A stretch of 37,671 nt of DNA from a virus (Duplodnaviria; Caudoviricetes): the IMG/VR virus record IMGVR_UViG_3300021233_000039, positions 1 through 37,671 of that record. One strand, 5' to 3'. Below the pieces are notes generated by a model. The model saw nothing but the letters and a program-made list of their open reading frames with translations. It did no database searches and was not told the DNA's origin. This document shows, piece by piece, positions 1 through 37,671 of the stretch. The position numbers and the translations under genes were made by a program. The first letter of the stretch is position 1. Each line of letters begins with the position of its first letter.

Positions 1-77
1 TGGATTATAGAGAATGTATTGTAGAATAAAAGCGGATAAAGAAGATATAAGATATTAGCTAAGGGTGAGGGATTAGT

Positions 78-179
78 CAGAAGGAGCCGAAGTGTTTTGC
101 GTACCCGTTGAAACAAACTGGGGTCTGTAATGTTTAAGCCTATAGGCGACGGTTACGGCAACGGCTACGGCAACGGCGA
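78..179 (+). repeat. Terminal direct repeat copy 1 (102 bp; probably circular assembly overlap)
   Basis: CAGAAGGAGCCGAAGTG...GGCAACGGCGA is identical to 37570-37671. Confidence 0.95.
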
Positions 180-354
180 CGGCAACGGCGACGGTTACGG
201 AAACGGCTACGGCAACGGCTACGGCAACGGCGACGGTTACGGCAACGGCTATGGCTACGGCTACGGCTACGGCAACGGCGACGGTTACGGCAACGGCGAC
301 GGTTACGGGACAGTAAACACCTTAAAACCTCTTAACAAAAGGGAGCAGACATGA
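130..354 (+). CDS. Gly-x (GY/GN/GD) repeat protein
   Basis: 74 aa made mostly of GYGNGDG repeats. The ATG overlaps the stop of the upstream gene (TAATG) and the stop overlaps the next ATG (ATGA). Confidence 0.8.
   Translation: MFKPIGDGYGNGYGNGDGNGDGYGNGYGNGYGNGDGYGNGYGYGYGYGNGDGYGNGDGYGTVNTLKPLNKREQT
146..309 (+). repeat. Hexanucleotide-unit tandem repeat (GGC/GGT + TAC/AAC/GAC)
   Basis: Direct inspection shows ggcaacggctac / ggcgacggttac units. Confidence 0.9.
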
Positions 355-917
355 CAGGCTATCAAAGCAAAAAGAAAGCGGCAAGTGCCAAGACAATAGA
401 CCAAGTTAATTGGGTAGACCATGAGCCTGATGGGTTGGTACATACAGCGCAGGACAAGTTGGAATTAGTTGATTACGAGAAGTTGGCTGCACTTGGGTGG
501 CAAGCAATCGAATGCCCATTTTGTGGCTCATCTGGCGCTCAAGCGTTCCCCAAGCCTGTAGCACAGCCAGCGCAGGAGCCTGAGCTATTGCGTGATGCGG
601 TGTTCGCCGTGCTGGAAGGATTTACCTTGCCCCATGATGTTCGCAAGATACTTGAAGCTGCCTACTACGCCGCCCCACTACAGCCAGCGCAGGAGCCTCA
701 AACCTGCAAAGGTAGGAAATGCCAAGCCAGCAACGAAAACGGTTTTGACCACTCGCCGGAATGCATTGCTGATACAGCAAGAGATCAAGGATGGAGCACC
801 GCCCCACCACAGCGCCCTTGGATAGGGTTGACACCGGAAGAAACAACGGGCTTCACCCAGCACGAAATGTCTGTGGTGAAGTATGTAAGCAAAGTATTGA
901 TGGAGAAAAATGGATGA
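351..917 (+). CDS. Mosaic early phage protein with QPAQEP linkers and a CPFCG motif
   Basis: ORF track; GGGAG RBS; ATGA coupling at both ends; C-terminal PQRPWIGLT segment. Confidence 0.75.
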   Translation: MTGYQSKKKAASAKTIDQVNWVDHEPDGLVHTAQDKLELVDYEKLAALGWQAIECPFCGSSGAQAFPKPVAQPAQEPELLRDAVFAVLEGFTLPHDVRKILEAAYYAAPLQPAQEPQTCKGRKCQASNENGFDHSPECIADTARDQGWSTAPPQRPWIGLTPEETTGFTQHEMSVVKYVSKVLMEKNG

Positions 918-1123
918 CTATCGGACGATTTGCAATTGGCGGCGACTCTAAGCGCCGCGTACTCGGTTTAGCTGGTGAGTGGTCGCCAAGGGAGAAACAG
1001 CCAGGCGAGGCACAGCCTCCCGCGATCTCGATCTGGCGACAACCAGTTTACCAGCCGCCAAAGATGGAGACGCCTCGCCCTGGTGCGAACGATCACCTTA
1101 AGATCAGGAGCAGAGGAATATGA
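914..1123 (+). CDS. Hypothetical protein (69 aa, MTIGRFAIGG...)
   Basis: Internal ATG of the 791..1123 ORF; ATGA overlaps with both neighbours. Confidence 0.7.
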   Translation: MTIGRFAIGGDSKRRVLGLAGEWSPREKQPGEAQPPAISIWRQPVYQPPKMETPRPGANDHLKIRSRGI

Positions 1124-1500
1124 GATCGGTACGCACTGGCCGAGTTTTGGACCTCTTGGGAAAGAAAGAGATGTCCACGTCTGAGATATGCGCTGCTGTG
1201 CACTGCACACAGAGATCGGCGCAGGAAATGCTGGCAAATCTCAAGCGCAAGGGGCTGGTGTATAGGTCAGGGTGGCGGCGTCAGACATCAGGCATCGCCG
1301 CCCTGTTTAAGGCAGGCATTGGCGTAGACGCACCCAAGCCACCCAGGGCCACAGACAAAGAGCGTAAACAAAGGCAGCGCGCCAAAGAGACTCAGGAAGA
1401 TAAAGAGTTTCGCCTGGCGCGTGAGAAGGCCAGGAGCATTAAACCAAGGCGCGATCCTATGATTAGCGCGTTTTATGGCGCGTATAGCAAGCCTGACTGA
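1120..1500 (+). CDS. Winged HTH DNA-binding protein
   Basis: MSTSEICAAVHCTQRSAQEMLANLKRKGLV fits a wHTH pattern; basic C-terminus; GAGG RBS. Confidence 0.7.
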   Translation: MRSVRTGRVLDLLGKKEMSTSEICAAVHCTQRSAQEMLANLKRKGLVYRSGWRRQTSGIAALFKAGIGVDAPKPPRATDKERKQRQRAKETQEDKEFRLAREKARSIKPRRDPMISAFYGAYSKPD

Positions 1501-2702
1501 AGGCGACGCAGTTCTTCTTCGTCAACGGGGTTTGCGAGAAGGTCTGACGCTTTCTTACTATTGCGTTCAAGAATCCTGAGATTCTGTTCTTCACCAGGGA
1601 AGGTAACAAAGTTGCGGGTTTGTTTACTAACTCCAGCAGCTCTTGAACCTTCATCTAGGTATTTGATGCCAGGTATCCCAACTTGACGTAATCTTTCAAC
1701 TATTCTTGGATCATTTAAATCAACAACTGATTGAGGATACAAGTTCCTCATGCGAACGCTATCATTTAAATAATCATTGATTTGGAATTGTTGAGGACGC
1801 GACAATGGTGAATCTGGCCCAACAAGTGCTTGACGCATTTTCTCAATCACATTACGCTGCTCTGCCATTGGCTTGTCCCAATCAATCATCTGCGCTATCT
1901 TTTCGTTTGGTAGGTCAACTTTATACAAGTTGCCTTTGTTTTCTAAAGGCTTTTTGTAGTTTCCTGACTCTAAAAAATTTAAAGTTTCTGTCAGCAACTT
2001 TTTTTGATCATGGTCAGGATTAGATTCAAGAACGAAACGAATATCATCAGATGCATATTCAGGACTGCCAGTTAATTCAACTAATCGTTTAGCATTTGCA
2101 TGAGCCGTTAATCTACCTTGATTAAACTTGTCTGCATTAGCTAAATTCTTTGCATATTCTTCAGCTACTGGGCGCGCTTCAGCCGTGTATATCCCATGAC
2201 CATAAGACTGCGCACCTTCACCAGTTCCAATCTTGGAAGCATCAAACTCGCCTAAAGGATTTCTAGGTGTTGGTGGCAAGGTATGCGGTGTCCCGTGATA
2301 AACGTCAAGCGGACTAACTGTGCGATTGCTCATGCCTTGCATCATCTCAGCAAGCAGACCACCTCGGTTCATCACTTGCGGGACAGCACGCTCTGCTAAA
2401 CGCTCACCAGCACGTCCCAATGCCATTGCACCCCTTTGAGCAGGAGCAGCCATAGGCAAAACACCAAGCGCAGTACCAACGGGGAACGTGTACTCAGCAC
2501 CCTGACGCACGGCTGCCGTACTAGGGTCCATGACGCTGCCAGCCATCTCATCGGGCGCAGTGCCAAGCAAACCACCCAAGGCGCCATATAGCGTAGGGTA
2601 ATCCTGGCGCAGATAAGGCTGGTCTGGACCCTTGACCATCTGCGTACCCATCAGGTTACGCTTTGGCTTTTGCGCATTCAGTAATTCGTCAAGCAGACCC
2701 AT
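1473..2702 (-). CDS. Probable virion-ejected protein with ADP-ribosyltransferase-like (ART-PolyVal type) domain
   Basis: Motifs VYHGTPH, FDASKIGTGEGAQSYGHGIY, AEEYA, LYKV, GIPGIKY and NFVTF. It is the last gene of the ejection-protein cluster and has an AGGAG RBS. Confidence 0.7.
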   Translation of the reverse strand: MGLLDELLNAQKPKRNLMGTQMVKGPDQPYLRQDYPTLYGALGGLLGTAPDEMAGSVMDPSTAAVRQGAEYTFPVGTALGVLPMAAPAQRGAMALGRAGERLAERAVPQVMNRGGLLAEMMQGMSNRTVSPLDVYHGTPHTLPPTPRNPLGEFDASKIGTGEGAQSYGHGIYTAEARPVAEEYAKNLANADKFNQGRLTAHANAKRLVELTGSPEYASDDIRFVLESNPDHDQKKLLTETLNFLESGNYKKPLENKGNLYKVDLPNEKIAQMIDWDKPMAEQRNVIEKMRQALVGPDSPLSRPQQFQINDYLNDSVRMRNLYPQSVVDLNDPRIVERLRQVGIPGIKYLDEGSRAAGVSKQTRNFVTFPGEEQNLRILERNSKKASDLLANPVDEEELRRLQSGLLYAP

Positions 2703-2714
2703 CTCAGTTACTCC

Positions 2715-4865
2715 TTATTGACCATATGGCCCTGCTGGGTTAAGAAAGTTAAATTGCTCATTGCCTACGCCAGAACCGATTACCGGAGACGTAATACGGC
2801 CAGCTTGCCCAGCGGTATATCCACCATAACCGGCTGCGCGTGATCGTGCCTCGTTCATCCTACGAATCTGATCTCCAAGATCAATCAGGCGCTGCTGCTC
2901 ACGCGATAAAAGCAAACGCCCCATCTCAGCCCTAACTGGCTCTGGCGTACCAAGACGATTAAATAGGTTTGTAGCCGCAGCCGCTACACCAGGCACGTTA
3001 CCTGTGCTCACAGCTTGACCTGCCGCCATCACAGCGGGTATTCCAAGGTCCTCCATCCCAGCCAAACGACCAGCACTTTGCGATCCACGCCCAAGAGACT
3101 CAAGACCTTTAAGTCGAGCCTCTTTTGCTACTGCTGACGCAAACTCTCGATAGTCGTCATTGAATACTGCTTTCAAACGCTCTCGCGTAGTTGGCTCCCT
3201 CCACATCTTTAGCAGTGACGTTTGACCAGCTTCAGTCCCCGTCTTTTGACGCAGAGCCTGCAATGCACCAATACGGAATGCATCCATCTCAGACTGAGTT
3301 AACCCTGCCAATTCTTGCTTGAAATTGATAATGTCACCTGTCATGGCCTTGCGTCCAAGATCAGCGGCATCCATCATCTGCGAAGGACCAGCCCACTTTT
3401 CCATAGCCTGGGAATAGGCAGACTGCCCACCAACTTTTGGTGATTTTGCCGTTAGAACATTTATCAAGTCCTTGCGCACGTCATCATAGGCATTGGCCTG
3501 CTGACCACCGCCAGCACGCTTTAATGTCTGAGCAGAATCGTACAAAGAATGTTTTAACGTATCAAGCACGTTCATTGGTACAAAGTCACCTTTTTGCAGA
3601 TTTGCCAAGTCAAGAGTTTGTCCAGTCTTTGTCTTGTACAGTAACTCAGCAGGACCCTGTAACGATTCAGAGCGTTTAAGCAATGCAGCTAAAGTATCGT
3701 CAACCTTGACAGTCGCTTTATCAATAATGTCGTAAAAAGGACGCGCCTCAGACTTACGCTGCGCATTAAATGCGTCAATACTTTGCTGAAACTCCGCACC
3801 TTGAGTACCTAAAGCCTCATCAGCAGCAGTCACTAAACGCCCTGCACGTCCAGCCTGACGTTCTCGAATAGCACGCTCCAAAGCCTGCTTTGTCTCACCA
3901 GGCAGCGTAGCAATCGTATCCAGCAACTGGCGCACATTGGCGCCACCAACGTCAGCAATACGCGCCTCCAGTCCGAGCTTACCCATCCTGGCCTGTGCCA
4001 TACCCAATGCGCTTTGCAGTAAATCTGGTGGCGTATCGCGCAGCAGTGCCTCGGCAACCTTTTGCTGGGCATAGGTAGATGCCGTCTCTTGTGACCCATA
4101 TCTACCAGCAACTTGGCGTCCAGCAGCTCCTAAAACCCCCATTACAGGCTGCGTAACAGGTCCGAGCACCGCACCCATCAGTGCGCTCTTTCCAGCGTCT
4201 GTTGCTATCTCTCCTGGCGTCTGTCCCTCACTGGCTCCAGCCCCACCAAGCAATCCATATCCAACGCCACCAGCACCGGCCTGCGCCATACGTTGACCCA
4301 TGCCCATGACCTTGCCAGCTTCTGGAGCACCAGCTAAATAACGCCCAACGTCAGTAGCAACCTTTGCCAATTTAGGGGCAGCAGTAGTAATTGCTGGCAT
4401 AACTGCACCAGCAGCCCTTGCTGGCAAACCTGCCATCATGGTTGGAATTGACGCCACACCCTGCAATCCAGCAGATGTCCAAGGGTTTTCCTTCATGTAG
4501 GATTCGGCAGCACCACGGCGTATGTCACGCTCCTGCTGGTATGCCTCAGATAATGGCTTACCTGTTTGTATTGCGGTAATAGGAGCAGCCAATGCACCAG
4601 CAAGCTCATCATAGAACCCGAATGTCGGACCCTGCATCGCAGTCAAGAAACCTTTTTCAAGTTCAGACTTTTTGGCTCCAGCCTCGTAAGCAGGGGACTT
4701 TCTTTCAGCTAAGAATTTCAATATCTCTGATGGCGTGTACTGATTTTCGTATGCTGACGTAATGCTCTGAGTTAGATCAGGCATTGAGGCAAGATACTTG
4801 ACAATTTCATCGTCTTGATATCCAGCAGACTTAGCCTCTTTGATCTTGTTTTTTAGATCATCCAT
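2715..4865 (-). CDS. Large internal virion / DNA ejection protein
   Basis: 716 aa, Ala/Gly-rich and helical; GPTFGFYDE motif; lies downstream of the nozzle gene. Confidence 0.7.
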   Translation of the reverse strand: MDDLKNKIKEAKSAGYQDDEIVKYLASMPDLTQSITSAYENQYTPSEILKFLAERKSPAYEAGAKKSELEKGFLTAMQGPTFGFYDELAGALAAPITAIQTGKPLSEAYQQERDIRRGAAESYMKENPWTSAGLQGVASIPTMMAGLPARAAGAVMPAITTAAPKLAKVATDVGRYLAGAPEAGKVMGMGQRMAQAGAGGVGYGLLGGAGASEGQTPGEIATDAGKSALMGAVLGPVTQPVMGVLGAAGRQVAGRYGSQETASTYAQQKVAEALLRDTPPDLLQSALGMAQARMGKLGLEARIADVGGANVRQLLDTIATLPGETKQALERAIRERQAGRAGRLVTAADEALGTQGAEFQQSIDAFNAQRKSEARPFYDIIDKATVKVDDTLAALLKRSESLQGPAELLYKTKTGQTLDLANLQKGDFVPMNVLDTLKHSLYDSAQTLKRAGGGQQANAYDDVRKDLINVLTAKSPKVGGQSAYSQAMEKWAGPSQMMDAADLGRKAMTGDIINFKQELAGLTQSEMDAFRIGALQALRQKTGTEAGQTSLLKMWREPTTRERLKAVFNDDYREFASAVAKEARLKGLESLGRGSQSAGRLAGMEDLGIPAVMAAGQAVSTGNVPGVAAAATNLFNRLGTPEPVRAEMGRLLLSREQQRLIDLGDQIRRMNEARSRAAGYGGYTAGQAGRITSPVIGSGVGNEQFNFLNPAGPYGQ

Positions 4866-4884
4866 GATTTAATCCTTTTGATAT

Positions 4885-6135
4885 CTAACGCGGAAAAATC
4901 TCGCCTAATGGCTTCCTTTGCGCACTACCAGTAGCACCACGACCACCACCCATCAAAGATGGAATCTGTGCTGGTGGCCCTAATGCCTTACTAGCATCAA
5001 GTCCAAAACTTTGTCCGTAATCTTGATATTCTTGACGCTTTTGGTTGTACGCTTGACCAGCGGCTGCGTACAGTTCATTTGACAATTGCTTGAAGTCAGC
5101 GCGTTGCTGCTCAGTCAATTTATTACCTGATTGCCACATACTGAAGTAATTTTTTAGTCTATCCATGCGACCTGATGCCGCCATAGCAATACCCAACTCA
5201 GACTCTCTAACCACAGAGCCAGGATCAAGCAATTTCATTACCTTTGTAGCACCAGCTACATCACCAATTGGCGTTCCTTGGTCAAGTGAAGTCATTACCT
5301 GACCGTAAGCAGACTTCATGTCGTTGTAGTCTTTGTAAATGGGTTCTGCATTGAACGTTTTCTTCAATGACATTGTGTTCTCAAAACCCTTTTGACCTTC
5401 ACCAACACTTACGTTAGTAGCACCAGCCCTGCGAATGGCCATGATGTTTTCCATTGTTATAGGTTTACCAGCAGCCTGTAACAATTTAACCTCTGTAGGA
5501 TTTGCTTCTGGCTTATCAAGCAAACGTAAATTTTCTACAGTAGGTGGCAATCCAAGCGCACGCAAAGTACGAATTGCATCAGGCTCTGCTTGAGGTTTTT
5601 CTGCCGCACTCAAAATTTCTGGTTTTCCAGTAGTCGCATTTATTACCGCTGCCGTTCCTGGTGGTAATCCATAGGCAGCCAATTGTTCTGGCGTCATTGG
5701 CGTAAAAGAATCAGCTTGTTTACGTCCCAACTGCATCTCAAGCACTTTAGGAAGCAATGCTTTCGGATTCATTGCAACAATGCGAGCCTGTTCTGGAGTA
5801 AGCCCAAAACTTGCACCCATGTTTCCAGACGCCAATGATTCAGTCAACCGCTTATCTGCGGCAGACTCCTCCAACTTCTGCTTAGTCATCAAGCCAGACA
5901 GTGCCTGTTGCTGGGCCTGTTGATAGCCAGTCTGTCCAGCTCCATAAGCCTCGCCAAGAGCCTGGCCGAGTCCGATTGGGGTAGTGCTAGGACCAGATGC
6001 CCTTAACAGCGCCATAGCGGCCTGCATAACGCCCTGGTTGCGCATTGCTTTGAGTTGCTCCGGATCTAGATAACCCTCAAAGCCAGTAGATGGCGCATTG
6101 CCAAATAGCAGCCCACCTAAATCGAAATCTGCCAT
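4885..6135 (-). CDS. Internal virion / ejection protein
   Basis: 416 aa with a KLLDPGSVVRESE motif typical of podovirus internal proteins; position in the cluster. Confidence 0.7.
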   Translation of the reverse strand: MADFDLGGLLFGNAPSTGFEGYLDPEQLKAMRNQGVMQAAMALLRASGPSTTPIGLGQALGEAYGAGQTGYQQAQQQALSGLMTKQKLEESAADKRLTESLASGNMGASFGLTPEQARIVAMNPKALLPKVLEMQLGRKQADSFTPMTPEQLAAYGLPPGTAAVINATTGKPEILSAAEKPQAEPDAIRTLRALGLPPTVENLRLLDKPEANPTEVKLLQAAGKPITMENIMAIRRAGATNVSVGEGQKGFENTMSLKKTFNAEPIYKDYNDMKSAYGQVMTSLDQGTPIGDVAGATKVMKLLDPGSVVRESELGIAMAASGRMDRLKNYFSMWQSGNKLTEQQRADFKQLSNELYAAAGQAYNQKRQEYQDYGQSFGLDASKALGPPAQIPSLMGGGRGATGSAQRKPLGEIFPR

Positions 6136-6147
6136 GATATAAATCCT

Positions 6148-7473
6148 TTAAAAGAGTCCGAGCAAGCCGCCAAGTGCAGCGCCCCAAGGACCACCCATTT
6201 GATAGCCTGCGGCAGCGCCACCTAAAGCACCAGCTCCGACATTTCTGCTTGTTGGAGTTGTAGTAGTCTGTCCAAGATTGGGCAGGTTCTGGCCTAGTGC
6301 AGATTGCGCGATCTGTAGTTTTTGTAGACCAATATTACGCTGCGCATCCATCTGCTGCTGTAGTAGTTGCTGGCGTGCAGCGCCTGCCTGCATAGCGGCA
6401 TTTGCTCCAGACATACGTAAAGCCTGCTGTTGGCCACCAAGGTTGCCCAATTGATTCGCAGCTCCAAGCCTAAACTGAGCACCAGCAAGTCCAGCATTTT
6501 GATTTGCCAAAGCAGCATTCTGTCCAAGATTTGCATTAAATTGCGACATAGCGTTTCGGGCTGCTGCATTTGACAATGCTGACTGGTTTATAGCCCCAGC
6601 ACCAAACTGAGATGCAGCATTTTGTGCGGCCATATTTGATAGACCAGCCTGCTGTAGATTACCTACATTAAACTGAGACATTGCGTTTCTGGCGGCTGCA
6701 TTTGACAATGCTGCTTGATTCATTGCGCCAGCGCCAAACTGTGATGCCGCTGACCGTTGCGCAGCATTTTGCATCGACGCCTGCTGTTGGCGCGCAAGAT
6801 CCTGCTGTTGTGCAGCCATAGCCTGGTTAAACGCGTTCTCATTGAGTTGCGTGGCTAACCTGCCAGCCTGAGTGCCATAGCCAATGTTTGTCTGCGCCTC
6901 TGCAACTGCCTGGCGTGAACCTCCAAAGGCGCGAGCCTGTTGAGCTTGCTGCGCTGTCTGGCGTATAGCATTCTGACGTGAAGTCTCCAAATCGGATAAC
7001 GCATTTTCACGAACATATTGCGTATAGGGGTTCATGTAACTGCCAATAGTTCCAGGCCCTTGTCCCATGCCAAGATTTGCCTGGGCAGCATTAACGTCAC
7101 TGGCGCGATAACCTGTAGCCCCAGCCAGTGCGGCAGGACCAGCTTGCGCTCCACCAAAACTTGCAGCGCGATAACCAGTCGCATCAGCAAGTGATGCAGG
7201 ACCTCCGCTAAAACCAGAAACTGTCGCAGGTTGATAAGTTCCCTCAATACCATTGCGATATGCTGCCTCATCAACACTAGCAATTCCAGGACCCGCAAGA
7301 CCTGTATTTACTAGCTGTTGTTCACCAGCTTGATACATAGGGTTAAACCCAGCAAACTGCTGGACAGGTAGTGCACCAGCAACATTTTGCGACTGCTCTA
7401 TATTTTGTAAGTATGCCTTTTTCAGATCAGGATCAATACTGGTGGATTGAGTTTGACTTCCGCCTTTGCTCAT
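6148..7473 (-). CDS. DNA pilot/ejection protein with 11-residue Q/N/A repeats and a C-terminal glycine zipper
   Basis: SQF..NQA/ALSNAAARNAM repeats; C-terminus GAGALGGAAAGYQMGGPWGAALGGLLGLF. Confidence 0.7.
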   Translation of the reverse strand: MSKGGSQTQSTSIDPDLKKAYLQNIEQSQNVAGALPVQQFAGFNPMYQAGEQQLVNTGLAGPGIASVDEAAYRNGIEGTYQPATVSGFSGGPASLADATGYRAASFGGAQAGPAALAGATGYRASDVNAAQANLGMGQGPGTIGSYMNPYTQYVRENALSDLETSRQNAIRQTAQQAQQARAFGGSRQAVAEAQTNIGYGTQAGRLATQLNENAFNQAMAAQQQDLARQQQASMQNAAQRSAASQFGAGAMNQAALSNAAARNAMSQFNVGNLQQAGLSNMAAQNAASQFGAGAINQSALSNAAARNAMSQFNANLGQNAALANQNAGLAGAQFRLGAANQLGNLGGQQQALRMSGANAAMQAGAARQQLLQQQMDAQRNIGLQKLQIAQSALGQNLPNLGQTTTTPTSRNVGAGALGGAAAGYQMGGPWGAALGGLLGLF

Positions 7474-7484
7474 GTCGTTCCCCT

Positions 7485-8372
7485 TTACATTTCAAGCAAG
7501 CCGCGCAGCTTGCCTTTAGAAATCTTACCGCTATTGATAGCGTTCATTAATTCAATTCCGTATTTTTTTACAGCCTTGTCATTAATGACATACTCGCCAT
7601 CCTTCAATGCTCCATACCCTTGATCTGGACCCATTGGATCAGGACCACTTAGTAGTGACGATTTGACATGGCCACCCTTTGCCCAACCGCCCCTAGTTCC
7701 ACGATCTCCACCGCCAGATGCATCACCGTTATTGCCACCAGTAGCAACACCGCCGCCATCACTGCCACCTCTGCCACCACCATTGCCATTTGCGTCTGAT
7801 CCATTATCAGATCCAATCGTTGTGTAGTTGCGGCCCTCATTGCTGTAATTGGTATCGCCAACCAATGAAGGACTCTTATCTAGCCCCTCGTTTCCATAGT
7901 TGGTGTATACATTTTTGGCAATAGCATCAGATAGTCCAGTTAAGCCTAGATTACCTAAAAATGCAGCTAATTGATTGGCGTATGGAGATGCGCTATCGCT
8001 AAATCCACTGCCACCAAATTGAGCAAGTCCAGCACCGCTTTGAGTGTCATTTGTCCACCTGCCTCTGTCGCTTCCACCGCGAGTAGTATCGCCAGATGTT
8101 TGCTGAGTTACAGGAGTAACAGGTTGGCGTTTGTATAGGTTTGGATCGTACCCGCCGGTAGCGCCACCGCCACCATATACATTCCCAATTCCTTCCTGGT
8201 ATCCAGTGCCAGATGCACCGCCATAACCACCCATTCGAGACATAATGTCTTGATAAGGTCCTTGCTGCGCATAAGGCAAATAAGGCGTAACAGGTGATGA
8301 GGAATATTGTCCTTCACCATTAACTATCACTGGAAAACCATCTATTTCGCGGTAAGCTCCACCAAGACTCAT
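7485..8372 (-). CDS. Gly-rich virion protein with a C-terminal AKGG...GEYVI...AVKKYG module
   Basis: ORF track; GGGG RBS. The C-terminal motif resembles the one at tape-measure C-termini. Confidence 0.65.
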   Translation of the reverse strand: MSLGGAYREIDGFPVIVNGEGQYSSSPVTPYLPYAQQGPYQDIMSRMGGYGGASGTGYQEGIGNVYGGGGATGGYDPNLYKRQPVTPVTQQTSGDTTRGGSDRGRWTNDTQSGAGLAQFGGSGFSDSASPYANQLAAFLGNLGLTGLSDAIAKNVYTNYGNEGLDKSPSLVGDTNYSNEGRNYTTIGSDNGSDANGNGGGRGGSDGGGVATGGNNGDASGGGDRGTRGGWAKGGHVKSSLLSGPDPMGPDQGYGALKDGEYVINDKAVKKYGIELMNAINSGKISKGKLRGLLEM

Positions 8373-8382
8373 ATCATTCCCC

Positions 8383-8751
8383 TTACAAATTTTTGCTCAA
8401 AATAAACCACTTAGGTTCATATCCTTCATCACGCAAAAACGTTTTGGCCCAGCCTTTACGTCCTGCGAGAGTAACTCGCGTGCAACCTAAACTCTTGCCC
8501 CAAAGCTCAATGTGTGGTCGCATCAGCTTGAGTTCATCTAGGTCGCCGCCAGCCAAGAAGTAATGCAAATTCTTGAGTCGCGGGTAGACAATGATCTCGG
8601 TAACAACTACAGAATTTGCGGCTGGCCAGAGCTGGAACCTATTACTGGAAATGCCCTGGACAATATCGTCAAATGTGTGTGTACCTTCAGAGTATTCTAA
8701 AGCCGATTCCACCTGCTTGCGCAGCCTTACAAGCTCATTTACGTCATTCAT
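8383..8751 (-). CDS. Putative acetyltransferase-fold (GNAT-like) virion assembly protein
   Basis: 122 aa with GCTRVTLAGRKGW; sits right after the nozzle, as T7 gp13-like genes do. Confidence 0.5.
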   Translation of the reverse strand: MNDVNELVRLRKQVESALEYSEGTHTFDDIVQGISSNRFQLWPAANSVVVTEIIVYPRLKNLHYFLAGGDLDELKLMRPHIELWGKSLGCTRVTLAGRKGWAKTFLRDEGYEPKWFILSKNL

Positions 8752-10232
8752 CGCCTGCCACCTGCTGTAGCCTCTAGGCGCATGACGCCAATTCTCCAGT
8801 CCGACAATGTATTCCCAGATACCTTAACCTCAACCTGGCGCCCAGAAAACCGCACGCTTGTTGGATTGGCAGCCGAATAAGGTCCAAATGTCGATTCTGC
8901 TCCAGTAGGGTAAAACCTAGAAGTAAACGAAACTACAGCCTCACCTAAGGTCTGCTCGTCTGGGATTACCTGTTTTACATTCATTATGTTCTCGCCAGTA
9001 CCCAGCTCAATAGGACCAGATTGCGCGTACAAGGTGGCTGAGTCGTAAGCAAAGCCAACCTCATGCTCATAAATATAGCCACTAGAGTCAACCATTAATG
9101 GGTATGTAAATACTCCAGAGTCTGTACCAGCCAGGCGTGACAAAGTTCCAATATTCCAATGCCCTTCCCTGTAGTTGTAAATTACATAAGAGTCGTTCTC
9201 ATTGGAGTCATTTGATGGATAAAACCACCAAATTTCGCCAAACTTACTATTGTGGACGGCATAAACCTTCGACTTTTGAGTCATATTCATGTCGCTAAAT
9301 ATGTAGTCGGAAACATCGCACGGAAGTGGCTTGACGTATCCGTCATAAATCCAAAAGCCGCTACTACTCATCCAAATAGCAGCGGTGTCGATGGCAGCAA
9401 CAGATTGCGCAGAAATCAATCCGCAGCCACTTCCAGCCTTCTCAAAACCATAAACAAATGGCGCTCCAGTGTATTGGGCGATATGCACATCAACGTCAGT
9501 AAATAGTAAGTTAACGCCCTTGACGCGCTTACCTGCAAGTAAGTTTCCTGGTGTGGCCAACTCGTAATCACCCGCCAGATTATCAATGGCAGCAGTCCAA
9601 ACCGTATTGTTTTCTTGATCTGACCAGGCCACCTTACGCGGGTTCCCTCCAGCACCTAAAGCAAACACAATCCTGTCAGCAGTCACCATTACCGCCTTGC
9701 ATCCTGTTGGAGCATTAGTGATGGCCGCTGCTAGTGTTGGAGTTGTAAACCCCAACTGCCACTCATAAAGTTTGCCATCTGCGCTTGAACATCCAACAAG
9801 GTACTCACCCCAAGTATCTAATGACCAGGTTGTTGCACTTGTGATATTGCCCAAATCAGGACGTTGCACCCCATAAGCAAAACTGCCGTATGTGGCATAG
9901 CCATAACCAGTTAAGACGCTGGCGTCAGCAATACCAGAAGTCAGACCTGTAGGCGTGATGTCCTTTAAAGTGCCTGATTCATTCATAACGTAAAGATTTG
10001 AATGCGTACCAGCGGCAATCCATCGATTGTTGCTGTTGTCTCTCCAGGTAATCAAACCTCGACATTTGCCACTCATTGCAGTCTGACTAGCAAAACGTTT
10101 GCGCCAACCATTGATTGGACGCATGGTATTTTCATACCAGCGCACTAAATTCGCGTCATACCAGCGCCCAGATGACTGGTACTCAGTTCCGTTGCGATAA
10201 ATTCCTGGAGGGATTTTTAAAGGTATGTACAT
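8748..10232 (-). CDS. Tail nozzle / tail tubular protein B (P22 gp10-like packaged-DNA stabilisation protein)
   Basis: About 494 aa from MYIPLKIPPG; beta-propeller-like and Trp-rich. The start was moved to the internal ATG to avoid overlap. Confidence 0.75.
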   Translation of the reverse strand: MYIPLKIPPGIYRNGTEYQSSGRWYDANLVRWYENTMRPINGWRKRFASQTAMSGKCRGLITWRDNSNNRWIAAGTHSNLYVMNESGTLKDITPTGLTSGIADASVLTGYGYATYGSFAYGVQRPDLGNITSATTWSLDTWGEYLVGCSSADGKLYEWQLGFTTPTLAAAITNAPTGCKAVMVTADRIVFALGAGGNPRKVAWSDQENNTVWTAAIDNLAGDYELATPGNLLAGKRVKGVNLLFTDVDVHIAQYTGAPFVYGFEKAGSGCGLISAQSVAAIDTAAIWMSSSGFWIYDGYVKPLPCDVSDYIFSDMNMTQKSKVYAVHNSKFGEIWWFYPSNDSNENDSYVIYNYREGHWNIGTLSRLAGTDSGVFTYPLMVDSSGYIYEHEVGFAYDSATLYAQSGPIELGTGENIMNVKQVIPDEQTLGEAVVSFTSRFYPTGAESTFGPYSAANPTSVRFSGRQVEVKVSGNTLSDWRIGVMRLEATAGGRR

Positions 10233-10239
10233 AGCGTTC

Positions 10240-10878
10240 TCATATTGTGTTTGACACAAATTGCATTGTCGCAATCAGCGACGCGGTTGATGGATAGTTA
10301 GATGCTGCCGCGTATGATTGAATAACCACAGTGGTGCTATCAGTTTCCCACCAAAGCTCAATGTAATCATTGGCGTTAAGTGATATGTAATAGTTCCATC
10401 CAACTATTGCATGGCCATTAATTGTTCCATGCTTGGACGGAATACTTGCAAATCCAGTGGAGCCAGTTAGGTTTGTTCCATTGACTTTAATCCATACCCT
10501 TACGTCATGGTCCTGGCTGTCGGAGTTCTCAAATTGTCCAGACCATTGAAGGTTATAAATTCCAGAGTCTGATACTGTAATTTGAGAATTGTTTACAACA
10601 GACACTCCATTAGAGTAATCAGGTGTATTAAATGTCATTGCATATGCAGTAGCAATAGCCGCCGCAGTTTGATCCACAGTGCTTTCAAATGCACCATAAG
10701 GCGCATTTATATACCTACTACCTCTCACTCCGAATATGGAGCCAAGTACAGCAGTCAGCCTTTTAAAGTAAGTATTTAGCGATCCATTGGACTCATTGAA
10801 ATTACGACGCTCGTATTCCTCTGGTGGATACGCCAGATTGGGAGGGGCTGGAGTCTCAAGTTTTTGCTGTATGGCCAT
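10240..10878 (-). CDS. Tail needle/spike protein with a C1q/TNF-like head domain
   Basis: Short N-terminal coil followed by ITVSDSGIYNLQWSGQF...LNANDYIELWW beta-sandwich pattern. Confidence 0.55.
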   Translation of the reverse strand: MAIQQKLETPAPPNLAYPPEEYERRNFNESNGSLNTYFKRLTAVLGSIFGVRGSRYINAPYGAFESTVDQTAAAIATAYAMTFNTPDYSNGVSVVNNSQITVSDSGIYNLQWSGQFENSDSQDHDVRVWIKVNGTNLTGSTGFASIPSKHGTINGHAIVGWNYYISLNANDYIELWWETDSTTVVIQSYAAASNYPSTASLIATMQFVSNTI

Positions 10879-10896
10879 GGTTTTATTGTGCCACCA

Positions 10897-11373
10897 TTAG
10901 GACAAAAATAGGACGCGCTCATCTTTACGCCGATTCTGCAAACCCTTTAGAGGCTTGCCTCCAGCCAGGCAATACTTCAAAAACTCGTCCGCAGCGCCTT
11001 CCATATCCCCTCGTAGCACCTTCTGGCGCAGCGTACTACGCTGGAGTGTTCCAAGGCCCACGTTAAAAGAAAAGCTGACAAGGCCATCAAACTGACCTTG
11101 TGTAAGAGCAACAGGACAGAATCGTTCCACACCACGCTCAAATCGCTCCAGGTCTGCTGCAAGAATTGCATTGACTTCCTCCATACTCCACTGTCGATCA
11201 TCTTCCTGGCGCAGAGGAAACCCGTCACGCTCATCGAGTTTTAAGCGCCCTTGATCTGGATAGAGTACGTGCCCAACGCCAATTGTCCAAAGCCTGGCAG
11301 GACAACGATACGGGCGCTGTCGTACACCCTCATGGTGCTTGATGACGCCAAGGGCTTTGTCCGAGACGTTCAT
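10897..11373 (-). CDS. Endolysin, phage lysozyme (GH24)
   Basis: HEG-x-R-x-x-PY-x-C-x4-WTIGVGH catalytic region; QGQFDGLVSFSFNVG; GLQNRRKDE. Confidence 0.92.
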   Translation of the reverse strand: MNVSDKALGVIKHHEGVRQRPYRCPARLWTIGVGHVLYPDQGRLKLDERDGFPLRQEDDRQWSMEEVNAILAADLERFERGVERFCPVALTQGQFDGLVSFSFNVGLGTLQRSTLRQKVLRGDMEGAADEFLKYCLAGGKPLKGLQNRRKDERVLFLS

Positions 11374-11885
11374 TTTCCGAAAGCTCTGCCGCCAAAGTGG
11401 AAGGCAATGATGCTGGCAAACAAGGCCTGAGTGTTACTGTTCCACAGCTTCTCAGCCAGATCTGGGAATGCAACACCGTGGTTGTAGCCATAAATAAACA
11501 GACCGGCATCCACAAACACCAGCAGGAAGAAGAATCCCAGAGTGATAAAAGAACGAACACCAGCACGAAGATTTTTCATCCACTGGCTTGTGCCGTCATT
11601 GAGTGATTCATCGTGCTTGTAAATGGCTTCCATCTCAGCCGTCTGGGCATTTATAAGATTCTCCGTGGCTTTGGCAGTGGTTTCTAATTCCAACTGCTGG
11701 CTGTGTATCTGCTCAATACGCTCTTGAGCTTCAAATCCTGCTTTACGAAGCTCCAGCTCCCGTTCAATCTGCATAGCAGCCAGGGCCAGCTCGTGCTTCT
11801 TGTCATTGCGATCCTGGAAGAAGTCCAACAGCTTGGGCAGGCCACCCATAAGAAAGGATATTAAGGTCGAAAGAATCGTCAGCAT
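11370..11885 (-). CDS. Holin-like membrane protein
   Basis: N-terminal hydrophobic helix, coiled coil and two C-terminal TM segments ending in FHFGGR; coupled to the lysozyme gene. Confidence 0.7.
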   Translation of the reverse strand: MLTILSTLISFLMGGLPKLLDFFQDRNDKKHELALAAMQIERELELRKAGFEAQERIEQIHSQQLELETTAKATENLINAQTAEMEAIYKHDESLNDGTSQWMKNLRAGVRSFITLGFFFLLVFVDAGLFIYGYNHGVAFPDLAEKLWNSNTQALFASIIAFHFGGRAFGK

Positions 11886-12356
11886 TTATTTCTCCATCAA
11901 AAGTGTTAGCCACCAAATACACATACTCAATAGCAAGATAGCTAATGCACCGCCAATCAACCAGGTAATCAACTCGTCTATTTCTTCCTTGCGCTTTTTC
12001 GCGTGCTTCTCTGCAAGTATTTCCTCAGTCTTGCGTTTCTGAATGATGTTGTTTCGCTCAACCAGCAATTGCTGCCATAGGTCAGCATGGCCACTCATCA
12101 CCATCCAATTGTTTAACTCTCTTTCAGCATCTGCCAATTGCTTGGCCTGCATCACTATCTCAAAAGCCTGCGCTGTATCCGATTTAGCAAAATTACTCTT
12201 GGGCTGTGATGCAGCTTTTTGGACTACATCCTTTGCCTCGAAAAACTTCATCATCTCGCCACCAATGGCGTGGATGTCCTTCCCCATCTTGATGGCTGCC
12301 TGCACGCCTTTTATAGCGGCCTGGGCAGTCGCAAAGGCGGTAACAGGATCTATCAT
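11886..12356 (-). CDS. Lysis-cassette membrane-anchored coiled-coil protein
   Basis: MIDPVTAFATAQAA N-terminus and a C-terminal TM helix. Confidence 0.65.
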   Translation of the reverse strand: MIDPVTAFATAQAAIKGVQAAIKMGKDIHAIGGEMMKFFEAKDVVQKAASQPKSNFAKSDTAQAFEIVMQAKQLADAERELNNWMVMSGHADLWQQLLVERNNIIQKRKTEEILAEKHAKKRKEEIDELITWLIGGALAILLLSMCIWWLTLLMEK

Positions 12357-12523
12357 TTTCCATGAGTTAAAAATGTAACTACTACACCACCCATCCCAAT
12401 CAACAAAGCAGCAACTGCATTCATAATCACCTTTTCAAGTCTTTTAAGACGGGCATTGATCTGATCATAACGCTCGGCACAAACTGCCTCATGCGAATTT
12501 AGACGTGCTTCTACTTCGGTCAT
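12353..12523 (-). CDS. Small coiled-coil + TM protein (56 aa; XhlA/holin-like), not in the ORF track
   Basis: Hand translation gives MTEVEARLNSHEAVCAERYDQINARLKRLEKVIMNAVAALLIGMGGVVVTFLTHGK; ATGA overlap with the next gene. Confidence 0.8.
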   Translation of the reverse strand: MTEVEARLNSHEAVCAERYDQINARLKRLEKVIMNAVAALLIGMGGVVVTFLTHGK

Positions 12524-12524
12524 A

Positions 12525-13817
12525 TTATTCAAACATTAAAAAGAAATTAGAGGCTCCGCTACTAAAAAGCCAACCAGTATTGTTACCAGCATTAATATTA
12601 CCAGAGGCAGTAGCATCAAATACCGCTCCGCCAGTTGCATTTGAATCTTTAATTGAAACAGCTGTAACTTGTACTATACCGCTTGCACATGATAATGTTG
12701 CTTGACTTCCTGCTACAGTGCTTTGTAAATATTTAAGGGTAGTATCACCTAAATCACTAAAACTACCTATAGTATTTGTAGTTCCTGATGTAAATTTAAT
12801 TGTTGAACCACTTGCAGAAGTCCACTGCAAACTTCTTGTTGAGCCTAAAGTTAATGCGTCAACAAAAACAACAATACAGGAACCAAAAATACCTAATGGA
12901 AAATCTAGTGTTTTTCCGTTGGTTGTTATAGTTTGAGTTCCACTAGTAGCACGAAGTGATAAACGAGAAGTTGATGCTGTCAAAGTCATCCCAGTTGATA
13001 ACGTCAAATTTCCGTAAATGGAGCAAGTTGATACGGCATTCCATGTGCCAGCAAATCCAGTAAAACTTACATTTTTTGCAACGTGTGATGCCGTTCCAAG
13101 AAATGTTAGTGCATAAGTACCACCCGTAAAATTAAAACTGATTGTGCTTGCTTCAGTTATAAAAACCCCAGGATTAACTGTAATTGCCGTAGACCCAGAG
13201 CTAGTTACATTAACAACAGGCGTTCCTGTTATGGTTAATCCTGTAGTAGTTGCAGTAGTCCAAACAGTACCTGTGCCAGAACATACAAAATTACCTGTGC
13301 CAAAAGAAATTGTGCGAGTGTTTGAATTAGCACTAGAAAAGGTTGTTGTAGTGTAAGTAAACGTAGAAAGCGCAAGCGTTCCATTAGTAAGAGTAGTCGT
13401 GCTTGAAGTAGTTAATGCGCCACCAAGAGTCCAGCCACCTCCAACTCCGTTAAATACCATAGCGCCTGACAATGAGACGCCATTAGTGGTAACTGTTTTT
13501 CCAGTAGTGGTTGCGTTAAATGTAATAGCGCCAGTGGCTGACCATACTGTTGCGGCCACCAAACTCATGCTGCCACTAATTGCAAAGGTCGGACTTGTTC
13601 CCGTTGCAAACGTAACCGTTCCAGCAGAAACCGTTATATCCAGGCAAGTTAAAGCACCCGTACAAGTAACGGTATAGGTCGTTGCCTGGTCAAAGAAAAC
13701 AGAGTCAGAAGCAGTTGGCACAGACGCGCCACTAGCGCCGCCAGAAGATGCGCTCCAGTTCGTGGTGGAGCTTGTGTTCCACGTACCAGCGCCACCAACC
13801 CAATAACGATTTGCCAT
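12525..13817 (-). CDS. Thr/Ser/Gly-rich beta-helical tail fibre/adhesin-like protein
   Basis: MANRYWVGGAGTW start; internal repeat (ITTNGKT/VTTNGVS); almost no charged residues. Confidence 0.7.
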   Translation of the reverse strand: MANRYWVGGAGTWNTSSTTNWSASSGGASGASVPTASDSVFFDQATTYTVTCTGALTCLDITVSAGTVTFATGTSPTFAISGSMSLVAATVWSATGAITFNATTTGKTVTTNGVSLSGAMVFNGVGGGWTLGGALTTSSTTTLTNGTLALSTFTYTTTTFSSANSNTRTISFGTGNFVCSGTGTVWTTATTTGLTITGTPVVNVTSSGSTAITVNPGVFITEASTISFNFTGGTYALTFLGTASHVAKNVSFTGFAGTWNAVSTCSIYGNLTLSTGMTLTASTSRLSLRATSGTQTITTNGKTLDFPLGIFGSCIVVFVDALTLGSTRSLQWTSASGSTIKFTSGTTNTIGSFSDLGDTTLKYLQSTVAGSQATLSCASGIVQVTAVSIKDSNATGGAVFDATASGNINAGNNTGWLFSSGASNFFLMFE

Positions 13818-13820
13818 GCT

Positions 13821-14003
13821 TTACTCCGTAATGGTCTCTGATGTATCGACAGGAGGGTTTAAGATAAAAGCGATCCAATTGTCCAATCGCTGTTGCTTCA
13901 TAGCGCTTAAATCTTCTTCACTAAATCCGTGATCATCAGGAAGCACCAGGGCATCACGAAATACGCCGTATTGCGTGTCAAATTCAAATTCAATACTTAC
14001 CAT
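13821..14003 (-). CDS. Small acidic protein (60 aa), possible fibre chaperone
   Basis: Internal ATG (MVSIEFEF...) with an AAGGGG RBS. Confidence 0.6.
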   Translation of the reverse strand: MVSIEFEFDTQYGVFRDALVLPDDHGFSEEDLSAMKQQRLDNWIAFILNPPVDTSETITE

Positions 14004-14013
14004 GCTATGCCCC

Positions 14014-14589
14014 TTATGCTTGCGTTGTAACTGCAACTACGTCCCAGCGTGAGTTTGTGGCGTTGTAGATGCATCCAACGTAAATCATCTTATTGGCTGT
14101 AGTAGCAGTTGGCAATGTAACGCCTATGGCGGTATAGGTAGCATTCCACGATATGGCCCTAGTCGTCCCATTGTCCAAAATGCGGATAATTAATTTGTTC
14201 CCATTTACAGGAGTTCCTGTAGGAGCTGCGACAGTCAGCGTTGCAGCTTGAGCAGTTAGGCTGTACTGGTCATAAGAGGAGATATCAGGCGTCAGGGTTG
14301 ACGTTGATGTCGTCGTTGATGTTCTTGGATTTATCCTGGTTGAAGCAATTGCAGTAGCGCTTAGATTGGTGCCATCAAAACTAAGAGCACTTCCAGTGGT
14401 CTGCTTCTTTGTGGCATTTAGATAAACCACTCCATTGGCAGTTCCACCAACAGCAGTACCAGTACCGTCGTTCTTAAACACCCCGTCAATGGTGTCTAAA
14501 TCGGAATTGATTTTTGTTCCCCAGGTGTCGGTTGATGCACCAACTTCTGGCTTAGTCAGCAATAGGTTTGTGGTTGTCGTATCTGCCAT
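14014..14589 (-). CDS. Tail fibre protein (N-terminal anchor)
   Basis: [28 protein letters not shown] is a typical fibre N-terminus; GAGG RBS. Confidence 0.7.
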
Positions 14590-14598
14590 GATTTACTC

Positions 14599-15696
14599 CT
14601 AGATAGGCGTCCAAGTGGTTGACCCGTCTGCTACTGGTGTCCAGGTGTCAGGCGTGTCGTCAATATTTGTCCAGTTGTATGAATTATCGCTTGAATTTGT
14701 CCAAATGGCATTGGTATCAGACTCAGGGTCCCAGCTCTCAGCAGTGTCGGACTCAGGCTCCCAAAGTAGACGCTGTGAGATTAAATCTGTAATGAATTCG
14801 TATTCGTTAACCTGCGCTACAAAAGAAAGACCAGACAATAAATCTTCTTGAGCAGTGCAATCCTCTTGCAATTGACCAATAAGGATTGCCAACGTAGACA
14901 AGAAATCTTCCGCACTAAGTGCTTCCAATGATTCTGCCAACAAAATTGCAGTTGCCGATTGCACGTCATCAGCAGTTAAAGTTTGGTCTACTTGTACGTT
15001 ATATTGGAGTAGTGACGTACTCGAATCTGAGGCTGAATTTGCTTCACTTAGTGAAACAACAAGATTAAGTAAATTGCTTAAATTGTCTGCCGCAGATAAA
15101 GAATCAGATGCGGATGCTACGGCAGTTAATGTATTTGCAAGCGCATCTGATGCTGACAAAGAATCGCTAAAACTTACTGGCGCGACAATAAGACCAATCT
15201 GGCTATCTTGAGTTGTAATGCTCTCAGATACAGACGCTAAAAATGACAATGAAGAATCTATAGAATCAGAGGATGATGCTGATTCAGAAGCAAAAGATAT
15301 TGCTACAAAACTACCTAGCTGGCTATCTGAAGCAGTAACTGTTTCTGAAAGAGATGCTACTGCTGTAAGAATATTGGATTGAGTGTCTATAAACGCTAAT
15401 GGCTCGTCCTGCTGAGAAACCAGTGTCGCAATATTAGACGAAGCATCAGATGCTGATAGTGAGTCGCTTAATGACTTTTCAAAAGTAACTATTTGCGTTG
15501 TTGATTCAGAAGAGGATACAGAATCACTTAACGAAGATGAGTAACTTAATCCAGGAAGTAAATCATCAAACGTGTTGTATCCATATTTCCCAGATCCATA
15601 AAACGCCGACCCGTAGCCACCCTCTGAAACGCCTACAAAATAAGTATTTGCAGATAGAGAGCTAAATGGCGCGCCAAATGGTGATATTCCAAACAT
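14599..15696 (-). CDS. Highly acidic Ser/Asp-rich repeat virion protein
   Basis: Recurrent S(L/F)SDSLSASD units and C-terminal Trp every 10 residues. Confidence 0.65.
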   Translation of the reverse strand: MFGISPFGAPFSSLSANTYFVGVSEGGYGSAFYGSGKYGYNTFDDLLPGLSYSSSLSDSVSSSESTTQIVTFEKSLSDSLSASDASSNIATLVSQQDEPLAFIDTQSNILTAVASLSETVTASDSQLGSFVAISFASESASSSDSIDSSLSFLASVSESITTQDSQIGLIVAPVSFSDSLSASDALANTLTAVASASDSLSAADNLSNLLNLVVSLSEANSASDSSTSLLQYNVQVDQTLTADDVQSATAILLAESLEALSAEDFLSTLAILIGQLQEDCTAQEDLLSGLSFVAQVNEYEFITDLISQRLLWEPESDTAESWDPESDTNAIWTNSSDNSYNWTNIDDTPDTWTPVADGSTTWTPI

Positions 15697-15720
15697 ACAT
15701 TATTTTATGTATAAATAACA

Positions 15721-17151
15721 CTATTGATTTGGAAATGCCTGTTGAGGAGGTGTGAAATTTGCAGTATATCTAGCAACACCTTTGGTTATCCGCAGATTAT
15801 CAATAAAACCATTTAGCGGAGTTGTGCCAGTTCTACTAGCTCCTACATACAAAATATTTGTTTGGTTGAAGTTGTCCGTCACAGCGCCAGCGCTTGTCGC
15901 GTCAGCTACACCATTTAAATAAATCTTTAAGTTACCTGTACCGCTACCAGAACGAACCACCGCAAAGTAATACCATGTACCGGCAGCCAAAGCAGTTGTG
16001 CCGGTTAACGCAGTAGCAGTATAGCTAAATTGAAGTAGATTGCCAGATGTGATTCCAAGGCTCCAACCCGTTGACGCTGCGCCTTTACTGATAATTGCAT
16101 ACGCAACTCCAGCAGTATTAATGTTTACCCAACCTTCAATAGTGAAATTGCCAGCTTCTAACTGCAAACTTGCTGAATTTGCTGCTGTCAACCATGCACC
16201 AGATCCGCTAAACGTCATCGAACCAGTGCCATACTTTAGTTTTGTAAAAGTAGTTTGTGATGTCCCAACAGTTACCAAGTTATTTTTCATTGAATTATCA
16301 ATGATTCCAGCATTATTAAAATTAAGTAATAATGATGTTCCTGATACCGCTGTTAATGGAGCAGTAGGCGGCGTAAAGTTTGCGGTATAAAGTGCTGTAC
16401 CTTTTACCAAACGAACATTTGATAAATAACCAGTGTTATATGTTGGGTCGTTAATTCCACCAATATATTGAGTTCCAGTGGTATTTAAGTTAGTAGACAT
16501 TGTTGTATTAATGTCAGTAACGCCATTTACAAAGCCTTTTAAGGTTGTGCCAGACCTTGAAAACGCAACATGAGTCCATGTATTTAACGGAACAGTAATA
16601 GAGCCATCAATTTGCGTGCCGTTAAAAAATTCTATTTTTAAATTTCCAGCTATTAGGCGTAAACCAGCAGCCCATAAAACAGCTAGAGCTGATGGTCTTG
16701 CGTCTATGATTCCGTAAAAAGAAACAGGATTTGCGGTTGGGTATACCCATGCTTCCAGTGTGAAATCGCCAGTACCTAAAGAAAAAGCCGTTGCCTGAGA
16801 TAACGATAAAAGATCACTTGTACCATTGAAGTAACCACTGCCTCCTTCAACAGTTGTATCGTAAGGAGGAATTGAACCAAAAGGATTTACAGATCCTTGT
16901 GTTGTAGTGCCAATTCTAGTTATTGTGAAATTATTACCACTACTATCAATAAATGTATTATTTTGATATGTATTGATAAGATTTCCATGCAAAAGCAATG
17001 AAACGTTAGACCAATCTGGGTCAATGTTTGGCCAATCTGCTGAATTAACAAGCTGCGATACTTCAGATTGACGCCAAATACCGCCAGCCGCCGCGCTAGA
17101 CGAAGTAGCGGCAGTAGAGGATATGAGTGAACCTTTGTAGCGAGTAGACAT
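15721..17151 (-). CDS. Tandem LamG/concanavalin A-like lectin domain tail protein
   Basis: Two copies of GDFTLEAWVY/GNFTIEGWVN...W(T/Y)(H/Y)xA...GY/F-x-x-N-x-R-x-x-KG-x-A-x-YTANFTPP. Confidence 0.85.
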   Translation of the reverse strand: MSTRYKGSLISSTAATSSSAAAGGIWRQSEVSQLVNSADWPNIDPDWSNVSLLLHGNLINTYQNNTFIDSSGNNFTITRIGTTTQGSVNPFGSIPPYDTTVEGGSGYFNGTSDLLSLSQATAFSLGTGDFTLEAWVYPTANPVSFYGIIDARPSALAVLWAAGLRLIAGNLKIEFFNGTQIDGSITVPLNTWTHVAFSRSGTTLKGFVNGVTDINTTMSTNLNTTGTQYIGGINDPTYNTGYLSNVRLVKGTALYTANFTPPTAPLTAVSGTSLLLNFNNAGIIDNSMKNNLVTVGTSQTTFTKLKYGTGSMTFSGSGAWLTAANSASLQLEAGNFTIEGWVNINTAGVAYAIISKGAASTGWSLGITSGNLLQFSYTATALTGTTALAAGTWYYFAVVRSGSGTGNLKIYLNGVADATSAGAVTDNFNQTNILYVGASRTGTTPLNGFIDNLRITKGVARYTANFTPPQQAFPNQ

Positions 17152-17543
17152 TAGCTGATCGCCTCGTAAGATGTTGTGTAGGCAATAGCGTTTGCAGTTC
17201 CAGAAGTAATTGAGATGGATGTACCCTCTTGCAGGTAAAACGACGTGCTTTTATCCACCACTACAACTGAAGCACCTGCTGGAACAGGCACTTGGTAAAT
17301 GATCGGGTATGCCGTGCCACCGGAAGGCGCTGAACCTTGTGCGACTGCACCATTGGTATAGATTGAAACCGTGGCAGTAGCTGATGTTCCAGTCACGTTT
17401 GCAGCAACTACGTTATCTACCTTGTAAACCGTATTAGAAGATGCAGCATTGGCCAGCAACACTACCGCAGTCGTACCGCTTGGCGTGTAGTATGTGGTGT
17501 TACCTGTAATTGAGCTTATGCTGGTAAGGTTTGGGTTTGCCAT
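17151..17543 (-). CDS. Small beta-sandwich virion protein
   Basis: MANPNL...YLQEG...SYE pattern; TAATG coupling to the LamG gene. Confidence 0.7.
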   Translation of the reverse strand: MANPNLTSISSITGNTTYYTPSGTTAVVLLANAASSNTVYKVDNVVAANVTGTSATATVSIYTNGAVAQGSAPSGGTAYPIIYQVPVPAGASVVVVDKSTSFYLQEGTSISITSGTANAIAYTTSYEAIS

Positions 17544-17552
17544 TACTGTTCC

Positions 17553-17903
17553 TTAGTATCCAAATACCATTGCCATAATTATTGCTTTACCTTCTGGCAC
17601 TGCGGTAGCGGCAGGGTAAGTTACAAACACATTTTTTGTGCCTGCGGAAAAATTAACCAGCGACCCTGAGTTGCTGGAAGAAAGTACGGTGGTCCTGGAC
17701 AGTGTTGTGCCAGATGTTGTGTATGTCCCAATACCAACTTCCCATTCTGTACCAGTCTGAGCTGCTATGGTGTAGTAAGTTGAGTTCCCATTACCAACAG
17801 CAGAGAATGATTGAAAACCAGAAACTGGACCTGCCAATGTAACAGTTCCAGTCCCAGTTGTTTCGGTTGTTTCTTGAACCCTATCGGCTAAGATTAGAGC
17901 CAT
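17553..17903 (-). CDS. Tail-associated protein (MALILADRVQETT family)
   Basis: WEVGIGTY...TLSRTTVLSSSN...FSAGTKNVFVTYPA; GGGGG RBS. Confidence 0.7.
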   Translation of the reverse strand: MALILADRVQETTETTGTGTVTLAGPVSGFQSFSAVGNGNSTYYTIAAQTGTEWEVGIGTYTTSGTTLSRTTVLSSSNSGSLVNFSAGTKNVFVTYPAATAVPEGKAIIMAMVFGY

Positions 17904-17916
17904 AAAACCCCCTTAA

Positions 17917-18090
17917 TTATGTGATTTCTATTTCTTCTTCTTTGAAGAAACGTTCTTGTGAATTATTTTCTTGATCTGTGTAAGAAACGCGAAGAAGCAA
18001 CCTAGCATCACTATCTACAGTTGCACCTTGAACAGTGCCAACCAGGTCTGTATGCTTTACTTTAACGGAATCGCCTGTCGTAAAAGCCAT
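17917..18090 (-). CDS. Small SH3/KOW-like protein (57 aa), not in the ORF track
   Basis: Hand translation gives MAFTTGDSVKVKHTDLVGTVQGATVDSDARLLLRVSYTDQENNSQERFFKEEEIEIT; AAGGA RBS; it fills the gap between genes. Confidence 0.75.
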   Translation of the reverse strand: MAFTTGDSVKVKHTDLVGTVQGATVDSDARLLLRVSYTDQENNSQERFFKEEEIEIT

Positions 18091-18102
18091 GATGTATTTC
18101 CT

Positions 18103-18657
18103 TTAGACAGATGCCGTATAAGTGACGTTTAGGGTATCACCGTTAGCGACAGCACGATTGCCACCACTAAATGATCCAGCAGAATACAAAACTCCAGTGG
18201 TGGTCGCTCGCGCTTGAGTAACTGTTAGCAAAGCGCCTGCAATGGTCGCTGTCGCATTGATACTAAATGATGTAGCAGTGGAGGCCTTAGAGCCAGCAGA
18301 TGCTGAATTCCATGCCACAGTTGCCCGATTAGATCCAGAATAGGCTGTGCTTTCCGTCCAGCCAGCATGAGAGGCCAGGGTATCTGCTGCCGCGTAAGTA
18401 GGCGTAGATGCACCATCTACCAACCCCATATACCAGGTCGCTGTATAAGCAGATCCAGCAAAATATTTATCTAGCAAATCATTTTTGCCAACGGTGACAA
18501 CCAAATTCTCAATGGAGTCAGTCCACTTAACTTGGCCATTTGGTCCAATACATTGAACATCATAGTGGCCAGTTACACCAATGACTTCGCCCATGTAATT
18601 AGATTTAGATACAGAAACGTGAGAAGTTTCTGACAGCTTAATTTTTTCAGATTGCAT
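18103..18657 (-). CDS. Virion/tail structural protein
   Basis: NLVVTVGKN...GDTLNVTY beta-rich pattern; AGGAG RBS. Confidence 0.7.
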   Translation of the reverse strand: MQSEKIKLSETSHVSVSKSNYMGEVIGVTGHYDVQCIGPNGQVKWTDSIENLVVTVGKNDLLDKYFAGSAYTATWYMGLVDGASTPTYAAADTLASHAGWTESTAYSGSNRATVAWNSASAGSKASTATSFSINATATIAGALLTVTQARATTTGVLYSAGSFSGGNRAVANGDTLNVTYTASV

Positions 18658-18671
18658 AAAATACTCCTAAA

Positions 18672-19295
18672 TTATCCAAAGGACCTAGCTCTAGCAGATA
18701 CTGAGCCACCTGATGTAGCACCGCGATCATCAGCCGTCTGCAAATCAGTCAAAGCCCTATCGTAAAGACTTGACCATACAGGTATTCTCGCATCATCTTG
18801 CAAGTATGGAGCAGCCTGTAGCAGGCTACCATAAAGGTAAATATCTGGGCTGGCTGCAAGCAGCCAATTGCTTGACACAGTTGATGACAACTTACTCAAT
18901 TGTGAGTAATAAATTAATTCAGTCGTATATGTCGCATCTGGAGTAGGAACAACCCTAATTTGTCCTCCAACAATGCCAAAATATTTTGGGCGAGATGCAG
19001 CAAAATGTTTTGTGGATAGATCATCAAGCGCATCAATCGTCTGGAAAACCAACGGTGTGACAGGATTTGTGCTTGTTAACTTAAAGGATTTTGTTTCTAA
19101 AAAACCACTAGGCAGAGCTGCATACTCTGTACTGATGTCAGCGTTTGATCTAACAATCATCTGCCTGGTGCGCAGTTGGCGCTCAATCTGCGCCTCTGCA
19201 AGAGAGATAAAGTCGGCAATGGCAGACGTGAGATCAGTGCGGTTTAACCAGTCACCGATTGACGTTTTTAATTCGTCGTAAGTTGTCAGAGCCAT
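18672..19295 (-). CDS. Head-tail adaptor (tail tubular protein A-like)
   Basis: MALTTYDELKTSIGDWLNR-DL...FISLAE...NWLL...PDIYLYGSL adaptor pattern. Confidence 0.8.
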   Translation of the reverse strand: MALTTYDELKTSIGDWLNRTDLTSAIADFISLAEAQIERQLRTRQMIVRSNADISTEYAALPSGFLETKSFKLTSTNPVTPLVFQTIDALDDLSTKHFAASRPKYFGIVGGQIRVVPTPDATYTTELIYYSQLSKLSSTVSSNWLLAASPDIYLYGSLLQAAPYLQDDARIPVWSSLYDRALTDLQTADDRGATSGGSVSARARSFG

Positions 19296-19951
19296 TACGT
19301 CGCCTTTTCCTTTTCCTCAAGGTCACGCATCACCCAGGTATGGTCGTGCTTGAATTCAAATGTTCCAATGTGACCAATTTCTTTGCTTACGTCATGGTCA
19401 ATATGGATTTTAAACCCTGCCTCCTGCGCTTTACGGCAGAAGAAAATATCCTCACCAATGTATCCGCGCTCCTTGGGACGCCAAGGTGTCTCAAACCATG
19501 GCTCTGATAACTTCTCAAAGACGTTGCGCTTAATCAGCATCACGCCCATGCCAATAGATCCCACCTCCTCAATGCCGGTTGAGTCTGGCATGGTGTACAC
19601 CAACTGCCGCGTGCCATCAGGCAGGTAATTCTGGGCGGTGGGTCCAGTGGGCAGTCTGCGCCGTGCGCAGTTAGTGGCCACGATATCTAGGTCATGCTTA
19701 AGCAGCCTGCCCACCATATCCTGCGGGAAAGTCATATCCGAATCAATAAAAAGGATATGCGTGCAGCCCTCGGCCATCGCGTCCAGCGCCAAATCGGCTC
19801 GCTGGTTCTGTATCAGCGTGCCCTGCATGATCTTCAGAGATACAGCGTCGGTGGTGCTGATGGTGTGATAGGCCACCATGTTCACCAGGCAATAGGTGAA
19901 GTTAGTGTGAACCATATCACGCGCTGGCGTGCAGACTGCTACGTAATTCAT
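19295..19951 (-). CDS. GT-A fold glycosyltransferase (GT2-like)
   Basis: THILFIDSDM (DxD), GMGVMLIKR, GEDIFFC and GHIG motifs. Confidence 0.85.
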   Translation of the reverse strand: MNYVAVCTPARDMVHTNFTYCLVNMVAYHTISTTDAVSLKIMQGTLIQNQRADLALDAMAEGCTHILFIDSDMTFPQDMVGRLLKHDLDIVATNCARRRLPTGPTAQNYLPDGTRQLVYTMPDSTGIEEVGSIGMGVMLIKRNVFEKLSEPWFETPWRPKERGYIGEDIFFCRKAQEAGFKIHIDHDVSKEIGHIGTFEFKHDHTWVMRDLEEKEKAT

Positions 19952-20262
19952 ACTTGTCCTGGTCGAGTTCTGAAGTATTGGTTTTCGGGGTCGTTGAGCC
20001 AGCGTTTCATGTACGCATCGTCATCGAGCTTGCCCTCTGCCTTGAGCTTGAAGTAAACACTCAGAGGAATGGACGCCACACGGCTCCACTCGCCCCACCT
20101 GTCATGCTTCTCGCTCTGGTTGTAGATATCGCGGTTTTCTTCAATGATGGCCGTGACATCTTGACTCGTCTGTATCGTAGCCTTGCCGGTGTCCTCGTCG
20201 TAGTGCCACGTACGAGTAATCCCAAGGTCTGCGTTTGTGTCAAATAATTTAGATTCGCTCAT
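19948..20262 (-). CDS. Conserved phage protein downstream of the major capsid gene
   Basis: QDVTAIIE...VASIP...WLNDPEN..FRT pattern; ATGA coupling. Confidence 0.75.
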   Translation of the reverse strand: MSESKLFDTNADLGITRTWHYDEDTGKATIQTSQDVTAIIEENRDIYNQSEKHDRWGEWSRVASIPLSVYFKLKAEGKLDDDAYMKRWLNDPENQYFRTRPGQV

Positions 20263-20264
20263 TT

Positions 20265-20294
20265 AAAAAAGGGACCAGGTTTCCCTGATCCCTT
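20265..20294 (-). terminator. Rho-independent terminator after the capsid gene
   Basis: Minus strand AAGGGATCAGG-GAAA-CCTGGTCCC followed by TTTTTT. Confidence 0.85.
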
Positions 20295-20304
20295 CCGTGC
20301 TTGA

Positions 20305-21267
20305 TTACGAAGTAATCAGGTCAGCAGCCAGACCATGGGCGTTTTCAGCCAAGACCTTGTGGCCCCACTCAACGATCAGCATACGCTTTTCAGCGTCGCC
20401 AGTCTTAGCCAGCTCGATCTGCTGGTAAGGACGCAGGGTCGTCATCTTTGCGTACTCAGGGTCGATCACCCATGCATCGCGCTCGCGCTGGAAACGATTA
20501 GGCACAACCTGCACGTTACCGAAGTCGCTGACGTAGATGTCTGCCGCGCCAATGATGGTTGCGGGACGTGCGCCGCCATCAATGTTGAAACGCGAGGAGG
20601 CAATGCCAGAGAAGCCAGAGACGCGCTGCTTGTTGACAGGACCAGTCATCAAGATTTTCGGAGTGCCGCCAGAAGTCCAGACCTGCTGGATGACGTTCTT
20701 CAAAATGGTCTCGGTGAAGGTACGCACGTTTCCGTCAGTACGGGCGCTGTTTGGCAGCGTGGTGTACGAAGGGTTAACGCCGTTGGTCTGCATATCGACG
20801 TTGGTTTTCACGAATGCGCCAAGGGAAGCAGTACCGCGTGCGGTGGTAGTGTTACCAGCAGCAGCAACTGCACCATTGAGCATCGAAAACTCTTGGTCGC
20901 GTTTCAACTCAGAGCCGCGCTTGGCGATCTGATAAGCCAACTCAGAGCGACGACCGGCCTTGTTAACCACTTCCTCAGTTGCCGACAAAACGATAGTCTT
21001 GCGGGAAATCTGAGCGTAGTTTTGCAAACGCACGGTGGCCGTAACAGCGTCGAAGGATGCAACATCGTCGCCCTCCAACTGCTTGTTAGCTGCGGCGGCA
21101 GCCAGGGTATCGGTTTGCCACTCAAACAGAGAATTGCTGACCGACTCGCGGCCAATATTGCTCATGTAAGGAGTTTCTTCGGGGGCAATGTTGGTGATCA
21201 CATTGCTCAGATCTTCACGGATACCTTTGGCATCAAAGGTGGTGAAGGTATTAGTCACGATAGTCAT
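20305..21267 (-). CDS. Major capsid protein (DUF5309-like)
   Basis: GIREDLSNVI..I.PEETP, EWQTD, NYAQI, ELKRD.E, D.YVSDFG and LAKTGD motifs; follows the scaffold gene. Confidence 0.9.
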   Translation of the reverse strand: MTIVTNTFTTFDAKGIREDLSNVITNIAPEETPYMSNIGRESVSNSLFEWQTDTLAAAAANKQLEGDDVASFDAVTATVRLQNYAQISRKTIVLSATEEVVNKAGRRSELAYQIAKRGSELKRDQEFSMLNGAVAAAGNTTTARGTASLGAFVKTNVDMQTNGVNPSYTTLPNSARTDGNVRTFTETILKNVIQQVWTSGGTPKILMTGPVNKQRVSGFSGIASSRFNIDGGARPATIIGAADIYVSDFGNVQVVPNRFQRERDAWVIDPEYAKMTTLRPYQQIELAKTGDAEKRMLIVEWGHKVLAENAHGLAADLITS

Positions 21268-21269
21268 GA

Positions 21270-22259
21270 TTAGCCTTTAAGTAGAAGTTCAATTGCAGAG
21301 GCCGCATCATTGATGCGACCAGTTTTTGCAAGACGCTGTTTTGCGCGAGTAGCCTCACTTGTTTGAGAGACACGTCCTGCTGCCCCTGGCTTGGCTGGAC
21401 GTGGGCCATTGTTTGTCACCGGCTTGATGTTCTGTCGCTTGGACATCATCTGCTCGTACAGTGCCGCCTTACGCAGCACGTTAACGACACGGTGATCAAA
21501 TATGTTCTTCAGTTCATCGGTGCTAAACCCAGCCTTTTGGCCAAAGTCAATAAGCAATTCCTTCTCTTTTTTTGCCTTGTTTGGATCTTTCCAATCAGGC
21601 AAAACCTTCAGCAGCTCCTCTTGCTGTTGTGCAAGAAAAGACTGCATCTGTTGAGCTTGCTCCTGCTGTGAAATTTCCGCTAGACGCTGCTTTTCAAACT
21701 GAATAGCCTGCGCCTTTGCTTGGTTTTCACGCATCACCTCTTTCTGCCGCACCCACTCAATGGGGTCCTCTTGGTAGAGGCGATCCCAATCAATTTGAGG
21801 CTGCGCAGCTTGCTGAACCTGCGACTCCAATGCTCCTAACAATTGAGCGTACTGACTACGCTCGGCGCGAATAGCCTCTGCTTCCGACTCGACTTGGCGT
21901 CGAATTTCGGCAATCTGCTGAGTCTTTCGCGTGTAGTCTTGAGTCCGTGAATATCCCTTTTGAAGTTCATCCAGGGTTACAGTCACCTCTGTGCCGTCTA
22001 CTTTAACGGTAAAGGTCTGATCCGGCTTTTCTTCCTCAGAATCTTCACTTTCCTCTAACTGTTCGCCATCTGTGACATCATCGGCTGCGTCTGCATCTTC
22101 CAATGACGTATCAGTTGGCGCCGCTGACTCGCCTTCCAGCGAATCGTCCAGCGTCTCCTCAATTGACTGTTCTCCCTCATCGGGCAGCATTGCTGAGAGT
22201 GCCTGGGCCGCTTGGTCCAGATTCATTGGCCCCGACGGGGCCGTTTGTGCTTGTTGCAT
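21270..22259 (-). CDS. Capsid scaffolding protein
   Basis: Acidic N-terminus; TVKVDGTE.TVTLDELQKGYSRTQDYTRKTQ; coiled coils. Confidence 0.85.
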   Translation of the reverse strand: MQQAQTAPSGPMNLDQAAQALSAMLPDEGEQSIEETLDDSLEGESAAPTDTSLEDADAADDVTDGEQLEESEDSEEEKPDQTFTVKVDGTEVTVTLDELQKGYSRTQDYTRKTQQIAEIRRQVESEAEAIRAERSQYAQLLGALESQVQQAAQPQIDWDRLYQEDPIEWVRQKEVMRENQAKAQAIQFEKQRLAEISQQEQAQQMQSFLAQQQEELLKVLPDWKDPNKAKKEKELLIDFGQKAGFSTDELKNIFDHRVVNVLRKAALYEQMMSKRQNIKPVTNNGPRPAKPGAAGRVSQTSEATRAKQRLAKTGRINDAASAIELLLKG

Positions 22260-22268
22260 AAATGTCCT

Positions 22269-22523
22269 TTACTTATTCGCACGCTCAATGGCACGCTGTG
22301 CCACTTTTGCGTTGTCAACAATCTTCTGCAATTCGACCTTCAAATTGTCAATTGCCTTTAGCATGGACCATGCAATTTCTCGCTTGGCAGACTCCTCTGG
22401 TTTAGTAGATCGAAAGTACCAAAGTTGGTCGTTTTCCATTTTGTTGATTGCCATGTTGAAGGTCTCATCCTCCAGCAACTGGCTTGCCTTTCGGCCCTTG
22501 CGTACAAGTTCTTCATTATCCAT
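22269..22523 (-). CDS. Small helical head-module protein
   Basis: 84 aa between portal and scaffold. Confidence 0.7.
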   Translation of the reverse strand: MDNEELVRKGRKASQLLEDETFNMAINKMENDQLWYFRSTKPEESAKREIAWSMLKAIDNLKVELQKIVDNAKVAQRAIERANK

Positions 22524-24701
22524 TTATGCCATTCCATATTGGTTGATGGGTGCAGCCGCTGACATCTGACCTTGCGCCAGGGTAGTCTGCTGCTGCATTG
22601 CTTCTCGGTTGAGACTTTGCTGTGCCTCGATCTCAACCGTAGAAATCTGTGCGTTGTACTTTAACTCAAGTTCGTATTTTTTCAGATACAAATCTTGAGC
22701 CAAGACATCTCGCCGGTAGTCGTCATCGCGCACCATCTGCTGGTGCTTAAGTTCCAGCTCGGCAGCTTTCTTCTGAATATCCGCCTCAATAGATTTAGCC
22801 TGGACCTCTGCCAGAACCTCCTCTGGCGTCGGCTTTGGAGCCGCTTGGGCTGGCGGCTGGTAGTCAGCAGGAACATCATTGAAGTATTGCGACGCGTCCT
22901 TAAAGCCAGACAACTGCACGATTTGGCGCAGGGTATTGGAATACTGAGCTGGCGTCACCAGCGGGTTTTGTGGACCCATCTGAGTTAATGCCTCCTGCTG
23001 CTTGGCTAGGATCATCATCAAGGCCTGGATGCGATCATTGGTGTCGCCGTTGCCTAGGCCGATATTGATGTGCACATCCATCGCAGAATTCCACGCACGC
23101 GGGTCCATCTGCACAAACTCATTACGCAGGCGAACCATGCGCGGTTTATCCTGGTGCGTGGTCAGCAGGAACAAAATGCCCTTAAACAGCTTCTTCATGC
23201 CCTCTGCCATCAGGCGCGCAGTCAGCTCGATGCGACCCTGCGAGGCGCTGATAGTTGCCGCCACCGCCGCCTTGGTGCTGGACTGCAATGCGTCAGCATT
23301 CAAGCCCATAGCCGCCTTGCTCATGCCGGTGCGGTCCTCTTTGATCTGGTCAATGTAGTCCAGCATCGGGAATGCGGCCTGGCCAACAAATGGATTGCTA
23401 AACGGTTGCACCATGCCAGGTTGACGCATACGGATCACAGCGCCAGTCTCGTTGTTGAGCACGTCGTCCATGTTCACCATGCCCTCGACCACGGCAGTGC
23501 GCGGGTGGATGGACTGAGCTAGAGAGTCCAACGTATTGCGCAAAATCTCGGACTTGATCTCCTGGATGTCGTGCGTTATGTCGAACATGGACATCGCCTC
23601 CAATGGGCTGGTGTGCGGCTCTGGGTCGCAGGGGAAGTCCACAAATGGAATGTATGCTGCTGGCAGGTTGCGCACAACCTTATAACCAGAACCAATGCAG
23701 CAAATCTTGCGCAGCTCTGCAATTCCGTCGCCGTCATAATCCACGCGGGAATACGCCTCCACGTACAGCACGCGCTGCTGCATGGGGTTTGCGCTGTCAT
23801 TCATGCCAAACGTAGTAGACAGAGGCTGGCGCGCCAGGTACTCCTCGTTATTGTCTAGGTCGGTTGACGTGATGTTGTCGCGCACCTCGTCCTCGTCATA
23901 GCCCATCGCCACCAGTTCCTCAATTGTGGCCATCTTGCGGTGGGCAATGATCCCAGCCTCTTCAAACGATCTGGCCCGACGGTCAAGTAGCAATTCCTCT
24001 GGGGGCACTGCCATGATCTTGATGCGGCCATCGGTGATAACGCGCTTAATCTGCACGTCGTGCAGCATGGGTGGAGGAGGCGCAGGCATCGGCTGGCCAG
24101 TAACGGGATCAATTTGTGGAGCCATGCCCTGCATCGCTTCTTGCGCCGCTGGGTCTGGGTAACTGACGACAACCTTGACCTCGGCCTGCTCCTGAGACAG
24201 TATTTGCAGGGTCTCGTCGTCCAGCCCAGAATACTCCTCAATGCGCACGGACTCGGTATCTTCCCACCAGTATTTGGCAATACCGCACTTGCGCACCAGC
24301 GAATCCTTGAATATCGCGTAGGTCGTCATGAATCCGTTGTTGTCCGAGTTAAAGACAAAGTTTGCGTAGTCGGTTGCTTGTTTCGCAGACTGCACATCCT
24401 CTGGACCTTCTGGCACAAACTCAACCACGCTCTCGCTAGAGAAAAAGACGCGCATTAGGCTTGGCATCATGGCCGAGACAGTATCTCGCACCTCCATCGC
24501 CACAACTTTAGACCGGCCCTCTTCCTCATTCCCAAATGGATCACCACGATAGTATTCAGTGCCACGCGCACGCACAGAAGAAAGATCGGAGTCGATGTAA
24601 CTCACGGCATCTGTCAGATCCTGGCCAATAATGGACTGCAACTCATCGTCGTCCATTGTCTTTACCGCTGACACGTCGGTGGTGATCTCTAGGTCTTTCA
24701 T
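22524..24701 (-). CDS. Portal protein (P22-like podoviral)
   Basis: 725 aa; YYRG.PFGNE.EGRS.VV..EVRDTV; RTGMS; C-terminal helical barrel; position in the head module. Confidence 0.9.
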   Translation of the reverse strand: MKDLEITTDVSAVKTMDDDELQSIIGQDLTDAVSYIDSDLSSVRARGTEYYRGDPFGNEEEGRSKVVAMEVRDTVSAMMPSLMRVFFSSESVVEFVPEGPEDVQSAKQATDYANFVFNSDNNGFMTTYAIFKDSLVRKCGIAKYWWEDTESVRIEEYSGLDDETLQILSQEQAEVKVVVSYPDPAAQEAMQGMAPQIDPVTGQPMPAPPPPMLHDVQIKRVITDGRIKIMAVPPEELLLDRRARSFEEAGIIAHRKMATIEELVAMGYDEDEVRDNITSTDLDNNEEYLARQPLSTTFGMNDSANPMQQRVLYVEAYSRVDYDGDGIAELRKICCIGSGYKVVRNLPAAYIPFVDFPCDPEPHTSPLEAMSMFDITHDIQEIKSEILRNTLDSLAQSIHPRTAVVEGMVNMDDVLNNETGAVIRMRQPGMVQPFSNPFVGQAAFPMLDYIDQIKEDRTGMSKAAMGLNADALQSSTKAAVAATISASQGRIELTARLMAEGMKKLFKGILFLLTTHQDKPRMVRLRNEFVQMDPRAWNSAMDVHINIGLGNGDTNDRIQALMMILAKQQEALTQMGPQNPLVTPAQYSNTLRQIVQLSGFKDASQYFNDVPADYQPPAQAAPKPTPEEVLAEVQAKSIEADIQKKAAELELKHQQMVRDDDYRRDVLAQDLYLKKYELELKYNAQISTVEIEAQQSLNREAMQQQTTLAQGQMSAAAPINQYGMA

Positions 24702-25234
24702 ACGGGTATCTTTCGTAAAACGACGTACATGGAGTCAACTGCGCGAGGAATGCGCAATAACTCGTCTTGTTCTAATTCTAGGCTTTCGCCATACTTTGAC
24801 AGCCTAAATTCCAGATGCTTCATCTCAAATCGGTAGTCTTTCCAGTCTAAGTACCAGTGCCACGCGCAGTAGTACACCCAAGAATTCTCATTAAACGCAC
24901 GTACGTGCGTTGGGTCCTGCCACGCGCCAAGACTTAACTCGTAGGGAACGTGGATGTGCATCTCGCCACCAACGTCCAGTAGGTCCAGGCAGTTCCTCAT
25001 GCACTTAACCAAGTCAGGAACGTGCTCAAGCACATCCTGCGCGAGTATCTTGGTGAATATTCCAGGCTCTACAGTTATCTCACCAGCATGGGTCTGTATC
25101 TTCTGGCCCCACTCTATGGTGCAGATGTCACCATGCCAATCTGGGTTCTTGTTCTCGTTAATGTCCATATTGACGCAATCGTCGCGCCAATCACGGCCCG
25201 AGCCAAGGTTAAGAATTAAACCACTGCTTGACAT
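24698..25234 (-). CDS. Class I SAM-dependent methyltransferase
   Basis: LNLGSG motif I, NMD, DVLEHV and DPTHVR. Confidence 0.85.
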   Translation of the reverse strand: MSSSGLILNLGSGRDWRDDCVNMDINENKNPDWHGDICTIEWGQKIQTHAGEITVEPGIFTKILAQDVLEHVPDLVKCMRNCLDLLDVGGEMHIHVPYELSLGAWQDPTHVRAFNENSWVYYCAWHWYLDWKDYRFEMKHLEFRLSKYGESLELEQDELLRIPRAVDSMYVVLRKIPV

Positions 25235-25901
25235 AATCTGGTCGATTTTTAAATAGCCAAGGCATCGCCTCGCTAGTTAACTTCTGAGCATTCGTGCCAA
25301 TAGTCTGGCTACCAACGTGGTGCACATAACTGGTGGAGATATAGTGCTCAAAACCTTTAGCGTTTAGGTCCTCGCACTGCACATCATCTGAATACCAGTT
25401 AAGTGGAGGGAAGTTCGCCTGCTTGAATGTGTCGAAGTGTATCCACGCAAATATCGGACTAATTACTTCTGCCGGTCTGATCTTGGATTCGTACTTGAAC
25501 CGGCACATATTAATCGTCTCTCCGTCAGGATTAAAACGAATGTTCTGAGCTTGGCGCGCAGAGTCGGTCCTTGACGCCACCCAACCGACAGGGATATCCA
25601 TACCAAGCAATATGTCCACGTCCTCCATAAGCACGCGGTAACTGCTTGGCGTCAGGACAATATCGTCATTGGCCACGACAACAGACTCAAAATCCTCAAG
25701 TGCACGATTGATGATGGCGTTGTAATCATCACCAAAGTTTGATGGCCGAGAAAACACTTTAACGTCTGCGTTGAAGTTCTCAATAACGGACTGAGGACCG
25801 CGCAGGTAAACGGGTATCTCTGGGCAATACTGCTTAATAGACTCAAGTAATACAGCCAGGCCCTTGCCGTGGACGGTGGATATGACGATTGGAGAAATCA
25901 C
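25209..25901 (-). CDS. GT-A fold glycosyltransferase (GT2-like)
   Basis: IVIST; NF...YN; VVVANDDIVL; WYSDD; YVHHVGSQT. Confidence 0.75.
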   Translation of the reverse strand: MISPIVISTVHGKGLAVLLESIKQYCPEIPVYLRGPQSVIENFNADVKVFSRPSNFGDDYNAIINRALEDFESVVVANDDIVLTPSSYRVLMEDVDILLGMDIPVGWVASRTDSARQAQNIRFNPDGETINMCRFKYESKIRPAEVISPIFAWIHFDTFKQANFPPLNWYSDDVQCEDLNAKGFEHYISTSYVHHVGSQTIGTNAQKLTSEAMPWLFKNRPDYVKQWFNS

Positions 25902-26188
25902 TTAGTTTTATTCCTAGCGGATATGGCTTTAGCTTTTGCCTTGGCGTCTGCCTTAGAGCTTGCGCCCCACGCATTAAGACTCAGTAGCAACCTGGTCGGC
26001 TTGCCGTCCTTCATCTCTGGGCCAGGCATATTGCCCATGCGCGCCAAGAAACTAGCCCGTCGCGGGTTATCTCCTGACTTGACGGGGGGCTTGAGATTCA
26101 TCCCCTCTGCCTTGGCGCTGGCTCGGCCCTTGGAGTTCAAACCGCCAGCAGGGTTCTTGCCCTCCTTGCGCTGCCAGACCGCTGTCAT
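25898..26188 (-). CDS. Small basic phage protein (DUF6321-like)
   Basis: WQRKEGKNPAGGLN.KGRAS...RRASFLARM pattern. Confidence 0.7.
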   Translation of the reverse strand: MTAVWQRKEGKNPAGGLNSKGRASAKAEGMNLKPPVKSGDNPRRASFLARMGNMPGPEMKDGKPTRLLLSLNAWGASSKADAKAKAKAISARNKTK

Positions 26189-26673
26189 TCTTCCTCGCCG
26201 CCTTCCATTTCAGTGTCAGCGGATTCCTCGCCGTCTTTGCTGCCGTCATTAGGACCGCCAACAACCCACGCGTCGCAAGTACGGCTGGCCGCGCACTTGA
26301 AGTCAAATATCTCGCAATACCCAAGGTCAGCCAGGTCAATGGTTCCCCATGGATCTGCCTCGTTACCAATCCCCTTGGCAATGCACTCCTTGATGGAGTC
26401 CTGCACGTTAAACGCGGCGCAGTTACCGCACAGGCTCTGTTTGGCGTCTTCAATGCTCACGTCCCAGGTATCTGCCTTCTTCTTCCAGTACGCAGTGTTG
26501 GGCAACTCAGGATTCTCTGGACCATACGCTGCCGTAGTAATCGCCTTGGCGCGGTTCTTCAAATTGAGCGTGATGTCCTGCGTCGGCATTGGGCACTTGG
26601 TGCTGGTCTTGGACATCATCTGATTCATCGCGCCCTGGTAACGCTCGGGCACATCGCGCATACTCGTGGCCAT
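26185..26673 (-). CDS. Cys-rich protein with a HiPIP-like motif
   Basis: CGNCAAF...GYCEIFDFKCAASRTCDAW; acidic tail. Confidence 0.6.
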   Translation of the reverse strand: MATSMRDVPERYQGAMNQMMSKTSTKCPMPTQDITLNLKNRAKAITTAAYGPENPELPNTAYWKKKADTWDVSIEDAKQSLCGNCAAFNVQDSIKECIAKGIGNEADPWGTIDLADLGYCEIFDFKCAASRTCDAWVVGGPNDGSKDGEESADTEMEGGEEE

Positions 26674-26837
26674 TACTTCATACCCTTCTTTGGCTTGACC
26701 TTGGCCTCGGACAGAGCAATCGCAATCGCCTGCTTGGGGTTCTTCACTACCTTGCCGCCTGCACCAGAGTGCAGCTTGCCGGTCTTAAATTCATGCATCA
26801 CCTTGCCAACTTTCTTGGCCGCTTTAGTCATCTTCAT
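26673..26837 (-). CDS. Small basic protein (54 aa, DUF6496-like), not in the ORF track
   Basis: Hand translation gives MKMTKAAKKVGKVMHEFKTGKLHSGAGGKVVKNPKQAIAIALSEAKVKPKKGMK; GAGGAG RBS; TAATG coupling. Confidence 0.85.
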   Translation of the reverse strand: MKMTKAAKKVGKVMHEFKTGKLHSGAGGKVVKNPKQAIAIALSEAKVKPKKGMK

Positions 26838-26867
26838 GCTCTCACTCCTCAAAGTTGATTACGTCAA

Positions 26868-28394
26868 TTATGCTACGCGGGGGATGTTCCTGCGCAGTGA
26901 CTGCCCCCACTTGTTGCTCGACGCAGAACCAAACGCTCCAGTAATCGCGTCAGATGCAAACGTCAAGCAAAACGCGTCAGCCCTGTCGGGGCTGGCCAGA
27001 CCGCGCTTCCTGATCTCATCCTTGCCCTCAATCTGGATCTTTCCGTTGCTCGTAAACGAATAACGCACAGTGGCCAGCTCCGAAATCAATAGGTCATCCT
27101 TGGGCATGGTGCAGTCGCGCTGCTCCAGCCACGCCTTGGCCTTGTGCCACAACTCGGCCTTCAAGTTCCTATACGTCCCACCCATAGCCGGACTCTCGCT
27201 CACATTAATCCCTCGCGCCGGTAAATTCAACTCGCGCAGCCGGTCAACCACGCCAGCTCCCAAACCAATCGAGTCCACCAATATCTCATGCGGACGCTGG
27301 CTGGGCATCAAAATCTCATACTCAGACACAACCGCACCAGTCAACTGCATCAAATCCAAATTCTTCCACGTCTTAATCGGCTCAAGGACCGCATTGCCCT
27401 GGCGCTTGCACAAAGCAGAACGGTCCGAGCCAAACCTGGCCACATCCAACCCCCACACCAACCTCGCGCTGGGGCTGGGCGTCACGTCCCTCTGTGTGGC
27501 CATCTCCAGCAACTCCATCGGGATCACCGTATCATCATCGGACCTCGGAAACTCACCCAGCACGCGAATCCTGTACGCGTTGCTCTCCTCGCCATAGCGA
27601 GACTTCATCTCCTCAACATACGCATCAGACACCCTGGGCGAGTCCTCGCACGACACCTTCATCGTGATCCAGTCACCCGCCAAACGGTTATGCGTGTCAT
27701 AGAAAAACCCGCTGGAGCGCACAGGATTGCCCAGCAACAACGTCACCGCGCTATGGCCAGACATGGAGCCAGCCGCCGCCTCAAACACCTGCTCCGGTAT
27801 GCCCGACGCCTCGTCAGCCACCAGCATCACGTTATCACTGTGCACACCCTGCAAGGCCTCGGGCTGCTCGGCCCTTGATGTCCTTGCCGAAATAAACGCC
27901 TCATTAGGATGCTCCTTAAACTCAATCCTGTCCTGCTTCACCTCCAATTGCTGCTGCAAGGCATCCGGTAACTGCTTAACCCAGCGCTTCAATTCCGCAA
28001 ACAAGGCGTCATAAAGCTGGCTGCTAGTGGGCGCGGTAAGCACAACCTTCACAGGAAAACGCAAAAACGCATACCAAAGAATCGCCCACGCCGCGCCCGT
28101 TGACTTGCCAACACCGTGGCCAGACCTGACGCTAATCCTGCGCTCGCCTCGCGCAATGTGCATCAAAAACTCCTTCTGCCAGGGGTCGGGCTGCGTATTC
28201 AAAACCTCCTGCACAAAGAGAACAGGGTTGCGGTAATACTTCTTCGCCCACTCAATAAACGGGTTCTTCGCCTGTGCGGGGTCTTGTTGTGTCACATCGG
28301 GGACAGTGGGCTGTTTAGCTGGCACAGTTTTTATTTTTTTTAGGGCGGTGGGCGGTGTCGGGGCAGGGGGTAGGGGGGTCTGGTTAAGGGTCAT
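26868..28394 (-). CDS. terL: Terminase large subunit
   Basis: Walker A SGHGVGKS, Walker B LVADEA, GNP coupling motif, nuclease GLDVAR and SPDRADA. The true start may be downstream of 28394. Confidence 0.95.
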   Translation of the reverse strand: MTLNQTPLPPAPTPPTALKKIKTVPAKQPTVPDVTQQDPAQAKNPFIEWAKKYYRNPVLFVQEVLNTQPDPWQKEFLMHIARGERRISVRSGHGVGKSTGAAWAILWYAFLRFPVKVVLTAPTSSQLYDALFAELKRWVKQLPDALQQQLEVKQDRIEFKEHPNEAFISARTSRAEQPEALQGVHSDNVMLVADEASGIPEQVFEAAAGSMSGHSAVTLLLGNPVRSSGFFYDTHNRLAGDWITMKVSCEDSPRVSDAYVEEMKSRYGEESNAYRIRVLGEFPRSDDDTVIPMELLEMATQRDVTPSPSARLVWGLDVARFGSDRSALCKRQGNAVLEPIKTWKNLDLMQLTGAVVSEYEILMPSQRPHEILVDSIGLGAGVVDRLRELNLPARGINVSESPAMGGTYRNLKAELWHKAKAWLEQRDCTMPKDDLLISELATVRYSFTSNGKIQIEGKDEIRKRGLASPDRADAFCLTFASDAITGAFGSASSNKWGQSLRRNIPRVA

Positions 28395-28529
28395 GGGGAT
28401 ATCTGTTTAGGTGCAGCAGTTGCCGCCCCCGCGAATTGCGCGACGGGGGGGTCGATAACCAGGTGCGCCAGCGCGGCCAGCAGGCGGGAGTTATCCACAG
28501 CGGCCTGTGGATACTGTGGATAAGGTTCG

Positions 28530-28542
28530 TAAGTCGTTGATT
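28530..28542 (-). promoter_or_regulatory. IHF binding site
   Basis: Minus strand AATCAACGACTTA is an exact match to WATCAANNNNTTR. Confidence 0.65.
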
Positions 28543-28586
28543 CCATTGGATTTCTGTCTGTGCGTCTGATTAAATCAATCAAATGT

Positions 28587-28614
28587 ACTTAATACAACAC
28601 CCATTATGTTAAGT
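28587..28614 (+). other. dif-like XerC/XerD recombination site
   Basis: 11-6-11 layout ACTTAATACAA CACCCA TTATGTTAAGT; the right arm is 10/11 identical to the canonical XerD arm TTATGTTAAAT. Confidence 0.8.
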
Positions 28615-28696
28615 TGGACCTTGATTACGCACATGATATCCACAGGCAAAACGCCACGATCGGCCGCTATCCACAGGATTCTGTGCATAACTGGCG

Positions 28697-29137
28697 TCAG
28701 TTGGCAATCTGCGGTGTGGACAACTCGGCATCCTGCACCACTTCGACGTGCCGCAGCGCGTCCAGGCGTAGACCGCCAATGCTGATGTTCACCGCTGGCG
28801 TGCGCTGCTGGGCATAGACGCTAGGCTTCCAGCGCTCTGCGATCCATTGACGCGTCTGGATGCGCACCCGAGCCAGGTTGCTCTCTTCCGGAGAGGCAGA
28901 ATCTGCTATTTCTAGCGTCTCACAGGCCAGTTGATCTGCTGCTCGGGCGCGCGCGCGAGCAATTTTATGCTCGTTTTCGGGCATATCGCACCATATTTCC
29001 AATGCCCTACGCCCTATGCCAAGGTCCTTGCATATGCTTGTCGTTGACTTCCCAGCCTCGAACATGGTCACGATCTGCTCAACAGGTATTGAGTCCAGCA
29101 CCGCGAGATCCTCTCGCTTTTTCTTTTGCCCAGCCAT
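28697..29137 (-). CDS. terS: Terminase small subunit (Sf6 gp1-like)
   Basis: N-terminal HTH; ARAR..A..LA.E.LEIAD...RVRIQTRQWIA..WKP; upstream of terL. Confidence 0.85.
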   Translation of the reverse strand: MAGQKKKREDLAVLDSIPVEQIVTMFEAGKSTTSICKDLGIGRRALEIWCDMPENEHKIARARARAADQLACETLEIADSASPEESNLARVRIQTRQWIAERWKPSVYAQQRTPAVNISIGGLRLDALRHVEVVQDAELSTPQIAN

Positions 29138-29217
29138 TAAAACGCCCTCCAGCGCAATCCATAACCATCAAGCACCATACCCATCACCAGCCCAACAAAA
29201 TCGCTTTTACGCATCAT
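29137..29217 (-). CDS. Possible 26-aa mini-ORF coupling the upstream gene to terS
   Basis: MMRKSDFVGLVMGMVLDGYGLRWRAF; ATGA overlap at the start and TAATG overlap at the end. Confidence 0.4.
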   Translation of the reverse strand: MMRKSDFVGLVMGMVLDGYGLRWRAF

Positions 29218-29861
29218 TTAGCCCCTTTAAAAGCCTTCGTATCAAACAGCTTCGGCTGCTTGCTCGGAGTCGTCATGTCCAAGTCGTTGACCATATCATC
29301 AAAACCACTCGGACCGCCAACCGCCACCAGCTTGCTATCTGGCCACAACTGCTTGATCTCGCTCACCTTACCGCCAGCCTGCTTGGCCAGGATTATCGCC
29401 AGCTCGCTGATGGTCCAGACTTCCCTGTCCGTTGTCCCTGGCCACTGTTGGCAGTAAATTGCTTTTGCTCGCTCATCTGGCACGACAACCAAAACCGAGC
29501 CATCCTCACGCTGGTGCTCGATCTGCCCCACATCAGGCAACTGACTCACCCCATTCGCCCGCGCCCAATCCTCCATAGCCTGGTAAGCCCTGCACATTGA
29601 CTGCACCGCCTTTTCCAGCTTCATCTCGTCCCTTGACTCCTGTGCCTGCCAAACCCTCTGCATTTGCAGCCACACCTTTTCGCGCAACCCGCTATCGACC
29701 AACCAGACAAGCCTATCAATACCCCACTCAGCATCATGGGTATTCTTCCGATTCACAAGCTCCCCCATCACCGCGTTTTTGAACACATCAAACTTGTTCG
29801 CAGGAAAGCTCGGCAGCTCCGGCTGCTTAATTGCCAATGTTTTAACTTTATTTATCGCCAT
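29214..29861 (-). CDS. Hypothetical phage protein
   Basis: 215 aa; GGAG RBS; WGIDRL motif; lies between the primase-helicase and terS. Confidence 0.75.
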   Translation of the reverse strand: MAINKVKTLAIKQPELPSFPANKFDVFKNAVMGELVNRKNTHDAEWGIDRLVWLVDSGLREKVWLQMQRVWQAQESRDEMKLEKAVQSMCRAYQAMEDWARANGVSQLPDVGQIEHQREDGSVLVVVPDERAKAIYCQQWPGTTDREVWTISELAIILAKQAGGKVSEIKQLWPDSKLVAVGGPSGFDDMVNDLDMTTPSKQPKLFDTKAFKGAK

Positions 29862-29915
29862 TCACCACTCCACCAAGAAAACAAAGAAAACTCCGGTTTG
29901 GACCAAACTTTGGGC

Positions 29916-30057
29916 ATTGGCTGAAACGACGGAATGGGACGCGTACTAAGACTTACGCGTCCATTCCGTCGTTTTTCCAGCCAATTTATGCCATACGAAA
30001 TGGTAAATCCATGTCGTTCCATTTCGTAGTCCATTCCGTCCATTCCGTCCATTTCGT
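29916..30057. repeat. Putative replication origin: long inverted repeat plus 9-bp iterons
   Basis: 21-bp arms at 29924-29945 and 29954-29974; eight CCAT(T/G)(T/C)CGT copies in both orientations. Confidence 0.75.
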
Positions 30058-30075
30058 CAACCACCTCAAAACACC

Positions 30076-32061
30076 CTAAAAATCGCCGTCATTTTGATCA
30101 TCATCACCCCAAATCACCCACACCCATGGATCATAAATCTCGATCTTTTTGATCTCTTGGAGCGACAATTTGCTGTCCTTAAACTGCCTGCTAGTCATAG
30201 ATTTGGCCAGGCAGGCATCCTCCCACCGCCCCAAATTGATGCATTTATTACGCTTCCCGTCCACAATTTGCATCTCTCCAAACTCCTTAATTGCCTTGTG
30301 CAGCGCGTCCATCGCCACGGTTTGGTTAGGTCCTGCGCCCTTTCTTGATGGTGGTTTCTTGGTCGGTTTGTGCTGCTCGTCGATGTTTTCCTGGTGCTCT
30401 TTTACCGCCAGAGACAGGTTTTCTCCGAGCCCAAGCGAGCTGTCCTGGCCCTGATTGATGTCTATTTCCACCATCTCAAATCCAAATTTAAGGTTGTCCT
30501 GGCCGTCCTTTTGCTTACTTATGGTGATGATTCCCTGACCTGCCACACCGTCCTTCTTGACTACTTGTTCAAGTTTTAGCAGCTCCAACTGCGTGTCCAC
30601 AGCACCGAGCAGCGAGCTGTGGCCGCGCAATCCTTTGGTCTGGTCCTTGCCACTATGGTGCAAGACCATAAGCGCGCAGTCCAATTTGCGCTGTAGACGT
30701 CCCGCGTTGTGGATAAATGCGCCCATGTCCTGGGAGTCGTTCTCGTTGCCGCCGCCAAACGCCCTGGCCAGCGTGTCAATCTGCACCAGGCGCAGCTCTA
30801 TGCCGGTGCGCTCAATCAGGTTATCTATTGATTCCATGAGCAAATTGAAGTCATCCGCGCTCGATCTCAGGTTGAGCTGGTATCGGATGACGTAGATTTG
30901 CGCCCCATCCCTTGTCTGGTGGTTGATCTTGCACGCCTTGATCCTGGCCCCGATACCGCCGTGACCCTCGCCCGCTATGTATAAGACCGCGCCAGGGTTA
31001 GTTACCTGGTTCCCCATCCACTGGCGTCCCGTGGCCACCGCCTCGGCTATGTCCAGCGCAATAAATGACTTGTAACTGCCTGGTGGCCCATACAGCGCCG
31101 CAAAACCCCTCTCTGGGAGCACGTTCTCGATGATCCAATTTACCGGCTCGTCCTTGATCGTGTCCCACGCCTCGATGTTGAGCAGTTGCGGCGTCGGGTT
31201 ATACGCCTCCTGCTCCGGCTCCTGCAATTGTTCGCTGTTTGTGACTTCAAGCTCTTTCGTGATGACCGGAGCCTGCTTGGCCATCTCCGCAAGCTCCTTC
31301 CTTGTCCCCTTCATGTCGTACACCCACTCGTGTGCGTCGTCACCCTCCACCATGAGATCAAGGTCCAGGTATCGGATCGACTTGGCCACTGGCAGCAAGT
31401 TGGCAATGGCTTTTTTCGCGTACTGCCTGCCTGGCTCGTCGTTGTCTGGTATGACGACCACGTTCGCTCCGGCGAAATACTGCGTGATCTCCTGCGGCCA
31501 ACTGCCTGCGCCCGTGTGCGAAGTCGTGGCTATGGCGCCTATGCTGACCAGCGCGTCGGCTGCCTTCTCGCCCTCCACCAGGTAAATTGCCCTGCCAGCG
31601 GACTTCGCGTCCAGCAGCTCGGGCAGGTTATACGGAACCAGGCGCGTGTCCTTGAGACCCGCGACCCTCTTTCCGCTGGCGTCCACGCGGTGGATTGAGT
31701 ACGTCTTGCCCTTGGCGTCGTTTGTCTTGTATCTGCGCTTGGTAAACAGGATGTCCCCGTCCTCGTTACGATAGACCCACTCCTTCTCCAGGACCGGAGC
31801 CTGGTGCTGGGTAAAGCTGATCTCCTCGCGCTTGGGCGTTGTAGGCAGAAGGTCCCTCGCGCGCACAGCGTCAAATACGTCCCGCTGGTCGCAGCCGCCG
31901 TGGCAATGGAATAGCACCTTGCCGTCTGATTCCGTGATCGACAGGCTTGGGTTCTTGTCCCCGTTTCCCCTGCCGTGGCCAGGCACGGGGCAGGAGGCAA
32001 CCCACTGCCCATTAACCTGCTTGGCGTTACCCAGCGCCTTGGCTATTGTTTCTGTGTCCAT
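30076..32061 (-). CDS. Primase-helicase (Zn-binding + TOPRIM + AAA_25/RepA-like helicase)
   Basis: CPVPGH...D.NPSLS...CHGGC; VEGEKAAD; PDND; Walker A GPPGSYKS; IDTLAR; HHSGK...RGHS. Confidence 0.92.
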   Translation of the reverse strand: MDTETIAKALGNAKQVNGQWVASCPVPGHGRGNGDKNPSLSITESDGKVLFHCHGGCDQRDVFDAVRARDLLPTTPKREEISFTQHQAPVLEKEWVYRNEDGDILFTKRRYKTNDAKGKTYSIHRVDASGKRVAGLKDTRLVPYNLPELLDAKSAGRAIYLVEGEKAADALVSIGAIATTSHTGAGSWPQEITQYFAGANVVVIPDNDEPGRQYAKKAIANLLPVAKSIRYLDLDLMVEGDDAHEWVYDMKGTRKELAEMAKQAPVITKELEVTNSEQLQEPEQEAYNPTPQLLNIEAWDTIKDEPVNWIIENVLPERGFAALYGPPGSYKSFIALDIAEAVATGRQWMGNQVTNPGAVLYIAGEGHGGIGARIKACKINHQTRDGAQIYVIRYQLNLRSSADDFNLLMESIDNLIERTGIELRLVQIDTLARAFGGGNENDSQDMGAFIHNAGRLQRKLDCALMVLHHSGKDQTKGLRGHSSLLGAVDTQLELLKLEQVVKKDGVAGQGIITISKQKDGQDNLKFGFEMVEIDINQGQDSSLGLGENLSLAVKEHQENIDEQHKPTKKPPSRKGAGPNQTVAMDALHKAIKEFGEMQIVDGKRNKCINLGRWEDACLAKSMTSRQFKDSKLSLQEIKKIEIYDPWVWVIWGDDDQNDGDF

Positions 32062-32085
32062 CTATTCGTTCTCGTTTTTCAGAGG

Positions 32086-32117
32086 AAAAAAAAGCCGGTG
32101 GAGATCAGCCCACCGGC
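32086..32117 (-). terminator. Rho-independent terminator after the SSB-like gene
   Basis: GCCGGTGG/CCACCGGC stem followed by a T8 run on the minus strand. Confidence 0.85.
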
Positions 32118-32132
32118 GCGTCAGTCTAACGC

Positions 32133-32693
32133 TTAAAAAATCTCGTCGTCATCCACCATAGTCGCCTTGGGAGCAGCCTTGCGCACTGGTTGCGGCTCTG
32201 GCTCCTCTGCCACAGCATCCAATCCCGCCGGGCGATCAACCCAGCCAGTTAGCACAAAGATAGGTATGCGGGTTGTTCCCTTGCCAATCTTCTCTGCCTT
32301 GGAGTGCCCGTACTGAAACACGGGCAGCTTGCCAGGGTTAGCAGCACGCTCGGCTGCGCAGGCCTTGTACATCAGCTCCAGTCCCATGTTAGGACCCACG
32401 CCGTTGCTGGACCACTCTGCGGCTCCGATCTCCTTGTTGTACAGGACAACTTGAAATCCGCGCTTGTGCTCTGGTGACGGCTGCGGGCCCTTCTTTCCGA
32501 CAGATTCATCCTGCACCCAATCTCGCACACCGACACCCAGCAAGAGCCAACCAGTCTTGATATTGTCGATATCGAACACCACTTTCTTGAGTTCGATCTC
32601 CTCGTTGTTGTTGTTAGTCCAGGCATTGGCCTGGGGCGAGAAACGGATGTAGTTACCAGAGCCGCCACCAGAAGATAGATTTAGCATTTGCAT
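32133..32693 (-). CDS. Probable ssDNA-binding protein
   Basis: Beta-rich; acidic-aromatic C-terminus DDDEIF; between the nuclease and the primase. Confidence 0.6.
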   Translation of the reverse strand: MQMLNLSSGGGSGNYIRFSPQANAWTNNNNEEIELKKVVFDIDNIKTGWLLLGVGVRDWVQDESVGKKGPQPSPEHKRGFQVVLYNKEIGAAEWSSNGVGPNMGLELMYKACAAERAANPGKLPVFQYGHSKAEKIGKGTTRIPIFVLTGWVDRPAGLDAVAEEPEPQPVRKAAPKATMVDDDEIF

Positions 32694-32729
32694 TTAGCTT
32701 TCAGCGTTGATGTGTGACTTACGTCACGA

Positions 32730-33812
32730 TTAAAGGACTGTGCTCTCGCCCAGCCCACGGGATTTAGACAGCGTGAGGCCAGACGATACCTTGCTCGTCA
32801 CGCTATCCAAAACATGTTTCTTGTCCTTGCCCAAAATCTTGTCTGCGGCGGCAGGCGAAATAAGGGACGTCTCGTACAGTTGCGTCTCAGGCACACCCGC
32901 ATCGCGCAGCGCCTGCACCGCGTCGGACTCTTTAGTCCACTGCCTGGTGGCGCGCTTGGGAGCCATCTGCCACCCACGCAGTACACCGCCAGACTCCAGT
33001 GTCTTGGTGGCCTGCTTGCGCAGTGCCGCGATAAAGTCCTCCACCATCTCAGCCTTGTCCAGCAGGTCGGACATCTGCTCTGGCGTGAGCTTGGCCACGT
33101 CGGTGGATACAGGGACCTCGGCCAGTGCCTTGACCTGCGCTGGGCAGATCATCTTGGCGGGGCAGTATTGGCACGCGGCCTTGTCTGGTGTCGGCTGGCT
33201 GCGGCCATCTGCGGCAGATACCACGGCAGGTATCAGCACGTCGTTACGCCAATGGTTTAGCTCGTGGATAGTCATTGTGTGCGTGCGGTTATCGCCCGTC
33301 TGCGGCTGCACGATCGTGAGCCTGATCGTCTCAAAGTCCTTGGCCAGCTTCTTGATGACGCCCAAGGCATAAATCTTCATCTGCGCAGAGTCCGCGTCCA
33401 CCCACTGGCGTCCAGTTTTAAGGTCTGCGATCTCGAGGATTGACTTGTTTAGGTTGTACCCGACCACATCCGCAGTTCCACCGACCTTTGCCAGCAATGT
33501 CTCATACGCGACCCCGTACTGCTCCACCTTAATCGTTCCCAGCTCTGACTGAAGTGCTGCCACTGTACGCACATGAGCCAGGGCAAACTCAGCGTTTTCC
33601 TTGGTGATGACAATGCCCTCAATGGTCTTGCCAATGAAGTCCATCGGGTCCTGGTCCAACTGCCAGCAGGTTTCACTCAGCGCGTGAATGGCTGTGCCTA
33701 TTTTTGCGGCCTCACCCGCTGGCTCGTAGGGCACTTGCAGGGACAGGCGAGCTGATGCTGGGCACGCGATCCAGCGCGCTGCGGATGACGGACGTAGGAT
33801 TAGTTGTTTCAT
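32730..33812 (-). CDS. DUF2800 / Cas4-like PD-(D/E)XK nuclease
   Basis: PSSAARWIACP; GTAIH; GTAD; IADLKTG; QMKIYALG; CQYCPAKMICP. Confidence 0.88.
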   Translation of the reverse strand: MKQLILRPSSAARWIACPASARLSLQVPYEPAGEAAKIGTAIHALSETCWQLDQDPMDFIGKTIEGIVITKENAEFALAHVRTVAALQSELGTIKVEQYGVAYETLLAKVGGTADVVGYNLNKSILEIADLKTGRQWVDADSAQMKIYALGVIKKLAKDFETIRLTIVQPQTGDNRTHTMTIHELNHWRNDVLIPAVVSAADGRSQPTPDKAACQYCPAKMICPAQVKALAEVPVSTDVAKLTPEQMSDLLDKAEMVEDFIAALRKQATKTLESGGVLRGWQMAPKRATRQWTKESDAVQALRDAGVPETQLYETSLISPAAADKILGKDKKHVLDSVTSKVSSGLTLSKSRGLGESTVL

Positions 33813-34006
33813 TCTTGGCTTTCGTTGATGAGTAATTGATACGCCAGGTTGCGCACCTCGGACGTGACGCAGTGGCCAAGGTCCTCAGGGTGCACCAAGC
33901 GCTTTAGGAATTGAGTCTTATCGCGTGATGCATTGCGCTCCTGCTCCAGTTGCGTGGCCAGATATATCGCGTGCTCGCGCAGGGTTTTAAGGTCTTGCTG
34001 GGTCAT
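33809..34006 (-). CDS. Hypothetical protein (65 aa, MTQQDLK...)
   Basis: Internal ATG with ATGA overlaps on both sides. Confidence 0.7.
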   Translation of the reverse strand: MTQQDLKTLREHAIYLATQLEQERNASRDKTQFLKRLVHPEDLGHCVTSEVRNLAYQLLINESQE

Positions 34007-34473
34007 TTGTTTACCTTGAGATACCACGCGCCAATCAGGACAGCATCGGCGCGTCCATCGTCCTTGACGCGTGCAAACGATTTCTGGTGTGATGGATACA
34101 GCTCGCAGGCTCTGGAGCGTGATGCGTCCTTTCCTGCACCACGGCCAATGCCCTTTGTCCACGCGCTGGGCATGACGTAGGTGGAAGGTATGTTGTACGC
34201 CGCCAGGATGCCCTCAATGATTCCCAGGCTGCGCCCAAATGAGAACATTGATGTAACGCCCTGCCCTGGCATTGCAGACACCTTCTCCACCACTACATGG
34301 CGCGGGTCGTACTGAGTGAATATGCCAGCCAGCGCGGACGCTGAAATATGACGCTTGGCCTTGCCGTTGCGCGTCAGCTCGTGCGTTGGCATATCCTCAA
34401 TAGCAATCAAGGCGTCTCCATCAAACACAGCCATGGCGCCATTCAGACCTGGATCTATAGACATCACAATCAT
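34003..34473 (-). CDS. RuvC-like Holliday junction resolvase
   Basis: SIDPG, VVVEKV, FSFG and DGRADAVLI catalytic motifs. Confidence 0.88.
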   Translation of the reverse strand: MIVMSIDPGLNGAMAVFDGDALIAIEDMPTHELTRNGKAKRHISASALAGIFTQYDPRHVVVEKVSAMPGQGVTSMFSFGRSLGIIEGILAAYNIPSTYVMPSAWTKGIGRGAGKDASRSRACELYPSHQKSFARVKDDGRADAVLIGAWYLKVNK

Positions 34474-34679
34474 GCCTGCGCCTTTGCCGCGATCAGCGCG
34501 TCTACGGCCTGCTCCAACTTGGCAATCGAGCTGTACAGCGGGACAGTCTTGCCCGTGCTCCAGCGTGAGAGCTGCGCTGGGTCAACCCCAGCCGCATACG
34601 CGATATCGTTCATCTTGAACCCGTTTTCCTTGGCGCGAAGCCGAATTGCCTCGATTGCCTGCTCAGTTGACGTAATCAT
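34470..34679 (-). CDS. Cro/XRE-family HTH regulator
   Basis: MNDIAYAAGVDPAQLSRWSTGKTVP HTH; first gene of the leftward arm; GGAGG RBS. Confidence 0.85.
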   Translation of the reverse strand: MITSTEQAIEAIRLRAKENGFKMNDIAYAAGVDPAQLSRWSTGKTVPLYSSIAKLEQAVDALIAAKAQA

Positions 34680-34858
34680 TGTGCCTTACCCTCCAAATTG
34701 ACGAATGGCGCAATTCTAGGCGGATTTTTTGACTACAAACACAAATATTTTCGCCTACTTAGGGTAAACACCTAAATAATTCCGTTGATGAGTTAGTCAA
34801 TTCGTGTAGGATATGCACCATCAACAACCCGCCAAACGGCACTTTTAGGAGAGCAACT
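34680..34858. promoter_or_regulatory. Divergent promoter/operator region
   Basis: Rightward TTGATG(34785)-N16-TAGGAT(34807); leftward -10 TAGAAT (34713-34718); palindromes at 34696-34715, 34759-34775 and 34785-34800. Confidence 0.65.
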
Positions 34859-34972
34859 ATGCGATACCGCGAACACTACACCATCCAGCCAGTGACCCGT
34901 AAGTGGGCAGAGATAGCGCTGGCGGTGGCCATTGGGCTGGGCCTTGCAGTCCTTTTCTTTCTTGGAGTATGA
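34859..34972 (+). CDS. 37-aa single-pass membrane peptide, not in the ORF track
   Basis: MRYREHYTIQPVTRKWAEIALAVAIGLGLAVLFFLGV; AGGAG RBS; ATGA overlap. Confidence 0.75.
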   Translation: MRYREHYTIQPVTRKWAEIALAVAIGLGLAVLFFLGV

Positions 34973-35220
34973 ACATGAGCGAGTCAATGCAAAAACAGAT
35001 CGACGAAATTGTCGAGGAGCTGTTGCCCAAAAAGGGTCAGATCGGAATTCTTACAGCGCATGAGCTGCAATCACACCTGCGCATGGCGGCTACCAGGGGC
35101 GCGCTAGTTGGCTGGGCAGCCGCTGAAAAGTTGACCACCAACAGGTTCAAAGAGGAGTACGAAAACATGGCCCACCACTGCAAGCAGTTGGAGTTTGAAA
35201 TCATGGAGTTAAAGCGGTGA
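34969..35220 (+). CDS. Hypothetical early protein
   Basis: In-frame ATG of the 34903 ORF, coupled to the upstream peptide; GGAG RBS. Confidence 0.7.
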   Translation: MNMSESMQKQIDEIVEELLPKKGQIGILTAHELQSHLRMAATRGALVGWAAAEKLTTNRFKEEYENMAHHCKQLEFEIMELKR

Positions 35221-35687
35221 GAAAACGCAGCAGCTATCGGCCCAAGCCGCAACTACCGAATCCTGTCGCGTGGATCATCAACGGGTTTAAGCCCATCACG
35301 CAGGCTGGCATTGTCAATGTGCAGATCAAGAATCACCAGGCTATTGACGCGCTTCGTAAAGGCATCGCTGACCGCGAGGACATTGACTCCATCATCGAGG
35401 CATTCAATGTCGCCGAGGCATTACAGCGCATTGGCATTGGAGATGAGTACAAAGACGATCTTAGAGCCGCGCAGGATGCCCTATTTGATGTCTCCAGGCG
35501 CGGGGTGGACCGAGAGTACAGATTCGTGCTCAAGGCGCAGGAATTGGTCGCTATTAATTTGGGCATGGAGATACACGACGCCCAGATCGAAGTGACCACC
35601 ATTGAGCAAATGGAGCAGGCGATCAAGATCGTCAAAGAAGAAATCAAGAACCGCAAGGCGCGGGTAATACTGGAGAAAACAGCATGA
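35217..35687 (+). CDS. Hypothetical early protein (MRKRSSYRPK family)
   Basis: GTG start with GGAG RBS; coupled on both sides. Confidence 0.75.
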   Translation: MRKRSSYRPKPQLPNPVAWIINGFKPITQAGIVNVQIKNHQAIDALRKGIADREDIDSIIEAFNVAEALQRIGIGDEYKDDLRAAQDALFDVSRRGVDREYRFVLKAQELVAINLGMEIHDAQIEVTTIEQMEQAIKIVKEEIKNRKARVILEKTA

Positions 35688-35875
35688 GCTTTATTAAATT
35701 TTTGAAGGACTACTGGCGCGACCTGACGCCAAAGGAAGTGTGCCAACGTGAGCTTTCTGAGGCCACGCTTGAGCTGCTACAGGCGGAGTCTGGCGCCGAG
35801 TACGCGCAGAGCATCATCACCTACAACCAGACGCGCATCAAGCGCCTTAAGTCAAGATTGGAGGAGTTTGCTTGA
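35684..35875 (+). CDS. Hypothetical coiled-coil protein
   Basis: GGAG RBS; overlapping stop and start codons. Confidence 0.7.
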   Translation: MSFIKFLKDYWRDLTPKEVCQRELSEATLELLQAESGAEYAQSIITYNQTRIKRLKSRLEEFA

Positions 35876-36129
35876 AGTTAAACGTGATGCAATCGTTACG
35901 ATCCAAACTACCTGGATCTACAAATGAGCCGCTGTACACACTTACCGAGATCGCTGACAAGTTGGGCATGGAGTATGAGGACCTTAAGAAACTTGTACGA
36001 AATAAACACAATAAAGTGCCAGCGCCTAAAGTTATTAGGAGTACAAGTTCAGCAATGACAATGCAGCAAAGACTTTACAAATTATCGCAATTTAAAACTT
36101 GGATTAAAGAAATAGGAGAAAGAAAATGA
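35872..36129 (+). CDS. Excisionase/AlpA-like HTH protein
   Basis: LYTLTEIADKLGM...PAP...RLYKLSQFKTW; TTG start with GGAGG RBS. Confidence 0.6.
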   Translation: MKLNVMQSLRSKLPGSTNEPLYTLTEIADKLGMEYEDLKKLVRNKHNKVPAPKVIRSTSSAMTMQQRLYKLSQFKTWIKEIGERK

Positions 36130-36356
36130 AAGACAACACAGTAGTAGCAAAAGAGTACACCGACTGGCTGGTCAAGACTGGCGGCTATGCAAGGGACATG
36201 ACCCTGCGTGACCATTTTGCGGGGCTGGCTATGCAAGCACAGTTATCAATGCTGGAAATTAATTTAGCTATAAGCCAAGGAGACATTACGATAAAAAATG
36301 TTTCCGGAGGTTGTTATGAATGGGCAGACGCAATGCTCAAGGAGCGCAACAAATGA
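36126..36356 (+). CDS. Conserved phage protein (MTLRDHFAGLAMQ...ADAML family)
   Basis: Recognisable motif; AGGAG RBS. Confidence 0.8.
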   Translation: MKDNTVVAKEYTDWLVKTGGYARDMTLRDHFAGLAMQAQLSMLEINLAISQGDITIKNVSGGCYEWADAMLKERNK

Positions 36357-36445
36357 CATGGCCTTTCCCAACCAAACCACTACCCGATGCGCCCTACAAG
36401 CGTATCCCTTTCAACCCCGACAACTACGAGGATGCACCGCTATGA
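36353..36445 (+). CDS. 30-aa Pro-rich peptide (MTWPFP...), not in the ORF track
   Basis: MTWPFPTKPLPDAPYKRIPFNPDNYEDAPL; AAGGAG RBS; ATGA overlaps at both ends. Confidence 0.7.
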   Translation: MTWPFPTKPLPDAPYKRIPFNPDNYEDAPL

Positions 36446-36585
36446 GAGAGATCGACAAAATCTACATCGAAAAAGGCACAGAGCAAGACCCGTACACCGA
36501 GACGTTTGGCGCGGTCAAAAGCCTGATTGCTTTTTTGGTGATCTGCGTATTTGCAGGTATGGCATTCATTGCGTGGGTGAGGTGA
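36442..36585 (+). CDS. 47-aa C-terminally anchored membrane protein
   Basis: MREIDK...LIAFLVICVFAGMAFIAWVR; GAGGA RBS. Confidence 0.65.
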   Translation: MREIDKIYIEKGTEQDPYTETFGAVKSLIAFLVICVFAGMAFIAWVR

Positions 36586-36588
36586 CGT

Positions 36589-37266
36589 ATGACACCCCTA
36601 GTACGGGAAATGGTCAAGATGGTGTCGGTTGCTAATCTTGACCCAACTCAGATGCAGTGGTTTGATGTGACTGGGGCAATAAAGACGCATATTGGTGCAG
36701 ACCCAAAACGGTACTTGTTGCATCCAGCGCCCTATAAAAACATGATGTTGGTAGGTAGCACAAAGCAGGGTGATTTCATGCTATCGCTATTGGTTGAACC
36801 TGATGCCACCGTTGTGACTGGATGGATAATGAAGCCGCAAGGTTATAAAAATCTTGGTAGCTTTTTGTTCTCAGAACACAATGGTGAGCCGAAAGTTGGC
36901 CCTCTTGATAAGCCGCTTGACCCGCAAGACCAGCGCATGATGGTGGGTCTTATTGCCATGTTCTACGCATCGCTGGACAACAAGATTGAATCCTATGTGC
37001 CAACGATTAAAAACACATTTACAAACCGCAGAAAAATTAAAGAAGGCAAGATGCCTACATATGATTGGCATACGGTTGTGATTGAGCCACCCAAACCAAA
37101 GCAGGAGCATCAAGGCGGGACACACGCAAGCCCACGCAGACATCAATCAAGAGGTCACTGGCGCACTTACAAATCAGGTAAACGTGGATGGGTTAGCGAA
37201 TGCTGGAAAGGGGATGCAAGCAAGGGCACGGTGTTCAAAGATTATGCAATTAAGGAGCAGCCATGA
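36589..37266 (+). CDS. Hypothetical protein with a C-terminal HxxRGHWR motif
   Basis: HASPRRHQSRGHWRTY...WVSECWKG; GAGGT RBS. Confidence 0.75.
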   Translation: MTPLVREMVKMVSVANLDPTQMQWFDVTGAIKTHIGADPKRYLLHPAPYKNMMLVGSTKQGDFMLSLLVEPDATVVTGWIMKPQGYKNLGSFLFSEHNGEPKVGPLDKPLDPQDQRMMVGLIAMFYASLDNKIESYVPTIKNTFTNRRKIKEGKMPTYDWHTVVIEPPKPKQEHQGGTHASPRRHQSRGHWRTYKSGKRGWVSECWKGDASKGTVFKDYAIKEQP

Positions 37267-37622
37267 CAGGCTATAACTTAATTAATGGAGAATCAAAAAT
37301 GGAAAAATCAATTAACACAATTACAGTAAATGGCGTTGACTACGTTCGCGCTGACCAAGTTCAAAAAACACCAGTTGGAAATCGCGCTGTTGTAGTGGTC
37401 GATAGGGGTTGGATTTTTGCGGGTGACATAACAAGGAAAAACGGGCGCATCAAACTTACTCGTGCTGTGCATGTATTCCGTTGGGAATCCATTGGTTTTA
37501 ACGGAATGATTTCTAATCCAAAATCGGTAAAAGTTACGATAAAACCTATGCCTAACGGAGTGGATATTCCAGAAGGAGCCGAAGTGTTTTGCGTACCCGT
37601 TGAAACAAACTGGGGTCTGTAA
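37263..37622 (+). CDS. Sm-like fold phage protein (DUF6948-like)
   Basis: RAVVVVDRGWIFAG...LTRAVHVFRW. An alternative start lies at 37299 after GGAG. Confidence 0.65.
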   Translation: MTGYNLINGESKMEKSINTITVNGVDYVRADQVQKTPVGNRAVVVVDRGWIFAGDITRKNGRIKLTRAVHVFRWESIGFNGMISNPKSVKVTIKPMPNGVDIPEGAEVFCVPVETNWGL

Positions 37623-37671
37623 TGTTTAAGCCTATAGGCGACGGTTACGGCAACGGCTACGGCAACGGCGA
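37570..37671 (+). repeat. Terminal direct repeat copy 2
   Basis: Identical to 78-179; it joins the last ORF to the first ORF through a TAATG overlap. Confidence 0.95.

Follow-up and report, generated by a model that had tools for sequence, protein, structure and literature searches.

The 37,671-nt stretch of DNA analysed here, referred to as the window, is one entire virus record, and a 28-bp sequence resembling a bacterial dif site, at which hosts resolve entangled chromosomes, lies between its two terminase genes. What could a site for the host recombinases XerC and XerD do at such a place, in a tailed phage that appears to encode no recombinase of its own? An exact 102-nt repeat (78-179 = 37570-37671) closes the contig on itself, and the CheckV completeness of the record is 100%, though IMG/VR classes the contig ends as linear. 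The terminal overlap is preceded by 77 extra bases, and a 74-aa ORF of Gly-Tyr/Asp-Gly-Asn repeats (130-354) lies at the closing point.

A dif-like site between terS and terL

The preliminary description had placed a site of 11-6-11 architecture between terS and terL, and it is indeed found there, in a 302-nt gap separating the two genes, both of which lie on the minus strand. The core and the principal genes are:

28587..28614, plus strand: dif-like XerCD core by sequence, ACTTAATACAA CACCCA TTATGTTAAGT, made up of an XerC-type arm (28587-28597), the central hexamer CACCCA (28598-28603) and an XerD-type arm (28604-28614)
26868..28394, minus strand: terminase large subunit terL (phrog_2; 54% identity to phiM5 TerL)
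28697..29137, minus strand: terminase small subunit terS, Sf6-type (phrog_1482, PF20901)
30076..32061, minus strand: primase-helicase, Toprim-like with AAA_25, by family match
32730..33812, minus strand: PD-(D/E)XK exonuclease, DUF2800, by family match
34003..34473, minus strand: RuvC-like Holliday junction resolvase, by family match
34470..34679, minus strand: 69-aa XRE/Cro-like HTH protein lacking an S24 peptidase domain, by family match

Portal, scaffold, capsid and endolysin genes were also recognisable. Six-frame family searches of the window gave no match to a tyrosine or a serine recombinase, upholding the earlier reading of a genome without a recognisable recombinase, and none to S24 peptidase, ParA or ParB (PF00717, PF13614, PF02195) or to the DUF3653 activator. 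The phage had also been described as lacking a CI, and this stands: no S24-domain repressor was found, the one small XRE-type HTH protein being that at 34470-34679. Partition genes together with a repressor for a plasmid prophage state, the hallmarks of a phage-plasmid, were not found. An Rfam scan of the window gave no match, a promoter and terminator scan of the terS-terL gap yielded nothing exceeding chance, and ORFs of 186 and 215 aa received no name from atlas searches.

Taken alone, the XerD arm is unremarkable, with 9 matches in the window at up to two mismatches against 10.0 expected, and the complete two-arm site occurred in none of 40 simulated windows. Beyond this simulation, it is conservation among terL relatives that settles that the site is real. 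From the best 80 of these relatives, the 66 with at least 500 nt upstream were countable; 65 carry the site, compared to 0/66 for a control stretch inside terL, a positive outcome for the suggested check of conservation in the terS-terL gap of relatives. It is oriented one way in 17 of the 65 and the other way in 48. As many of the contigs come from near-identical strains, the counts do not represent independent events.

An exact scan of IMG/VR with the two-arm pattern listed 120 matches out of an estimated total of approximately 230, and two-arm sites adjoin terminase genes in lineages whose TerL is about 95, 75 and 30% identical to that of the window. In a fourth lineage (terL 65%) the arms are different and match another host dif type, present in 4 of the 201 genomes searched from the order. 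The phage family is uncultured, freshwater and widespread, with several hundred contigs in IMG/VR, and the families PF00589 and PF00239 were absent from all 32 long relatives searched, 28 of them at least 90% complete. Comparison of the module with phages and plasmids by blastn returned only weak, arm-level matches. A different arrangement was seen in MW202879 (TerL 71%), which has no site and carries a serine recombinase (resolvase/invertase) directly downstream of terS (L227:966-1634); this single case fits the replacement of one recombination device by another.

The DnaA-box-like array and the predicted virion DNA end

Two features of the gap that the preliminary description omits are a phased array of DnaA-box-like motifs and a likely location inside the terminal repeat. 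The motifs around the core are:

28361..28375, plus strand: two overlapping octamers on the XerC side, pointing at the site, which we take to be KOPS-like
28410..28453, minus strand: C-run/G-run hairpin followed by TGCACC, which aligns with the very end of the terminal repeat in phiM5
28491..28523: three DnaA-box-like 9-mers on the XerC side, at offsets -96, -81 and -72, two of them exact TTATCCACA
28530..28542: exact match, at offset -57, to what we take to be the IHF consensus, and presumably an IHF-like site; the whole window has just three such exact matches
28636..28723: four DnaA-box-like 9-mers on the XerD side, at offsets +49, +80, +95 and +128

The window holds 14 9-mers within one mismatch of TTATCCACA, and seven of them fall within 250 nt around the site, where simulations gave at most 2. 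The accessible text of 10.1101/866236 gives TTATCCACA as the DnaA box consensus. The 9-mer at +128 overlaps the final terS codons, and a weaker one at 28625-28633 corresponds to the +38 position conserved in relatives. Counted over 149 distinct sites, each with two boxes or more (those below that number being dropped), a box lies at +38 in 120, at +79 in 96 and at +94 in 84, and an alternative layout places boxes at -28 and +48. At least two boxes occur within 200 nt in 119 of the 120 listed pattern loci, the exception being a contig that ends 22 nt past the site. When loci were selected on the XerD arm and two boxes only (120 loci, 118 readable), an XerC-type arm was present in 118 of 118. 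The sole countable terL relative with neither site nor boxes (L130, 95% protein identity) has an upstream region that looks AT-shifted compared to its clade.

On the chromosomal side, the four TGTATA sites examined have at most one imperfect box each, and five host-genome sites with other centres (L204, L205, L206, L213 and L224) have none, so non-TGTATA sites do not always carry boxes. The IHF consensus is exact in only 9 of the 149 sites and has one mismatch in 52. KOPS-like octamers number four in the whole window, too few to judge whether they converge as at an FtsK-activated, chromosome-type dif, and the orientation of such octamers near the site is mixed in 118 relatives; polarity toward the site was accordingly rejected as a conserved feature. 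A loose pattern with an XerC-side box was likewise set aside, with 27 of its 30 matches attributable to chance and the other three belonging to the same phage family. Scans for AAAT-ending arms with a box recovered the fourth lineage and many chance matches, as well as a few unrelated dif-like sites on other viral contigs (L386, L399, L406, L425, L430 and L445). These sites are of enterobacterial type and lie amid DnaA-like boxes, with no terminase tied to them, and L430 has two of them approximately 106 nt apart. In eight large viral contigs (L384, L390, L396, L397, L405, L407, L410 and L417), an XerD-arm-like motif followed by a DnaA-like box occurs two or three times, with no XerC-type arm; in three of them, two copies lie 14,709 nt apart.

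The nearest cultured TerL relative (54%) is that of phiM5, for which a direct terminal repeat of 357 bp, covering the 3' part of a terS-like gene, is annotated in GenBank. This repeat stops 35 nt before terL, after a C-run/G-run hairpin and just ahead of TGCACC, and the same arrangement lies downstream of the site in the window, at approximately 28410-28453. By the alignment of the window with phiM5, the repeat boundary is predicted near 28415/28416. The start of the packaged DNA is predicted inside terS (28697..29137). phiM5 lacks both the site and the boxes, and its terS belongs to a different family. Contig ends point to the same region: among the 100 orientable contigs (of 120 listed), 22 have an end in the first 450 nt on the terS side, one of which (L022) is probably mis-oriented, compared to 5.1 expected and 2 in the next bin. 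The excess is weaker in the terL-selected set, where successive 400-nt bins hold 10 and 7 contig ends against 4.4 expected in each, and then 2 and 1. The excess could stem from breaks at the GC hairpin or from mosaic terS genes. Together, the homology with phiM5 and the pile-up of contig ends suggest that the terS-terL gap likely lies inside the terminal repeat.

Host dif sites, satellite-like elements and the question of integration

The arms had been likened to Comamonadaceae dif sites, and alignment confirms the resemblance: TGTATA sites in a Rhodoferax MAG, Comamonas badia and others (L207, L210, L212 and G216) have arms one base off those of the phage, so that 21 of 22 arm bases match these genomes of the presumed host type. 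A scan of 185,579 species genomes with the two-arm pattern gave 13 matches, 4 of them with TGTATA, and a looser pattern matched 68 of 251 genomes of that family, with TGTATA in 57 of 72 places. It is from the arms that we assign a Comamonadaceae-type host, and they may provide a host marker for this uncultured freshwater phage family. The two-arm pattern was also seen inside longer inverted repeats on Spirochaete/Treponema MAG contigs (L202, L203 and L211), twice on one contig. The core has the properties described for xrs in the accessible text of 10.1101/2024.04.05.588136, namely 11-bp arms flanking a centre of 6-8 bp, with the XerD arm more conserved, and a match to the chromosomal dif of the presumed host type. 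Accordingly worded, the gap carries a candidate XerCD recombination site of host type.

The centre, which had been noted to differ from the chromosomal one, mismatches TGTATA at five of six positions, and this argues against the chromosome as partner. Sixteen forms of the hexamer occur among the 120 listed phage sites, none of them TGTATA. For the 118 readable loci chosen by XerD arm and boxes the consensus is YGWCCA, with C at position 5 in 115 and G at position 2 in 107; hexamers starting with TGT form a minority (TGTCCA in 14 of the 118, and TGTTCA in the 75% clade). The host form TGTATA was found in only three viral contigs, none with boxes or genes of the phage family.

At seven host-genome loci (L219, L220, L221, L222, L223, L201 and L209), the core has a centre other than TGTATA and a DnaA-like box lies on its XerC side, at -114 to -138. 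In five of them the core lies 0.3-1.3 kb from the P4-like integrase gene of the element itself, and one is found beside a DUF927 primase. These satellite-like elements of Comamonadaceae-type genomes carry a P4-like integrase, AlpA, a DUF927 primase and RadC. Since the core is internal and beside the elements' own integrase, it is unlikely to be their attachment site; the elements may have this end module in common with the phages, or imitate it. The flank of L221 resembles window positions 28515-28550.

According to the preliminary description, integration at the host dif would part terS from terL and silence the late genes, and could so act as a lysis/lysogeny switch. Such integration is known from inoviruses, from gokushoviruses and from dsDNA vibriophages without tails (accessible text of PMC12715192 and PMC7062461), and the window phage shares with IMEXs (CTXphi, VGJphi, TLCphi, gokushoviruses, dif-type double-jelly-roll prophages and the GGI) the lack of an own integrase and a host-type dif-like site. 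Unlike them, it is a tailed dsDNA phage with no XafT-like gene, its hexamer avoids that of the host, and neither a prophage nor a junction was found. The search of bacterial genomes for hybrid junctions that had been suggested was negative: integration at a host dif was not seen in assembled genomes and contigs, none of the 13 species-genome matches has phage genes within 3 kb, and the one junction type scanned, a host hexamer with a phage-side box, gave three metagenome matches, none phage-related. No TerL above 49% identity was present among 401 genomes of the family, 159 of the genus and 401 of the order (the samples overlap and include many MAGs, and the order search was run without a positive control), and the two genus-level terL matches (47-49%) lie on short contigs that lack both the site and the boxes. 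Of seven contigs that stop next to the site, six run into phage flanks at 85-100%. Moreover, the window has neither a DUF3653 activator nor an S24 repressor, and Vequintavirinae, which appear among lytic E. coli phages in the accessible text of PMC8594841, a text that does not mention Xer, bear the same kind of site.

On the other side of the balance, freshwater host genomes are mostly fragmented MAGs, and the centre, which by its sequence should not pair with the host dif on either side in the window phage, should be able to do so next to the XerC arm in a minority of the relatives. Their TGT-starting hexamers suit a VGJphi-type, XerC-only exchange (accessible text of PMC5357621), so this minority might integrate. 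With no prophage, junction, CI or partition gene found, and with integrase-bearing satellites keeping the module internally, the switch is unsupported, and we regard integration of this type as highly improbable. What stands from the preliminary description is the conserved, host-type site in a phage without a recombinase; its interpretation as a lysis/lysogeny switch is not supported.

Proposed joining of genome ends and competing explanations

Were the gap part of a terminal repeat, every virion DNA would contain two direct copies of the site with the same hexamer. Host XerC and XerD would then recombine phage copy with phage copy, turning the injected linear genome into a circle or, alternatively, creating a concatemer junction between molecules. 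DnaA and IHF would build or activate the synapse, replacing the PepA/ArgR/ArcA or FtsK of known Xer sites. We infer XerCD binding and recombination at the site, as well as the DnaA-IHF synapse, and consider that such joining of end copies into a circle or concatemer has about an even chance of being correct. Since the two copies in one phage share their hexamer, it would be free to drift and the site free to flip, and by mismatching TGTATA it would prevent insertion of the phage into the host chromosome. Copy-with-copy recombination could thus explain the fixed place after terS, the free orientation, the drifting hexamer and the avoidance of TGTATA.

Several observations weigh against end-joining. 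The comparison with phiM5 is imperfect, given that this phage lacks site and boxes and has another terS family. Known accessory-type Xer reactions need supercoiled DNA and sequences on the XerC-arm side (accessible text of 10.1101/2024.04.05.588136 and PMC5357621), whereas injected DNA is linear and most boxes here are on the XerD side. The orientation of KOPS-like octamers is inconsistent among relatives, satellite-like elements without a known terminal repeat also keep the module, and terminal repeats could be joined by the exonuclease that the phage encodes, with no need for XerCD.

The main rival is plasmid-style resolution, in which XerCD would monomerise or unlink replicating circles, with the boxes as accessory sites and the position at the DNA end incidental. 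A core with adjacent fixed protein-binding sites is the layout of cer and psi (accessible text of PMC5357621), and the module shares with these sites of ColE1 and pSC101 the 11-bp arms, a non-chromosomal centre and putative protein-binding sites at a fixed distance from the core. It differs from them in belonging to a tailed phage, in its predicted location in a terminal repeat, and in that the fixed-offset sites recognised are DnaA-box-like and IHF-like and mostly on the XerD side, where cer and psi use ArgR or ArcA with PepA next to the XerC arm. The seven satellite-like loci, five near their own integrase, also speak for resolution, and the phage-encoded Holliday junction resolvase could finish a one-strand exchange. 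However, no ParA/ParB or CI is available for a plasmid state, a lytic phage depends on concatemers, and resolution leaves unexplained why the site directly follows terS in lineages of 95, 75, 65 and 30% terL identity. We judge it unlikely.

A third explanation is that the gap acts as a binding platform, whether as a DnaA/IHF origin, a DnaA-titrating decoy of the datA/DARS type or an end-protecting cap, where XerCD binds and recombination is irrelevant. DnaA boxes and an IHF site beside an AT-rich stretch resemble origins as well as the architecture of datA and DARS, and the phage has its own primase-helicase. The roles of datA and DARS are described in the accessible text of PMC13220808. In T5-like phages the left terminal repeat keeps an array of eight DnaA boxes, phased and conserved, and the accessible text of 10.1101/866236 describes no Xer site there, the role proposed for that array being an injection stop. 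Such a platform is distinctly unlikely in our view, as the hexamer is constrained at positions 5 and 2, both arms track host dif types, the IHF match is rarely exact, and the fixed core-to-box offset implies a joint complex of core and boxes.

Returning to the joining of ends, a parallel is found in P1, where the Cre/loxP system, which serves in circularisation, likewise places a tyrosine-recombinase site for self-recombination near the packaging start. P1 encodes its own recombinase and is a plasmid prophage, whereas the window phage, in which no partition genes were found, would use that of the host. Cre/loxP also resolves multimers, according to the accessible text of PMC10999674. A broader and rather speculative claim, to which we give less credence than to end-joining itself, is that DnaA and IHF form an unrecognised XerCD accessory system, independent of FtsK and supercoiling, by which lytic tailed phages and satellites join linear DNA ends. 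If true, a DnaA-box accessory sequence would be a third mode of Xer recombination control, and tailed phages in general, the common rV5-like coliphages included, would circularise their genomes with the help of host XerCD. Use of XerCD by phages is described for integration by filamentous phages, microviruses and non-tailed dsDNA phages, so a lytic-cycle role in tailed phages would be new. A literature search, with most subscription papers outside it, found no paper on Xer sites in tailed-phage terminal repeats, and none on DnaA as an Xer accessory factor. Even for T5, the accessible text of 10.1101/866236 leaves unsettled by what route the genome of a terminal-repeat phage is closed once injected.

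A search of cultured phages with a dif-like query returned 331 records at E <=10, of which 111 name Escherichia. In Erwinia phage Hena1, a dif-like site (289-316) lies inside an annotated 519-bp repeat present at both ends. Like the window, this phage and two rV5-like sites have host-type arms and non-TGTATA hexamers; unlike it, they have no DnaA boxes, and the boxes may thus do a separate job. These Vequintavirinae are also 135-150 kb myoviruses, and the site is unannotated in their records. E. coli K-12 phages such as CarlMeissner (Bas48) bear the same kind of site, which makes the claim readily testable. The cultured Vequintavirinae with an unannotated dif-like site and an altered hexamer are NC_048828, OR062943 and MZ501054 (L447, L448 and L451). 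Intergenic dif-like sites also occur in OZ195687 (L449), a Vibrio phage of 36 kb that has a ParA-like gene, and in Rheinheimera Barba phages (NC_048188, L450).
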